NCBI RefSeq assembly: GCF_036365525.1
Contig: NC_090377.1
Span: 127,253,594-127,317,593, forward strand
Direction of reading: 5' to 3'
DNA from: Heterodontus francisci
Taxonomy: Eukaryota
Length of the DNA: 64,000 nt
In this document: positions 1 to 64,000 of the stretch, piece after piece
How the letters are laid out: the number at the start of each line of letters is the position of its first letter
Position numbering within the stretch: position 1 is the first letter of the stretch
Translations under genes and position numbers: made by a program
Notes under the pieces: generated by a model
The model's input: only the letters and a program-made list of their open reading frames with translations
Databases searched by the model: none
Told to the model about the DNA's origin: nothing

Positions 1-27
1 CCAGCTGCACGGGTAGCCTCCCATACC

Positions 28-774
28 TTGGAGGAAGAGAAATCCTCTGAGGAAGAAGTGTCACCTTCCACCAGCGCAGATACAGCCACCTTGGTGGGTA
101 TACATTCGGCTTTAGAGTGTGGGTCACAATCTGGTGAGAGCACTGCACAAGTGCCCGAGCAGCTGAATGAGGCTGAGTCAGCCGAGGCCCCTGACAGTCA
201 GAAGGCTGTGAGTGGCCAAGCCCATGCTGAGCCCCAGGCTACTGATGACTCTCCGATGTCGGCAGCACAGGGCATGCTGGAGCTGATGAATAAGTACTGG
301 AAACAGCAAGCGGAGATGCCACAGGCCATGTGCAGCTTTGAGTGGAGGAGGGGGAGTCCATCCAGGCCATGACAGCTGCCATATCCCAGGCAATTGAGCT
401 CATGGCTTCATCCATTGAGGCGGCGGCGACCCTCGTGGTGACTCAGAATCAATTAATATGCGCTGACCTGCAATCCCTCGCTGCTGTCGTGACATCCATT
501 CAGCAATGGCTTGGCGAGTGAGGGACCAGGGGCATGGAGTTCTGCACTGATGCAGGTTTCCCCCAGCCAGCCGGACCACTCCAGGCCTTGTGCAGGCAGA
601 GGACGACCGCCGAGGTCATCCACAGCCAAAGAGCAATCAGATCAGCAGCCTTCCTCCAGTCAGGTTGCTAGCGCTGAGGTAGCACTGATAAGGGGAACTC
701 GCAAGCGTTTGAAGAAAACACAAAAGGGAATGCACGGGTGTCAAAGCATTGTAAATGCGTTTGTCACTAAATGA
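28..774 (+). pseudogene. C-terminal remnant of the Harbinger accessory (Myb/SANT-type) gene
   Basis: Low-complexity E/S/Q-rich ORFs convergent with the transposase. Same layout as the element at 45826-50245, where the Myb domain is visible. Confidence 0.55.
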
Positions 775-969
775 TCTTCACCAACATGCGTGTCCTTTTT
801 CCTGGATGAATGATGTGTGCCAGCATTTTCCGCTAATGTCTCATCCCTTTTCATCATTGGTCTTTCAGGAATGCCAATATATGCAATACCATCACTCCCA
901 TGCCACCGTTACTCAAGTGCATCGCCAGGGATGCAGTGACATGGATAATGGCTTAGTCTGCTGCTGCCT

Positions 970-2219
970 CTAATGGTTTAGACAAAGATGTTGCAGATGT
1001 GGACTGCTGCACAACAGGTGAGTGAGGGTGCTGTGTGGCTTGCAGGGCTCATGTCGGTTGTTATGGAGTGGACAGCCTTTGTCTGATAAGCCACTGTCGT
1101 GCATCCCTAGCTCGCTGCCCACCCTGCAGGCGGAGCCTGGGTGCCCTCTGCCCTCCCATGCACCTTTTCTGTTGTAAGGCCTCAGCGTCCTCAAAGTCCA
1201 AGTAGGATCCTGCTGATGTCGCTCCAAATCATGCGAGGCCTGACCCCTATTGGGCGTGTTGTTGTACAGAGGACAGTGAGCAGCAAATAAAAGAGCTGGC
1301 CTTTGCACCTCATAGTACAGGGCACCACCCAATCTATCCGGGCAGGGGGAGCGCTTTTTCAGCATGCCCATCATCTGCTCAGTGATGGTTCTTGTAGCTC
1401 CGTGGCTGCTGTTGGATCTCTCCTCTGCAGCAGTGTTTTGGTCACTCTCTGGTGTCAGGAGCCATGTCTGCAAGGGGTATCCCTTGTCTCCAAGAAGGCA
1501 CGCCTCCATCTGAGTCAGTTCAGTGAACAGCAGCGGCAGCTGATACTGGTGCAGGATCCAGGTGTCATGGCATCTGCCTGAGAAATAGGTAAGGATTTGC
1601 ATGAAGTGTCTCCGGTGATCACATTCCAGCTGTACCTAGATTGAGATGAATCCCATAAAGGTAAAGTCCACAGCTGGTGGTCTGGCACCTTTGGTTATGT
1701 GGCGATGGTGCCGATACCAATGGCCCTCTGGGCCTGGCTGTTAGGGTCCTTACTGAAGCATACATACTCACTGGTCCTCCAGTACAGGGTATCAGTGACC
1801 TCCCTGATGCTGTGATGGGCTGCTGAGTGTGCGACCCCACAGAGGTATCCAGTGGACCCCTTAAATGCTGCATAGGCGTCAAGGTTAAGATGCGCTGCCA
1901 CTATGAGGACCACAGACAAAGGATGTCCACCGAAGCCCATGGTCTGCACATCATCGTTGAGCAGGGCACAGAGAAGTGTCACCAGCTCTCTGCACATGCG
2001 CATTTTCCTCTGACACTGGCGCTCAGACATCCACCGGTATGTCATGCAGGACCTGTAGATGCTTGGTGTTCTATAGTGGCGAGCGCCCCTTGGGGGCTGC
2101 TGCTCACAACCAGGGGCCTCTACATGGGCTGCACCTGCCTGTTGGTTTTGCCTGCGGTGCTTATGGATCCTTAGGAAAAGCGGATCACATAATCTAGGAT
2201 GATCCATACCCATTTCCAT
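970..2219 (-). pseudogene. Harbinger transposase (HARBI1-like), frameshifted
   Basis: ORFs 1695-2219 and 970-1602 contain MSERQCQRKMRM, HPLSVVLIV..LN, GRCHDTWIL, LLGDKGYPLQTWLLTP and TRTITEQMMGMLKKRSPCPDR. Confidence 0.85.
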
Positions 2220-2226
2220 TTGATAA

Positions 2227-3084
2227 TGTCATGCAGGCCCCCACCTGCCAAGAATGAGGCACATACATTTCTCCACATGGACATTAAATCTTAGAATTGT
2301 TGCTGGGAAGAAAATAAGGCCTATTACAAGGGGTTGCCAAGCCCCTGGCTGGAAAGACATTTTTTTTCATACAAGCAGACAGTGTTGGAACAAAGGAACC
2401 AGTCCCTGCCCCAATGCACAGAAGAGACCTGGTCAAACCAGTCGGTCACGTAACCACCTGCTGGCCAAATAGGGGAGTTTTAAATTGGAGAAACAGTATT
2501 TGAAGACAGAAAGCTGTTTGCTCCTGGACTGGAGAAGACCTCTCGTGCCTGGCTTGCCGCCGCCTCTCTCCTGGTTGCTCTCATCTCTCTCACCAACTTT
2601 GGAAACCATTGAAGACATATGAACCCCAAGAGAAAAAAGTCTCCTACAGTGAACAAGGTTTAAGAAGAATACTGGGCCCCAACGAAAAGCAAGATCTACC
2701 TACAAGCAAGGACTATAGCGAGCTTGAAGCACAGTAACAAAAACGCCTCTTCAGAGATTGCCTCAAACCTCTCTACTTAATTTTTTTCTTCGGCTCTTTT
2801 CTGTCTCAATTTGCACGTGTGTATCGCGTATGCATGCTAGCGGGGCGCGGCATGTCTCCTTAACCGAATTAGAATTTAAGTTTTAATAAATTTCACCTTT
2901 CTTCTTTAATCCTAAGAAAGTCTGTTTGTACTCATTTCTTTCATTTATAATTGGAAAGCGATGAACAAGGATTCATCAAGCGGGAGCTCAAAACACAGCG
3001 TGTTTAAAATTAAAACCCTGTTACAATAAGACGAGGTGAAGGCTGAGAAAGACCCTTAGACACTTTTCTCACCTGGTCGTAACA
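2227..3084 (+). mobile_element. Solo LTR (Gypsy-type, family A)
   Basis: TGTCATG...GTAACA termini, perfect 4-bp TSD ATAA (2223-2226 / 3085-3088), homologous to three other copies. Confidence 0.92.
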
Positions 3085-3426
3085 ATAAATAAAGTTGTAT
3101 CCTTCATTTATTCGAAGGTTCCTAACAGGGCAGGCATTGATGTTGACAGGCACATCAGGTGCTTTCGTGGATCAACTATGTGGCGTGGCATGGCATTGCC
3201 CATCTTAGCTCACATTCAGAGTGGCACAGCATGACCACAAATATCCTACCAGCTGCATCGATTGCCTCCACCATCCACGTAACCTTAACGCTCCTACCCT
3301 TTCTGGCAGCCTCCCCGCAAACAGGGTGACGAGAGTGCTATTGCTCCTTCACACACACAAACAAACAATGGTGCAGAGCGTACACCATTTACGGAGGGAG
3401 GGTACACAGTACCTCCCCTCATGCCC

Positions 3427-3670
3427 GCAGAGCTTTTCATCCAGTAATCCCACATTCCCTTCTACCTCGCTTTCAGAATTCAGTACTGAGATCCCGATCA
3501 TCCAAGACCCCCTCCCACCTCCCCTTCAGAATGCAGAGCTGAGACCCCGATCATCCCAGACCCCCTACCACCTCCCTTGCAGAATGCAGAGCTTTCCCTC
3601 CAGTAATCCCAGACCCCCTCCCACCTCCCCTTCAGAATGCAGAGCTGAGACCCCGATTATCCCAGACCTA
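3427..3670 (+). repeat. Imperfect tandem repeats in the Harbinger subterminal region
   Basis: Recurring units CAGAATGCAGAGCT, GAGACCCCGATCATCCCAGACC and CCCTCCCACCTCCCCTT. Confidence 0.8.
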
Positions 3671-4387
3671 CCTGCATTGTTGTCCCGTTTGAGTTTCGTA
3701 TTCATGAACGGGGTGGCACGTGACAGCCGCCCGGTCAGCGAAAAGTTCGGAAGTGTGGAGCGACAGGCGGCGGGTTGCATAATCAGAAAAGGTAAGTGGC
3801 ACTTTACATATGGTAATTGGGGTGCCGCCGCTGAGCAGCGGGGCAGTGGGGGTGGGCGCACCAAAGTCTCGCTGCCATCGGAAAAACGTGCCAAGGCCTT
3901 CTTGGCATCGGGGGTCGAGGCGGGTCTCTCCCGGCAGAATTCTACGGGCCCCCCCACCACAAACCCCGATGTCGAGGGATGGTAAAATTCAGCCACAGAT
4001 GTCTGCCAACACCTGACATGACATTCTGAACCCACTGAGACACTGATGTTCAGACATAGAGTCATAATGGCACAGAAGGAAGCCATTTGGCCTATCGAGT
4101 CCACACCAGCTCTCTGAGCAGCAATCCAGTCAGTCCCAAGCTCTATCACTGTAGCCCTGCAAGTATATTCTCCTCAAGTACCCAACTAATTTTCTTCTGA
4201 AATCATTCATCGTCTCTACTTCTACACCCACGTAGGCAGCGAGTTCCAGGTCATTACCACTCACTGCGTAAAGAAGTTCTTCCTCACATGCCTAGCATTT
4301 CTTGCCCAAAACCTTAAATCTGTGTCCCCTAGTCCTAATACCATCAGCTAATAGGAACAGCTCTTCTTTGTCTACCTTATCTAAACC

Positions 4388-5292
4388 TGTCATGCTGGGC
4401 CCCCACCTGCCAAGAATGAGGCATATAAATTTCGCCATATAGACATTACATTTCAAATTGCTGTTGGGAAGAAGAGAAGACCGATTACAAGGGCTGCCAG
4501 GTACTTGGCTGGAGGTCATTTGTGCACCAATAGGGACAAGAGAGGTTACTTCCCTTATCCACTTAACCTCAAATGGATTTTGAACACCAGGTACTGTGTG
4601 TAAGAGAAGACATTCCAGGGTCTGCTCGGACAAGAGAATCCACAACACAGAAGTGGATACACCAGCTGGTCACGTGACTAACCTGCTGGCCAACTTGGGA
4701 GTCTTTCAATCGTAAATACAGTGTTTGAACTGGACAGAGAGACTGTTTGCTTCTGGACTGAGAAGACCTCGCCTGCCTGCTCCCATCTCTTTCTCACAAG
4801 CCTCCGGGACCCACTGAAGACATGTGAACCTCAAGAGAGAAAAATCTCCTACAATGAACAAGGTTTAAGAAGAATGCTGGGCCCCAACGAAAAGCAAGAC
4901 CTACCTAGAATCAAGAACTTTACAGCGAGCTTGAAGAACCGTAACCAAAACCATCTTCAGATATTGCCTCAAACTTTTGTACTTTATTTCTTCTGCTCTT
5001 TTCTGACTCCAGCTGCATGTGTGTATTGCATATGCATGCTAGCGTGGCGCATCATGTATCCGTAGGCGTTAACCAAATTAGTGTTTAAGTTTAATACATT
5101 TCAATCTTTCTTCTTTAATCCTAAGAAAATCTGTTCGGCTGGTTTCTTTGCTTTATAATTGGAAAGCAGTGAGCAAGGATTCACCAAGAGGGAACTAAAA
5201 ACACAGTGTGCTTAAAATTAAACCCTGCTACGGTACAACCAGGTAAAGGCTGAAAGGGAACACCTAGACCCCTTTCCCACCTGAGCGTAACA
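4388..5292 (+). mobile_element. Solo LTR (family A)
   Basis: TGTCATG...GTAACA termini, colinear with 2227-3084. TSD is ambiguous. Confidence 0.88.
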
Positions 5293-5432
5293 CTGTCATA
5301 ATCTTGTTTACCTCTATCAAGTCTCCCCTCAACCTCCTTTGCTCCAAGGATAACATCCCTGCTTCTCCAACCTAACCTTGCAGCTAAAATCCCTCAATCC
5401 TGGAAACATCCTCTTCACCCTCTCAAATACCC

Positions 5433-6322
5433 TGTTACGACCACTTGAGAAAGGTGTCTAGGGGTTCCTCTCAGCCTTCACCTGGTCTTACCGTAACAGT
5501 GTTTAATTTTAAACACAGTGTTTTTAGCTCCCCCTTGGTGAATCCTTGTTCACCACTTCCAATTATAAGGCAAATAAACCAGCACAAACAGGTTTTCTTA
5601 GGTTTAAAGAAGAAAGATTGAAATTTATTAAACTTAAACACTAATTCAGCTGAAGCCTACGGATACACGACGCGCCCACGCTAGCATGCATACGCGATAC
5701 ACACATGCAGATAGAGACAGAAAAAGAGCAGAAGAAAATAAAGTGGAAAGGTTTGAGGAAATATCTGAAGAATTTTTGTTACGGTTCTTTGAGCTCACTG
5801 TAGAGTCCTCAATTGAAGGTGGATCTTGCTTTTCATTGGGGCCCAGTATTCTTCTTAAACCCTGTTTAGTGTGGGAGACTTTTCTCTCGGGGTTCATGTG
5901 TCTTCAGTGGGTTTGGAGTTCTGTGAGAAAGAGATGGAAGCAGACAGGAGAAAGATCTTCTCAGTCCAGGAGCAAACAGACACTCCGAGTTCAAACTGTT
6001 TGTACAATTCAGAGAACCTCAGGTCGCCAAGCAGGTTAGTCATGTGACTAACTGGTCTGACCACGTTTTGGATTGTATCACCTTAGCAGTCTCTGGAATG
6101 CTCCTCTTACACATAATTACTGGTGATCAAGATCAATTGTAGGTTGAATGTGTCAGGGATTGGTCCTTTGTCCTTCCAATCACCATCTGTTAATATGCAA
6201 ATATCTCTTCCAGCCACGGTTGATCTGTTTAATAAGTCCTTTCTTCACTCCAGTAACAGTTTAAAATCAATGTTCATGACAAAATGTGCCTCATTCTTGG
6301 CAGGTGGGGGCCTAGCACGACA
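5433..6322 (-). mobile_element. Solo LTR (family A), reverse orientation
   Basis: TGTTACG...CACGACA on the + strand, perfect TSD ACCC (5429-5432 / 6323-6326). Confidence 0.92.
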
Positions 6323-6449
6323 ACCCTCACATCCTTCCTAAAGTGGAACTGGATGCAATATTCTAGCTCTGGCCTAGCAATTATTCGGGACAAATTGAAT
6401 AGTCACTTGGGCAAATGTGGGTTAATTAAGGAAAGCCAGCACGGATTTG

Positions 6450-8390
6450 GGCAAATGAACTCTCATGGCATCAGGTCAAACATAGGCTCAGAAACCTCCT
6501 GCTGATTACCACCTACTGCAATCCCTCAGCTGATGAATCAGAACTCCTCCATATTGAACACCACTTGGAAGAAGTACTGAGTGTGGCAAGGGCACAGAAT
6601 GTCCTCTGGGAAGGGACTTCAATGTCCATCACCAAGAGTGGCTCGGTAGCACCACTACTGACCGAGCTGGCCAAGGCCTATAGGACGTAGCTGCTAGACT
6701 GCAGGACGTGAGGGAGCCAACAAGGGGGAAAAACCTACTTGACCTCGTCCTCACCAATCTACCTGTTGCAGATGCATCTGTCTGTGACATTATTGGTAGC
6801 AGTGACCACCACAACGTCCTTGTGGAGACGAAGTCCCGTCTTCACATTGAGAGTACCCTCCAATGTGTTAGAGTCATAGAGTTATACAGCACAGAAACAG
6901 GCCCTTCGGCCCATCGTCTCCGTGCCGGTCATCAAGCACCTATCAATCTAATCCAATTTTCCAGCACTTGGCCCTTAGCCTTGTATGCTATGGCGTTTCA
7001 AGTGCTCATCTAGATACTTCCTAAATGTTGTGAGGTTTCCTGCCTCTACCACCCTTTCAGGCAGTGTGATCCAGATTCCAACCACCCTCTGGGTGAAAAG
7101 AGTTTTCCTCAAATCCCCTCTAAACCTCCTGCCCCTTAACCTTAAATCTATGCCCCTTGGTTATTGACACCTCCGCTAAGGGAAAAAGTTTCTTCCTATC
7201 TACCCTATCTATCAGGGATCAACCCTGATTCAATGAAGAGTGCAGGAGGGCATGCCAACAGCAGCACTAGGCATACCTAACAATGAGGTGCCAACCTGGT
7301 GAAACTAAACACAGGACTACATGCATTCCAAGCAGCGTTAGCAGCATGTGATAGACAGGGTTGAGTGATCTCACAACCAACAGATCAGACCTAAGCTCTG
7401 CAGACCTGCCACATCTAGTTGTGAATGGTGGTGGACAATTAAACAACTACCAAGAGGAGGAGGCTCCAGAAATATCCCCATCCTCAACAATGGACGAACC
7501 CAGCACATCAGTGCAAAAGACAAGACTAGAGCATTTGCAACCATCTTCAGCCAGAAGTGCCAAGTGGATCATCCATCTCGACCTCCACTTGAGGTCCCTA
7601 GAATCTCAGATACTAGTCTTCAGCCAATTCGATTCACTCCACATGATATCAAGAAACCGCTGAAGGCACTGGATACTGCAAAGGCTATGAGCCCTGACAA
7701 TATTCCAGCAATAGTACTGAAGACCTGTGCTCTAGACTGACCGTGCCTGAGTCAAACTGTTCCAGTACAGCTACAATACTGGCATCTACCCGACAATGTG
7801 GAAAATTGCCCAGCTATGTCCTTTACATAAAAACAGGACAAATCCAACCTGGCCAATTACCACCCAATCAGTCTACTCTCGGTCATCAGCGAAATGATGG
7901 AAGGTGTCGTCGATAGTGCTATCAAGCGGCACTTACTCAGCAATAATCTCTCACTGATGCTCAGTTTGGGTTCCGCCAGGGCCACTCAGCTCCAGACCTC
8001 ATTTCAGCCTTAGTCCAAACATGCACAAAAGAGCTGAATTCCAGAGATGAGATGAGAGTGACTGTCTTAGACAGCATTTGTCCAAGCATGGCATCGAGCA
8101 GCCCTAGCAAAACTGGAGTCAATGGGAATCAGGGGAAAACTCTCTGCTGGCTGGAGTCATACTTGGCACAAAGGAATATGTTTATGCTTGTTGGAGGGCA
8201 ATCATCTCAGTCCCAGGACATCACTGTAGGAGGTCCTCAGGGTAGTGTCCGAGGCCCAGCCATCTTCAGCTGCTTCATCAATGACCTTCCCTCCATCATA
8301 AGGTCAGAAGTGGGGACTGCTTCAGTATCAGATACTGAAGCAGTCCATGTCCATATGTAGCAAGACCTGGACAACATTTAGGCTTGGGCT
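6450..8390 (+). mobile_element. CR1/L2-superclade LINE (family B), EN-RT fragment, with a CR1 3' fragment nested at about 6868-7210 (-)
   Basis: REPTRGKNLLDLVLTN..GSSDHH endonuclease end; QFGFRQGHSAPDL and GPQGSVRGPAIFSCFINDLP RT motifs. Confidence 0.8.
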
Positions 8391-8391
8391 G

Positions 8392-9458
8392 TGTCAAGAA
8401 AACCCCATATTCTAAATGAGAAATATGAATTTCATCAGTTGGAAACTTACATGAAACTTTTAATGGACAAAATCCTACAGTTAACTTTTAAAAAACTAGC
8501 AGATGGCCACTGCAATTTGCATCTGAAACACCAGGAGATTGAACTGAAGACAAAAGTCTAACAAGAAGCCCAGCCAGAACAATGCTTTGGCTAACTGAGT
8601 AGATTATGCAGATCATCCTCGTTAGCAGGACAGTCAAAGTGTCATGAGGCATTCATAAGTGGAGACGTCCGTCCAGGAGGTAATCACTGACAACCCCACC
8701 GAAGAGAGGTTTTGGGTTTGAGACTTTGGACCTCATTCGAAACAAAAGGGATTGAAAGAACCATGTGACCATCTGTCTATCTGAAAAAAACTGGGAGTTT
8801 TGTTACACTCACAGAAGACAAGCAGTCACTGAGTGCGCAGCAGCAGAGAAGGCTGCATGCTTCCCTTTCTCTCCCTTTCTCCAGAAAACATCAATTTTGA
8901 AAACCGTCTGTGACTGTGGACCCTCCAAGTCTACAGACTGCTACAGCCAGGAACAGAGACCAGGGGAAGAGAGCCACCTACCAGTCTGCCTTCAAGAAAA
9001 CCCTGAGCAAAGGAAGCCAACTTCAAAGTGCACTTTGACCAGTCTAGGACTTCAAGAATACAACTTCATCTGGAGGACTACCATATCATTCACTTCACAG
9101 ACTGTGTATTTAAGTTCCATTTATTCTGGAGTTTAATCCAACCACCAAATCTATTTTTCCCTCTGTAATCTATTTTTGTGTGTGATTCTCGTGTGAATGT
9201 GTGCGTGAACGTGTAGTGTATCTTTATTATTTTAAATGAGGGTTAGATTGTTAAGTATAATAAACTTACCTCTTTCTTGTTTAAACTCAAGAAAACCTGT
9301 CCGATTGGCTCTTTCAAGATCACAGTAAAGGAAAAAGGTAAAACACTCACAGAGGTGGTATGCACAATCACTGTTTATACGGAATAAACCCTGTTGCAGT
9401 CAAGTAAGAGAAAGGGCAAGAGGGGAGCCTGAGAACCCCTCCTCACCTGGCCATAACA
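8392..9458 (+). mobile_element. 5' LTR of a Gypsy (Gmr1-like) element
   Basis: TGTCAAG...CATAACA termini. Followed by TGGAGGCTTTAGTCTGGGATT (degenerate tRNA-Pro-like PBS) and a gag start. Confidence 0.8.
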
Positions 9459-9598
9459 GAAATTTGGAGGCTTTAGTCTGGGATTGTATCCCAACGACAA
9501 ATGATAAATTGGAAGTGAGAAACCAAATTGATTCCTATCAAAATTTAAAAAAAACTTCAATACGTTTTTCTTGTGCTTTTTGCTGCTAGAGTACTAAC

Positions 9599-9910
9599 AT
9601 GTCCACATCCGAGGCCAGTACCTTCCTAAGCCAGAGTGAAGTAACTTGGAATCAGTTAAAGGCCCTACCTATTGAAAAGTTGAGGAACATAGCTGGGCAT
9701 TTAGGGATTACTTTCCATGCAAAAGCTAAGAAATCTGAAATCATGAGACTTGTGGCCAACTATTTTTCACTTGAACCTGAAGATTCAGAGACACGGTCAG
9801 AGTCAGAAACAGACAGGGTAATGTTAGCAAAAATACAATTAGAGCAGAGGAGACTCGAGTTAGAATTCCAGAGAGAGAAAGAGCAGAGAGAGTATCAAGA
9901 AAGGGAATAA
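9599..9910 (+). pseudogene. Truncated Gypsy gag N-terminus
   Basis: ORF immediately after LTR and PBS, with LRNIAGHLGI..AKKSEI and the coiled coil LEQRRLELEFQREKEQRE. Confidence 0.7.
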
Positions 9911-9940
9911 GAAAGGGAAGAAATGGAAAAAGAGCTTTCC

Positions 9941-10510
9941 AAAGGGAGTCTGTGTGTGAGAGCTAAAACCCCTAATGCTGTATTTCTCCTGAGACTCCCC
10001 TGGAAGCCTTGCCAGATTATTTCTCGACGCCAGCTGAAAAGAATTGCTCCAGAAAAGATCCTAGTGACCTGTCTACGTGTTCTTGGATTCCAGACTGTAT
10101 GCCATTTCGGGACACAACATATCTCATCCTTTTTCTTTTCAAGTATTTGACCAAAGTATTCTTATTTTGTTTCTTTTGTAAAAGACCTCTGCAGAGAGAA
10201 TTTTTTTATTTTTCCGTTAACCTGTGTGTGTGTGTGTGTGCGTGTGTGCTGAGGTATATAAAAAGGGAACATTCATATTTCAATCTGTGTATTAATGCTT
10301 TGCTTCATTACTGGATAAGTCTTGTTTTATAATAAACTGATAATTTTGTTGTTTATTAAAGTAACCTGGTTGGTGTATTTTATTCAGGGATAAAGAGCAG
10401 AGCATATGATTGACCATATCGTTAACTGGGTAAACATTTAAATATATGTTGTGACCTGCAGAAAAGTGAAACTAGAAAAGACAGTGCACTCTCCTGCCTC
10501 GGTTGTAACA
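9941..10510 (+). mobile_element. 3' part of a different LTR family
   Basis: (TG)n run, AATAAA and a terminal GTTGTAACA. Not colinear with 8392-9458. Confidence 0.6.
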
Positions 10511-11250
10511 CAGGAAACAGAGAGTAGCGACTAATGGATGTTTTTCAGACTGGAGGAAAGTTTTAGAGTCGAGTTCCCCAGGGGTGGTGTTAGGATGTTT
10601 GCTCTTTCTGATATCTATTAATGACCTAGACCTAGACCTTGGTGTACTAGGCACAATTTCAAAGTTTGCAGATGATATGAAACTTAGAAGCATTGTAAAC
10701 TGTGAGGAGGATAGTGTAGAACTTTGCTTTCTGCCATTGAGTCAATTTTGGATCCAACTTGCCACTTTCCCTTGCATCCTATGGGCTTTTTCTTCTCTGA
10801 TCAGTCTGCCATGTTGTCCAAAGCCTTGCTAATATCCATATAGGCTACATCAAATGTGCTATCTTCATTGAGCCTCCTTGTTATTTCCTCAAAAAATTCA
10901 CTCAAGTTAGTTAGACATGACCTTCCCTTAACAAATCAATGCTGACTGTCCTTAACCGTGCCTTTCCAAATTATGATTAATGCTGTCCCTCTGAATTTTT
11001 TTCAACAATTTGCCCATCACCGAGGTTAGACTGACTGGCTTGCAGTTACCTAGTCTATCCCCTTCTCTCTTTTAAACAACTTTACGATGTTCGTAGTCCT
11101 CCAGTACCATGCCTGTAGCCAGAGAGGATTGGACAATGATAGTCAGAGCCCTCACTATTGCCTTACTTGCTTCTCTTAACAGCCTGGGATGCATTTCATT
11201 CAGGTCTGGCGATTCATCTACTTGCAAAGATGCCAAACCCTTTAATATTT
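10511..11250. mobile_element. CR1 RT fragments in opposite orientations
   Basis: 10511-10722 (+) reads RKQRV..PQG..ISKFADD. 10723-11250 (-) is the RT region that normally lies just upstream. Confidence 0.7.
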
Positions 11251-13648
11251 CCTCTCTTACTATGTAACGATAAATGTATCATTGAATGTCAGTGTCAACA
11301 GCCTGTGCAGCTTTATAAAAGGTTACTACTATTTATACTACTGCAGTCCATTAGCTTCAAAAGTAAAGGCAAGTAAGGACTTTAGATTGTAGTGGGTCGT
11401 GTTTGGAGTAGAACAAGACCCCTAGCATAATTAGTATTTTTTAATTAACGGGAGTAACTAAGTAATCTAAAGGTAAGTCATGGCAGGAGATTTCGGACCC
11501 GTGATATGCTCCTCCTGCGCTATGTGGCAAATCAGGGATGCTTCCAGTGACCTTGACGACCATGTATGCAGGAAGTGTATCCATCTGCAGCTACTGGCTA
11601 CCCGCATTATGGAGCTGGAGCTGCGGGTGGATTCACTGTGGAGCATCCGCGATGCTGAGATCATTGGGGATAATACGTTTAGCAAGGTGGTCACACCGCA
11701 GGCAAATGCTGCAAAGGCAGAAAGGGAATGGGTGACCACCAGGCAGAGTAGAGGAAGGTAGGTAGTGCAGGAGTCCCCTGTGGCCATCCCTCTCACTAAC
11801 AGATATACCGCTTTGGATATTGTTGGGGGAGATGGCTCAGGGGAAAGCAGCAAGAGCCAAGTTCATGGCACCATGGGTGGCTCTGCTGCACAGGAGGGGA
11901 GGAAGAAGAGTGGCAGGACTATGGTGATAGGGGATCCAATTGTAAGGGGAACAGACAGGTGTTTTTGCGGCTGCAAAAGAGACTCCAGGATGGTATGTTG
12001 CCTCCCTGGTGCTAGGGTCAAGGATGTCTCTGAGCGGCTGCAGAGGATTCTGAGGGGGGAGGGTGAGCAGCCAGTTGTTGTGGTACATATCAGTACCAAC
12101 GACATAGGTTAAAAAAGGAAGAGGTCCTACAAGCTGAATATAGGGAGTTAGGACGCAAATTAAAAAGTAGGACCTCAAAGGTGGAAATCTCAGGATTACT
12201 ACCAGTACCACGTGCTAGTGAGAGCAGAAATAGCAGGATATAGATGAATACGTGGCTAGAGAAATGGTGTATGGGGGAGGGATTCGGATTCCTGGGACAT
12301 CGGGACCAGTTCTGGGATGGGTAGGACCGGTACAGTCTGGACGAATTGCATCTGGGCAGGGCCGGGACCAATTTCCTCAGGGGGGTATTTGTTAGTGCTA
12401 TCGGGGAGGGTATGAACTAGAACGGCAGGGGAATGGGAATCTGGCAGGGAGACAGAGGAGGGGGAAACAAGGATAGAAATGAAAGACAGGAAGGTAAGAA
12501 GCAAAAGTGGAAAGCAGAGAAAACAAGGGCGAGAAACAAATGGGGCCAGAGTGCAAAATAAAGCTAAGATGATTAGCAATGTTAAAAAGACAAGTCTAAA
12601 GGCATTGTGTCTTAATGTGTGGAGCATTCGCAATAAGGTAGATGAATTAACAGCGCAAATAGATATAAACGGTTATAATATAGTTGCGATTACGGAGACA
12701 TGTCTGCAGGGTGACCAAGGATGGGAACTGAACATCCAGGGGTATTCAATATTTAGGAAGGACAGGCAAAAAGGGAAAGGAGGTGGGGTAGCATGGTTAG
12801 TAAAGGAGGAAATCAATGCAATAGTGAGGAAAGATATTAGCTTGGAAATTCATGATGTGTATGGGTGGAGCTAAGAAACACCAAGGGGCAGAAAACATTG
12901 GTGGGGGTTGTTTATAGGCCCCCAAACAGTAGTGAAGATGTAAGGGATGGCATCAAACAGGAAATTAGAGACGCATGCAATCAGGGTACAACTGTAATCA
13001 TGGGTGATTTTAATCTACATATAGATTGATCAAACCAAATTAGCAATAATACTGCGGAACAGGATTTCCTGGAGTGTATACGTGACGGTTTTTTAGACCA
13101 ATACATTGAGGAACCAACTGGAGAACAGGCTATCCTAGACTGGAGGTATTGTGCAATGAGAAAGGATTAATTAACAATCTTGTTGTGCGGCGTCCCTTGG
13201 GGAGGAGTGACCATAACATGATAGAATTCTTCATTAAAATGGAGAGTGAAGGAGTTGAATCTGCAACTAGGGTCCTGAATCAAATTAAGGAAACTACGAA
13301 GGTATGAGGCATGAGTTGGCTATGGTAGATTGGGGAACTTTACTTAAAAGGTTGACGGTGGATAGGCAATGGATAATATTTAAAGAACGGGGGCATGAGT
13401 TACAACAATTATTCATTCCTGTCTGGCGCAAAAATAAAACCGGAAAGGTGGCTCAACTGTGGCGAACAAAAGAATTAGGAATAGTATTAGATCCAAAGAG
13501 GAGGCATTTAAAATTGCCAGAAAAAGCAGCAAATCTGAGGATTGGGAGCAGTTTAGAATTCAGTCAAGGAGGACAAAGAGGTTGATTAAGTGGGGGAAAA
13601 TAGAGTATGAGAGTAAACTTGTGGGGAACATAAAAACTGACTGTAAAA

Positions 13649-13999
13649 TTTTATTTAGTTAGAGATACAGCACTGAAACAGGCCCTTCGGCCCACCGAGT
13701 CTGTGCCAACCATCAACCACCCATTTATATTAATCCTACACTAATTCCATATTCCTACCACACCCCCACCTGTCCCTATATTTCCCTACCACCTACCTAC
13801 AATAGGGGCAATTTATAATGGCCAATTTACCTATCAACCTGCAAGTCTTTGGCATGTGGGAGGAAACCGGAGCACCTGGAGGAAACCCACACAGACACAG
13901 GGAGAACTTGCAAACTCCACACAGGCAGTAGCCAGAATTGAACCCGTGTCGCTGGAGCTGTGAGGCTGCGGTGCTAACCACTGCGCCACTGTGCCACCC
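13649..13999 (-). mobile_element. tRNA-derived SINE (HE1/V-SINE-like) with CR1-type tail
   Basis: A box TGGCGCAGTGG, B box GGTTCAATTC, tail GGGCCGAAGGGCCTGTTTCAGTGCTGTATCTCT. Near-identical to the copies at 19852 and 22722. Confidence 0.9.
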
Positions 14000-15041
14000 A
14001 TTCTACAAATATGTGAAGAGAAAAAGATTGCTGAAGACAAATGTAGGTCCCTTACAGTTAGAAACAGGGGAAATTATAAGGGGGAACAAAGAAATGGCAG
14101 AACAATTAAACACTCCCTTGGTTCTGTCTTCACAAAGGAGGAGACAAATGACCTCCCAGAAATGTTAGGGAACCAAGAGTCTAATAAGAGGTAGGAACAG
14201 AAGGAAATCAATATTAGTAAAAAAATAGTGCGAGGGAAATTAACGTGTTAAAGGCTGACAAATCCCCAGGGCCTGATAATCTACATCCCGGAATACTAAA
14301 GGAAGTGGCCCTGGAAATAGTGGATGCATTGGTGGTCATCTTCCAAAATTCTATAGACTCTGGAGCAGTTCCTACAGATTAGAGAGTGACAAATGTAACC
14401 CCACTATTTAAAAAAGGAGGGAGAAAAAACTGGGAATTACAGACCAGTTGGCCTTACATCAGTAGTGGAGAAAATGCTAGAGTCTATTATAAAGGATGTG
14501 ATAGCAGAACACCTGGAAAGCATAAACAGGATTGGATAAAGTCAGCATGGGTTTACAAAAGGGAAATCATGCTGAACAAATCTGCTGGAGTTTTTTGAGG
14601 ATGTATCTAGTAGAATAGATAAGGGAGAACCAGTGGATGTGGTGTATTTGGATTTTCAGAAGGCTTTTGATAAGGTCCCACATAAGAGGTTAGTGTGCAA
14701 AATTACAGCACGGGATTGGGGGTAATATACTGGCATGGATTGAGAATTGGTTGACAGACAGGAAACAGAGAGTAGGAATAAGCAGGCCTTTTTCCGGGTG
14801 GCAGGCAGTGACTCGTGGGGTGCCGCAGGGATTACTGCTTGGGCCCCAGCTATTCACAATATATATGAATGACTTGGGTGAGGAAACTAAATGTAATATT
14901 TCTACGTTTGCAGACAGCACAAAGCTGGGGAGGTTGGGGGGGGGGGGGGTGGGAAATGTGAGTTGTGAGGAGGATGCAAAGAGACTCCAATGTGATTTGG
15001 ACAAGTTGGGTGAGTGGGCAAATGCATGGCAGATGCAGTAT

Positions 15042-15596
15042 TCTTCTTTTTTTTCTTTTGGGCCTCCTTATCTCGAGAGACAATGGATACGCGCCTGGAG
15101 GTGGTCAGTGGTTTGTGAAGCAGCGCCTGGAGTGGCTATAAAGGCCAATTCTGGAGTGACAGGCTCTTCCACAGGTGCTGCAGAGAAATTTGTTTGTTGG
15201 GGCTGTTGCACAGTTGGCTCTCCCCTTGCGCCTCTGTCTTTTTTCCTGCCAACTGCTAAGTCTCTTCGACTCGCCACAATTTAGCCCTGTCTTTATGGCT
15301 GCCCGCCAGCTCTGGCGAATGCTGGCAACTGACTCCCACGACTTGTGATCAATGTCACACGATTTCATGTCGCGTTTGCAGACGTCTTTATAACGGAGAC
15401 ATGGACGGCCGGTGGGTCTGATACCAGTGGCGAGCTCGCTGTACAATGTGTCTTTGGGGATCCTGCCATCTTCCATGCGGCTCACATGGCCAAGCCATCT
15501 CAAGCGCCGCTGACTCAGTAGTGTGTACAAGCTGGGGGTGTTGGCCGCTTCAAGGACTTCTGTGTTGGAGATATAGTCCTGCCACCTGATGGCAGG
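15042..15596 (-). mobile_element. 5'-truncated RTE LINE, young
   Basis: Uninterrupted QRRLRWLGHVSRMEDGRIPKD..CSTCGRACHSRIGLYSH. Perfect 15-bp TSD TGGCAGATGCAGTAT (15027-15041 / 15597-15611). Confidence 0.93.
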
Positions 15597-16420
15597 TGGC
15601 AGATGCAGTATAACGTGGATAAATGTGAGATTATCCACTTTGGTTGTAAAAACAGAAAGGCAGATAATTATCTGAATGATGATAGATTGGGAAATGGGGA
15701 GGTGCAACGAGACCTGGGTGTCCTTGTACACCAGTCGCTGAAAGCAAGCATTCAGGTGCAGCAAGCAGTTAGGAAGGCAAATGGTATGTTGGTCTTCATT
15801 GCAAGAGGATTTGAGTATAGGAGCAAGGATGTCTTGCTGCAGTTATACAGGGCCTTTGGTGAGACCACATCTGGAGTATTGTGTGCAGTTTTGGTCTCCT
15901 TATCTGAGGAAGGATGGTCTTGCCATGGAGGGAGTGCAAAGAAGATTTACTAGGCTGATTCCTGTGATAGCAGGATTGACATATGAGGAGAGATTGGGCC
16001 GACTAGGCCTATATTCGCTAGAGTTTCGAAGAATGAGAGGGGATCTCATAGAAACCTATAAAATTCTAACAGGACTAGACAGGCTAGATGCAGGGAGGAT
16101 GTTCCCGATGGCTGGGGAGTCCAGAACCAGGGGTCACAATCTCAGGATACAGGGTATGCCATTTAGGACCGAGGTGAGGAGAAATTTCTTCACTCAGAGG
16201 GTGGTGAACCTGTGGAATTCTCTACCGCAGAAGGCAGTGGAGGCCGTCATTAAATATATTCAAGTAGGAGATAGATATATTTCTTAATGCCAAAGGGATA
16301 TGGGGAGAAAGCAGGAACAGGGGTACTGAATTAGACGATCAGCCATGATCTTTTTTGAATGGCGGAGCAGGCCCGAAGGGCAGAATGGCCTACCCCTGCT
16401 CCTATTTTCTAACTTTCTAT

Positions 16421-17100
16421 GAATACATTTAAGGCTGGGATTGATAGAGTTTTGGTCTCGCAGGGAATCAAGGGACATGGGGGGCTGACAGGAAAGTGGA
16501 ATTGAAGCCCAAGATCAGCCATCATCATATTGAATGGTGGAGCAGGCTCGATGGGCCATATGGTCAATTTTGGCTCCTATTTCTTGTGTTCTTACCACAT
16601 TCTGTATTTCACTCTCCTCCTCTTGTATAATGTCTGCATCATCTACCTCTTCTGTGAAGGCAAACGTACCGTGAAAGAACCATGCCTACGTCTTCTGCCT
16701 CCAAATACAGGTTCCCTTTTTGATCTCTGATCAGTCCTGCTCTTTTCTTAGTTAGTTTCCTGTTCTTTGTGCATTTATAAAACATTTTTGGGTTTTCCCT
16801 GATTGTACTTTCCAATTATTTTTTCAGGTCCTCTCTTTACTTTCTAATTTCCTTTTTAATTTCACCCCTGCATTTTTCATACACCTCTTTGCTTTCCTAA
16901 TTTGCTTTGTAATTTCATCTCTGCACTCTCTATACACCTCTCAGCTTTCTGCAGTTTTGAGCTCTCGGAATCTGACAGACATTCCTTTTTGGCTTTATCG
17001 CATCCCATGTGCTCCTTGACATCCGGTGGGGGGGGGTCTAGGTTTGGGAGTCCAACCCTTTTCCTTTGTGAGAACATATTTGTTCTGAACCTTCATTATC
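16421..17100. mobile_element. Second CR1 tail (+) followed by a degraded CR1 fragment (-)
   Basis: Repeat of the GATCAGCCAT..GAATGGTGGAGCAGGCTCG tail motif, then degenerate ORF2-like sequence. Confidence 0.55.
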
Positions 17101-17104
17101 TCCT

Positions 17105-18052
17105 AAAAGTAAAATACTGCAGATGCTGGAAATCTGAAATAAAAAACAGAAAATGCTGGAAATACTCAGCAGGTCTGGCAGCACCTGTGGAGAAACAGAA
17201 TTAACATTTTGGCCTGAATTTTACTCGTGCAAATCGCCGCAGCGTGCTTTGATCTTGGCGGTCCGCCTGTGCAGAACCGCCGTCACTGAGCCCCCGCGAT
17301 ATTTCGCGCTGGGGGCTCATTTAAATGGACAGGGTGGAGCAGCTGCTCCAATGACATAGAGGGAGCAGCCGCTCCATCCCCAGCAACGGTGTCCGGCGCC
17401 ACTGTGCAGGTGTCAGCGCCATTTTTAAAGCGCTTCAAGCCCTTGGAAAAAGTTTGAATTTTTAATGGCACATTGTCATTAAAAAAATAAATAAAAGCTG
17501 GAGGACTTTTCCCACCCTCATGTTTGTTTTTGGGCCTATTGCTCCAAGATTAATTTTATTCCCAACCCCAACTTTCCCCCGCCAACCTCATTACCTTTGC
17601 CCTGCAACCACTTCCCACCACCCCACAGCCAATACAAAGTGTTTTCCCCTCTCCCTTGCCCCCGATAATTTCACTCCTCCCCCCTCCCCACCAGTGTCAT
17701 GCCTCGGAACACCGAACAGAATTCCGAAGGCATGGGAGTTCCGTCCAGCAGCCAGAATATTGGTGTGGGATGGCCGCCGGGACAAGGTAAGTTGATTTGC
17801 ATTAATTTCGATTCATTTTAAAGAGCGGCCGGTGGGAGACCACACCAAGGCCTCACCGCTGCTGGTAAAATGCGTGAGGCCTTCTTGGCGCTCAGGGTCA
17901 TGGCGGCCCTCTCCCGGAAGAATGTTCCGGGCCCCCCTGCCACGACCCCCAACATCGGAGGGCGAGTAAAATTCAGCCCTTCAGGTCAATGGCCTTTCAT
18001 CAGAACTCAGTTAACTCTGTTTCTCTCTCCACAGATGCTGCCAGACCTGCTG
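17105..18052. mobile_element. Penelope-terminus-derived short element (inverted arms) split by a MITE
   Basis: Matches the 3' end of the Penelope element at 63670-63771 in both orientations (17105-17210 plus 17980-18007 on -, 18008-18052 on +). Confidence 0.75.
17211..17979. mobile_element. Harbinger-type MITE
   Basis: 17-bp TIRs GGCCTGAATTTTACTCG / CGAGTAAAATTCAGCCC. The right ~110 bp is homologous to 3880-3994. Confidence 0.88.
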
Positions 18053-18342
18053 ATGTGGATGTCGCTGACAAAGCCAGCATTTAATGCCCATCCCTAATTG
18101 CCCATGAGAAGGTGCTGATGAGCCACCTTCCTGAACCACTGTGGTCCATGCAGGATTTTGACTCAGCAACGATGAAGGAACAGGGTGGTGTGTGTCTTGC
18201 AGGGGGACTTGCAGGTGATGGTGTTCTCATTCACCTGCTGTCCTTGTCCTTCTAGGTCACAGGTTTGGGAGGTACTGTCAAAGAAGCCTTGGTAAGTTGT
18301 TGCGGTGCATCTTGTAGATGATACACACTGTAGCCATGGTGA
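18053..18342 (-). mobile_element. LINE family B 3' tail
   Basis: Colinear with 46081-46450. Confidence 0.75.
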
Positions 18343-18808
18343 AACAGAACCTTAGAGATGAAGGGAAAATTAAAAACAGAGCATAATCAGAAGCACCAAA
18401 TGATTTAGGATAAGCTTTTTGAAGAGGGGAAATACATAAAAATCTAATTATAAAAACATACAAACAGGAGTAGGCCATTTACCCCCTTGAGATGGTTCTG
18501 CCATTCAATTAGATCATGGTTGATCTGTACTTCAGCGTCACTTACCCACCTTAGGTAAAGATATGAAGGGACATTGACCAAACAAAAATTTTTCAACCCC
18601 AGTCTTGAAAATTTAAATTGAGCCAGCATCAAAAGCTTTTTGGGGGATCAAGTTCCAGTTTTCCACAAACCTTTTTGTGAAAACGTGCTTCCTGTCAATA
18701 GCATTTTAAAATATAAATTAAAAGGTCTTGGATTCAAGCCCCACTCGACAATTTACGCACATAATCTAACCTGAGACTTCAGTGCAGTACCACGGGAATG
18801 GAGATGCT

Positions 18809-21080
18809 GGGGCTGACATTGAACTCTGTAGTGCCCTTTATTTGGGTGCTATGAAGCCACTTAAGTTACCAAAATGGCACCACAATGGACACACACACTT
18901 GCAAAGGGAAATGCACTAGATGCTATATTTGTAAAGGGGTTTGGGCAAATGCACCTAATAACTGCTGGCAATGTGCAGTTCAGGCAGATCATGACGTTAA
19001 TCTGTGTATAATACTGATTTGACACTAGCACTACTATTTTGGAGCTGCACATTACAGCCTATGCCCTCTGTATCTCACATAACAGAACACCTGTTCAATA
19101 ACATGAGGACCCCTCTCCAGCAGTGCTATTTAAAGGGATCATCAACTACTTGCAGTTTAATTACTGGATTATTTCTTCTGGCTTTTTGCTGCAAGTTTAT
19201 GCCTTTTAGGTGCTTCTCTATACTTGTTTAAAGTTTCAATAGTCTACAGGGAGTAGTGCAAAACCACATTGTTTGATGACTAAGGGATTCTGTGGAAACC
19301 AGTTGGTTCCAGAGATGGGAGGTTGAGTAGGGCTTCCTCTTGGCATTGAGCATGCCTGGGAGAATGAGCAGAGGCCATGCGGAGCAGAACAGTCTGCTAG
19401 AGGAGGGAGGAGAAGGGAAAGAAGGGCTCTCAGCAATGCTGCATTCCATAATTGCCAGCACTGTCTTCTCCATGGGGGTTAAACCATGGAGGTGTGTATC
19501 TTGCCTTCCCGCTCATTCCTGCTGCCTCATATTGCGCACTAAGAAAAAGGAAAGTGTGCCAGTGAGTTTCATGCAAGATGTTTGAATGATGTGGCTCTCA
19601 TGGTGAATAGCTTCCAATGTGTGCAAGCTGTGGCATGAGGGTGCGAGGTTTGCAACAGTCCTATGTTTGTGAGGGTGAGTGGAAGCATATGAACGTTAGG
19701 TATGATTTCTGATTGGTACAGACTTTTGGTAGGTGATTGATGGGACGTGTAGTGAATTGAACAGTGGATAAAGCCAGTGGTACAGTTAGTAGGCTACAGC
19801 ATTTTAAGATGCACTCCTGCACTGCATCCAGGTCCTTGACCCAAGGTCCAAGGGGCGGCACAGTGGCGCAGTGGTTAGCACTGCAGCCTCACAGCTCCAG
19901 CAACCCGGGTTCAATTCTGGGTACTGCCTGTGCGGAGTTTGCAAATTCTCCCTGTGACCGTGTGGGTTTTTGCCGAGTGCTCCGGTTTCCTCCCACAGCC
20001 AAAGACTTGCAGGTTGATAGGTAAATTGGCCATTATAAATTGCCCCTAGTATAGGTCGGTGGTAGGGGAATTGAGGAAAGGTGTGGATGGGGTAGGAATA
20101 TGGGATTAATGTAGGATTAGTATAAATGGGTGGTTGATGGTCGGTACAGACTCGGTGGGCCGAAGGGCCTGTTTCAGTGCTGTATCTCTAAATAAAATAA
20201 ATTAACTACACTCTTGACATTGACCTCTTACCACTGCCTTCTGAGCTTCTGCCCTTCTTGAGGATACAGGATATCTCTCCTCCCTTCCAACTCTTCCACC
20301 AAAATCGCCAGCGCTACATCCAAAATCTTTGAACACAGTCTCTTCCATGGTCAGCCATTGTTGAATCGTCCACAGCATAGTCTTCGGAATGATCTCAGCA
20401 CCACTAGCAGCCGCAATCCACCTCCCTTTTAAGTGCAGGCTAGCTTTAAGTACTGCATTTATGGGGTTGGATTAAGCGTTCACGTCATGGCTTTCCACGA
20501 CGGACCCGGAAGCGGGCGCCATCACTGCTCAGTGCATGTGTGGCCAGCCCCCTGCAATTATGTGACGAGTGGCCAATTACAATATGGGAGACATGGAGCT
20601 CGGCAAATTACCCGGCGGGGGTGGGATTCATGGTGCCGAATGCAGCGTCGGATGACTCCGGAGCTAGTGCTGGTGCCATATTTAAAACCCTTTTGTCATT
20701 GTTGCCTTTGAGCTCTTCGTTGTTTGCTGCTGAGACCGAGACTGAGACTGAAAGCAAATTAAAGATTGGGACATATACATGGGGTGAAGATAGAAGCTGA
20801 AAAATTCTGAAAAGACTTTTTTTAAATTAACAAAAAGATTTAGCTTTAAAAATCTACTAATTAATCATTTAACAGCACACCACAACTATAAAATTATTTT
20901 TTTCAGAGTCAGCTCTGCTGTGCATCAAACTTTATTAATCACATCCCCATTAAAAACCCAGTTACACCTGACTGAGAATGTGTAACTTTTTAATGGGTTT
21001 CAAACAGCGATGTGGGGGCAGCAAAGTTGAATAGCATAGTGATTCTTGCACCCATTTTTGAGGGTAATTTAATTTAGCCC
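18809..21080 (-). mobile_element. Highly degraded Harbinger derivative with Myb/SANT-like remnant
   Basis: Minus strand 20200-20350 reads DVALAILVEELEGRRDILYP..W.EVNVKS and 19810-19845 reads RTWMQCR. Candidate ends GGGGCTGA / TTAGCCCC. Boundaries are approximate. Confidence 0.45.
19852..20200 (+). mobile_element. tRNA-derived SINE (HE1/V-SINE-like)
   Basis: A/B boxes, conserved body, CR1-type tail and (TAAAA)n end. Confidence 0.9.
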
Positions 21081-21460
21081 CTGCTGTCTTTCAACTTAAG
21101 ACATCAATCTGAGGTCATGTTTACCTGCACAGGCAATATTTGAAGAACAGACAGCTCTCTCAGTGCTGGCCAACATTCACCTCTCAACCAAAAGTAGATT
21201 AGCAAATCATTAATTTTCTCTGCTGTTTGTAGGATTTTAGCTGCTGCAACTTACACTTCAAAAGTACTTTACGAAGGTGCTAGATAAAAGCCAGTTCTGT
21301 CTTTCTACTGTATTGTCTTTAACTCCAAACTAGTGCTTACAGCTCCATCTGTTGTTACAATAATGTAATTCATCTCTTTGCATGACTAAAGTACCTCGTG
21401 ACATAGTCATAGCCTCATGATGAAACTGGAACTTCTGAACTGTTGTCAGCACCACAGTCA

Positions 21461-21742
21461 GGGGTGAACTTGGTCTACGCTAACAGCACGAAATGGGCTC
21501 ATATTGAAACACCAACAGACTTTTCACTGCGCCCAATCTTCTTTCCATTAAAGTTCACAGAATGACAGTTTAAACACTTTATGGGGACTTCTTTCCTAAT
21601 CTCTTTGTCGCTTTTACTTGGATTAAAAATCTTGGCAATATTTTCCAAGTCAATGGAAAATAAAAACTGGCGTGGTGCAAAGTTGGCTGCCGATTCACTA
21701 GGATTCCATCTTGCACTGCTGACATAGACAAATTTCACTCCC
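21461..21742. mobile_element. Small MITE
   Basis: Imperfect TIRs GGGGTGAACTTGGTCTACG / CATAGACAAATTTCACTCC. Confidence 0.6.
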
Positions 21743-22184
21743 ATTATGTTTAAAATCTGATTTGGCTAGTCAAAATGATTGCTGATTCTATAGTTCTGTC
21801 ACAAAGTGCTACATCTATCATCCAGTCCATGTGATTACAAAAAGCTGTTTAATTAAGATGGCGTAGTATGACTTTATGTGGCATGTGAGACAATGGTTGA
21901 GCATGTGTTGCTGCATTGCTGCAACTGAGCAATCAAACCAAGACTCCTGTTTGAATATTCACATAAGCATTTTATATGTGAATCATTTGTAATGTTTTAT
22001 TTGTGAATACTTTGTTACATTCTATTTAATTTTGAAATCAATTCAGAAGGCTTGGTTTTATATTGCATGCCAAAATGATAGTGTTCCTTTGGTCTACAAT
22101 GTTGAAATCAAAGATAATATGGGCTGGATTTTCTGTCTGGATCCCAATATCAGGATCAAATGTGGTCCCAACCAGAATAGCTTA

Positions 22185-23345
22185 CATTCCCTCCTAGCTT
22201 TGTATCATCAGCAAATTTAGATACGTTATTCTCGGTTTCTTCATCTAAGTCATTAATATAGATTGTAAATAGCTGAGGCCCCAGCGCTGTTCCTTGCGGC
22301 ATTCCACTAGTTACAGGCTGCCAACTTGAAAGAGCAGGGTCCATGCATAGAAATCACGATAAACCAGTGGACAGGTACTAAAAATAATTGGAATGTTGGC
22401 CTTATCTCAAGAGTGGGGTCTGGAATACAAAGGAATGCAAGTTATGCTACAGTTATATAAAACTCTGGCCACATCTGCTGTACTGCATTCAGTTCAGGGC
22501 GCTCCACCTCAGGAAGGATATATTGGCCTTGGCAGAGATGTAGCACATATTCACCAGAATGATTCTGGGGCTAAAAGGGTTAAATTATGTGGACAAGTTG
22601 CATAGGTATGGCTTTTATTCCCTAGAGTATAGAAGATTAAGTGGTGATCAAATTGATGTCGTCAAGATAACTTAAAAATTTGATAGGGTATTTCCTCTGA
22701 TGAGAATATGTGGGCATATTTGGGGTAGCATAGTGGCGCAGTGGTTAGCACCACAGCTTCAGAGCTCCAGTGACTCGGGTTCAATTCTGGGTACTGCCTG
22801 TGCAGAGTTTGCAAGTTCTCCCTGTGACCGCGTGGGTTTTCGCCGGGTGCTCCGGTTTCCTCCCACAGCCAAAGACTTGCAGGTTAATAGGTAAATTGGC
22901 CATTATAAATTGCCCCTTGTATAGGTAGGTGGTAGGGGAATTGAGGGAAGGTGGAGATGTGGTAGGAATATGGGATTAATGTAGGATTAGTATAAATGGG
23001 TGGTTGATGGTCAGCACAGACTCGGTGGGCCGAAGGGCCTATTTCAGTGCTGTATCTCCAAATAAATAAATGCAAAATTAGAGCTCGGCCACTCTGTGGT
23101 GATGTCAGGAAGCACATTTTCACACAAAGGGTAGTGGAAATCTGGAACTCTCTCTGCCAAAAAGCTGTTGAGGATGGGATTCAATTGAAAATTTCAAAAC
23201 TGAGATTGATAGAGTTTTGTTAGGTAAGGGTGTTAAGGGATATGGAATCAAGACAAGTAAATGGAGTTGAAATACAGATCAGGTATGATCTAGTTCAATG
23301 ACGGAACAGGCACGAGGGGCTGAATGGACTACTCCTATTCCTATG
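22185..23345. mobile_element. CR1 fragments: RT piece (-) at 22185-22330 and 3' end (+) at 22330-23345
   Basis: [29 protein letters not shown] on -, MLQLYKTL and the 3' UTR on +. Confidence 0.75.
22722..23070 (+). mobile_element. tRNA-derived SINE (HE1/V-SINE-like) nested in CR1
   Basis: A/B boxes and the same body and tail as the copy at 19852. Confidence 0.9.
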
Positions 23346-23679
23346 ACCCTATTCCCAATAGTTTGAAGCTCAGCAAGAAACAGTTGGGAATCATACATTT
23401 ACTTGCTTAACTTAAATGCTAAATCTTCAGGGAAGTAATTACAACACACATTTAATAATAACGATGTTTGTTATGCTTCTACATACCATGTATTGCATTA
23501 TATTATTTTGCTGCTAAGTCATAATTGTGTTTAAGCTGACCTATTGCTTTAAGTCATTTTAGTCTATTTGTAGATAATAAGAACATCCAAAGGCCATTTC
23601 GAAGTTAATTGCAGTTAATGAGGAATATCTGCAGATTTATAGATGCTTGTAAATTGTGAGCTGTGAGCTTTCACTCAGA

Positions 23680-23975
23680 GGATCCTACCACCTAGAACGA
23701 CAAGGGCAGCAGCTGCATGGGAACATCACCACCTGCAAGTTCCCCTCCAAGCCACACACCACCCTGACTTGGAACAACATCGCCGATCCTTCAGTGTCGC
23801 TGGGTCAAAATCCTGGAACTCCCTACCTAACAGCACTGTAGGTGTACCTACATTACATGAACTGCAGCAGTTCAAGAAGGCAGCTCACCACCACCTTCTC
23901 AAGGACAATTAGGGATGGGCAATAAATTCTGGCCTAGCCAACGACACCCACAGCCCAGGAACGAATAAAAAAAAA
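23680..23975 (+). mobile_element. LINE family B 3' tail
   Basis: CACCTGCAAGTTCCCCTCCAAGCC..GGGATGGGCAATAAA..poly(A). Confidence 0.8.
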
Positions 23976-24257
23976 ATTCCAGTGGGAAGCCCTCGATATT
24001 AATCAGGAGGCGGGAAGGATGCAGAGGAGTCTGGTAGCCAGGGATGATTTAAGTATGCAGAATCCTGCTTGACACCTGGCCAGATTGAACAGCTGGCAGG
24101 CGGGCAGTAGAGGACATCTGCAGCAGGAGGTCACAGCCGGGAACTGTGAAAATGATACCTGGCAGTTAGCTGTGGGGAAAACTGTTTGGAATGGATTGTG
24201 GTGGGGTTGGCAGCATGTGGAAGGGATCGGTGAAGGAAGAAGCCTGTGCGAAGGATT

Positions 24258-25176
24258 ACAAAGAACAAAGAACAGTACAGCACAGGAACAGGCCGTTCGG
24301 CCCTCCAAGCCTGCGCCGATCTTGATGCCTGCCTAAACTAAAACCTTCTGCGCTTCCGGAGACCATATCCCTCTATTCCCATCCTATTCATGTATTTGTC
24401 AAGATGCCTCTAAACGTCGCTATCGTACCTGCTTCCACCACCTCCCCCGGCTGCAAGTTCCAGGCACTCACCACCCTCTGTGTAAAGAACTTGCCTCGCA
24501 CATCCCCTCTAAACTTTGCCCCTCTCATCTTAAATATATGTCCCCTAGTAACTGACTCTTCCACCCTGGGAAAAAGCTTCTGACTATCCACTCTGTCCAT
24601 GCCGCTCATAACTTTGTAAACCTCTATCATGTCGCCCCTCCACCTCCGTCGTTCCAGTGAAAACAATCCGAGTTTATCCAACCTCTCCTCATAGCTAATG
24701 CCCTCCAGACCAGGCAACATCCTGGTAAACCTCTTCTGTACCCTCTCCAAAGCCTCCACGTCCGTCTGGTAGTGTGGCGACCAGAATTGCACGCAATATT
24801 CTAAATGCGGTCTAACTAAAGTTCTGTACAGCTGCAACATGACTTGCCAATTATTATACTCTATGCCCCGAGCAATGAAGGCAAGCATGCCGTATGCCTT
24901 CTTGACTTGACTACCTTATCCACCTGCGTTGCCACTTTCAGTGACCTGTGGACCTGTACGCCCAGATCTCTCTGCCTGTCAACACTCCTAAGGGTTCTGC
25001 CATTTACTGTATCCTTCCCACCTGCATTAGACCTTCCAAAATGCATTACCTCACATTTGTCCGGATTAAAGTCCATCTGCCATTTCTCCGCCCAAGTCTC
25101 CAACCGATCTATATCCTGCTGTATCCTCTGACAATCCTCAACACTATCCGCAACTCCACCAACCTTTGTGTCGTCC
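24258..25176 (-). mobile_element. 5'-truncated CR1, relatively young
   Basis: Open 166-aa C-terminus (LVRPHLEYCVQFWSP) and a (TTCTTTG)-type tail. Confidence 0.9.
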
Positions 25177-25315
25177 GTTACAGAGAGGATTTGGCCATAA
25201 TCGTGAGAGGGGTTGCCTGGTAGGAAAGAGACCCAAAGTTTCCTTATGAGACATAGAGGGGACTCCTACCCCACAAGGAAACATGAACTATAACTTTTAA
25301 AATAGTTGCTTGGTA

Positions 25316-25640
25316 GTACAAAACTTGAGTATTACTGAAAAAAGAGACATGCTTTTCGTCTTGCAGTTATCAGGACAGATGCAAGAATCCCAAATTTCAA
25401 AGGCAGCAACAATTTATATTGCATGAGCAAAGGGTGCTGATTGGTTGGCAAGTCCACTCTGATTGATTGAGGTGTTGCCATGGCGAATGCACCAGGGAAC
25501 TATTGTCTCCCATGCTTTGTTTAATTCATAAAAATGGGGCAACGCCTGGACATGGTCCTTTTGCCTGCAAAGGACAGGTCCCTGCATATGAATATATGTA
25601 GCTTCTAGAAAGAGTGAGATTTGGCATGACTTTTAAATTT
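25316..25640 (-). mobile_element. Probable Penelope 3' fragment of a second family
   Basis: Degenerate hammerhead-like core CTGATAA-CTGCAAGAC-GAAA on the minus strand at about 25351-25373. Confidence 0.4.
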
Positions 25641-26074
25641 ACCTTCTGAACCTCTTCTGGTACAGGATGGAGCTCCCGGCACATTTTGCCTGATGGGGGA
25701 GCCTGCACCCTTTCCCCAAACTCAGGACTCAGGTTGAAATTGCAGATCAGATCCTGATGACATCATTAGACCTGATTTGCATATTTAAAACAGGATCTCA
25801 CTTCTTTCTGCAGGTTAATATGGGCTCAGAGCAGGAAGAAAGCAGGATCAGAGGAGTTAAGCAACTAATATTTTAACTGACACCCACACTCCATCCCCCC
25901 ATCCCACACTGCTCAGTTTCCACCAGACAGGGAAAGTTAAAATTGGGGCCGAAGTATGTGCCCTTCTTTTTTAAATATATTTGATGTGTGGATGAACTTG
26001 AAATATTTCTTTATATGATTAGCTCTCCCATGACATTGCTCATGCTGAGTTGGCAGATATGTTTTTAATTAAGG

Positions 26075-26460
26075 GATAACGTGGCCTCGTGGTAATGTCA
26101 CTGAACCAGAAGCCCAGGCTCATGCCGCTGGGGATATAGGTTCACATTCCACCTGGGCAGCTGATGGAATTTAAAATTCAATTAATTAATAAAAATCTGG
26201 ATTGAAAGCTAGTCTCAGTAATGGTGCCATGAAATTGTCATCAATTGTTGTAAAAAAAAACCTCATTTGGTTCACTAATGTCCTTTAGAAAAAGAAATCT
26301 GCTGTCCTTACCTGCTCTGGCCTACATGTGACTCCAGACCCACAGCAATGTGGTTGACTCTTAATTGCCCTCTGAAAAGGCCAAGCAAGCCATTCAGGGC
26401 AATTCGGGATGGGCAACAAATGCTGGCCTTGCCAGCAACGTCTGCATCCCATTAAAGAAT
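26075..26460 (+). mobile_element. tRNA-like SINE with LINE family B tail
   Basis: A-box-like GTGGCCTCGTGG and B-box-like GGTTCACATTCC. The 3' end GGGCAATTCGGGATGGGCAACAAATGCTGGCC matches the tail at 37889-37920. Confidence 0.75.
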
Positions 26461-26689
26461 ATAACAACATTAACAGCAGTGATAGTGTACCAGATAACAC
26501 AATGCATTATCAGGACCACTGAGTTTCAGTGGCTGAATATGTCTAATTTTGTAGTATTGGAGTTTTCCTACTGTTTTGGGGATCAACAGCAATCTGTCCA
26601 TTATTTCATAATATCAAACTGGGGCACATAGCACTGAGGGGTAGCATTAGAAAACTTGCCGACTAGGCAGTTAGGTGAGCAAGTTAGTG

Positions 26690-27500
26690 TCAAATGAACA
26701 TTGACATCGATCAATGAGAGGTGATGTACTTTGGTAGGAGAAGCAGAAACATCACCTATACCTTAGAAAATAAGAAATTGATCAAGGTAGAAGAGCAAAG
26801 GGATTTAGGGTTAGAGGTGAACAAATCATGATAACCTGCACTGGTCAGCAAAGCAATCAAAAATGCTAACAAAGCACTGAGGCTTATTTCTTGGAGTATA
26901 GAATTCAAATGTAGCAAAATTATGTTAAACTTATACACCACCCTGGTTAGATCACACTCAGAATACTGCTCACAGTGTTGGTCTCCATATTCTAGAAAGG
27001 AGACAGAAGCACTGGAAAAGAGCAATGTACAAGAACGTTTCCAAAATTGAGTTATTACAGTTATCGGAAAGATTGAACAGGTTGGGGCTTTGTCCTTCAG
27101 AAAAGAGAAGAATCAGAGGCAACTTGATGAGGTCTTTAAAACTGTGAATGGGTTGGACAGGGTCGATGGGGAGCAATTGTTTCCATTTGTGAGTGAATCC
27201 AAAACTAGAGGCTGTAAATACAAGATAGTTACAGTAGTTACTGATAAATCCACTCGGAAAATAAGGAGACATTTCTTTACTCAGTGTTTAGAATGTGGAA
27301 CTCACTACCACAGGAAATGGTTGAGGGAAATAGCTTAGATGTTTTTAAAATGAAACTGGACAATTACATGAGGGGAAAGAGAATAGAAAGATATGCTGAA
27401 AGGGTGAGATGAAGTAGATGAAATGGGAGAAGACTCATGTATGAATGCCAGCACAGACTAGTTGGGCCAAATGACTGTTTCTATGCAGCATATTCTATAT
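26690..27500 (+). mobile_element. Old CR1 3' fragment
   Basis: Degenerate LYTTLVRSHSEYCSQCWSP and GLDRVDGEQLFP. Confidence 0.75.
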
Positions 27501-28564
27501 ATTCCATGAAAACTACAAATGAGTGATATGTTACTGTACATTATTTTTCCCTCCAAGTATGTTCGAAGCCCTGGATATATAGGGTCTGATACATACGGTG
27601 ACAGAGAAACTAATATTGGCCCTACTGTCTTTAAACACTGCTATTAAAATAGATAGTGTTGCAGTACAAAAACTGGCTTCATCTTCCAGCTTTGTCCATC
27701 TAAATTGAACTTTAAATCTTATAAGAAATGGGTGGGAGGTAGGTATTTTGCTCTGTAGCCTTCCAGCTGATCAAAATCACTTAATCAAACTAATATGAAT
27801 TAAAAGCACTGATATCAGCATTTGTTTTCTTTGCTCTTTAGTTATTATGTAACACCTGGTCACTAACTTATTTCCCTTTAAACACTAAAGATATTTTTGT
27901 TAATGCTCCAGGCCATAACAATAGTGTTGCTGGTAATAATATTAAGATCAGGAACTGAAATTCCTGGAAACTATTTTATGAGTGAAGAGCTTATGTCTAT
28001 AATTTATCTATTGCAATAACTGACAACAGTGAAACAAATAAAAATAATGCATGGATGCATTTGGATGTCTCTAGGAATTTCTTTGTACGATGCAATGCTA
28101 GTTGTACCTATCTGTAACATAAATCAGTGAGGTTTGAATAGTGTATAAGTTAATAATAGTCATTATAAATTCAAAGAATTTGTCTGATACTAATCTGTGT
28201 TTGATAGACTGGCAAAGGTCAAGTACACACTCTATCAGGCTGACATTTGCTAAGGGCTGCAATCAACTTCCTGTTTGTTTTAGCTGGTATCAGTGGTTAG
28301 TAAAAGGAGCCTTTCATTACAGAATAAACAAACTCAGGTATCAGGAAGACAAATGTTAATAAACTGCCTTAAAATGCAGAATATGCAATATGCTCGCCAC
28401 TGCCGTTGCTTATGGTTAACCACAAGACTACACAGCACTCATTAAACTGACACAGACAATGAGCTTCAGTGCAATCTAAAAACCTATTGTATGATTTGGT
28501 GCTTCAGTCTATATGTCAAAAGACTACATAAGCTATAAAAAAAAGATAAACGGAATCTATAGTT

Positions 28565-28855
28565 TCGGTTCTGCCAGGGCCACTCAGCACCAGACCTCAT
28601 TACAGCCTTGGTCCAAACATGGACAAAAGAGCTGAATTCAGGAGGTGAGAGTGACTGCCTTTGACATCAAGGCAGCATTTGACTGAGCAGCCCTAGCAAA
28701 ATTGAAGTCAATGGCAATTGGGGGAAAACTCTCTGCTGGTTGGAATGCCTAGCACAAAGGAAAATGGCTGTAGTTGTTGAAGGCCAATCATTGCCGTCCC
28801 AAGACATTGCTGCAGGAGTTCCTCAGGGTAGTGTTCCAAGCCCAATCATCTTCTG
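28565..28855 (+). mobile_element. LINE family B RT fragment
   Basis: Colinear with 36715-37010. Confidence 0.75.
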
Positions 28856-28996
28856 CTACCCAGTTCTGATGAAAGATGATAGAGCTGAAACATTAACTCT
28901 TTTTCTCTGACCACAGATGCTGCCAGATTTGCTGAGTATTTCCAGCATTTTCTGTTTTTATTTCAGATTTCCAGTATCCACAGTATTTTGCTTTTG
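28856..28996 (+). mobile_element. Penelope-terminus-derived short element
   Basis: AGTTCTGATGA..GAAACATTAACT, then CCACAGATGCTGCCAGA..CAGTATTTTGCTTTT. Confidence 0.75.
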
Positions 28997-29863
28997 AAAA
29001 AGATCTTTTTGCTGCTGTATACCAACTGCACATTGAAGGACTGGAAGCCCTTATGGTTGATGGTTCCTCCTGGGTAATATGGAGGTGCCTTAATTGTCAT
29101 ATTTGTGCAGTTGATGATACCCTGCACCTGTGGTCGGCCACAGCCACAAACCCAATGACTGGCATTAGCAGTGGCAAAGTTGATATAATTGCCTTTCCTG
29201 GCAAACAAGCCATCCCCTGCTTAATGCATTTGTAAGCTGCTGACTGCAAGATCCTGAAAATGTCTCCAGGAGAGCCCAATAAGGATCCAGACTCAAAGAA
29301 ATTGAGGGTGGTGGTGACTTTGACAGCCACTGGTAAACCGTGGCCACAAGTGTCAAACAGATCCAAGCCAAATGGTGAAGAATGAAGCTCGACACAGATC
29401 TGTTTCTTGATAGTCGATTTATTCACAGAATGCAGCATTACATATCTCTGCCCACTGCCTTTCTGCCCCGTTTCCCAGAAGGCTCTCTTTATATCAACTG
29501 TAAGTCCTTAATTAAACAATACCCTTCACCTTTATATCTTCAACAACATAATTAACCTACCATTAACAGATTTCCTTTTCTTTTAAAACAAAAAAATTAT
29601 AACATACTTAAATAATTACAATGCAATCAAAGAAAAAAGAGAAAAATTGGTTTTCCATATTTCTTATAACTCATCATAATACAAGGTATCCCTCTTCTAG
29701 GACTTCCAACAATTTCTTGGAGCAAGCATTCCTCTTTGGAAAACAGTCTGATAATTGGTGACTTGCGTCAGCCCATTTTATCTTAGCGATCTCTTTTCTC
29801 TCCAACATTTCCTTTATACTAGCAAGGCCAATCCATAACCTTTTTTCAGTGACACTCTTTGTC

Positions 29864-31280
29864 GAATGATCATCTTCAAATCCTCACTGGATACAGGCAA
29901 GGTGCCAGAGGATTGGAAGTCTACAAAAGATATACCATTGTTTAAAAAGGGTGCGAGGGATAGGCCAAATAATTATAGGCCAGTCAGTCTGACCTCGGTG
30001 GTGGGTAAATTATTAGAATCAATTCTGAGAGACAGGATAAACTGCCACTTAGAAAGGCATGGATTAATCAGGGACAGTCAGCGTGGATTTGTTAAGGGAA
30101 GGTCATGTCTTACTAACTTGATTGAGTTTTTTGAGGAAGTAACAAGGAAGATTGATGAGGGTAGTGCAATGAATGTGGTCTACATGAATTTTAGTAAGGC
30201 ATTTGACAAGGTCCCGCATGGCAGACTAGTCAGTAAACTGAAAGCCCATGGGATACAGGGGAATGTGGCAGGTTGGATCCAAAATTGGTTCAGTGAGAAG
30301 AAACAAAGGGTAGTAGTCGACAAATGTGTCTGCGAATGGAAAGTGGTTTCCAGTGGCATTCCACAGGGCTCAGTGTTGGGTCCCTTGCTGTTTGTGGTAT
30401 ATATTAATGATTTGGACTTAAATGTGGAAAGCATGATTGGAAAATTTGCTGATGACACAAAAATTGTCCATGTAGTAGATAGCGAAGAGGATAGCTGTAG
30501 ACTCCAGAATGATATTGGGGAAGCCAAACAAAGCGAGGGACTACACAATAAACAGGAGGATAGCGAGAGGGCTAGAAGTGAGAGACCTTGGAGTGCATGT
30601 CCACAGGTCCCTGAAGGAGGCGGGACAGGCAGATAGAGTGGTGAAGACGGTATATGGAATGCTTTCCTTTATTGGCGAGGTATAGAATACAAAAGCAGGG
30701 ATGTAATGCTGAAACTGTATAAAACGCTGGTTAGGCTGCAGCTGGAGTATTGCATACAGTTCTGGTCACATTACAAGAAGGACATAATTGCTCTGGAGAG
30801 ACTACAGAGGAGATTTACAAAAATGTTGCCAGGGCTTGAAAGTTGCAGCTATGAGGAAAGATTGGATAGGCTGGGGTTGTTTTCCTTAGAACAGAGGAAA
30901 CTGAGGGGTGACTTAATTGAGGTGTACAAAATTATGAGGGGCCTAGATAGAGTAGACAGGAAGGACCTGTTTCCCCTAGCGGAGAGGTCAATTACCATGG
31001 GGCACGGATTTAAGGTGATTGGTAGAAGGATTAGAGGGGACATGTGGGAAAACTTTTTCATTCAGAGGGTGGTGGGTGTCTGGAATTCACAGCCAGGAAT
31101 GACGGTGGAGGCAAAAATGCTCAACTCATTTCAAAGGTACCTGGACATGCACCTGAAGTGCTGTAACCTTCGAGGCTATGGACCAGGTGCTGGAAGGTGG
31201 GATTATATTGGGCAGCTAGTTTTTTTTTCAGCTGGCACAGACACGATGGGCTGAATGGCCTCCTTCTGTACTGTAATTTT
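29864..31280 (+). mobile_element. 5'-truncated CR1 nested in the Copia element
   Basis: NYRPVSLTSVVGKLLE, FSKAFDKVPH, GIPQGSVLGP, KFADDTK and a (CTATGGTT) tail. Confidence 0.92.
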
Positions 31281-33307
31281 TCTACGGTTCTATGGTTCTA
31301 ATATTATCTCAGAGAGAACAGTTAGCCACATAGCATTCAATGGGCAAACTTTTCTCAGAATGCCCCTTGTACAGGATTTCCTTCAAAATGTTAGATAAGT
31401 AAAATCCCATATCTATCGCTTCTATTAGTGCCAGTGTTTCTGCAGCTGGGGTATTTATAACTACCATTTTTAGTTTCTTGGCTTCCCAGACCAAGGGACA
31501 ACACTTTCCATTTTTCCCCACCAAGAATATGATAAACCCAGCTGTACTCAAATATCCATCTGGAAGAAGCATCACTAAAAAAGGACTAATTTCATGTCTT
31601 TCAAATCACCCAGGGATGGAAACTTGAGTACACATTTCTCCAAATTTAATTTCTTTAATGTTTTATTTGCTCTCAATACCTCCTCAATTGTAGTGTGTTT
31701 CATCAAAGTACTAAGTTCCAATACATCATAACTAGCATCAGGTCTTGTCTGAGTACAGAACTAGTGTAACTGCCCAATCGCGCTTCTTAACTGCTCTGTT
31801 TCTTCTTTAGATGTAAGATCATGTTTCTGTGACAACCTGGCCCAATTTATCAGGAAAAGACTAACACTTTCTAGATATGATTGTTGATTCAAGGTTAATA
31901 TGATTAATGTCTAACCCTATGTATTTAAAGGCCCCGAAGCCTGAATTCCAATCTTAAATTTCCCTTTTAACTTCTCTATAACCGATTGTTCAAATTCCGC
32001 AGAACCTTTCCATAGAAAATCATCGATATGCATTATAAAAATGGCTGCGAGTTTCCCTTTGCGATGCCAGTAGAACATTGCTGGATCTGCTTTCAACTGA
32101 ATACAGCCTACTTTCAGCAAGGCAAACCTAAACGAGAAATACCAAACTCTTGATACACTGTTCAATCCATAAACACATTTGTTTAATTTCCACAGCTTCC
32201 TTTCTACATCACTCACTTCTTTAGATGGTTTCAAAAACACTTCTCTGAAATTTTTCACCCTGCAAAAATGTGGCTTTTATATCGATTGGCCTACATGCTA
32301 AAAGAGCTAAAAAAAAATTCAAGATCACTTTTCCTGCCATGGGGGAGTCCACTCTAACATCTTGATCGCTAAGTCTCTCTTTGAAACCCCAAGCCACTAA
32401 TCTCACTTTAGCCTTATATGTCCCATCTGGGAGTACTTTTTCCATACATATCCATCTGTGATAAGGCTGGCTGTCCCCTATCTTGCACTTCAGAATAGAA
32501 ACCAAATTCCTTCCACCTTTCCAACTCTCTGCTTTGCCTCTCTTATTAAGTTTTCTTCAAATTTGTTTGTAGCCACTATAACTTCATCATAAGGGCTTCT
32601 ATTTCTCGTAGTGTTTCTAGATTGTTCTGTAGTCCTTGTTCTATTACATAGTCTAGTCAGGTTATGACCTCCACTTGCCCTTTTACCTCTTTCTGGACTA
32701 CTGCTACAGGATCTCTCCCTTCCATGATCAGAGGTTCTGTCGCCAGTACCTGATCATTTCCTAGTGTCAGAGTCACTTTCAGACCCATTATGGGGACTTG
32801 CACTGCGTTTTCTTGCTTCCCACCATTTCACCTAATTTTGCTAGTCCATAGGTCTTACCTCATCTTGGATGTTTAGCCAATGTTTGAATTTGCCGGTGGC
32901 TTTCCCTGCTCTCCCTACAATGGTCACATCCCTCCAGTCAGTGAACCCTTCTTGTATGTACGTTCCCTAGTACCGACTTTAGGCAGTTGTTCTTTGGGTA
33001 AAACAGTCCTATCCAGTGCACTGGTATCCCTTTGTCTATCATCATCCAGCCCCTTTTCTACTGTTTTCTGTTCCTCATAGCTGCCAAATATATGAGTATG
33101 TGAGGTACAGGGTGCTTCAACATCTTCTACTAATTGTTCAGATTCTGCAAGTTCATAATCAATCCCGATTAACCTAAAGGAATGAACCCTAATAGTTTGA
33201 CTACCATGTTGGAGAATCATTGTCTTCCCATTACACCCTCGCACTTTACCCGGACCTTTCCACTTTTTCAGATCCTTTCTTTTATAGTATACTAAATCCC
33301 CAGGATT

Positions 33308-33802
33308 CGGTGGATCAGACATGTCCGCAGGATGGAAGATGGTCGCATACCCAAGGACCAGTATGGTGAGGTTGCCAGGGCTAGATGACCAGTGAGGCGC
33401 CCAAAGCTCTGTTTCATGGATGGTTGTAAGTGTGACATGAGGGCCTTAAATGTTGACTATCGCACCTGGGATCACTAGCTGGTGAAAGAGGGAAATGGTA
33501 GCACATCCCGTGGACTGGTGTGCACTACCATGATGACCAGTTGCTGCAAAATTAGATTAGATTAGATTAGAGATACAGCACTGAAACAGGTCCTTCGGCC
33601 CACCGCTTGGCAACAGCTGCCAATGTCAAAAGCAACAACTCACATTGTCACTTGGCAGTTTCATGTTCATCACTGTGGCAGAACCTGCCTCTCAAGGATT
33701 GGTCTTCACAGCCATCAGTAAAGGTGCACCAAGAGAAGACATCCCACCTGATTGGATTGTTTGCTGCGTGTCCATCATCTTTCGTAAATGGAAGGATGCC
33801 AA
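33308..33802 (+). mobile_element. RTE 3' fragment nested in Copia pol, itself carrying a SINE tail fragment (about 33550-33605)
   Basis: HVRRMEDGRIPKD..CGRTCLSRIGLHSH. 16-bp TSD CTAAATCCCCAGGATT / CCAAGTCCCCAGGATT. Confidence 0.8.
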
Positions 33803-34664
33803 CCAAGTCCCCAGGATTGAAGTTTATCTCTGATGGTTTTATGCAATGTCATAAGGCTCAACGAATTTTCTCTGAGACTTCTGCCTCGATGAATGTCCTT
33901 CTCCCTGCATGTAGGACACTCAAGTGCGCAGAGACGGTGGAACTAACTGTAGTGCCTTCTAAGGCTGGGGAATAATTACACAGTGCAGAAGCTATTTTGG
34001 GATTCCTCCCAAAGATCAACTGATACAGACTCTAGCCCCAACCATATGAAGCAAATTCTTTGCATGGACTGCCCATGCCAGGGCAGATGTTAGCTTGCAA
34101 TTTGGTTGGTTGACTAAGATCTTATAGAGCATTTGATCAATCACCGCATGATTTCTTTCATAGAGTCCATTACTGAAAGGACTTTCAGCTGCAGCGTTCA
34201 TCACTACAATGTCCATAATTTTGCACATGTCTCTGAACTCATCATTGGCAAATTCACCCCCCACCCCATTGTCAGTCAGGAATTTAGCCGGTGCTCCCAG
34301 TCCAGTCCCGATCCATCTTACCATGATTTTACCGACAATCACTCTTTTGTCTTTACCATGTATTACTGGAGATAGACTGAATCTTGTTACCGTGTCTATG
34401 AAATGCAAAAATGAAAACGTTTTTGTCCTTATCCCGCACATTTAAATCCATAGCTACTACTTCATTAAAGTCTCGTGCTAATGGTAGACTTACAATAGGC
34501 CATGATGGTGTCCTCCGATACTTTTTGCATGTATCACATTTTTCACTAATCTCTTCAATAAGCTTTGTGTACTTGCCATCAACCACCCCCGCATCCTTTA
34601 GTAAGATTTTTAATCTGTGACAAGAGGGATGAGCAAACTGTTGATGTAACTTTAAGACAATTTG

Positions 34665-35908
34665 CTTAGTTCTGTCAGTTACAATGGAGCAGCATCAGAT
34701 GCATCCAAGATCAGTAGCGGGGCAATGCAGGACTGCATCCTGGCGCCAACTCTCTTTGGCATCTTATTCTCCATGCTTCAATTGTACACTTTCGGTGACT
34801 CAAATGGGGGTGTCCACCTGCATACCAGAGCTGACAGCAAGCTGTTCAACTTGGCAAGACTGCACACCAAGACCAAAGTGTGTAAAGTCCTAGTTAGTGA
34901 GTTGCTGTTTGCTGATGACGCTGCGCTGACATCCCATAATGAAGTTCACTTGCAGCAGCTTGTAGATCAGTTATCCTGGGCTGGCAAGGATTTGGACTGA
35001 CAATCAGCATCAGGAAGACCAAAGCTATGGGCCAGGACATCGAGACTACACCTTCCATCAACATCAACAACCTCACTTTGGAGGTCATTGATAATTTCAC
35101 ATACCTTGGATCAAGAATCACCAGCAATCTGTCCTTGATGCTGAAATCAGCACCAGGATTGCCAAGGCTGCAGCTGTCATGTCAAAGTTGAAAAGATGAG
35201 TGCGGAGCAACAGCAAACTAACCGAAAATACAAAACTTCACGTATAGCAGGCTTGTGTTTTCAGCACCCTCCTGTATAGTAGAGAAGCATGGACAACTTT
35301 CGCAAGGCAAGAAAAATGGTTGAACAGCTTCCACCTCCACTGCCTCAGGCAGATATTGGCCATCTCCTGGCAGGATATTGTCGAATACAGAAGTACACCA
35401 GCATGCAGGGATCTCCAGCATGTTTGCCCTCTTACCCTCTTGAGTCAGTGGGTACTCCATTGGCTGGGTCATGTGTACCGAATAGATGACGGCGCATTCC
35501 CAAAGACATGCTCTGTCGTGAGCTTGCTATTGGCATGAGACAAACAAGTCACCCACATCTGCAATGCAAGGATGTCTGCTAGCAAGACCTCAAGTTGACT
35601 GGGATCAGTATTGATGCATGGGAAGTCCTTGCTGCTGACCGGAATTCCTGGAGAATGGCAGTCAGGAAGGGTGCAGAAAAAGCATTGGTGAAAAGAACAC
35701 AACCAAATGGCGGAAAAGAGAGCCCGACGAAAGGAAAAAACATCAGTCGATCTGGGGTCTACCATGTTTATCTGTGCCGGCTGTGGAAGGGATGGCCTCT
35801 CATGAGTCGGCCTCTACAGCCACAACAGGCAATGGTGAACGCAGAAGTGATATACACCCCAGCGCCGTCCATCATGGTATGTGGTGCGACGACTACTACT
35901 ACTACTAC
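34665..35908 (+). mobile_element. RTE LINE fragment nested in the Copia element
   Basis: QDCILAPTLFGI, LFNLARL, ELLFADDAAL, WLGHVYRIDDG and an (ACT)n tail. Confidence 0.88.
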
Positions 35909-36412
35909 CTGATGCCACTAACTCTTCTTTAACATTCTTATTAGAGATTCTATGTATTGTTAACGGGATGCAATGATGTTCTAATTGGGAAAATTGCAAA
36001 TCTACTGACTTTCCAAAGACAATTTCTTTCTCATGTTCCATGTCCAATTTCATTTGTGCCTTTTTCATGGAAGGTTTGCTGAGCAGCAAGGGTATCTCAC
36101 TAGATACCACATCTGTAATAATAAAGTGGTTTACTCCAGCTATTCTGCATGGAATCACCACCCTTTTCAGTGATCTTAATGTGCTGTCATCCCTGACATT
36201 GAAACAAGTAGAACTTTCATATTCCTTGACCTTACTTCAATCCTTACTACTGAGTGAATCTAAATAGCATTTCAACCAATCCATTCCACATACTGTGGAT
36301 GTGCAACCACTGTCCAACATGGTGCAATTAAATGAATCCATGACTAGTACACTCATTACCAGACTGAAGTTTCTTGTGACCAGTACAATTCCCTCAGACT
36401 AATCAACATTTT

Positions 36413-37960
36413 TCACTGGATACTGCAAAGGCTATGGGCCCTGACAATATTCCAGCAATAGTACTGAAGACCTGTGCTCCAGAACTTACCTCGCCCCTAG
36501 CCAAGCTGTTCCAGTACAGCTACAACACTGGTATCTACCCAGCAATGTGGAAAATTGCCTAGGTATGTCCTGAACACAAAAAGCAGGACAAGTCCAACCC
36601 ACCCAATTTCTGCCCATCAGTCCACACTCAATCATGAGTAAAGTGATGGAAGGTGTCGTCGACAGTGCTATCAAGCAACACTTGCTCAGCAATAACCTGT
36701 TCAATGCGGCTCAGTTTGGGTTCTGCCAGGGCCACTCAGCTCCTGACCTCATTACAACCTTGGTTCAAACATAGACAAAAGAGCTGAACTCAAGAGGTGG
36801 TGTGAGAGTGACTGCCCTTGACATCAAGGCAGCAATTGACTGAGTATGGCATTAAGGAGCCCTAGCAAAACTGGAGTCAATGGGAATCAACGGGTTGGAG
36901 TCGTACCTAGCACAAAGGAAGATGGTTCTGGTGTTGCAGGTCAATCATCTCAGCTCCAGGACATCACTGCAGGAGTTCATCAGGGTCGTGTCCTAGGCCC
37001 AACTATCTTCAGCTGCTTCAATAATGACCTTCCTTCAATCATAAGGTCAGAAGTGGGTATGTTCACTGATGATTGCACAATGTTTGGCACCATTTGCGAC
37101 TCCTCAGATAATGAAGCAGGCTGTGTAGAAATGCAGAAAGACCTGGACAATATCCAGGCTTGGGCTGATAAGTGGCAAGTAATATTTGCGGCACACAAGT
37201 GCTAGGCAATGACCATCTCCAACAAGAGAGAATCGAACCATCTCCCCTTGACATTTAATGACTTTACGATCTCTGAATCCCCCACTATCAACATCCTGGG
37301 GGTTAACATTGACCAGAAACTGAACTGAAGTAGCCATATAAATACCGTGGCTACAAGAACAGGTCAGAGGCTAGGAATCCTGAGGCGAGTAACTCATCTT
37401 CTGACTCCCCAAAGCCTGTCCACCATCTACAAGGCACAAGTTAGGAGTGTAATGGAATACTCTCCACTTGCCTGGTTCAGTGCAGCTCCAACAACACTCA
37501 AGATGCTCGATACCATCCAGGACAAAGCAGCCCGCTTGATTGGCACCCCATCCACAAATATTCACTCCCTCCACCACTGACACATAGTGGCAGCAGTGTG
37601 TACCATCTACAAGATGCACTGCAGCAACACACCAAGGCTCCTTAGACAGCATCTTCCAAACCCTCGACCTCTACCACCTAGAAGGACAAGGGCAGTAAAT
37701 GCACGGGAACAGCAGCACATGCAAGTTCCCCTCCAAGCCACACACCATCCTGACTTGGTACTCTATCACCGTTCCTTCACGGTCACTGGATCAAAATCCT
37801 GGAACTCCCTTCCTAACAGCACTGTGGTTGTACCTACCCCACATGGAGTGCAGCGGTTCAAAAAGGCAGCTCACCACCACCCTCTCAAGGGCAGTTAGGG
37901 ATAGGCAATAAATGCTGGCCGAGACAGCGACGCCCGCATCCCATGAATGAATAAAAAAAA
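36413..37960 (+). mobile_element. 5'-truncated LINE family B nested in the Copia element
   Basis: RT motifs QGRVLGPTIFSCFNNDLP and MFTDD, YKAQVRSVMEYS, poly(A) end. Confidence 0.9.
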
Positions 37961-38874
37961 ACTTCAGAACCTTCCATGTCATGTGTCGCTCGAAAACCCT
38001 GTTGCTCTATTTCGGACAATTTACCACATAATGATATTTCGAATCACATCTGAAATACCTGTTAACAACTCCCCGGACATTCCTGGGGTTCATTCGTCTG
38101 TTATTGTTACTCCATTTCTGTTGTCTCCATCCTCATTTCTTTTGTCTGTGATTCTTCTGTTGTATTGATGGCTGTGCCCCATATCTGAATGATCTCAAAA
38201 CCATCGAGTGCTCCATCTTCTGTGGCACTGCCGAATGTCCCATTTGCACCATGAAAGCTGCTGGAAATGAATGCTTTCCCAGGAATTTTTTAAAGCATCA
38301 GACACCTGATCCAAAAGAGTGTCTATTTCTGAGAATCTCACTCCAGTTAAGACTAGCAGCCTATCCATGTGCGAAACTTTAGCACAATCCAACAATTTGA
38401 AAGCGAGCACTGAGCAAGGCATTTCCAAATAGAATTTCTGTGATCTTTTATATAGTGTGTTAAATTCCATGATATATATGGAATAACCATCCATCTTTAT
38501 ATCAAAGTCTGACTATGCCTCACATGCATTTAATAGACTATCTTTCTTATAAATTTTATCCATAAAGCTCAATAGAAGCTACAAACTTTCCTCAGTGTCC
38601 AACTGACAGGCCTGTAGCTCACAAAATACGTTGCACCTGATCTTGCTTTTGTTTGGAAGCGACAGTGCCAAATCCATCCCTTCTTTTCTCTTCGGTAAGG
38701 ACATAACCCATGTCCACATACCTACACATTTTTCCATTCGTCATAGGGTGAAATTCAGAGAAAATCAGTGGAAAATCATACCCTGACACTTGGTTTCAGC
38801 CATTCTTCTCAAAAGTAACAGTGCAACATGCTGTCTGAAAAAAAAAACTTAGTTTCCAATCTTCACCTTCAGGC

Positions 38875-38892
38875 AACCATCTTCTGCTACCA
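38875..38892 (-). promoter_or_regulatory. Primer-binding site, tRNA-iMet
   Basis: TGGTAGCAGAAGATGGTT adjacent to the 5' LTR, one mismatch from the complement of the animal initiator-Met tRNA 3' end (TGGTAGCAGAGGATGGTT, from memory). Confidence 0.88.
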
Positions 38893-39264
38893 TGTTAAAC
38901 AGATCCATGCCAAATGGCGAAGAATGAAGCTAAACACATATCCTTTTCTTGATAGTCAGTTTATTCACAGAATGTAGCATTACCTATCTCTGCCTCCTGC
39001 CTTTCTGCCCCCTGTTCCAGCAGGCTCTCTTTATATCTGCTCTAAGCCTTAATTAAACAATGCCCTTCACCTGTGTATCTTTAACAACATAAATAACCTA
39101 CCATTAACCACCAGATCAACTTAGCAGAAGGACTTGTTCCAGGAAGCTACATGTCTGCCACCACTTGGCGTGAGACCAGAGGCTCTTGAGACATTGGTGT
39201 TCAAATATATCGAGAAAACTATCCTCTTCCCATAGACCCTTTGTGCCCTGTGTCCCTTTGTATG

Positions 39265-39518
39265 TCTGATCTGTACTTTGGAGCTCTGATCTATCAGATC
39301 AGCATGGATGCCACTTATGCTCTGTTACTGTGGACCTGCAAGCTGCACCCTTCTGCTGATCCCCTCTCTGTTGAGGAGCTGCATGTCTGTGAGGAGCAAG
39401 TCATTGCTGCTGCTTCTGGTGCTGTTCATTTTGGTCCTCCATCTGAAGTCCAAAGTAACACAGTATAAGCAGCACCCTTGCTGATCTGATAGGTCAGCGC
39501 TCCAAAGTGCAGATCAGA
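39265..39518. repeat. Long imperfect inverted repeat
   Basis: The outer 40 bp pair with 3 mismatches (TCTGATCTGTACTTTGGAGCTCTGATCTATCAGATCAGCA versus its partner ending at 39518). Pairing extends imperfectly to about 73 bp. Confidence 0.85.
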
Positions 39519-40412
39519 AGTACAAACCTCCAAAATTGTCAAAATAACTTCCAAAGTTGTCCAATTTACCTCTCAGCACAGGTACTGTGAACCAAACCAT
39601 TTACACATGCAAGCAAGAAAGCACCTGTGAGGTTTCAGTACTTACTGGCATATTTCACTGTCATTTCTTCAGCTCCCTCAATTGCCACTGTGTTCTCACT
39701 TGACTTTTACTGGTAAGTTCCAGGAAGCCTGGGAAACCCATGGACCCACAGTTAAATTGCAAAAACTATGTTAATATTGCTGTAATTGACCACTTAACAT
39801 ATTGAAATTGACAACCTGTCTCCCCTGAGGGGGTTTCTCATGCACAGGTTAGCGCACTGCAGTTAAATGTGGAAGTCGCTGGGTTGGACATCGCTCCTAT
39901 ACATTAAAATTCAGCCCATAGTCACTTGCAGATCAAAATCCCTATTCCGCTATAGTTCTGCTATATAGAGATCACTGATATTCAAAGCCCAATATCTTTA
40001 TTTCTGTGCTTTTACATTTGGGTAGAGGATACATAATAAAGAGAAATCTTTTATTACTTCTGGTTCTGAATATAGCAGAAATAATTTAGAAATACACATT
40101 TCATATGGTCTATATTTTTATAAATTTAGTTTTTATCTATTCCTCTTTGCATTATACATTATTGTTCATATCAGATAGAAAAACAGTTTTTCTAATGTAT
40201 TAAAATGCTTGTTTTCCATCTCACTGTTTGTTTTAGACCTTTAGGAGCACTTTTAGCGTGCGGTTTTACCACCACGTCTGCATCACTGTGAAACAGCATC
40301 TGCTTTTCTGTGGTGCAACGATCGCAATATAACTCCTGAATCAGATTTCATCTGACCTTGGAGCAAAGTGGTGCAAGATCCCCTCTAACAGGCAGTTTCA
40401 CAGCACTTGGGG

Positions 40413-40452
40413 CTTGATACCACATTAAATATAATTCTAATGTGGTATCAAG
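40413..40452. repeat. Perfect 15-bp inverted repeat with 10-nt loop
   Basis: CTTGATACCACATTA-AATATAATTC-TAATGTGGTATCAAG. Confidence 0.9.
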
Positions 40453-41524
40453 TCTGAATGCTCCTGCTTGTGCCCTCAAAGTATTTAAAATGCAACACAC
40501 AGATGCAGAGCTCTTCACACAGATATAAACACACATGTGTTGAGCTCTCTCCGGTCTTCAGAAATCAATTCAGAGCCACTCACACATAGGTGTATTTATA
40601 TCAGGTTAGAATAATTCCATAACTATCAGCTTAAGATGCATAGCTACAATACAAGTGCAGCTTTACACTGCATCAAAAATATAACTAGATCTTGTTGCAA
40701 AACTTTATATTACAAGTGCTGAAATGGACTACATTTTCTGTTTGTTCATTGAGATTGTAAATGGGAAAAAGATTTGCTCTGTAGAGAGAAATGTTTCAAA
40801 TTAGTCCTTACTTCACACTGTCATTCTCATAGTGTTATTACATCCTCAGATATATGACCAATTTAGCTATATACAAGTAACTGATGTCTGTGACTCAGAC
40901 TTCAGAAAGTGCTTAGCAGCAGAGCTAAAGCTGCAGTAGAAACACATCAAAATATTATGCAGAACAGTATCTTCAAACTACTGTGTTCTCAAATCGCAAC
41001 ACAGAAGTCAGTAAAACTCGATTTCATAGTGACCGTAATCATCTCAGACCATGACTCCTTGAGCAAGTTCCCATCTAGAGAGTAAAAAAATTATGTAAAA
41101 TCTTACACATGATGGTTACCATTTGATTAAAATAGGTTGATCAGATACGTGCTTTCGGAGATGGTTTGATTACAAAATGGATCCATTTTTAGGTCACCAT
41201 TCACTCATGGTCACCCACATTTTGCTGAGGACTGAAAACTACAGATAAAACCAGTTTTTATGGCAATGTTCCTGATGAGTCAGCAGAAGTAATCAAATCA
41301 CAGCATGATTAGGGTGGATGTACTTTAGTTGCTTTTAAACTTCTAACACTAGTTCATTATTCTTATTTTCAAAACAGAACAATGTTAAAAACACAGTATA
41401 AAAGCACTACTTACCAATGAGCAAACCAATTATGAATGAGCAAGTTACTGACTGTGGTTAAAAAGCCAACAGTGTCAGTCACATTAAATCATCTCATCGC
41501 ACTACAAACTGATTTTGATTCAAT

Positions 41525-42198
41525 GGGCAGGATTTGGGGTTTTGGGTCAAGACCCCGATATCGGGGTCAAATGTAGGTCACAACCCCGCACCGTGTGGGG
41601 AAACAGTCACGTGGCAATGATTCCCCTAATTGGCCAATTGATGGCCAGAGGGCTGGATTGCCATCATGGGCTCTCAAAGCTGGTGGTCCAATAGGAGGCC
41701 CTCCAGCTCAGAAGGAGCAGCAGCCTGCAGTTCAGGTAAGAGAGAGAGAGAGGGCACTCCATCTTGAAGGCTCTCTCTTCAACATTTTAAACTTTTAAGT
41801 GAAAAGATTCTGTCAGCAGCCGGGCCAGGAAGGGAAACCCCTCCACAGGGCAGCCTGCAGCTGTGGCCAGGAAGGTGAGGAGGGCCTCAAAGCTTGCTTG
41901 GAGCACTGGTCCCCCAATCTCCCGCCGGGAAGCTGCCTCCAGGCAGGTGGTCTAGTCCCTGATGACTCTGGGGGCTGTCAGGCTGATTGCCAAATTCCAG
42001 TCAAGCCTCTGACAATAGGCCTTAACAGGTCATTTGCCCACTTTAATTGGTTACCCACTGCTTGCAGGCGAGTAGCTCTGCTGACCCCTCTCCCACCTTC
42101 GAGAAAATGGCCTGGGGGTGGGATGGTGTCGGCAAATTGGCATGCTAACTGGTAGCGCAAATTTCCACGCCCACGCGCCTCTGTTCTAAATTCAGCCC
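41525..42198. mobile_element. Harbinger-type MITE
   Basis: TIRs GGGCAGGATTT / AAATTCAGCCC around a GC-rich island in AT-rich DNA. Confidence 0.7.
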
Positions 42199-42809
42199 GA
42201 TGAGTCAGATCAGGATAAAAGAAAATGCATTTGAGCTTGTGCAAATACCCAGCTAATTGGGTTAATTGGACATTTTTCAATACCAGAATAAAAGCCTTCA
42301 TTCTGTGATAATATATCCATTATCAAGGTTAAAATCCAGGAATTCCTGACTAAGCTGCATTGTAGGAGCACCATCAGTATAAGGACTGTAGTGCTTCAAT
42401 AAGAAGGTCTACCACATTCTTCAGTGGGAAACTAGGAACAGGCAATAAATGCAGCTTTGCCCACATCCCCAACAATCTGAAAACAAACTATAAAGAAAAT
42501 TAATTGGCTGGAGGAAGCAGCCTTGAAAACATGTTTAAGAGCACTAAAATTTGTAACAAAAAATCGCTCCAAGAGACATAAGTTGGTACGCTACTTTGTA
42601 TATGGTGACTGAACTTTCAAAGAATGAAAGCAGATAATGCTCCTTTAACTTTTTCTAAAATAAACTGCATTAGTTCCTGGTTCAGGGAATAAAGGAATGA
42701 GTGTAAACTGAGATTATCTCCCGGGGTTGTCCCTTATGCAGGGCAACCATTCAGAGCCGAATGGAGGTTTGGAGATAGATAGATAATTGATTATCTATGG
42801 ATACAACAT

Positions 42810-44460
42810 CTACAACAACAGCTTATATTCATATAGAATTTTAATGTAATGAAACATCCCAAGGTGCTTCTCGGGAGCATTATAAAACAAAATATGACAA
42901 ACCGAGCCACATAAGGAGAAATTAGGTGAGATGACCTAAAGCTTGGTCAAAGAGTTAGGCTTTAAGGTGTGTCTTAAAGGAGGAAAGCAAGCTTGAGAGA
43001 TGGAGAGGTGTAGGGTGGGAATTCCAGAGTTTAGGGCCTAGGCATGCCCAACAATGGTGGAGCGATTAAAATCAGGGATGCTCAAGGGGCTAGAATTAGA
43101 GGAACATAGATATATCAGAGGGTTGTGAGGCTGGAGGAGATTACAGTGTTTGGGAGAGTGAGAACAAGGATGAGAATTTTAAAATCAAGACGGCTTGACT
43201 GCAAACCAGCATATGTCAGCGAGCACAGCGGTGATAAGGGAACGGGACTTGAGGCAAGTTAGGACATGTGCAGTAGAGTTTTGGATGACCTCAAGTTTAG
43301 ATGGTAGAATATGGGAAACCAGCCAGGTGTACATTAGAATACTCGAGTCTAGAGGAAACAAAGGCATGAATGAGGGTTTCAGCAGCAGATAAGCTGAGGC
43401 AGGGGCAGTTGGGCAATGTTACAGAGGTGAAAAAAGGCTGTCTTAGCGATGGTGTGAATATGTGGTCAGAAATTCATCTCGGGGTCGAATATGACACTAA
43501 GGTTACGAACAGCTTGGTTTAGTCTCAGACAGTTGTTGGGGAGAGGCATGCAATTGGTAGCTAGGGAACGGATTTTGGAGCAGGGACTGAAAACAATGGC
43601 TTCAGTCTTCCCAATATTTAATTGGGGGAAATTTCTGCTTATTAAGTACTGGATGTTGGATAAACAGTCTGATAATTTAGCAACAGTGGAGGAGTCGAGA
43701 AGTGGTGGTGAGGTAAAGCTGGAATGTTGTCAGCATACGTATGAAAACTAATGTGCTTTCGGATGATGCCGCAAAGGGGCAGCATGTAGATGAGAAATAG
43801 GAGGGATGGGCAACGATAGATCCCTGGGGAACATCAGAGGTAATGGTGTGGGAGCAGAAAGAGAAGCCATTGCAAATGATTCTCTGGAGATGATTAGATA
43901 GATAAGCATGGAAAAAGGCGAGTCCAGTCCCACGCAGCTAGATGGCAGTGGAGAGCTGTTGGAGGAGAATGGGTGTGGTCAACTGTGTCAGGTAGACAGG
44001 TTGAGAAGGATGAGGAGGGATAGTTTATCTTTGTCACAGTCACACAGAATGTCATTTGTGACTTTGATAAGAGATGTTTCAGTACTGTGGCAGTGGTGGA
44101 AACCTGATTGGAGGAAAAAGATGAGAACAGATTTGGGAGGCGACAACATGTTCAAGAACTTTGGAGAGGAAAGGGAGTTTGGAAATGGAGCAGTAGTTTG
44201 CAACACAGTAGCGGGTCAAGGGTAGGTTTTTTGAGGAGAGGGGTGATGATGGAAGATGTAAAGGAGAGAAGGACCACACCTGAAGAGAGAGAACCAACAG
44301 CTAACATGGGGAGCAGGAGGGGAGGTTGGGGGTCAACAGTTTAGTGGGAATAGGGTTGCGGGAGCAGGGGAGTCACATGGACAAGCTTGGAGGGGGCTTC
44401 GGGGGAGATAGCAGAGAAATTAGAGAAAGATGTGAGTTCAAGGCTATGGCAGGGGGGAAC
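42810..44460 (-). mobile_element. L2 LINE fragment
   Basis: LPFLSKVLEHVV, QSGFHHCHSTETSLIKVTNDIL..LLILLNLS and LEVIQNSTAHVLT; L2-type tail. Confidence 0.85.
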
Positions 44461-45104
44461 AGGGAGAATTTAAGTAAACCTTTTTAATTGGGAGATTAAA
44501 TAGCTAGGGTAAGATTCTACAATCGAACAGCGCTACATGATCTATGCCTGAAGCAAACTTGATGTGCAAAAGAGACTTTTCTCATTCCACACATATATTT
44601 TTAACTACAGCTATTATATTCAAGTTTGAATACATTGGTAGTAGGCTTCTGAGAACCTACATCTTTATTGCAACTTGATGCAAAGTAAGTTCAAAGTATT
44701 TCTAATTCTGAGCTGTCAACTGAAGATAGTACTGTCCAGTGAAAGCATGGTTACTGCTCGAGAATGTTGACTTGTAGATGGCCTCTAGAACACCACATTT
44801 GTCCAGAAAATGGGCTCTAAACTTCCTGGTGATTTCTGCACTTCAGGAATGTCAGGAACTAACACAAAGAATTATAATCCACTATCCAATTTGATAACGT
44901 GCTCAACCACAATCTAATTCCCCAAAACAAATAAATGTTTAGACTAAGATCCTCACCCTTATTTACATGAAAAGTACGGCACCCTGTGCACACTGACAAA
45001 AAATGACGCATTTGTGCCCATTGGGTAATATTTTATTCTTTTTTGGGTTACAGTGTACGTAATTTGGAGGGAATATATGTTGTCGTCCAACATGCCAAAG
45101 ACAT

Positions 45105-45227
45105 TAATATGCGGATGTTGGAAATCTGAAATAAAAACAGAAAGTGCTGGAATTACTCAGCAGGTCTGGCAGCGTCTGTGGAGAGAGAAATAGAGTTAAC
45201 GTTTCAGGTCTGACCTTTCATCAGAAT
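45105..45227 (-). mobile_element. Penelope-terminus-derived short element with hammerhead-like core
   Basis: CTGATGA-AAGGTCAGACCT-GAAACGTTAACT on the minus strand. Confidence 0.75.
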
Positions 45228-46080
45228 ATGCTTTCATAGTTTGTTGCTGTTGTGCAAAGGAATGCTTAATATGCCAGCATCTACTTCGTGCAGTCAATTA
45301 TGTCAAAGTGCTAATTTTTCAGCAGTGACAGATGATTAAAAGTTGTGGGAAAATATCTCATGTAATTGACATTATGTGAATCTTTTTAAAGTAATAGGTC
45401 TGACTACTAACTTTATCTGATATGAGGAAATAAAGTGTTCTTGTTCTTTATTGTGGGTTAACTTTAAAGGAACTTGTGTTGTATCTTGGCTGAAATGCAG
45501 CCACAGAGCATTCAGTCTATAAGTTTAAAGAGCTAATCAGAGGACACCACAGTAGTGTATTGCCATGAAGTAGCAACCTTGATCAAGGATTCATTCAATG
45601 CGAAGGGTTAGTTCAGCAGAGGTATTGTTGTTTGAATATTTGAAATCTTGAGCTGTGAGAGACCAGTAGAATGTGAAAGGCCAGAACAGTACAGAGTTTA
45701 GCCTTAGTGTAGGATAATGGACCCTGTGATAGGCTAAATAGTTTGGCATAAGCATAAAGCATGATGGGATAATTTACATATAATGTGAAGAACCAAGGGG
45801 TTTGTGTGCATAGTATAGAGAATTAGAGCAGGAATTTTAGGTCCCGATGGGGGCAGAAACAGCGGCGGGAGGCGCTAAAAACCAGCATGCCGTTTTCCTG
45901 TTGGCGTTCCTGCTGCCCTGATTTTCCTCAGGATGGAGCATGGTGGGACCAGGCAACCCGCCGAATTTGGAAATGAGGCTAATTAATGTCATTAACGAGC
46001 TTATTGTCAGCTCAATGAGAGACAGTTTCAGATTTTGGTGGGGGCGCATGCATTGCTTGCTAGATCAGGGACAGACTAGG

Positions 46081-46804
46081 TTTTTATTAATTCATTCATG
46101 AGATGTGGGCGTCGCTGGCCAGGCCAGCATTTATTGCCCATCACTAATTGCCCTTGAGAAGGTGGTGGTGAGCTGCCTTTTTGAACTGCCGCAGTCCATT
46201 TGGGGTTGGTATACCCACAGTGCTGTTAGGAAGGGAGTTCCAGGATATTGACCCAGCGACAGTGAAGGAACGGCGCTATAGTTCCAAGTCAGGATGGTGT
46301 GTGATTTAGAGGGGAACTTGCAGGTGGTGGTGTTCCCATGTATGTGCTGCCCTTGTCCTTCTAGTTGGTAGAGGTCGCGGGTTTGGAAGGTGCTGTCTAA
46401 GGAGCCTTGGTGCATTGCTGCAGTGCATCTTGTAGATGGTACACACTGCTGCCACTGTGCGTCAGTGGTGGAGGGAGTGAATGTTTGTAGATGGGGTGCC
46501 AATCAAGCGGGCTGCTTTGTCCTGGATGGTGTCGAGCTTCTTGAGTGTTGTTGGAGCTGCACCCATCCAGGGAAGTGGAGAGTATTCCATCACACTTCTG
46601 ACTTGTGCCTTGTAGATGGTGGACAGGCTTTGGGGAGTCAGGAGGTGAGTTACTCGCCTCAGGATTCCTAGCCTCTGACCTGCTCTTGTAGCCACGGTAT
46701 TTATATGGCTACTCCAGTTCAGTTTCTGGTCAATGGTAGCCCCTAGGATGTTGATAGTGGGGGATTCAGCGATGGTAATGCCATTGAATGTCAAGCGGAG
46801 ATGG
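46081..46804 (-). mobile_element. LINE family B 3' fragment nested in Harbinger
   Basis: GQRLGILRRVTHLLTPQSLSTIYKAQVRSVMEYS. Confidence 0.9.
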
Positions 46805-47099
46805 AGCATGGAGGCAGCAACACAGGGGGAAGCCAGTGATGGCCACACGATAATACTAGCTTGTTCCATAAAACGTGTGTTGAGGTTGCGGTGAGTGTGA
46901 TCTGTACATGCTCGGCAATGCCGGGGGGTCACGACCTTCCTGGTATGGTGGGGAAATAAGGGAGGGGGTAGGCTTCCAGACATCATTGGGAGTCCAGCTG
47001 AGTGTAAGGAAGGCAGCAGCTGGTGATGAGAACATGTTTCTCAGATCTTGGGTCCAGTAGCGAACAGGATCAACATCTTCAGCAGCAGAGACAGATCCC

Positions 47100-48195
47100 T
47101 AGGCATGAGGAGGGCAGAGGAGAGAGACGAAGGGCAGGAAGGCAACAGAGGTTATACCCTCAGCATAGGATCTACCACTGAAGGTGGAACTACCTGGACA
47201 TGTTGGAGAACCAGTGCTGCAGGAGACTGTGCCTATTCAGACAGACAGTCACAGCGAATTGTGCCCTCATTGCGGAAGACCTCACACCTTGCAGCAAAGC
47301 TTGCCATGCCCTGCCAGTAGCCATCAAAGTCACTGTGGCCTTGTACGTCTTCGCATCTGGCTCACTCGAGGATCAACTGCGGACCTTGGTGGCATCTCAC
47401 AAGTGGCTGCCCACTGCTGTATCTTGGAGGTCACTGATGCCCTATTTGCAAAAACTGGACATGACATACAATTTCAAACCAATGGGGCAGGCACAGAGTG
47501 CAGGGGATTTCATCTGCATTCGCTGGATTCCTCCAGGTGCAAGGCATCATCGATTGCACCCAAGTGGCCATCAAAACACAGAGTGCTTGGCTAGTTAGGC
47601 TTATCAACAGGAAGGGCTTCCACTCACTCAACATTCAGCTGGTATGCAACCACAAGAGCTTCCTGTATTTGTGTGCTTGCTTTCCTGGCAGCTTCCATGA
47701 CTCTTTCATTCTCCGGCAGTCCAGGGTGACACAGCTCTTCATTCCACCCCCTTAACTTCATGGATGGATTCTAAAGGACAAGGGCTGTCCCTTGAAGAGA
47801 TGGCGACTCACCCCTTTACAAAAGCCTGAGATAAAGCCACAGAGGCACTACAACTGAAGCCATCTGCTCACATGGACCGCCATTAAGCAGGCCATCGGTC
47901 TTCTGAAGATGCAGTTTGGTGCCTGAACCGGTCGGGTGGTGCCCTGCAGTACACTCCTGCAAGAGTCTCGCATTTTGCGGTAATCTGCTGCACTCTCCAT
48001 CACATGGTCCTTCAGAGAGGTGTGGACCTGGAAGCCTGTGAGGCACAGTCATTGGAGGAAGAGGAGGAGCACGAGGTGGAAGAGGAAGAGCAGATGGAGG
48101 AAGATGCAGAATACAAAGGTGTCCTGGAAGGTGCCGGGCCCAGCGCAGGACTTGAGGGTCTTGACAAGCTGCCGTCAACGTTAAGGATCATCTGA
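47100..48195 (+). pseudogene. Harbinger transposase, frameshifted
   Basis: LPVAIKVTVALYVFASGS, QVQGIIDCTQVAI, NRKGFHSLNIQLVC, FPGSFHDSFILRQS, DKGCPL and an acidic tail. Confidence 0.88.
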
Positions 48196-48499
48196 TCCAG
48201 GCACACTTCTAACCCAGGAGGACAGCATGCTCTGGAATTCACTTTGAGCTGCCTGTAAGAACGCTTCCGCTGAAGACGCAGCTTTGACTAGATCCATTCT
48301 TACTACCAATGAATGATGCAGATCTGTCCAGAAGTTTCAGTGTCCCCCTTCAATGAATCTTGCTTCCCTTTACCACCTCTTCCCTCTTTTCCAGTCTTAC
48401 CATTGAAGGATGGAAGTTCACAAGCCTGGTATCATGTGCTAATATTTACATCGTGTTTAAAAAGTGAAAAAGTGCACATTTCCAAGTGAGGCAAACCCC

Positions 48500-50245
48500 A
48501 GTGAACCACTCAGTGTTCTACCTGTGCAGTGGCTTCCGCTCTCAGCCACTCCCACATGGTGCTCCCCTTGTGGCCTTGAATGATGTGGAGGCAGCCTGCT
48601 TGCTTGTTTCTGCTTGCAGCTGAGATGCACATGGTGGCTATCATCAATATGGCATGCCAGTGGGGTGTGTTCTACCAGTGTCAATGAAGGGGCAACCACA
48701 GTCACTGGGCACTGCTACAAAAATGGTCCCTCAGTCAGAGGGGCCAAGGAGGCCGATGATGATGATGGCACCCTGTGTGGGGTGGCACCCTCATCCTCCT
48801 TGGTGACTGCCTCAGCCCGAGGCTGACACTCCAAATGTCTCTGCAAAATCAGTGCCACTGACCGGTCCATGTTACTGAGTGTAGCCTGCATTCTGTGCAT
48901 GTCAGTGTGCTGCTCCTGCATCCACTCCGAGCACTGCCACATAAGGCTCTCCATGAGACTGGCCACTCTCTCACTGGAGGAGCTCATTCACTCAAAGCCC
49001 TAAGCCATGGTGATACACATGAGCTGAATGGACTCCTCTATTCTCAGCCCATGACCCCTCACTGCCTTAGGGAACTCTGACATGTGGGTATACATCTCAT
49101 GCTGGTCAAATTGAGCCTACATCTTTGTGATTACCGAGGCTCTGCATCTGCACCCAGCTGAGCATGGCTGTGTCTGTCCTCCATCCTCCGAGGGAGACTG
49201 CCCACATTGCCTCTGCGACTCTCACCTCCTCCTGTTTACTTGTGACATACACTTCACCCATTCGCTAGAGCCTACCAATATAAGTGTATCTGCGCTGATG
49301 GAGTGTGTGTATCTTAAGATGTGATGGTGCTGGCTTTGCTGTCCCAGTTTCCTGCAAGTGCCCCAGTGCTGCTGCAGGACTCTGACAATCCCCCTCTACA
49401 TCAGAACCTGTGGGAGACACAAGGGAGCATGAGAGCTGAGGCTTTCCAATGCAGGTGGGTCTTTGGCATGCTGGCAGACGGGGAGGAGTGCACTCCATCC
49501 CCTTCATCTACAGATTGCAATATCCTTTTTCCCTCTCTGCCAGGAATGCCCATCTCTCCTTCCCCAACTTGTTACTGCAGGACAACCTGTGAGATTTCCA
49601 TAGCTCCCTCCTCCATGGCAGTCGTGATGTGGAGATGAGGCACTCCTCCTTCTGTCAGATCCCTTTCTCTGGTATTGTGAGCCCCTTTCTCCTGCAAGGA
49701 CAAAAGAGAAAGAGATAAGGCACTGTAGGCCTCTGTGATCAATGCCAGTGGCTCATATACATAAGAAGCTGCATGTACTAATGCTGGCAGATCCCTGACA
49801 GTGCTAGGATTCTGAGCCTTGCTGCCTGTTTAGTAAATACTTTGGGCACACATTACTTCCATGTTCAGGAGCACCATACTCCCTCAGGCTCTTCAACTGG
49901 AGTGTCTGCTGGAGGTTGAGTAACCAGAGGCCTGTCATGAGGATATAGCACTGCACTCACCTTGCCAGAGCAAAGAAGGTCATTGGACCTTTACTGGCAC
50001 TGAACCCAGCTCCTACGGACCACACCTCTGCTGCTGACGGTCTCAACCACCTCAATCCATGCCGGCATTGTTTGTGAGGGTGGCCTTTTCCTGCCACCAT
50101 CTGGAAAAAGGGCCTCCCTCCTCTCCCTCACTGCCTCCAGAAGGAATGAGCTCCAGGGGCAGCCCTGTCCTGAGTGCCAGCTCTCTGCCTCTCTTCCACG
50201 ATCCCTGGTGCTTGCATTTTCTTCAGCAAATGGCACCTCTTCAGT
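48500..50245 (-). pseudogene. Harbinger Myb/SANT-like DNA-binding gene remnant with GT-AG intron at 49692-49960
   Basis: LEAVRERREALFP..AWIEV..VSSRGVVRRSWVQC..NDL. Donor AAG/GTGAGT, acceptor TTGCAG/GAG. Confidence 0.75.
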
Positions 50246-51866
50246 CATAAGATCATAAGAAATAGGAGCAGGAGTAGGCCATTCATTCCCTCGAGCCTGC
50301 TCCGCCATTCACGAAGATCATGGCTGATCTAATTGTGGCCTTTACTCTACTTTCCTGCCGGACCCCATAACCCTTGACTCCCTTGTAGATCAAAAATCTA
50401 ACTCAGCCTTGAATATATTCAATAACTCAGCCTCCACTGCTCTCTGGGGAAGAGAACTGCAAAGATTAACCACCCTCTGTGAAGAAATTCCTCCTCATCT
50501 CTATCATAAATGGGAGAGCCCTTATTTTGAAACTGTGTCCCCTAGTTCTAGATTCCTTCATGAGGAAACATCCTCTCAGCATCTACCCTATCAAACCCCC
50601 TCAGAACCTTACATGTTTCAATAAGAACACCTCTCATTCTTCTAAGCTCCTGAGTATAGGCCTAACCTTTCCTCATAAGACAACACCTTCATCCCAGGAA
50701 TCAGCCTAGTGAATGTTCTCTGAACTGCTTTCAATGCAAGTATATCCCTCCTTAAGTAAGGGGACCAAAACTGTACACAGCACTCCTGCCCTGTACAGCT
50801 GTAGCAAGACTTCCCTACTTTTATACTCCATCCCCCTGCAATAGGGATCAACATTCCATTTGCCTTCCTAGTTACTTGCTGTACCTGCATGCTAACATTT
50901 TGCGATTCATTTACATGGATACCCATATCCCTCTGTACCGCAGCATTCTGCAGTCTCTTTCCATTTAAATAATATTTTGTTTTCTATTCTTCCTGCTAAA
51001 GTGGACAATCTCACATTTTCCCACATTATACGTCAGCTGCCAAATTTTTGCCCACTCTCTTAACCTATTTATATCCCTTTGCAGACTCTGTGTGTCCTCC
51101 TCACAACTTGCTTTCCTATGTATCATCAGCAAATTTGTCTACAATATACTTGGTCCCTTCATCCAAGTCATTAATATAGATCACAAACAGTTGAGACCCC
51201 AGCACTGATCCCTGTGGCACTTCACTAGTTAGTTTGCCAACCTTTTATACCAAAACTCTGTTTTCTCTTAGTTCGCCAATTCTCTATTCATGATATTACC
51301 CCCAACACCATGAGCTCTTATCTTTGCTTTCTGTCTTCCTCCTTCCTTGAATAGAGGTGTTACATTTTCTGTTTTCCAGTCCGCTGGGACCTTTCCAGAA
51401 TCTAGGGAATTTTGGAAGATTACAACCAATGCATCCACTATCTCTGTAGCCCCTAGGATGCAGGCCAGCGGGTCCAGGGGACTTGTCAGCCTTTAGTCCC
51501 ATTAGTTTTTTCCTGGTACCTTTTCTCTAGTGATCGTGATTGTTTTAAGTTCCTCCCTCCCTTTTGCCTCATGATTTTCTGCTAATCTTGAGATGCTTTT
51601 CATGCCTTTTACTATGAAGACAGATACAAAATACTTGTGCCATTTCCTTGTCTCCCATTATTAATGTCCCAGTATCATCCTTTAAGGGACCAACACTTAC
51701 TTTAGCTACTCTTTTCCTTTTTATATAATTGTAGAAGCTTTTATCGGCTGTTTTTATATTTCTTGCTAGTTTACTCTCATACTCAAATTTCTCCTTTTTT
51801 TTAGCCATCCTTAAAATTTTCCCAATCTTCTGACCTACCACTAATCTTTGCAGCATTATACGCCTC
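50246..51866 (-). mobile_element. CR1 fragment with 3' tail
   Basis: KSFYNYIKRKR, LKADKSPGP.GLHPR, CVQFWSPYLRRDI and a (CATAAGA) tail. Confidence 0.88.
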
Positions 51867-51929
51867 CATTCCTACAACTATGGACACTTATTGGCTGGCC
51901 AACCCACCCTTGAACCAATTAGCAACATT

Positions 51930-52960
51930 TGACCAAGCGTGGCATCAAGGAGTTTGAGTAAATTTGAAGTTAATGTGAATCAGGGGAATACTTTCCATTG
52001 GGGTGTGGTTGTTGAAGGCTAATTGTTTCAGCCCCAGGACACCCCTGCAGCAGTTCCTTAGGGCAGTATACATCATGAGCTCAGAAGAAGGGGTGTCCAC
52101 TGATGATTGCATTATGTTCAGTTCCATTCGCTACTCTGTTGAAAATTAAGCAGTTTGTGCCCACATGCAGCAAGACCTGGACAACATTTAGGTTTGGGCT
52201 GGTAAGTGACAAGTAACATTCGTGCCACACAAGTTCCAAGAAACAAGAGTCCAACCAGCTCCCCATGACATTCGAACTACCATCAGTAAATCCCCCTCCA
52301 TCAACATCCTAGGGACACCACCGACCAGAAACTTAACTGGACGACCCACATAAATACCTTGGCTACAAGAGCAGGTCAGAGAATGGGTATTCTGCAGCGA
52401 GTAACTCAGCTCCTGACTCCCCAAAGCCTTTCCGCCATCTACAAGTCAGGAGTGTAGCAGAGTGTTTTCCACTTGCCTGGATGAGTGCAACTCCAACAAC
52501 ACTTCTGTAGCTCGACACCATTCATGACAAAGCAGCCCACTTCATTGGCACCCCATCTACCACAGTAAACATTCACACCCTCCATCACTGGCGCACCATG
52601 GCTGCCATGTGTACTGCCTACAAGACACAATGCAGCAACTCACTAAGACTTCTGTGACAGAATTTCCACACCCATGACCTCCATTGCCTAGGAGAACAAG
52701 GGCAGCAGGCACATACGAACACCATTACCTGCAAGTTCCCCTCCAGTTACACACCATCCTGATTTGGAAATATAACGTAATTCCTTCATCATTGCTGGGT
52801 CAAAATCCATGAACTCCCTCCCTCAGAGCACAGTGGGTGTAGGAACAGACCATGGACTGCAGCCGTCAGCATCTTCTCAAGGGCAATTTGAGATGGGAAA
52901 TAAATAACTGCTGGCACTGCCAGTGATGCCCACATCCAGTGAATAAATAAAAAAAAAAGA
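51930..52960 (+). mobile_element. LINE family B 3' fragment, diverged
   Basis: Colinear with 36840-37960, poly(A) end. Confidence 0.8.
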
Positions 52961-53624
52961 ACAAAAGGGTACAGGGTGGCAGTGTTAGTAAAGCACTCCA
53001 TCCCAGCACAAGGAAAAACTAGGGAATTGTGTTAAGACTGACTTCATGTAGCTCTCATAAAGAATTGGGGAAAGGAAATTGTATAAATCTCTTTATATTA
53101 TAAACAATCTAATAGTGAAGAATTGTACATTGTTTAGAGATATCAGAAAACAACAGTGCAATAATATTGGGTGATTTTAACTATCTGAAGATAGACTGCA
53201 ATAAAGATACTGCATGTTGTTCAAGTAGGGAATGTTTTTAGAATGCATTCACAACTGCTTCCTACATCTCATCCAACCAATAATATGGCAGTGCTTTGCT
53301 TAGTTCTGGGAAATTAGGTAGGGCAAGTAACAAATGTAAAAGTAGGAGAACAAATAGGAAAAATCAACTACTACAAAAGCAGATTTAATGTAAGAACAAA
53401 AGAAGATGTTGAAAAGTAGAAGCTAAGGAACAGTTCAGTGACATAAGGTGTGGGGGGGGGGGGTGGTGTGGTGGTGCATGGTGGCGAGGTTGGCTCAAAA
53501 TAATAAGGTAGAAAATTTATCAAAAAGGTTAACCTTTCAGCCATGAGAAATCTTCAAGCAGGAAAGGCAGAGAGTACAAAATAAATATATTCTTGCAAGG
53601 TGATTCAAAGATTGGGGATGGATG

Positions 53625-54032
53625 GATGCATTTATACAGAGCATTTCACGACCTCATGATGTCTCAAAGTGCTTTACAGCTAATGAGGTACTTTTGAAGT
53701 TATAGGAAACACAGTTATAGAAAGCACCCACAATCAACAATGAAATAAATGTCCAGATCATCTATTTAGGAGTTGTTTCAGGGATGAATATTGGCCAAGA
53801 CACCAGGACATCTCCCCTGTTCTTCTGTGAAATAATGTCACAAGATCTTTTATGTCTGCCTAAGGGCCCAGACGGAGTCTCAGTTTAAAGGTTCAGGCAA
53901 AAGATGGCACCTCTGAAAATACAGCACTCCTTCAGTACTGCACATAAATGCCAGCCTAGTCTCTGGAATGGGTCTTGAACACACAATCTTCTGACTTAGT
54001 AGTAAGAGTGCTACCACTGAGCCAAGGCTGAT
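53625..54032 (-). mobile_element. Deu-domain SINE (SacSINE1/AmnSINE1-like)
   Basis: tRNA-like head TGGCTCAGTGGTAG..GTTCAAGACCC on -. GATGGCACCTCTG..CAGCACTCCTTCAGTACTGCAC recalled as the Deu-domain motif. L2-like tail. Confidence 0.65.
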
Positions 54033-54132
54033 ACCCTAACTATTTAAATTAATTTTAAACAAAGTAATGGCTAAGCCAAGAAAAAATTGCAGTCATTCTC
54101 TATATTCAGTTCAAAGAAATTACAGTGGCCTA

Positions 54133-55036
54133 TGTTACAACCAGCTGAGAGGGGTCTAGGGGTTCGCTTTCAGCCTTTGCCTCGTTTAACCGTAACAGGG
54201 TTTAATTTTTAATAAACACCGTGTTTTAGCTCCCCCTTAGTGAATCCTTGTTCACTGCTTTCCAGTCGTAAGGAAAATAAATCAATTCAGACTAGTTTTC
54301 TTAGATGTTAAAGAAAGGTATAAGTTTATTAATCTTAAACTCTAATCCGGTTAACGACTATGAATATGCGACGCGACCAAGCTGGTATGCATACGCGATA
54401 AACACACATGCAGATAGAGACAGAAAAATAGAAAGAATAAAGGGGAAAAGTTTGAGGCAATATCTAGTAGTTACAGTCCTTAAAGTTCAATGTGGAGTCT
54501 TTGGTTGCCAGTATTTCTTGCAATTCGTTCGGGTCCAGTCACACTTCAACTTGTTCCGATGTAGGGGTCTTTTCTCTTAAGGTTTACATGTCTTCCGTGG
54601 GTCAGGTGGCTTGGGACAAAGCGAGAGAAAGAGAGAGGGAGAGGCTTCCTTGTTCCACCTTCCAGGTCAAAACTGCCTTCTGCCTCTTTCTCTGTGGCAC
54701 AATTCAAAAAACCCCAGGTTGCCCAGCAGGTTAGTCATCTGACTAGCTGTTTTGACCACTTCTGTTTGTGGATTCTGCCATCTTAGCAATCATCCTGGAA
54801 TGTGAGCTTCCTTACCTTCAATGTCTGATGATCACAGTCCATTTTGGGTTAAGTGGACCAGAGAATAGTGCTTTGTCTCTACAAGCACTGTCTGTTGGTA
54901 TGCAAATGTTTTCCAGCCAAGTATCTGGTGTTTTTTTTTAACGAGTCCTTTCTTCACTCCAGCAACAGTTTAATATCAATGATTATATGACAAAATTAAT
55001 ATGCCTTACTCTTGGCAAGTGGGGGTCTGCATGACA
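54133..55036 (-). mobile_element. Solo LTR (family A, diverged)
   Basis: TGTTACA...CATGACA on +, perfect TSD CCTA (54129-54132 / 55037-55040). Confidence 0.9.
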
Positions 55037-55379
55037 CCTATTCTGCTCCATACAAATGCATCAAATAATATTTCTTACTTCATAACTTAATTCCTAAACT
55101 AAAAATTAGATTTTGCTTTCCAATGCCAGAGATTTTACAAAGTAATACTTTTGAAAATGGCTGTTCGATTTCTGAACTTAGTAGAAATTTTGATTTTGAA
55201 TAACTTTTATATATAGTCATTTTCCCTTTACCATTTCCCCATTAAAAGTATGCACAGAATATTTTGTTTGCAAAATATTTCCCAGCAATAACCCAAGCAT
55301 TTTACTAATTTTCTTCTATGATGCAACTTTCTAATAGAGTCCTGAGTAAGTTAAAATTCTGACCTATCAAGTGGATAAA

Positions 55380-55700
55380 TACTCTGTGTGGTATGCAATT
55401 GAGCCATACACACCAAGGTCATCCCAGATTCAATCTCTTTTCTGTGCAAACTTAATTGATCCTGGGTGTAAATACAAGAGCACTATAATTAAGCTCAACA
55501 TCCCCCTGCTTGTATGATGTAAGAACGAGCCGAGGATCCTGCTCCACAACACTAGTCAGTCACCCAGCACGCAAAAAGAAGCATATGGAGAAATCAAATG
55601 AAAACAGAGTTCGCCTCTGGCAGTGATGACCCTTGTGGATGAATAACCTGCTAAGACTCCATTTAGGCTCACACATAAAGAATGGCCTTCAATAAAGTTG
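55380..55700 (+). mobile_element. Possible ancient SINE remnant
   Basis: Degenerate B-box-like GATTCAATCTC and a GC-richer body in AT-rich flanks. Family not identified. Confidence 0.3.
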
Positions 55701-56011
55701 TACATCAACATGAGTCACCACTTTCAAGAGGAGGAGCGGGAAACTAGATAAAAAGAGAACTGCAATTTATTACTTCCAGCTTACATTTCTCAGTATTAGG
55801 TTTTCCACCACAAGTGATGAAAACTGATTTCCACTGCAGATTAAGAATGAATACGCATATAATTTAAATATTGTAAGTAATTTAGTTCAACTACAATTAT
55901 ATCATTAAAAATAAAATATACTTAGAATTGTAAAAATTTTCATATACGTCATTTATTTTGTTGCCATTCTGGAAGAAGTTCCCCTACGCCAAAAATATTA
56001 TTGTTACACAT

Positions 56012-57680
56012 TGATGAAATGTATCCCAGGCTGTTAAAAGAAGCAAGAGAGGAAATAGCAGAAGGTCTGACATTATTTTCCAGTCCTCGCTGGACAAAGG
56101 TGTGGTGCTAATGTTGTACCTCTGTTTAAAAAGGGAGCGAGTGATAGACCGAATAATTACAGGCCAGTCAGTCTAACCTCAGTGGTGGGCAAATTATTGG
56201 AATCTATTCTGAGAGACAGGATAAACTGTCATTCAGAAAGGCACAAGTTAATCAAGGATAGTCAGCATGGATTTGTTAAGGGAAGATCTTGTTTGACCAA
56301 CTTGATCAAATTTTTTGAAGAGGTAACAAGGAAGATAGATGAGGGTAGTGCAGTTGATGTGGTCTACATGGATTTTAGTAAGGCTTTTGACAAGGCCCCA
56401 CATGGCAGACTGGTTAAAAAAAATAAAATCCCATGAGATCCAGGGAAATACAGCAAGGTGGATACAAATAAAAGCAAAATACTGCGGATGTTGGAAATCT
56501 GAAATAAAAACAAGAAATGCTGGAAATACTCAGCAGGTCTGGCAGCATCTGTGGAGACAGAAGCAGAGTTAACGTTTCAGGTTCAGTTCTGAAGGTGGAT
56601 ACAAAATTGGCTCACTGGCAGGAAACAAAGGGTAATTGTTGACAGCTGTTTTTTCGATTGGAGGGCTGTTCCCAGTGGCGTTCCGCATGGCTCAGTACTA
56701 TGTCCCCTGCTTTTTGTGGTATATATTTAACGATTTGGATGTAAATGTAGGGGGCATGACCAAGAAGTTTGCAGATGACACAAAGATTGACCGTGTGGTA
56801 GATAGCAAGGAGGACAGCTGTAGACTGCAGGAAGATATTGATGGTCTGGTCAGATGGGCAGAAAAGTGGCAAATGGAATTCAACCTGGAGAAGTGTGAGA
56901 TGATGCAATTGGGGAGGCCAAACAAGGCAAAGGAATACACGATTAGTGGGAAAATATTGAGAAGTGTAGAGGAAGTGAGGGACGTTGGAGTGAATGTTCA
57001 CAGATCCCTGAAGGTAGCAGGACAGGTCAGTAAGTTGGTTAAGAAGGCATATGGAATCCTTTCCTTTATTAGCCGAGCTACAGAATATAAGAGCAGGGAG
57101 GTTATGCTGGAACTGTATAACTCATTGGTTAGGCCACAACTTGAGTACTGTGTGCAGTTCTGGTCACCTATTACAGTAAAGATGTAATTGCACTAGAGAG
57201 GGTACGGAGGAGATTTACGAGGACGTTGCCAGAACTGGAAAACTGCAGCTATGAGGGAAGATTGGATAGGCTGGGGTTGTTCTCCATGGAACAGAGAAGG
57301 TTGAGGGGAGATCTGATTGAAATGTACAACATTTTGAGGGGCCTGAATAGGGTGGAGGTGAAGGGCTTATTCACTTGAACCAAGAGGTCGGTGACTAGGG
57401 GGCATAGATTTAAAGTGATTGGTAGAAAAATTAGAGGGGCAATGAAGAAAAATGTTTTCACCCAGAGGATGGTGGGGGTCTGGAATTCACTGCCTGAGAG
57501 GGTAGTTGAAGCAGAAACCTTCAACTCATTCAAAAGGAGTCTGGATGTGCACCTGAAGTATCGTAATCTGCAGGGCTAGGGACCAAATGCTGGAAGGTGG
57601 TAGAATAGGTTGATCGTTTCTCAGCTGGCACAGGTACGATGGGCCAAGTGGCCTCTTTCTGTAGCTTAAACTTTCTATGA
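56012..57680 (+). mobile_element. 5'-truncated CR1
   Basis: QHGFVKGRSCLTNLI, DFSKAFDK, KFADDTK, RPQLEYCVQFWSP and the 3' UTR. Closely related to 29864-31280. Confidence 0.92.
56469..56591 (-). mobile_element. 123-nt Penelope-terminus-derived insertion with TSD
   Basis: Perfect 14-bp TSD AAGGTGGATACAAA (56455-56468 / 56592-56605). Confidence 0.88.
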
Positions 57681-57879
57681 ATTTTAATTATAGCAGGACA
57701 GTGCATTCTAGCTCTTGTAGTCTCTTCTACATTAACATTTAGATTGTATCAACAGCCATGAATGCAAACTCAATTCTTTCTCCTGCTTCTCTCATCTCCG
57801 TATGTACTAGTTCCTCTGAACATATTGAAATACAGTCACTGCTGTCATGAATATTGCAACCTATTTGCTGGGACCAACG

Positions 57880-58730
57880 CACAAAATCATACAGCAGACT
57901 GATGCTGCCTTGGAATCCCTGGTGCAGACAATGAAGAGGAGACGGAACGTCCTCTTCTCTCATGCCCTCCAGGCATCAACTTTGCTGACAATAGTAAGAA
58001 ATCAGCCAGCATATCAATGCCAAGAGCATTGCACCCAGGACATGGCTGCAATGGCTTAAGCATTTTAATGATTGAACTAGCGTTATTAAGGCAAAAAGAT
58101 GCTTCTCATACCCTCTGCTCACAGCTGCAGCTCATACGTCCTCATTAAAAGCACAATGACAGCACTCAGAAGACTGATTTCTCCTACAATCACTGCTCTA
58201 TATTTCAGGACACCTCCTTCTTCTCATCCTCACAGCTCACCATTATTACAAGCCTCACATACCCACAACTTGCATCTGACACACAAACTATCAGCTATTC
58301 CACAATGGCAACCACATTCTCCAAATACCTCAAGAATCTAACACACTCCTTTCTTTCTGGCAGGAGAAAGTTATCCACAACACCAGGTAACAGGTTGGCA
58401 CCGGAGGAGGAACAGACTGCAGATCCTCTCCCCTCTTAAAAAGAGCATTCTGGCAATCGTGGGCACAGGCAGAGTGGTGGCTGTGGCGAATGACAGCGCT
58501 GCAGGAGATGCACACTCTGCAGAAGAAGCTTCTTTTAACTTCTTTCTCTTTGCTCTCCCTCATACTACAAGCTCACCCTTGTCCTCTTTTGCTTCAGCTG
58601 CAGAGAATATTGATAGCCCTCAGCCAGTCAAGGAAGATATACTGTCAATCAATCTGGCTCCCGCAAGCACCAGCTCAGACACTGGCACCATATGGACTTC
58701 AGTTAAGTGAGGGCAAGACCTATAAGTCTG
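57880..58730 (+). pseudogene. Harbinger Myb/SANT-like gene remnant
   Basis: DAALESLVQTMKRRRNVLF..NAKSIAPRTWLQW..HFND. Acceptor CTGGCAG/GAGAAA resembles the one at 49692. Confidence 0.65.
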
Positions 58731-58755
58731 GAGTGAAAGAACACAATCAACTGGT

Positions 58756-59794
58756 TGTTACGATCAAATGAGGAGGGATCGAAAGGTTTCCCTCTTTTCC
58801 TACTTCTTGTTTGACCACAACAGGTTTAATCTTTTCCTAAAGTGGATGTGTTGCCAATTCAGTAGGTGTTTGATTAATTACTTGCTGTAATCATAACAAG
58901 AAACAATCGGATAGGTTTTCTTGAGTTAACAAAGAAAGAGGTTAACTTTATTGTACCTAAACCGAANNNNNNNNNNNNNNNNNNNNNNNNNNNNNNNNNN
59001 NNNNNNNNNNNNNNNNNNNNNNNNNNNNNNNNNNNNNNNNNNNNNNNNNNNNNNNNNNNNNNNNNNNNNNNNNNNNNNNNNNNNNNNNNNNNNNNNNNNN
59101 NNNNNNNNNNNTAAGTTACAGAGTAGGGAAAGTTAGATTGGTTGAGTTAGAGTCTATATAAAAAGGTATACAGTCTGTGGAGTTTGGTGATTTGGCTGGT
59201 TTCTAGCTGAATTCAGTGGTCCTGAGGTTTTTAGTTTGAAGAGGTAGATGACTGGTTCGGTTCATCTCTTGGAGACAGCAATGTGGATGATTTCCTCCAA
59301 TGGGGTTTCTGATTGTAGCTGGAGTATGCAAAGGTGGTCAGCCAACAGGCAAGATTTGAAAGCTTTCAAGCGGTAATGGAGAGAGAGAGAGACCCCACTG
59401 GGTGTGCACGTGGCAGAGTCCAGTGCTTCTCCTCTCTCTGCTGCAGAAAGACACAAGCTTAAAACCACAGATGGGGAGGGACTTGTCACATGACATTCAG
59501 TCAGTCATTCAAACATAGCAGTTACCAGTATTTCCTCTTGCTAAAAAGAACAGGTAGTTCCTTTAAACTTTCTGAGTCTTGGTTCTTGCTGCGACATGAG
59601 CAGACATTTCATCTCCCCCCTCACAAGTATTGTAGTGTAGGATACAGTGTTGCAAATTAGGTATCCATCTTAAGCTGCCAGCAAAGTCATCTTTTCAGCT
59701 GGTCCTTTTAAAAAAAGTCTTTAAAAAAAAAATTCAGATCTCCAGTCAGTGGATTAAAGAAAATTATCATTCAACAAAGCACATTGGCGTAATA
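58756..59794 (-). repeat. 3' LTR of the Gypsy element (contains an assembly gap)
   Basis: Starts TATTACG right after the PPT and ends CGTAACA. U5 resembles 9380-9458. Confidence 0.82.
58967..59111. other. Assembly gap (145 N)
   Basis: Run of N. Confidence 1.
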
Positions 59795-60025
59795 CCTCCC
59801 CACCATGCGAAATGCAATGTGACAACGGAAACAATTCATTATGAGGTCACAAGTTAAAAAGAAACTGTACACAAACACTCTGTGCGTGCGAGAGAGTAAG
59901 ACTGTACACAGTCTCATTGTCATAGCCATATTCTCGTTTTTTTTTCATCCGGGGTTGTGAACGAGCACAACTGGGGAACTTCAACTGCTCTGACCGGGCT
60001 CAATCAGCCTGTGCTCCAGCATAAA

Positions 60026-60626
60026 CTGAATTTCCTCATGTCTTTCTACAATATCTTCCTTTGCCAGTTTCTCTATATCAGTGAACTCAACCCTGGATTC
60101 AAAGTTGTTCATAATTTTGTAAAGATTGTCCAGTGCTTTTTGTACATTTTTCTGTGTGCTCATCCAGTCCAACAGCTAGCTTTGCAGAGCACTGTGGAAA
60201 CCAATTGTCACCAAGTAAAATGGTGACTTCATTTGTATGGATTAGCTGTCCTGGCATAAATGCAAGTGGGCCAAATGTCACCATAACATCCTAAGACACT
60301 TTGTCAGGCAAAGATTTAAGCCTGCCTTTAAGTGCTTCATAGTCATTTTGTACTTTAACCCCGGTGCTGAATTTTTTCCCTTGTAGCTTGAGACCACCTA
60401 TCAATTTTGTCCTGCATCTCTTCCTGTTGTTCCAGCTCATTTAGCCTGGCCCACAATTCCTCCTCAGATCGGTTACTTGACTTGCAGTCACCACCACCAT
60501 CACCACCCTCCAAATCTACCACAAAAACCTTTTTGAGAGTAGGGTTTTCCTTTGGCTTATGAGCTTTTCTGTGTCTCCCTTCAGAATTTAAATCTTTAAT
60601 TTCTAGGTCTTCAGTCTGAATTTCCT
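60026..60626 (-). pseudogene. URI1: Circularly permuted, intronless URI1 fragment captured in Gypsy pol (candidate circRNA-derived retrocopy)
   Basis: 60626-60398 reads EIQTED..RHRKAHKP..EEELWARLNELEQQEE..IDR. 60397-60026 reads VVSS..IQH..NDYEALKGRLKSLPDKVS*DVMVTFGPLAFMPGQLIHTNEVTILLGDNWF..CSAK.AVGL.EH..MNNFESRVEFTD..DIVERHEEIQ. Both match recalled human URI1 residues ~40-229, but in swapped order. One stop and three frameshifts. Confidence 0.9.
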
Positions 60627-60653
60627 TCCAAACATGGGTCAGTTTCCTGGGCC

Positions 60654-62200
60654 CTAGGCATATTGTTTTATGGGAGGGGTCTCTTCTACATCCATATCAT
60701 GTAGGGTTAGAGTTGTGCACCCTGGTTTGTCCCTACAGATCCCTTTAAACGTTGTGAGCAGCCTTGCTAGGTCTCCTTTATGTTCTGCGTTTAAATAGGA
60801 GAGTACAGTGTCTAATGTCCCTAACATTTCAGTGTTAGCTAACCAGATGGTAGGGGGTTCGATGTGGGAATCCTCATGGCCTCCCTCTAACTTGTCCTCA
60901 TTGTCCGTTTCGCCCTCCTCTTTCCTGACTGCCTGACAGACTTGTGCTTCCCAGATGTGATACAATTTTAACATATTGATGTGGCACAGCCTTTTCCTTT
61001 TCCTCCGATCTGTGGTGTCTATTATGTAATTTACCTGGCTAATTCTCTTTACTGCTCTGTACAGGCCACTGAACCGGGCTTTCAATGGTTCTCCCTGTAT
61101 TGGTAATAGCACTAACACGTGGTCTCCAGGCTGAAATGTTCTGGCCTTGGCATATTTATCCGCCTGTCCTTTCATAGCTGTCTGGGAGGTTTTTAGGTAT
61201 TCCTGAGCCACCACACAGGCTCTCATGAGTCATTCTCGGAACATGGAGATGTAGTCTAACAGGGATGATTTATCCCTGTGTCCCAAACCACCTTTCCTTG
61301 ATTGGTTTTTGAGGACCTCTCACCTCGTGACCATAAACTAATTCAAAGGGGCTAAAGCCAGTGGACTCATTGGGGAGTCCCATGTAGCAAACAGAAGAAA
61401 TCCCAGCCCTTTGTCCCAGTCATGGGGGTACTCATAACAGTATGTACTGACCATTGTCTTTAGGGTCTGGTGGTACCGCTCCAAAGCCCCTTGTGACTGT
61501 GGGTGGTAGGCTGAGCACTTTAGCTGGGTTATGCCCAGATTACCCATGATCTTTTGAAAAATACTGCACATAAAATTTGTGCCCTGATCCAACTGGATCT
61601 CAGCAAGCAGCCCATATCGGGTGAAGAATTGGGTTAGCCCCACTAACACTACCTTGGCAGAGCTAGTTCTTAGAATGATAGCCTCTGGAAATCGGGTAGC
61701 TACATCTATAATGGTGAGAAGAGACTGGCAGCTCCCTTTTGTTTTCGGCAGGGGCCACACACAATCTACCAGCACTATGCTGAACGGTTCCCCAAAAGCC
61801 GGTATGGGAATTAGGGGTGCAGGTTTTAGTGCAGGTTGAGGCTTCCCCACAATCTCACACATGTGGCAAGTCTTACAGAACTCCACCACATCCCTGTGGA
61901 GTTGTGGCCAATGAAAATGCTGTCTGATGTGGGCTTGGGTTTTTCTGATACCGACATGATACCAGCCATTGGAATCTCATGGGCTATTCTCAAAATTTCC
62001 CTACAGTACCTCGGCGGCACCACTATCTGGTGAACCACTGTCCACTCTTCGTCTGCAGGTCTATAAGGAGGTCTCCACTTCCTCATCAACAACTCATCCT
62101 TTAAATAGTAGCACTTTGGAATTCCCTCTGCTTCAGCATCAATTTGGGCAGTCTGTGCTAACTTTTTTAACTCTAGGTCGGCTTGCTGCGCCGCGACCAA
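60654..62200 (-). pseudogene. Gypsy integrase plus linker and RT N-terminus
   Basis: LRIAHEIPMAG, FCKTCHMC, VLVDCV, IQLDQGTNF, SAYHPQSQGALERYHQTLK, FQPGDHVLV..ARFSG, HINMLK, then PPIKQ. Confidence 0.9.
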
Positions 62201-62330
62201 AGAAAACCTGTTTAACCCATCCTTTGGGTTAACTTCCCAAAGAAGGTTTCAGATAAACAGACAGCAGGGTCATCTGTCTACAATACCAGTTCAGGCTCCT
62301 CTGGTGGAGCTTGTTTGACCATGGACCAGG

Positions 62331-62775
62331 TCACCACACAGTCAGGAAAAATGTCAGGGACCTTTTCCTGTAACTGCTCTGTCTCCCTGGCCTCTTCCGT
62401 CTCTCTAAAACCACTGGGAAAGCTACCAACTTTGCCCCCGCCAGATCATTACCCAGGAGCAGGTCGACCCCATCCACAGGTAAACTAGGGACAACTCCCA
62501 TGGTTGCCAGTCCTGAAACAAGGTCGCACTCCAGGTGCACCCAGTATAAAGGTATGGGCATATACTTTCCTCCAACACCGTTTACTAGCACTCTGGCATT
62601 CAATGCACTCTCTGGGGGGGAAGGTCATGCCTTTTCCCAGCAGAAGGGATTGTGTGGCTCCTGTATCCCTAAGAATGACTATGGGCTTCCTTGCCTCACT
62701 CGAGGGGTATGGGGTCATTTTTCCTCTGGACACAAAATCCTGGTAACTCTCAGGGATTTTGTTAAGTTTTCCCAC
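62331..62775 (-). pseudogene. Gypsy aspartic protease
   Basis: ILRDTGATQSLL and LPVDGVDLLLGNDLAG. Confidence 0.88.
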
Positions 62776-62795
62776 ACTCTCAGCGGTAGATTTAC

Positions 62796-63771
62796 CTCCC
62801 TTCCCCTGTCAGCATTCCGAAGGGATCGTTCCCTCCGTGACACCCTGGTTCAGTCCTCCACTACCCCCACCACTTCATCCCCTTCCCACGGCACCTTCCC
62901 CTGCAATCGCAGGAGGTATAATACCTGCCCATTTACCTCCTCTCTCCTCACTATCCCAGGCCCCAAACACTCCTTTCAGGTGAAGCAGCGATTTAGCGAT
63001 TTACTTGTACTTCTTTCAATGTAGTATACTGTATTCGCTGCTCACAATGTGGTCTCCTCTACACTGGGGAGACCAAACGCAGACTGAGTGACCACTTTGC
63101 GGAACACCTCTGCTCAGTCCGCAAGCAGGACCCCGAGCTTCCGGTTGCTTGCCATTTCAACACTACCCCCCCTGCTCTCATGCTCACATCTCTGTCTTGG
63201 GATTGCTGCAGTGTTCCAGTGAACATCAACGCAAGCTCGAGGAACAGCATCTCATTTACCGATTAGGCACACTACAGCCTGCCAGACTAAACACTGAGTT
63301 CAATAATTTCAGAGCATGACAGGCCCCCCATTTTACTTTTATTTTTCGTTATTTTTTTCCTTTTCCATTTTTAACATTTTTTTTGGTCTTTTTTTTTGTG
63401 TTTATTTTATTTTATTTCATCTTAGTTTGTTCAGTTTGCTTACCCACTTTCTTTTCATGTTTGTACTTGCGGCTGTTCAATTTTCAGTCCATTAACACCC
63501 TTTCTGTTCTAATGCTTTGTCTTTCAATACACCATTAACATATCTTTGCTCCATGGCCTTCTGGTCAGCTATCCTGTGACCTTGTCCTATCGACACCTTC
63601 TCCTTTGTTATCTCTTGCCCCACCCCCCCTTTACTTGCTTATAACCTTTTACATTTCTAATATTTGCCAGTTCTGAAGAAGGGTCACTGACCTGAAATGT
63701 TAACTCTGCTTCTCTCTCCACAGATGCCGCCAGACCTGCTGAGTGTTTCCAGCATTTCTTGTTTGTATTAT
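62796..63771 (+). mobile_element. 5'-truncated Penelope-like element (GIY-YIG endonuclease) nested in Gypsy
   Basis: GTFPCNRRRYNTC, VVYCIRCSQCGLLYTGETKRRL..FAEH and VACHFN. 11-bp TSD GGTAGATTTAC / GGTAGGTTTAC. Confidence 0.9.
63669..63705 (+). ncRNA. Minimal type I hammerhead ribozyme-like motif in the Penelope 3' end
   Basis: AGTT-CTGAAGA-AGGGTC/GACCT-GAAA-TGTT-AACT: core boxes, stem II and stem I pairing are visible. Confidence 0.6.
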
Positions 63772-64000
63772 GGTAGGTTTACATGGTTTTCCTGCCGCTG
63801 TTAAAGCCACAGCCTGGTCCGCTGTACTTTTCATCAGGGCCCCTTTTCCAGCACTCATCTAGTGTACCCTGACTAAACCTATGGGTTTTCCCCATAACTT
63901 CCAGCAGTCAGCTCAAAGGTGACCTGCCTTTTTACAACGGAAACATACAGTCTTTTGGGAGTCACTCCTGTTCTCAGCACCTTCCTTCTTGGCTTGAGGA

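Follow-up and report, generated by a model that had tools for sequence, protein, structure and literature searches.

URI1 exons out of order in an LTR retrotransposon family of the shark Heterodontus francisci, probably captured from a circular RNA

Circle-derived pseudogenes are known in mouse, where 33 high-confidence circRFWD2 pseudogene copies of differing lengths are found near MMERVK10C-int (PMC4897178), and the mechanism by which circular RNAs are retrotransposed has been called mysterious (Dong et al., 2016; PMC4897178). For linear mRNA, the main text of Tan et al. (2016; PMC5131818), in which the words "circular" and "Rfwd2" have 0 occurrences, describes LTR-mediated retroposition with microhomology-led switching of the reverse transcriptase (RT) between templates. 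Gypsy elements of the Gmr1 type are described as having their integrase upstream of RT (PMC8220671; PMC11117352), and the human URI1 locus is reported to give a circle, circURI1, by back-splicing of exons 3-4 (PMC9037454). Among titles and abstracts of the open-access literature (most subscription papers being outside this scope), we found neither a shark circRNA-derived pseudogene nor a closer case.

The locus described here lies in a window of 64,000 nt of the Heterodontus francisci genome (the whole stretch of DNA that was analysed), in which an LTR retrotransposon carries a 590-nt insert of URI1 exons 2-7, hereafter the ring. It has the sequence features of a circRNA-derived pseudogene, i.e., a junction joining splice sites out of order and the exons of the circle only, with no introns or poly(A). 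Like the mouse circRFWD2 copies, it joins a last to a second exon (6-2 in mouse, 7-2 in the shark), is limited to circle exons without poly(A), exists in many copies and adjoins LTR sequence. Unlike them, it belongs to a Gypsy-type element and numbers hundreds of copies, which have both ends in common and hold one exact turn; the text of Dong et al. (PMC4897178), as far as it bears on this, mentions no empty site or shared word, and the mouse junctions derive from circles seen in RNA, whereas the shark ring is known from genomic copies. The new points are an empty site that is precise, a single exact turn, copy numbers in the hundreds, and the occurrence in a shark. The human URI1 locus also yields a circle, but from exons 3-4 as reported (PMC9037454), against exons 2-7 in the shark ring.

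The retrocopies described in the main text of Tan et al. (PMC5131818) resemble the ring in that host RNA sits in sense orientation inside an element with both LTRs, with short words at the switch points and non-autonomous onward spread. In these fly cases, as presented there, part of the element is always replaced and two different words are used (median 6 bp), whereas the shark ring uses one 12-nt word for both entry and exit and replaces no element sequence; this missing replacement is just what a ring or repeat template predicts. The carrier agrees with the published descriptions of Gmr1-type elements (PMC8220671; PMC11117352) in having its integrase before RT and two LTRs, an assignment made by domain order, and differs from these descriptions in that the ring subfamily holds exons of the host and does not move autonomously.

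On the minus strand, window positions 60615-60026 read as intronless URI1 exons in the order exon 6 (3' part), 7, 2, 3, 4, 5 and 6 (5' part). Alignment with the parent gene places the 3' part of exon 6, including 15 nt absent from today's parent, at 60579-60615, and the complete exon 7 (181 nt, ending at its own splice donor) at 60398-60578. A back-splice-type join at 60398|60397 leads into exon 2 (60362-60397), which begins at its own splice acceptor, both of these exons being placed by contig alignment as well, and exons 3 (60282-60360), 4 (60148-60281) and 5 (60065-60147) follow, and then the 5' part of exon 6 (60026-60064). The last 12 nt of the latter (60037-60026) are the right copy of a 12-nt word whose left copy (minus strand, 60616-60627, with an 11/12 match in the window) aligns to both the RT start and URI1 exon 6. 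Exon by exon, the insert is 85-96% identical to the parent. Shark and ray URI1 rank first among the 49 protein matches to the stop-free piece of the insert, and a Pfam Prefoldin match is seen at E 2.8e-4, which falls short of the family cut-off; a PDB search with the insert matched no URI1 structure. Compared with the parent locus, the insert is free of introns, of exons 1 and 8, and of poly(A). The original prediction had described just such an intronless 590-nt ring of exons 2-7 without poly(A), with URI1 as the expected best match, and both points hold. Its extent of 60026-60626 needs trimming, the insert proper being 60026-60615 and positions 60616-60626 belonging to the second copy of the 12-nt word, and what it took for a single fossil is one among hundreds of genomic copies. 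It also passed over the role of the 12-nt word as the place of entry and exit, and the relatives with an empty site.

The parent URI1 gene is located at G000:C17:43.70-43.76 Mb, the sole locus found with a query from the URI1 C-terminus, a region outside the insert. With protein P0015 and the window sequence as queries, URI1 exons 1-11 each map once in the 200 kb around the parent, barring an inverted extra exon 1. Parental exons 2-7 (35, 79, 136, 83, 61 and 181 nt; 575 nt in all) are each preceded by AG and followed by GT; the ring's extra 15 nt sit in exon 6. Exon 7 ends in ATTGATAG|gt and exon 2 starts at ag|GTCATC. At 60398|60397 the splice donor of exon 7 (phase 2) meets the acceptor of exon 2 (phase 0); the join falls on the parental exon borders as predicted, its position being certain only within 2 nt because AG and GT occur on both sides. 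For an out-of-order join in a 1.9-kb mRNA, the computed chance of striking two splice sites is about 7e-5. When exon 4 was compared with the genome together with its intron flanks, the flanks were matched, among the best 40 matches, by the parent only. Introns 1 and 7 of today's gene have a 1.2-kb direct repeat in common (84%), and the inverted repeat between them is weak (267 nt, 72%), stronger ones pairing introns 1-4 and 4-7.

The inverted copy of URI1 exon 1 (G000:C17:43779793-43783120, locus L032) is identical at 30/30 residues and lies ~20 kb upstream of the gene; the duplicate also takes in adjoining sequence (96% over 881 nt), and a 4-kb block of tandem repeats separates the two copies. 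A ring-bearing element (L125, G000:C17:43654001-43661000) is found ~40 kb downstream of the last URI1 coding exon in opposite orientation, and looks like an ordinary family copy. Another shark URI1 of 698 aa (P0024) has a long 10-residue tandem repeat after the exon 7 region, which is unrelated to the ring.

Transcript evidence was drawn from contigs of 8 of the 24 listed sequencing runs, none of them listed as RNA and each covered for a small share, with RNA status guessed. Linear URI1 contigs that are likely RNA diverge from the window exactly at the join, into exon 8 in 4/4 runs and into exon 1 in two of four further runs. Likely-RNA contigs also bridge the two ends of the insert (three of four runs), which therefore adjoin in mRNA. 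Among the listed pieces of the 8 runs (13 pieces in the four further runs), whose contigs leave out rare forms and whose RNA status is guessed, no parent-allele contig spans the exon 7-exon 2 join. In run X3, a low-depth contig of 165 nt crosses the join; it reaches only 19 nt beyond it on one side, has 17 differences and 9 gaps, falls short of the threshold and is more like an element copy.

The carrier is an LTR element of the integrase-before-RT (Gmr1) type. Read along the minus strand, it begins in the window with the end of a gag-like region common to other copies (63780-64000), followed by a protease-like region (62300-62800; a DTG motif read from the sequence, with no Pfam match), a decayed integrase upstream of RT with zinc finger, core and C-terminal domain (61000-62000; PF17921, PF00665 and PF22938), and a spacer with the first RT codons (60628-61000, from the sequence and relatives). 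Behind the ring, an RT stub (59950-60025) is identified from relatives and from the RVT_1 match to the same stretch in one related copy (L004), and stops at a common deletion of about 1.12 kb covering RT and RNase H. It is followed by the element's own 3' untranslated stretch, present in ring-free relatives too (59805-59949), the polypurine tract (59795-59804), the 3' LTR (58756-59794 by LTR comparison, including an N stretch at 58967-59111) and a 4-bp target-site duplication (58752-58755), matched at the 5' LTR by flank comparison. This 5' LTR lies 1.2-2.1 kb past the window end, with a K2P distance of 0.123 from the 3' LTR. The sequence cut by the ring is the start of RT, as seen from the RVT_1 match on L004, where RT continues, and the ring lies in the same sense as the element. 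The predicted placement within the RT start of an LTR retrotransposon is accordingly borne out by RVT_1, the upstream integrase and the two LTRs. Just after the 5' LTR (read in L104, and in all 6 elements compared) is a primer-binding-site-like stretch, which we take to resemble the tRNA-Pro type.

Two other parts of the window were considered on their own. The stretch 59945-59625 was tried as a second captured RNA and rejected, being the element's own 3' end as seen in ring-free relatives. The interval 62800-63780 consists of later insertions between gag and protease; it includes, on the plus strand, a GIY-YIG-like fragment (E 0.003, short of the cut-off), and 80 nt of it recur inverted at 56503-56582.

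A search of the genome with the ring region of the window gave 595 candidates. Forty of these were scored, and all align over 606 or more of the 621 nt; the 39 besides the window itself are 87-90% identical to it. Relatives of the carrier were picked by the upstream flank alone (30 loci among the 40 best, minus the window's own, leaving 29). Twelve of these are ring-free with RT continuing, 16 are ring-bearing (9 in shortened form) and one is ring-free with the RT deletion. This last copy (L049:1780-1915) has an untidy site and is probably a secondary loss of the ring. The word GAGGAAATTCAG occurs once in ring-free copies, once in URI1 exon 6, and at both ends of the insert in ring copies, and in 4/4 ring-free copies tested (3.3 kb of element) no exact match to exons 2-7 is longer than this word. 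Both insert ends are identical in 20/20 aligned copies, and at the insertion site element and ring are both complete, with no sequence lost from either partner. In two copies, L004 and L124, the ring is present and RT continues behind it; the capture therefore took nothing away.

Across the genome, pattern searches matched the ring start 388 times, the back-splice join 129 times and the shortened ring 156 times, against 0 for the reversed controls. The back-splice-join pattern detects 13 of 20 sampled copies, which puts the true number at about 200. RT sequence just past the usual deletion point gave 315 matches (reversed control 0). A few of these matches come from segmental duplication, 3 of them on C2 and 8 in a single C7 array; the C7 array (G000:C7:115.50-115.86 Mb) is a tandem segmental array of eight near-identical ring copies at ~50 kb spacing. 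Six elements were checked for target duplications, which vary from site to site and are exact in two, a 3-of-4 match in one and unreadable in three, and the LTR pairs of these six differ by K2P 0.11-0.15. With site-specific target duplications and diverged LTR pairs, the ring therefore spread by retrotransposition, long ago. A representative-protein search with the RT-URI1 frame, weak as a test of absence from other sharks, returned 19 matches, all on the URI1 part, and no chimeric protein.

In a FastTree phylogeny of 62 copies (11 of 73 loci were dropped for short cover, 7 duplicates were excluded beforehand, and L050, labelled full, is actually shortened), the topology is star-shaped with 3 nodes at or above 0.9; ring, shortened-ring and ring-free copies are intermixed, and ring copies form no clade. 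Because the tree offers no ring clade, it is the shared ends that speak for a single capture.

Two losses have shaped the family. About half of it lacks 275 nt of the ring including the back-splice join, with 315 nt left in whole codons; this loss is later than the capture and is bounded by a short word in exon 7 and a similar one in exon 4. In L066:1793-2112 and 8 other loci, the 315 nt that are left encode URI1 residues in the frame of the element polyprotein. The joint of the shortened ring is seen in low-depth contigs from six of the 8 runs, with RNA status guessed. The RT-RNase H deletion of about 1.12 kb begins about 75 nt downstream of the ring, separate from the capture site, and is found in every flank-picked ring copy with a readable downstream side bar L004; it is absent also from L124. 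All four combinations of full or short ring with kept or deleted RT exist, so that copies must have recombined, and L004 does not fix the order of events. In L124 (2312-4993), a shortened ring is split by a later 1.1-kb insertion, and the sequence behind it matches RT-RNase H over its full stretch; this copy is a recombinant or an intermediate.

Evolutionarily, the cargo is decaying, with no sign of selection in the copies read. Private changes in the URI1 frame amount to 0.062, 0.040 and 0.047 at codon positions 1, 2 and 3, i.e., with no third-position excess, and copies differ by 9.3% from the parent and by 10.6% from one another. The ring retains the 15 nt of exon 6, as do 10/10 other aligned shark and ray proteins, and today's parent has lost them. 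In the shark/ray comparison (3 of 14 rows, 7, 125 and 126, set aside as gap-placement artefacts), the parent is unlike at least 8 of the 10 others at 11 residues; copies have the parent state at 3 of these (19-20 of 20 copies), are split at one and lack it at 7 (where it is found in 0-1 of 19-20 copies). The ring thus retains 15 nt and 7 residues since changed in the living gene, and this pattern places the capture on the lineage leading to this shark, at a stage well before its present gene. The shortened-ring joint also occurs in contigs of two organisms in which URI1 is likewise without the 15 nt. The only published rate found, 7e-10 per generation as quoted from PMC10587355, yields implausibly old dates, and we give the age as relative only.

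How did the exons come to be closed into one unit and entered into the element at a single word? The original prediction, a captured circURI1, is supported by the splice-site join, the single parental copy and URI1 as the best match. We consider it probable that RT switched at the shared word onto a co-packaged URI1 circular RNA, made one turn and switched back, and that the product was then amplified. The template would be a covalently closed RNA: back-splicing in the germline or early embryo would make a circle of exons 2-7, which would enter the particle alongside the element RNA. RT copying the element would reach the 12-nt word, move to the circle, go round, meet the word again and return. 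Exactly one turn could be explained if RNase H cuts the template behind RT, leaving element RNA at the same word as the only exit. Ring copies would then have been moved by the enzymes of intact siblings, needed because an insert of 590 nt throws the reading frame off ahead of RT. Another candidate template is a linear RNA in which exons 2-7 are repeated, produced by trans-splicing or a short-lived tandem duplication. With RT entering at the word in the second exon 6 and leaving at that in the first, it predicts the identical sequence, exactly one unit included; closed and repeated templates leave the same scar because in either of them the shared word comes round again after one unit. The direct repeat shared by introns 1 and 7 today could seed such a duplication, and, if as old as the capture, the repeats of these introns would favour duplication over pairing-driven circularisation. 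We nonetheless regard this template as unlikely. Parental tandem duplication had been named at the outset as the finding that would speak against a circle, and a search of the 200 kb around the parent turned up a single copy of exons 2-7; a repeat of these exons was likewise sought in 15 shark, ray and chimaera URI1 proteins and none was seen. In addition, as 590 nt does not divide into whole codons, the repeat would be frameshifted, and such an allele or RNA would likely be short-lived.

Co-packaging would be dispensable if a DNA ring, or linear cDNA made from a circle, entered a genomic element by one crossover at the 12-nt word, which also yields word-ring-word with no loss. This appears quite improbable for an insert that lies in the element's sense and whose target is an LTR family that was bursting at the time, its copies being of equal age with and without the ring; moreover, a word of 12 nt has many other places in 6 Gb, yet the ring loci read are all in one element family, and the best 39 exon 4 matches other than the parent are exon-only copies. 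LTR enzymes can switch repeatedly, according to the main text of Tan et al. (PMC5131818), and exons 1 and 7 both end in AG, so three switches on an ordinary linear URI1 mRNA might be proposed, with the middle one falling on two exon borders by chance. The low two-splice-site chance computed above makes this very improbable, and the outer switches must also use one word. The short direct repeat bordering the insert could suggest an assembly chimera, or a LINE-type processed pseudogene with the 12-nt repeat as its target-site duplication. The former has to contend with the 129 junction matches, spread over many contigs against none in the reversed control, and the latter class fails, there being no poly(A) and the word pre-existing in both URI1 and the element; an origin of this kind is extremely improbable.

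The capture of a URI1 circle, if this reading is correct, extends circle-derived pseudogenes to cartilaginous fish and provides indirect evidence of an ancient germline back-splice. With a before state (the empty site), an after state and the shared word between them, a precise and testable mechanism can be defined for the step left open by Dong et al. As a caution, circRNA studies of Heterodontus francisci can be misled into false calls by a back-splice junction that the genome itself holds in hundreds of copies. More tentatively, it is conceivable, though somewhat doubtful at this stage, that LTR retrotransposons routinely package host circRNAs, that capture begins and ends at one shared word and is limited to one turn by RNase H blocking a second round, and that shark genomes keep the amplified fossils. 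If true, old, slow-decaying shark genomes would record ancient germline circular RNAs together with the ancestral sequence of their genes.

Follow-up and report, generated by a model that had tools for sequence, protein, structure and literature searches.

The window analysed here, a stretch of 64,000 nucleotides from the shark Heterodontus francisci (NCBI RefSeq assembly GCF_036365525.1, contig NC_090377.1, positions 127,253,594 to 127,317,593 of the forward strand), contains part of an LTR element that carries permuted exons of the host gene URI1. In window numbering the element extends from 58756 to 66144 and is bounded by LTRs of roughly 1 kb, with ACCA on either side; LTR pairs are also present in sister loci. 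Integrase domains (Integrase_H2C2, rve, Integrase_p58_C) lie upstream of the start of reverse transcriptase (RT). This gene order suggests that the carrier, a non-autonomous LTR retrotransposon, is a Gmr1-like Ty3/Gypsy element. The features are as follows, in the reading direction of the element.

65226-66144 (window numbering; L090), minus strand: 5' LTR, beyond the window, flanked by ACCA
63771..64000, minus strand: gag-region sequence common to sister copies
62796..63770, no strand assigned: nested insertion of about 975 nt, later than the element and absent from sister copies
60628..62795, minus strand: protease region (without a Pfam hit), integrase and RT leader, with stops and frameshifts
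60616..60627, minus strand: 5' (element-to-URI1) copy of a 12-nt word, 11 of 12 positions intact (60627 is A)
60579..60615, minus strand: URI1 exon 6, 3' part, 37 nt, including 15 nt missing from today's parent gene
60398..60578, minus strand: URI1 exon 7, 181 nt, up to its splice donor
60397..60398, minus strand: joint of back-splice type between the donor of exon 7 and the acceptor of exon 2
60065..60397, minus strand: URI1 exons 2, 3, 4 and 5, intronless, 36+1+79+134+83 nt here, frameshifted and with stops
60026..60064, minus strand: URI1 exon 6, 5' part, 39 nt, with the 12-nt word at its end for the second time (60026-60037)
59950..60025, minus strand: first approximately 25 RT codons, then an RT/RNase H deletion joint near 59955
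58756..59794, minus strand: 3' LTR of roughly 1 kb, masked in part, with a purine tract before it (59795-59805) and the ACCA 4-nt target duplication after it

Three of the features of the element are named by resemblance. The protease region is presumably correct as named from its motif. The sequence after the 5' LTR (65200-65225; L090:1200-1225) resembles the complement of the 3' end of tRNA-Pro, and we take it to be primer-binding-site-like. The nested insertion at 62796-63770 has a plus-strand reading frame at 62997-63319 and is, we assume from its motif, GIY-YIG/Penelope-like.

The insert consists of URI1 exons in a circularly permuted order. Its peptide matches URI1 proteins, and the nearest is P0015, which is labelled Heterodontus francisci. 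The exons follow the order 6 (3' part)-7-2-3-4-5-6 (5' part) with no introns, and the exon 7 donor is joined to the exon 2 acceptor exactly at the splice sites, forming a non-colinear joint. Exons 2-7, those resident in the corresponding circle, are the only ones present, and there is no poly(A). The insert is 590 nt long, which is out of frame, and it is decayed in the window copy.

The parent gene, which encodes P0015 exon by exon, is found in the same genome at C17:43.697-43.760 Mb. Prefoldin family searches were flooded by retrocopies, and the parent was located with a C-terminal URI1 query, to which it is the sole match. Its exons 2-7, each with AG/GT ends, are 35, 79, 136, 83, 61 and 181 nt long, 575 in total. 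Each is single within the 120 kb fetched around the parent, a region that leaves out 43.67-43.69 Mb. A 15-nt stretch of exon 6, missing from the parent, is present in 37 of 39 insert-bearing loci, and it is still encoded by the URI1 genes of Carcharodon, Scyliorhinus, Mustelus, Pristiophorus and Rhinoraja. The spacing between the two copies of the 12-nt word has a median of 590 (range 576-600) across those loci, 30 of 39, where the two could both be located. Since 575 nt plus 15 nt gives 590, the insert corresponds to one full lap of exons 2-7, with the opening within exon 6. Most insert copies can be told from the parent at 17 of 508 sites.

Some other features were observed around the parent. 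URI1 exon 1 has a second copy, inverted and 23 kb upstream, with an identical translation (L057:3031-3120; C17:43783031-43783120). Between introns 1 and 7 there is only one inverted match, a weak one (267 nt, 72%), with no enrichment relative to other intron pairs. At a distance of 40 kb from the parent is a copy of the element with the insert (L058:7196-7696; C17:43657196-43657696). Alone among 94 matches, it has a 12-nt addition at the exon 5/6 joint, and 10 of these 12 nt match the first 12 nt of parent intron 5, possibly reflecting an old local gene conversion. At diagnostic sites this copy is no closer to the parent than others are (1 of 10).

A single 12-nt word marks both borders of the insert and is native to both partners. 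The initial annotation had described an 11-nt microhomology, AGGAAATTCAG, and this does have just two exact matches in the whole window, both on the minus strand and separated by 590 nt (60616-60626 and 60026-60036). The true shared word is one nucleotide longer, GAGGAAATTCAG, and the window copy lacks its first G (60627 is A, with G in the parent and most relatives). Allowing up to one mismatch, AGGAAATTCAG has four matches in the window against 2.61 expected, so the pair alone is within chance and its weight comes from its position. Each of the two falls exactly on one border of the URI1 insert, both here and in other copies of the element. The annotation also predicted that the word would occur once in the parent, at the permutation point, and once in insert-free members of the family, and both predictions held. 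GAGGAAATTCAG is found once in the fetched parent URI1 stretch, in exon 6, at the point where the circle is opened, and spliced URI1 mRNA contigs of runs X5, X7 and X8 run through it (with a joint that "goes back 571"). Across the genome, 82 insert-free two-anchor matches span the site, each with one copy of the word and scattered substitutions; the reversed control of this pattern gave 0 matches. The exact 12-mer is present in 15 of 30 fetched insert-free loci. It is the longest word recurrently common to URI1 exons 2-7 and these loci, followed by an 11-mer in 7 of 30. A shared word of at least 12 nt arose somewhere in 70 of 300 exon shuffles, so the existence of such a word is unremarkable and only its position counts. 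Compared with insert-free relatives, zero element bases are missing at the insertion site.

The element has also lost most of its RT region through a separate joint. Approximately 1.1 kb of RT/RNase H is missing from 60-75 nt past the exit of the insert in the window copy and in 38 of 39 insert-bearing loci. At this joint, which lies at a short homology, the beginning of RT is fused to sequence immediately past the pol stop, and the deletion is also found in insert-free copies. It occurs on two 3' UTR subtypes (window 59955; L067, L085, L088, L089), pointing to frequent template switching in the family. The annotation had stated that removing the insert restores a contiguous RT. The insert-free relatives do read through, but only the first approximately 25 RT codons are restored here, because the window copy lacks RT/RNase H just downstream.

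Four forms of the element can be distinguished. RT without the insert is found in 25 of the 30 fetched insert-free loci, which continue into RT, and the other five are RT-deleted, a form with 11 pattern matches. RT-deleted copies with the insert have 80 pattern matches. Two copies, L004 and L110, have both the insert and RT (one pattern match). The circle-bearing lineage is several-fold commoner than its circle-free RT-less sister. A hand count of the base two positions past the exit gave G in 55 of the 80 chimeras (22 A, 1 T, 2 unclear) versus 0 of 11 insert-free RT-deleted copies. The idea that the latter are excision products of the main chimera lineage was considered and is ruled out by this difference. 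The insert-free RT-deleted copies belong to two 3' subtypes, and the chimeras printed belong to one. We infer that the simplest order is RT deletion first and capture second, with rare recombinants; recombination is required by this order because L004 and L110 carry both insert and RT.

The chimera has been amplified to several hundred copies. The insert query gave 594 first-look candidates, and all 40 that were scored contain nearly the whole insert, at 87-90% except for the window itself. Exact patterns matched the entry junction 96 times, always at the same point apart from small indels, and the exon 5/6 joint 94 times. These patterns match 8 of 38 and 10 of 38 sampled copies, respectively, which implies roughly 350-600 copies. 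Seven copies with the same entry junction lie at C7:115498306-115859072, six of them about 50 kb apart, forming a tandem segmental array that slightly inflates the copy counts. The copies differ pairwise by 9.8%, and the LTR pairs of ten elements have K2P distances of 0.10-0.16; no absolute age was derived from these values. A FastTree tree of 52 flanks (of 68 loci, 14 were dropped for having fewer than 600 aligned bases and 2 had no row) is star-shaped, has 2 weak diagnostic columns and therefore gives no order for the capture and the RT deletion. The chimeras all descend from a single capture, with one entry point in every copy seen, and were amplified as an LTR element.

The capture took place on the lineage leading to this shark. 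The Arg in GRHRK, which is specific to P0015, is present in 34 of 36 copies, while the copies retain older residues at positions altered in P0015, such as Val in exon 2 (36 of 37). The capture therefore fell on this shark's own branch but preceded these alterations. Contigs from two other organisms contain parts of the chimera. Those of organism B bridge the exit junction, and those of organism C bridge the exit and the exon 7-2 joint. The URI1 mRNA of organism B is itself without the 15 nt, and together with the bridging contigs this makes the capture older than the split of organisms A and B.

The structure of the insert is probably best explained by RT switching from the element RNA to a URI1 circular RNA at the shared 12-nt word, copying one lap, and returning at the same word. 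A circular RNA of exons 2-7 would have been packaged together with the element RNA, and RT would have been supplied in trans to the non-autonomous element. Within the particle, copy-choice could have occurred during minus-strand synthesis, when the end of the cDNA was the complement of the 12-mer and could pair with the circle. RT would then have copied 590 nt of the circle. If RNase H cut the circle behind the enzyme at the point of entry, the lap would end where it began. The new 3' end would again carry the 12-mer, allowing it to pair with the remaining element RNA and synthesis to resume. The circularity of the template is inferred from the exon order, the splice-exact joint, an insert equal to the circle in length, the native word and the lack of base loss, all of which are observed directly. 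A circular donor explains why this is a pure insertion with no loss of element sequence. The initial annotation had proposed either a template switch onto a circle or a single crossover with a circular cDNA, and the presence of the word in both partners together with the circle-length insert supports that proposal.

Switching at microsimilarities is documented for LTR elements (PMC5131818). RNase H limits rolling-circle reverse transcription in vitro, where RTs with active RNase H show less rolling than those in which it is reduced (PMC9550094). In the same study wild-type MMLV and AMV RT exceeded one lap of a 42-nt circle in vitro, reaching up to about 150 nt. A single lap is therefore not forced by RNase H, and the RNase H step is plausible but not proven. 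Also, all copies come from one capture, so "exactly one lap" is a sample of one. The lack of inverted-repeat enrichment between introns 1 and 7 likewise counts against this reading.

Two other templates could give the same geometry. A circular RNA might have been converted to circular double-stranded cDNA that underwent a single DNA crossover with the element at the 12-nt match, a microhomology-mediated integration. We consider this unlikely, even though the expected product is identical (one lap, a duplicated word, and no loss from the element) and it accounts for the absence of a deletion, unlike all of the Drosophila cases of PMC5131818. It takes two rare steps, formation of the circular cDNA and then a crossover on 12 bp, while the family has other short-homology joints of the RT-switch type, namely the RT deletion, the mixed 3' subtypes and the recombinants with insert plus RT. 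A search for unbroken ancestral exon 6, which would mark two-lap copies or linear retrocopies, gave 0 matches at a sensitivity of about 21% per copy (8 of 38), so no free URI1 retrocopy of this kind was matched; because every copy goes back to the same origin, this does not count as separate evidence. The annotation had also held that a linear mRNA cannot produce this geometry in one event. That is correct for an ordinary mRNA, but a linear URI1 transcript with repeated exons (..6-7-2-3-4-5-6..), trans-spliced or derived from a duplication, could have let RT in at one word and out at the other. The duplication of exon 1 near the parent shows that the URI1 locus has rearranged, and it gives this transcript some basis. 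However, the exon 1 copy is inverted and upstream, exons 2-7 are single in the sequence fetched, and splice-exact scrambled joints mostly stem from circles, all of which make a repeated-exon template less likely still than the crossover. When contigs from four RNA-like sets were aligned to exons 6-7 of the parent, the loose ends listed at the exon 7 donor (31 others apart) ran into exon 8 only; since contigs drop rare forms, this speaks neither for nor against a circle today.

A LINE-type retrocopy insertion with a 12-bp target site duplication (TSD) is extremely improbable. A direct repeat of TSD length does flank an intronless insert, but the insert is permuted and without poly(A), and its repeat is native to the parent, located exactly where the exon circle closes. 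The word is present once in the parent and once in insert-free relatives, which excludes a TSD, since only coincidence could make a TSD identical to the 12 nt at the closure of the circle. The LINE-mediated processed pseudogene is thus refuted by the word in parent URI1, and the annotation's argument that a repeat native to both partners is not a LINE-type TSD is borne out by parent exon 6 and the insert-free loci.

Template switching onto a circular RNA may have wider significance. The locus supplies the parent gene, the insert-free element and the chimera, which are all three of the pieces needed to read the event. We tentatively suggest that it records an LTR-type RT acting on a circular RNA, resolved at its junctions, and it is quite possible that the scar (a pure insertion of circle length with one word duplicated) reflects the general route by which LTR-associated circRNA pseudogenes arise, including mouse circRFWD2. 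This scar can be sought in mouse and other genomes, and the switch can be tried in an RT assay. If the suggestion is true, extinct circRNA isoforms could be read and dated from genomes. The locus also shows that the shark germ line contained an RNA with URI1 exon 7 joined to exon 2 at a time before several changes that are now fixed in the parent. The captured circle is most likely a passenger, because its 590 nt are out of frame and the examined copies are decayed; if the suggestion is true, however, the circle may have helped the element to spread, given that the circle-bearing lineage outnumbers the RT-less circle-free sister. In this lineage, sequence from the several hundred genomic copies of the back-splice joint will look like circRNA reads.

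The shark chimeras share features with several known systems. The closest are the mouse circRFWD2 pseudogenes, with 33 high-confidence and 9 further copies and MMERVK10C-int marked in the figure legends (Dong et al. 2016, PMC4897178). They likewise have a non-colinear joint back to exon 2, exons of the circle only, no poly(A), many copies, and an association with LTR sequence. The authors state that the mechanism "remains mysterious". The text of PMC4897178 has no junction analysis, although its figures may show some, whereas the shark case resolves the junctions at both ends as well as the parent and the progenitor without the insert. The shark carrier is Gypsy/Gmr1-like, and its copy number is about tenfold higher than that given in the mouse text. 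LTR-mediated retrocopies (Tan et al. 2016, PMC5131818) are similar in having host exons within an LTR element, microsimilarity at the switches, and non-autonomous secondary spread. In all of the Drosophila cases described there the retrocopy replaced part of the element, and different words with a median of 6 bp are found at the two ends, while the shark insert replaced nothing and has one 12-nt word at both ends. The donors in the main text of that paper are linear mRNAs ("circ" occurs 0 times), and the shark donor is permuted. The carrier resembles the Gmr1 clade (PMC8220671) in having integrase upstream of RT, LTRs and a short target duplication, but the window copy lacks RT/RNase H. Human URI1 also makes a circular RNA, circURI1, which consists of exons 3-4 (review PMC9037454), versus exons 2-7 in the shark. 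In the literature covered, which includes few subscription papers, no capture of a circRNA by an LTR element with junction analysis was found beyond PMC4897178. Overall, circRNA pseudogenes beside LTR sequence were already known in mouse, and it is the junction-level signature that seems to be new.
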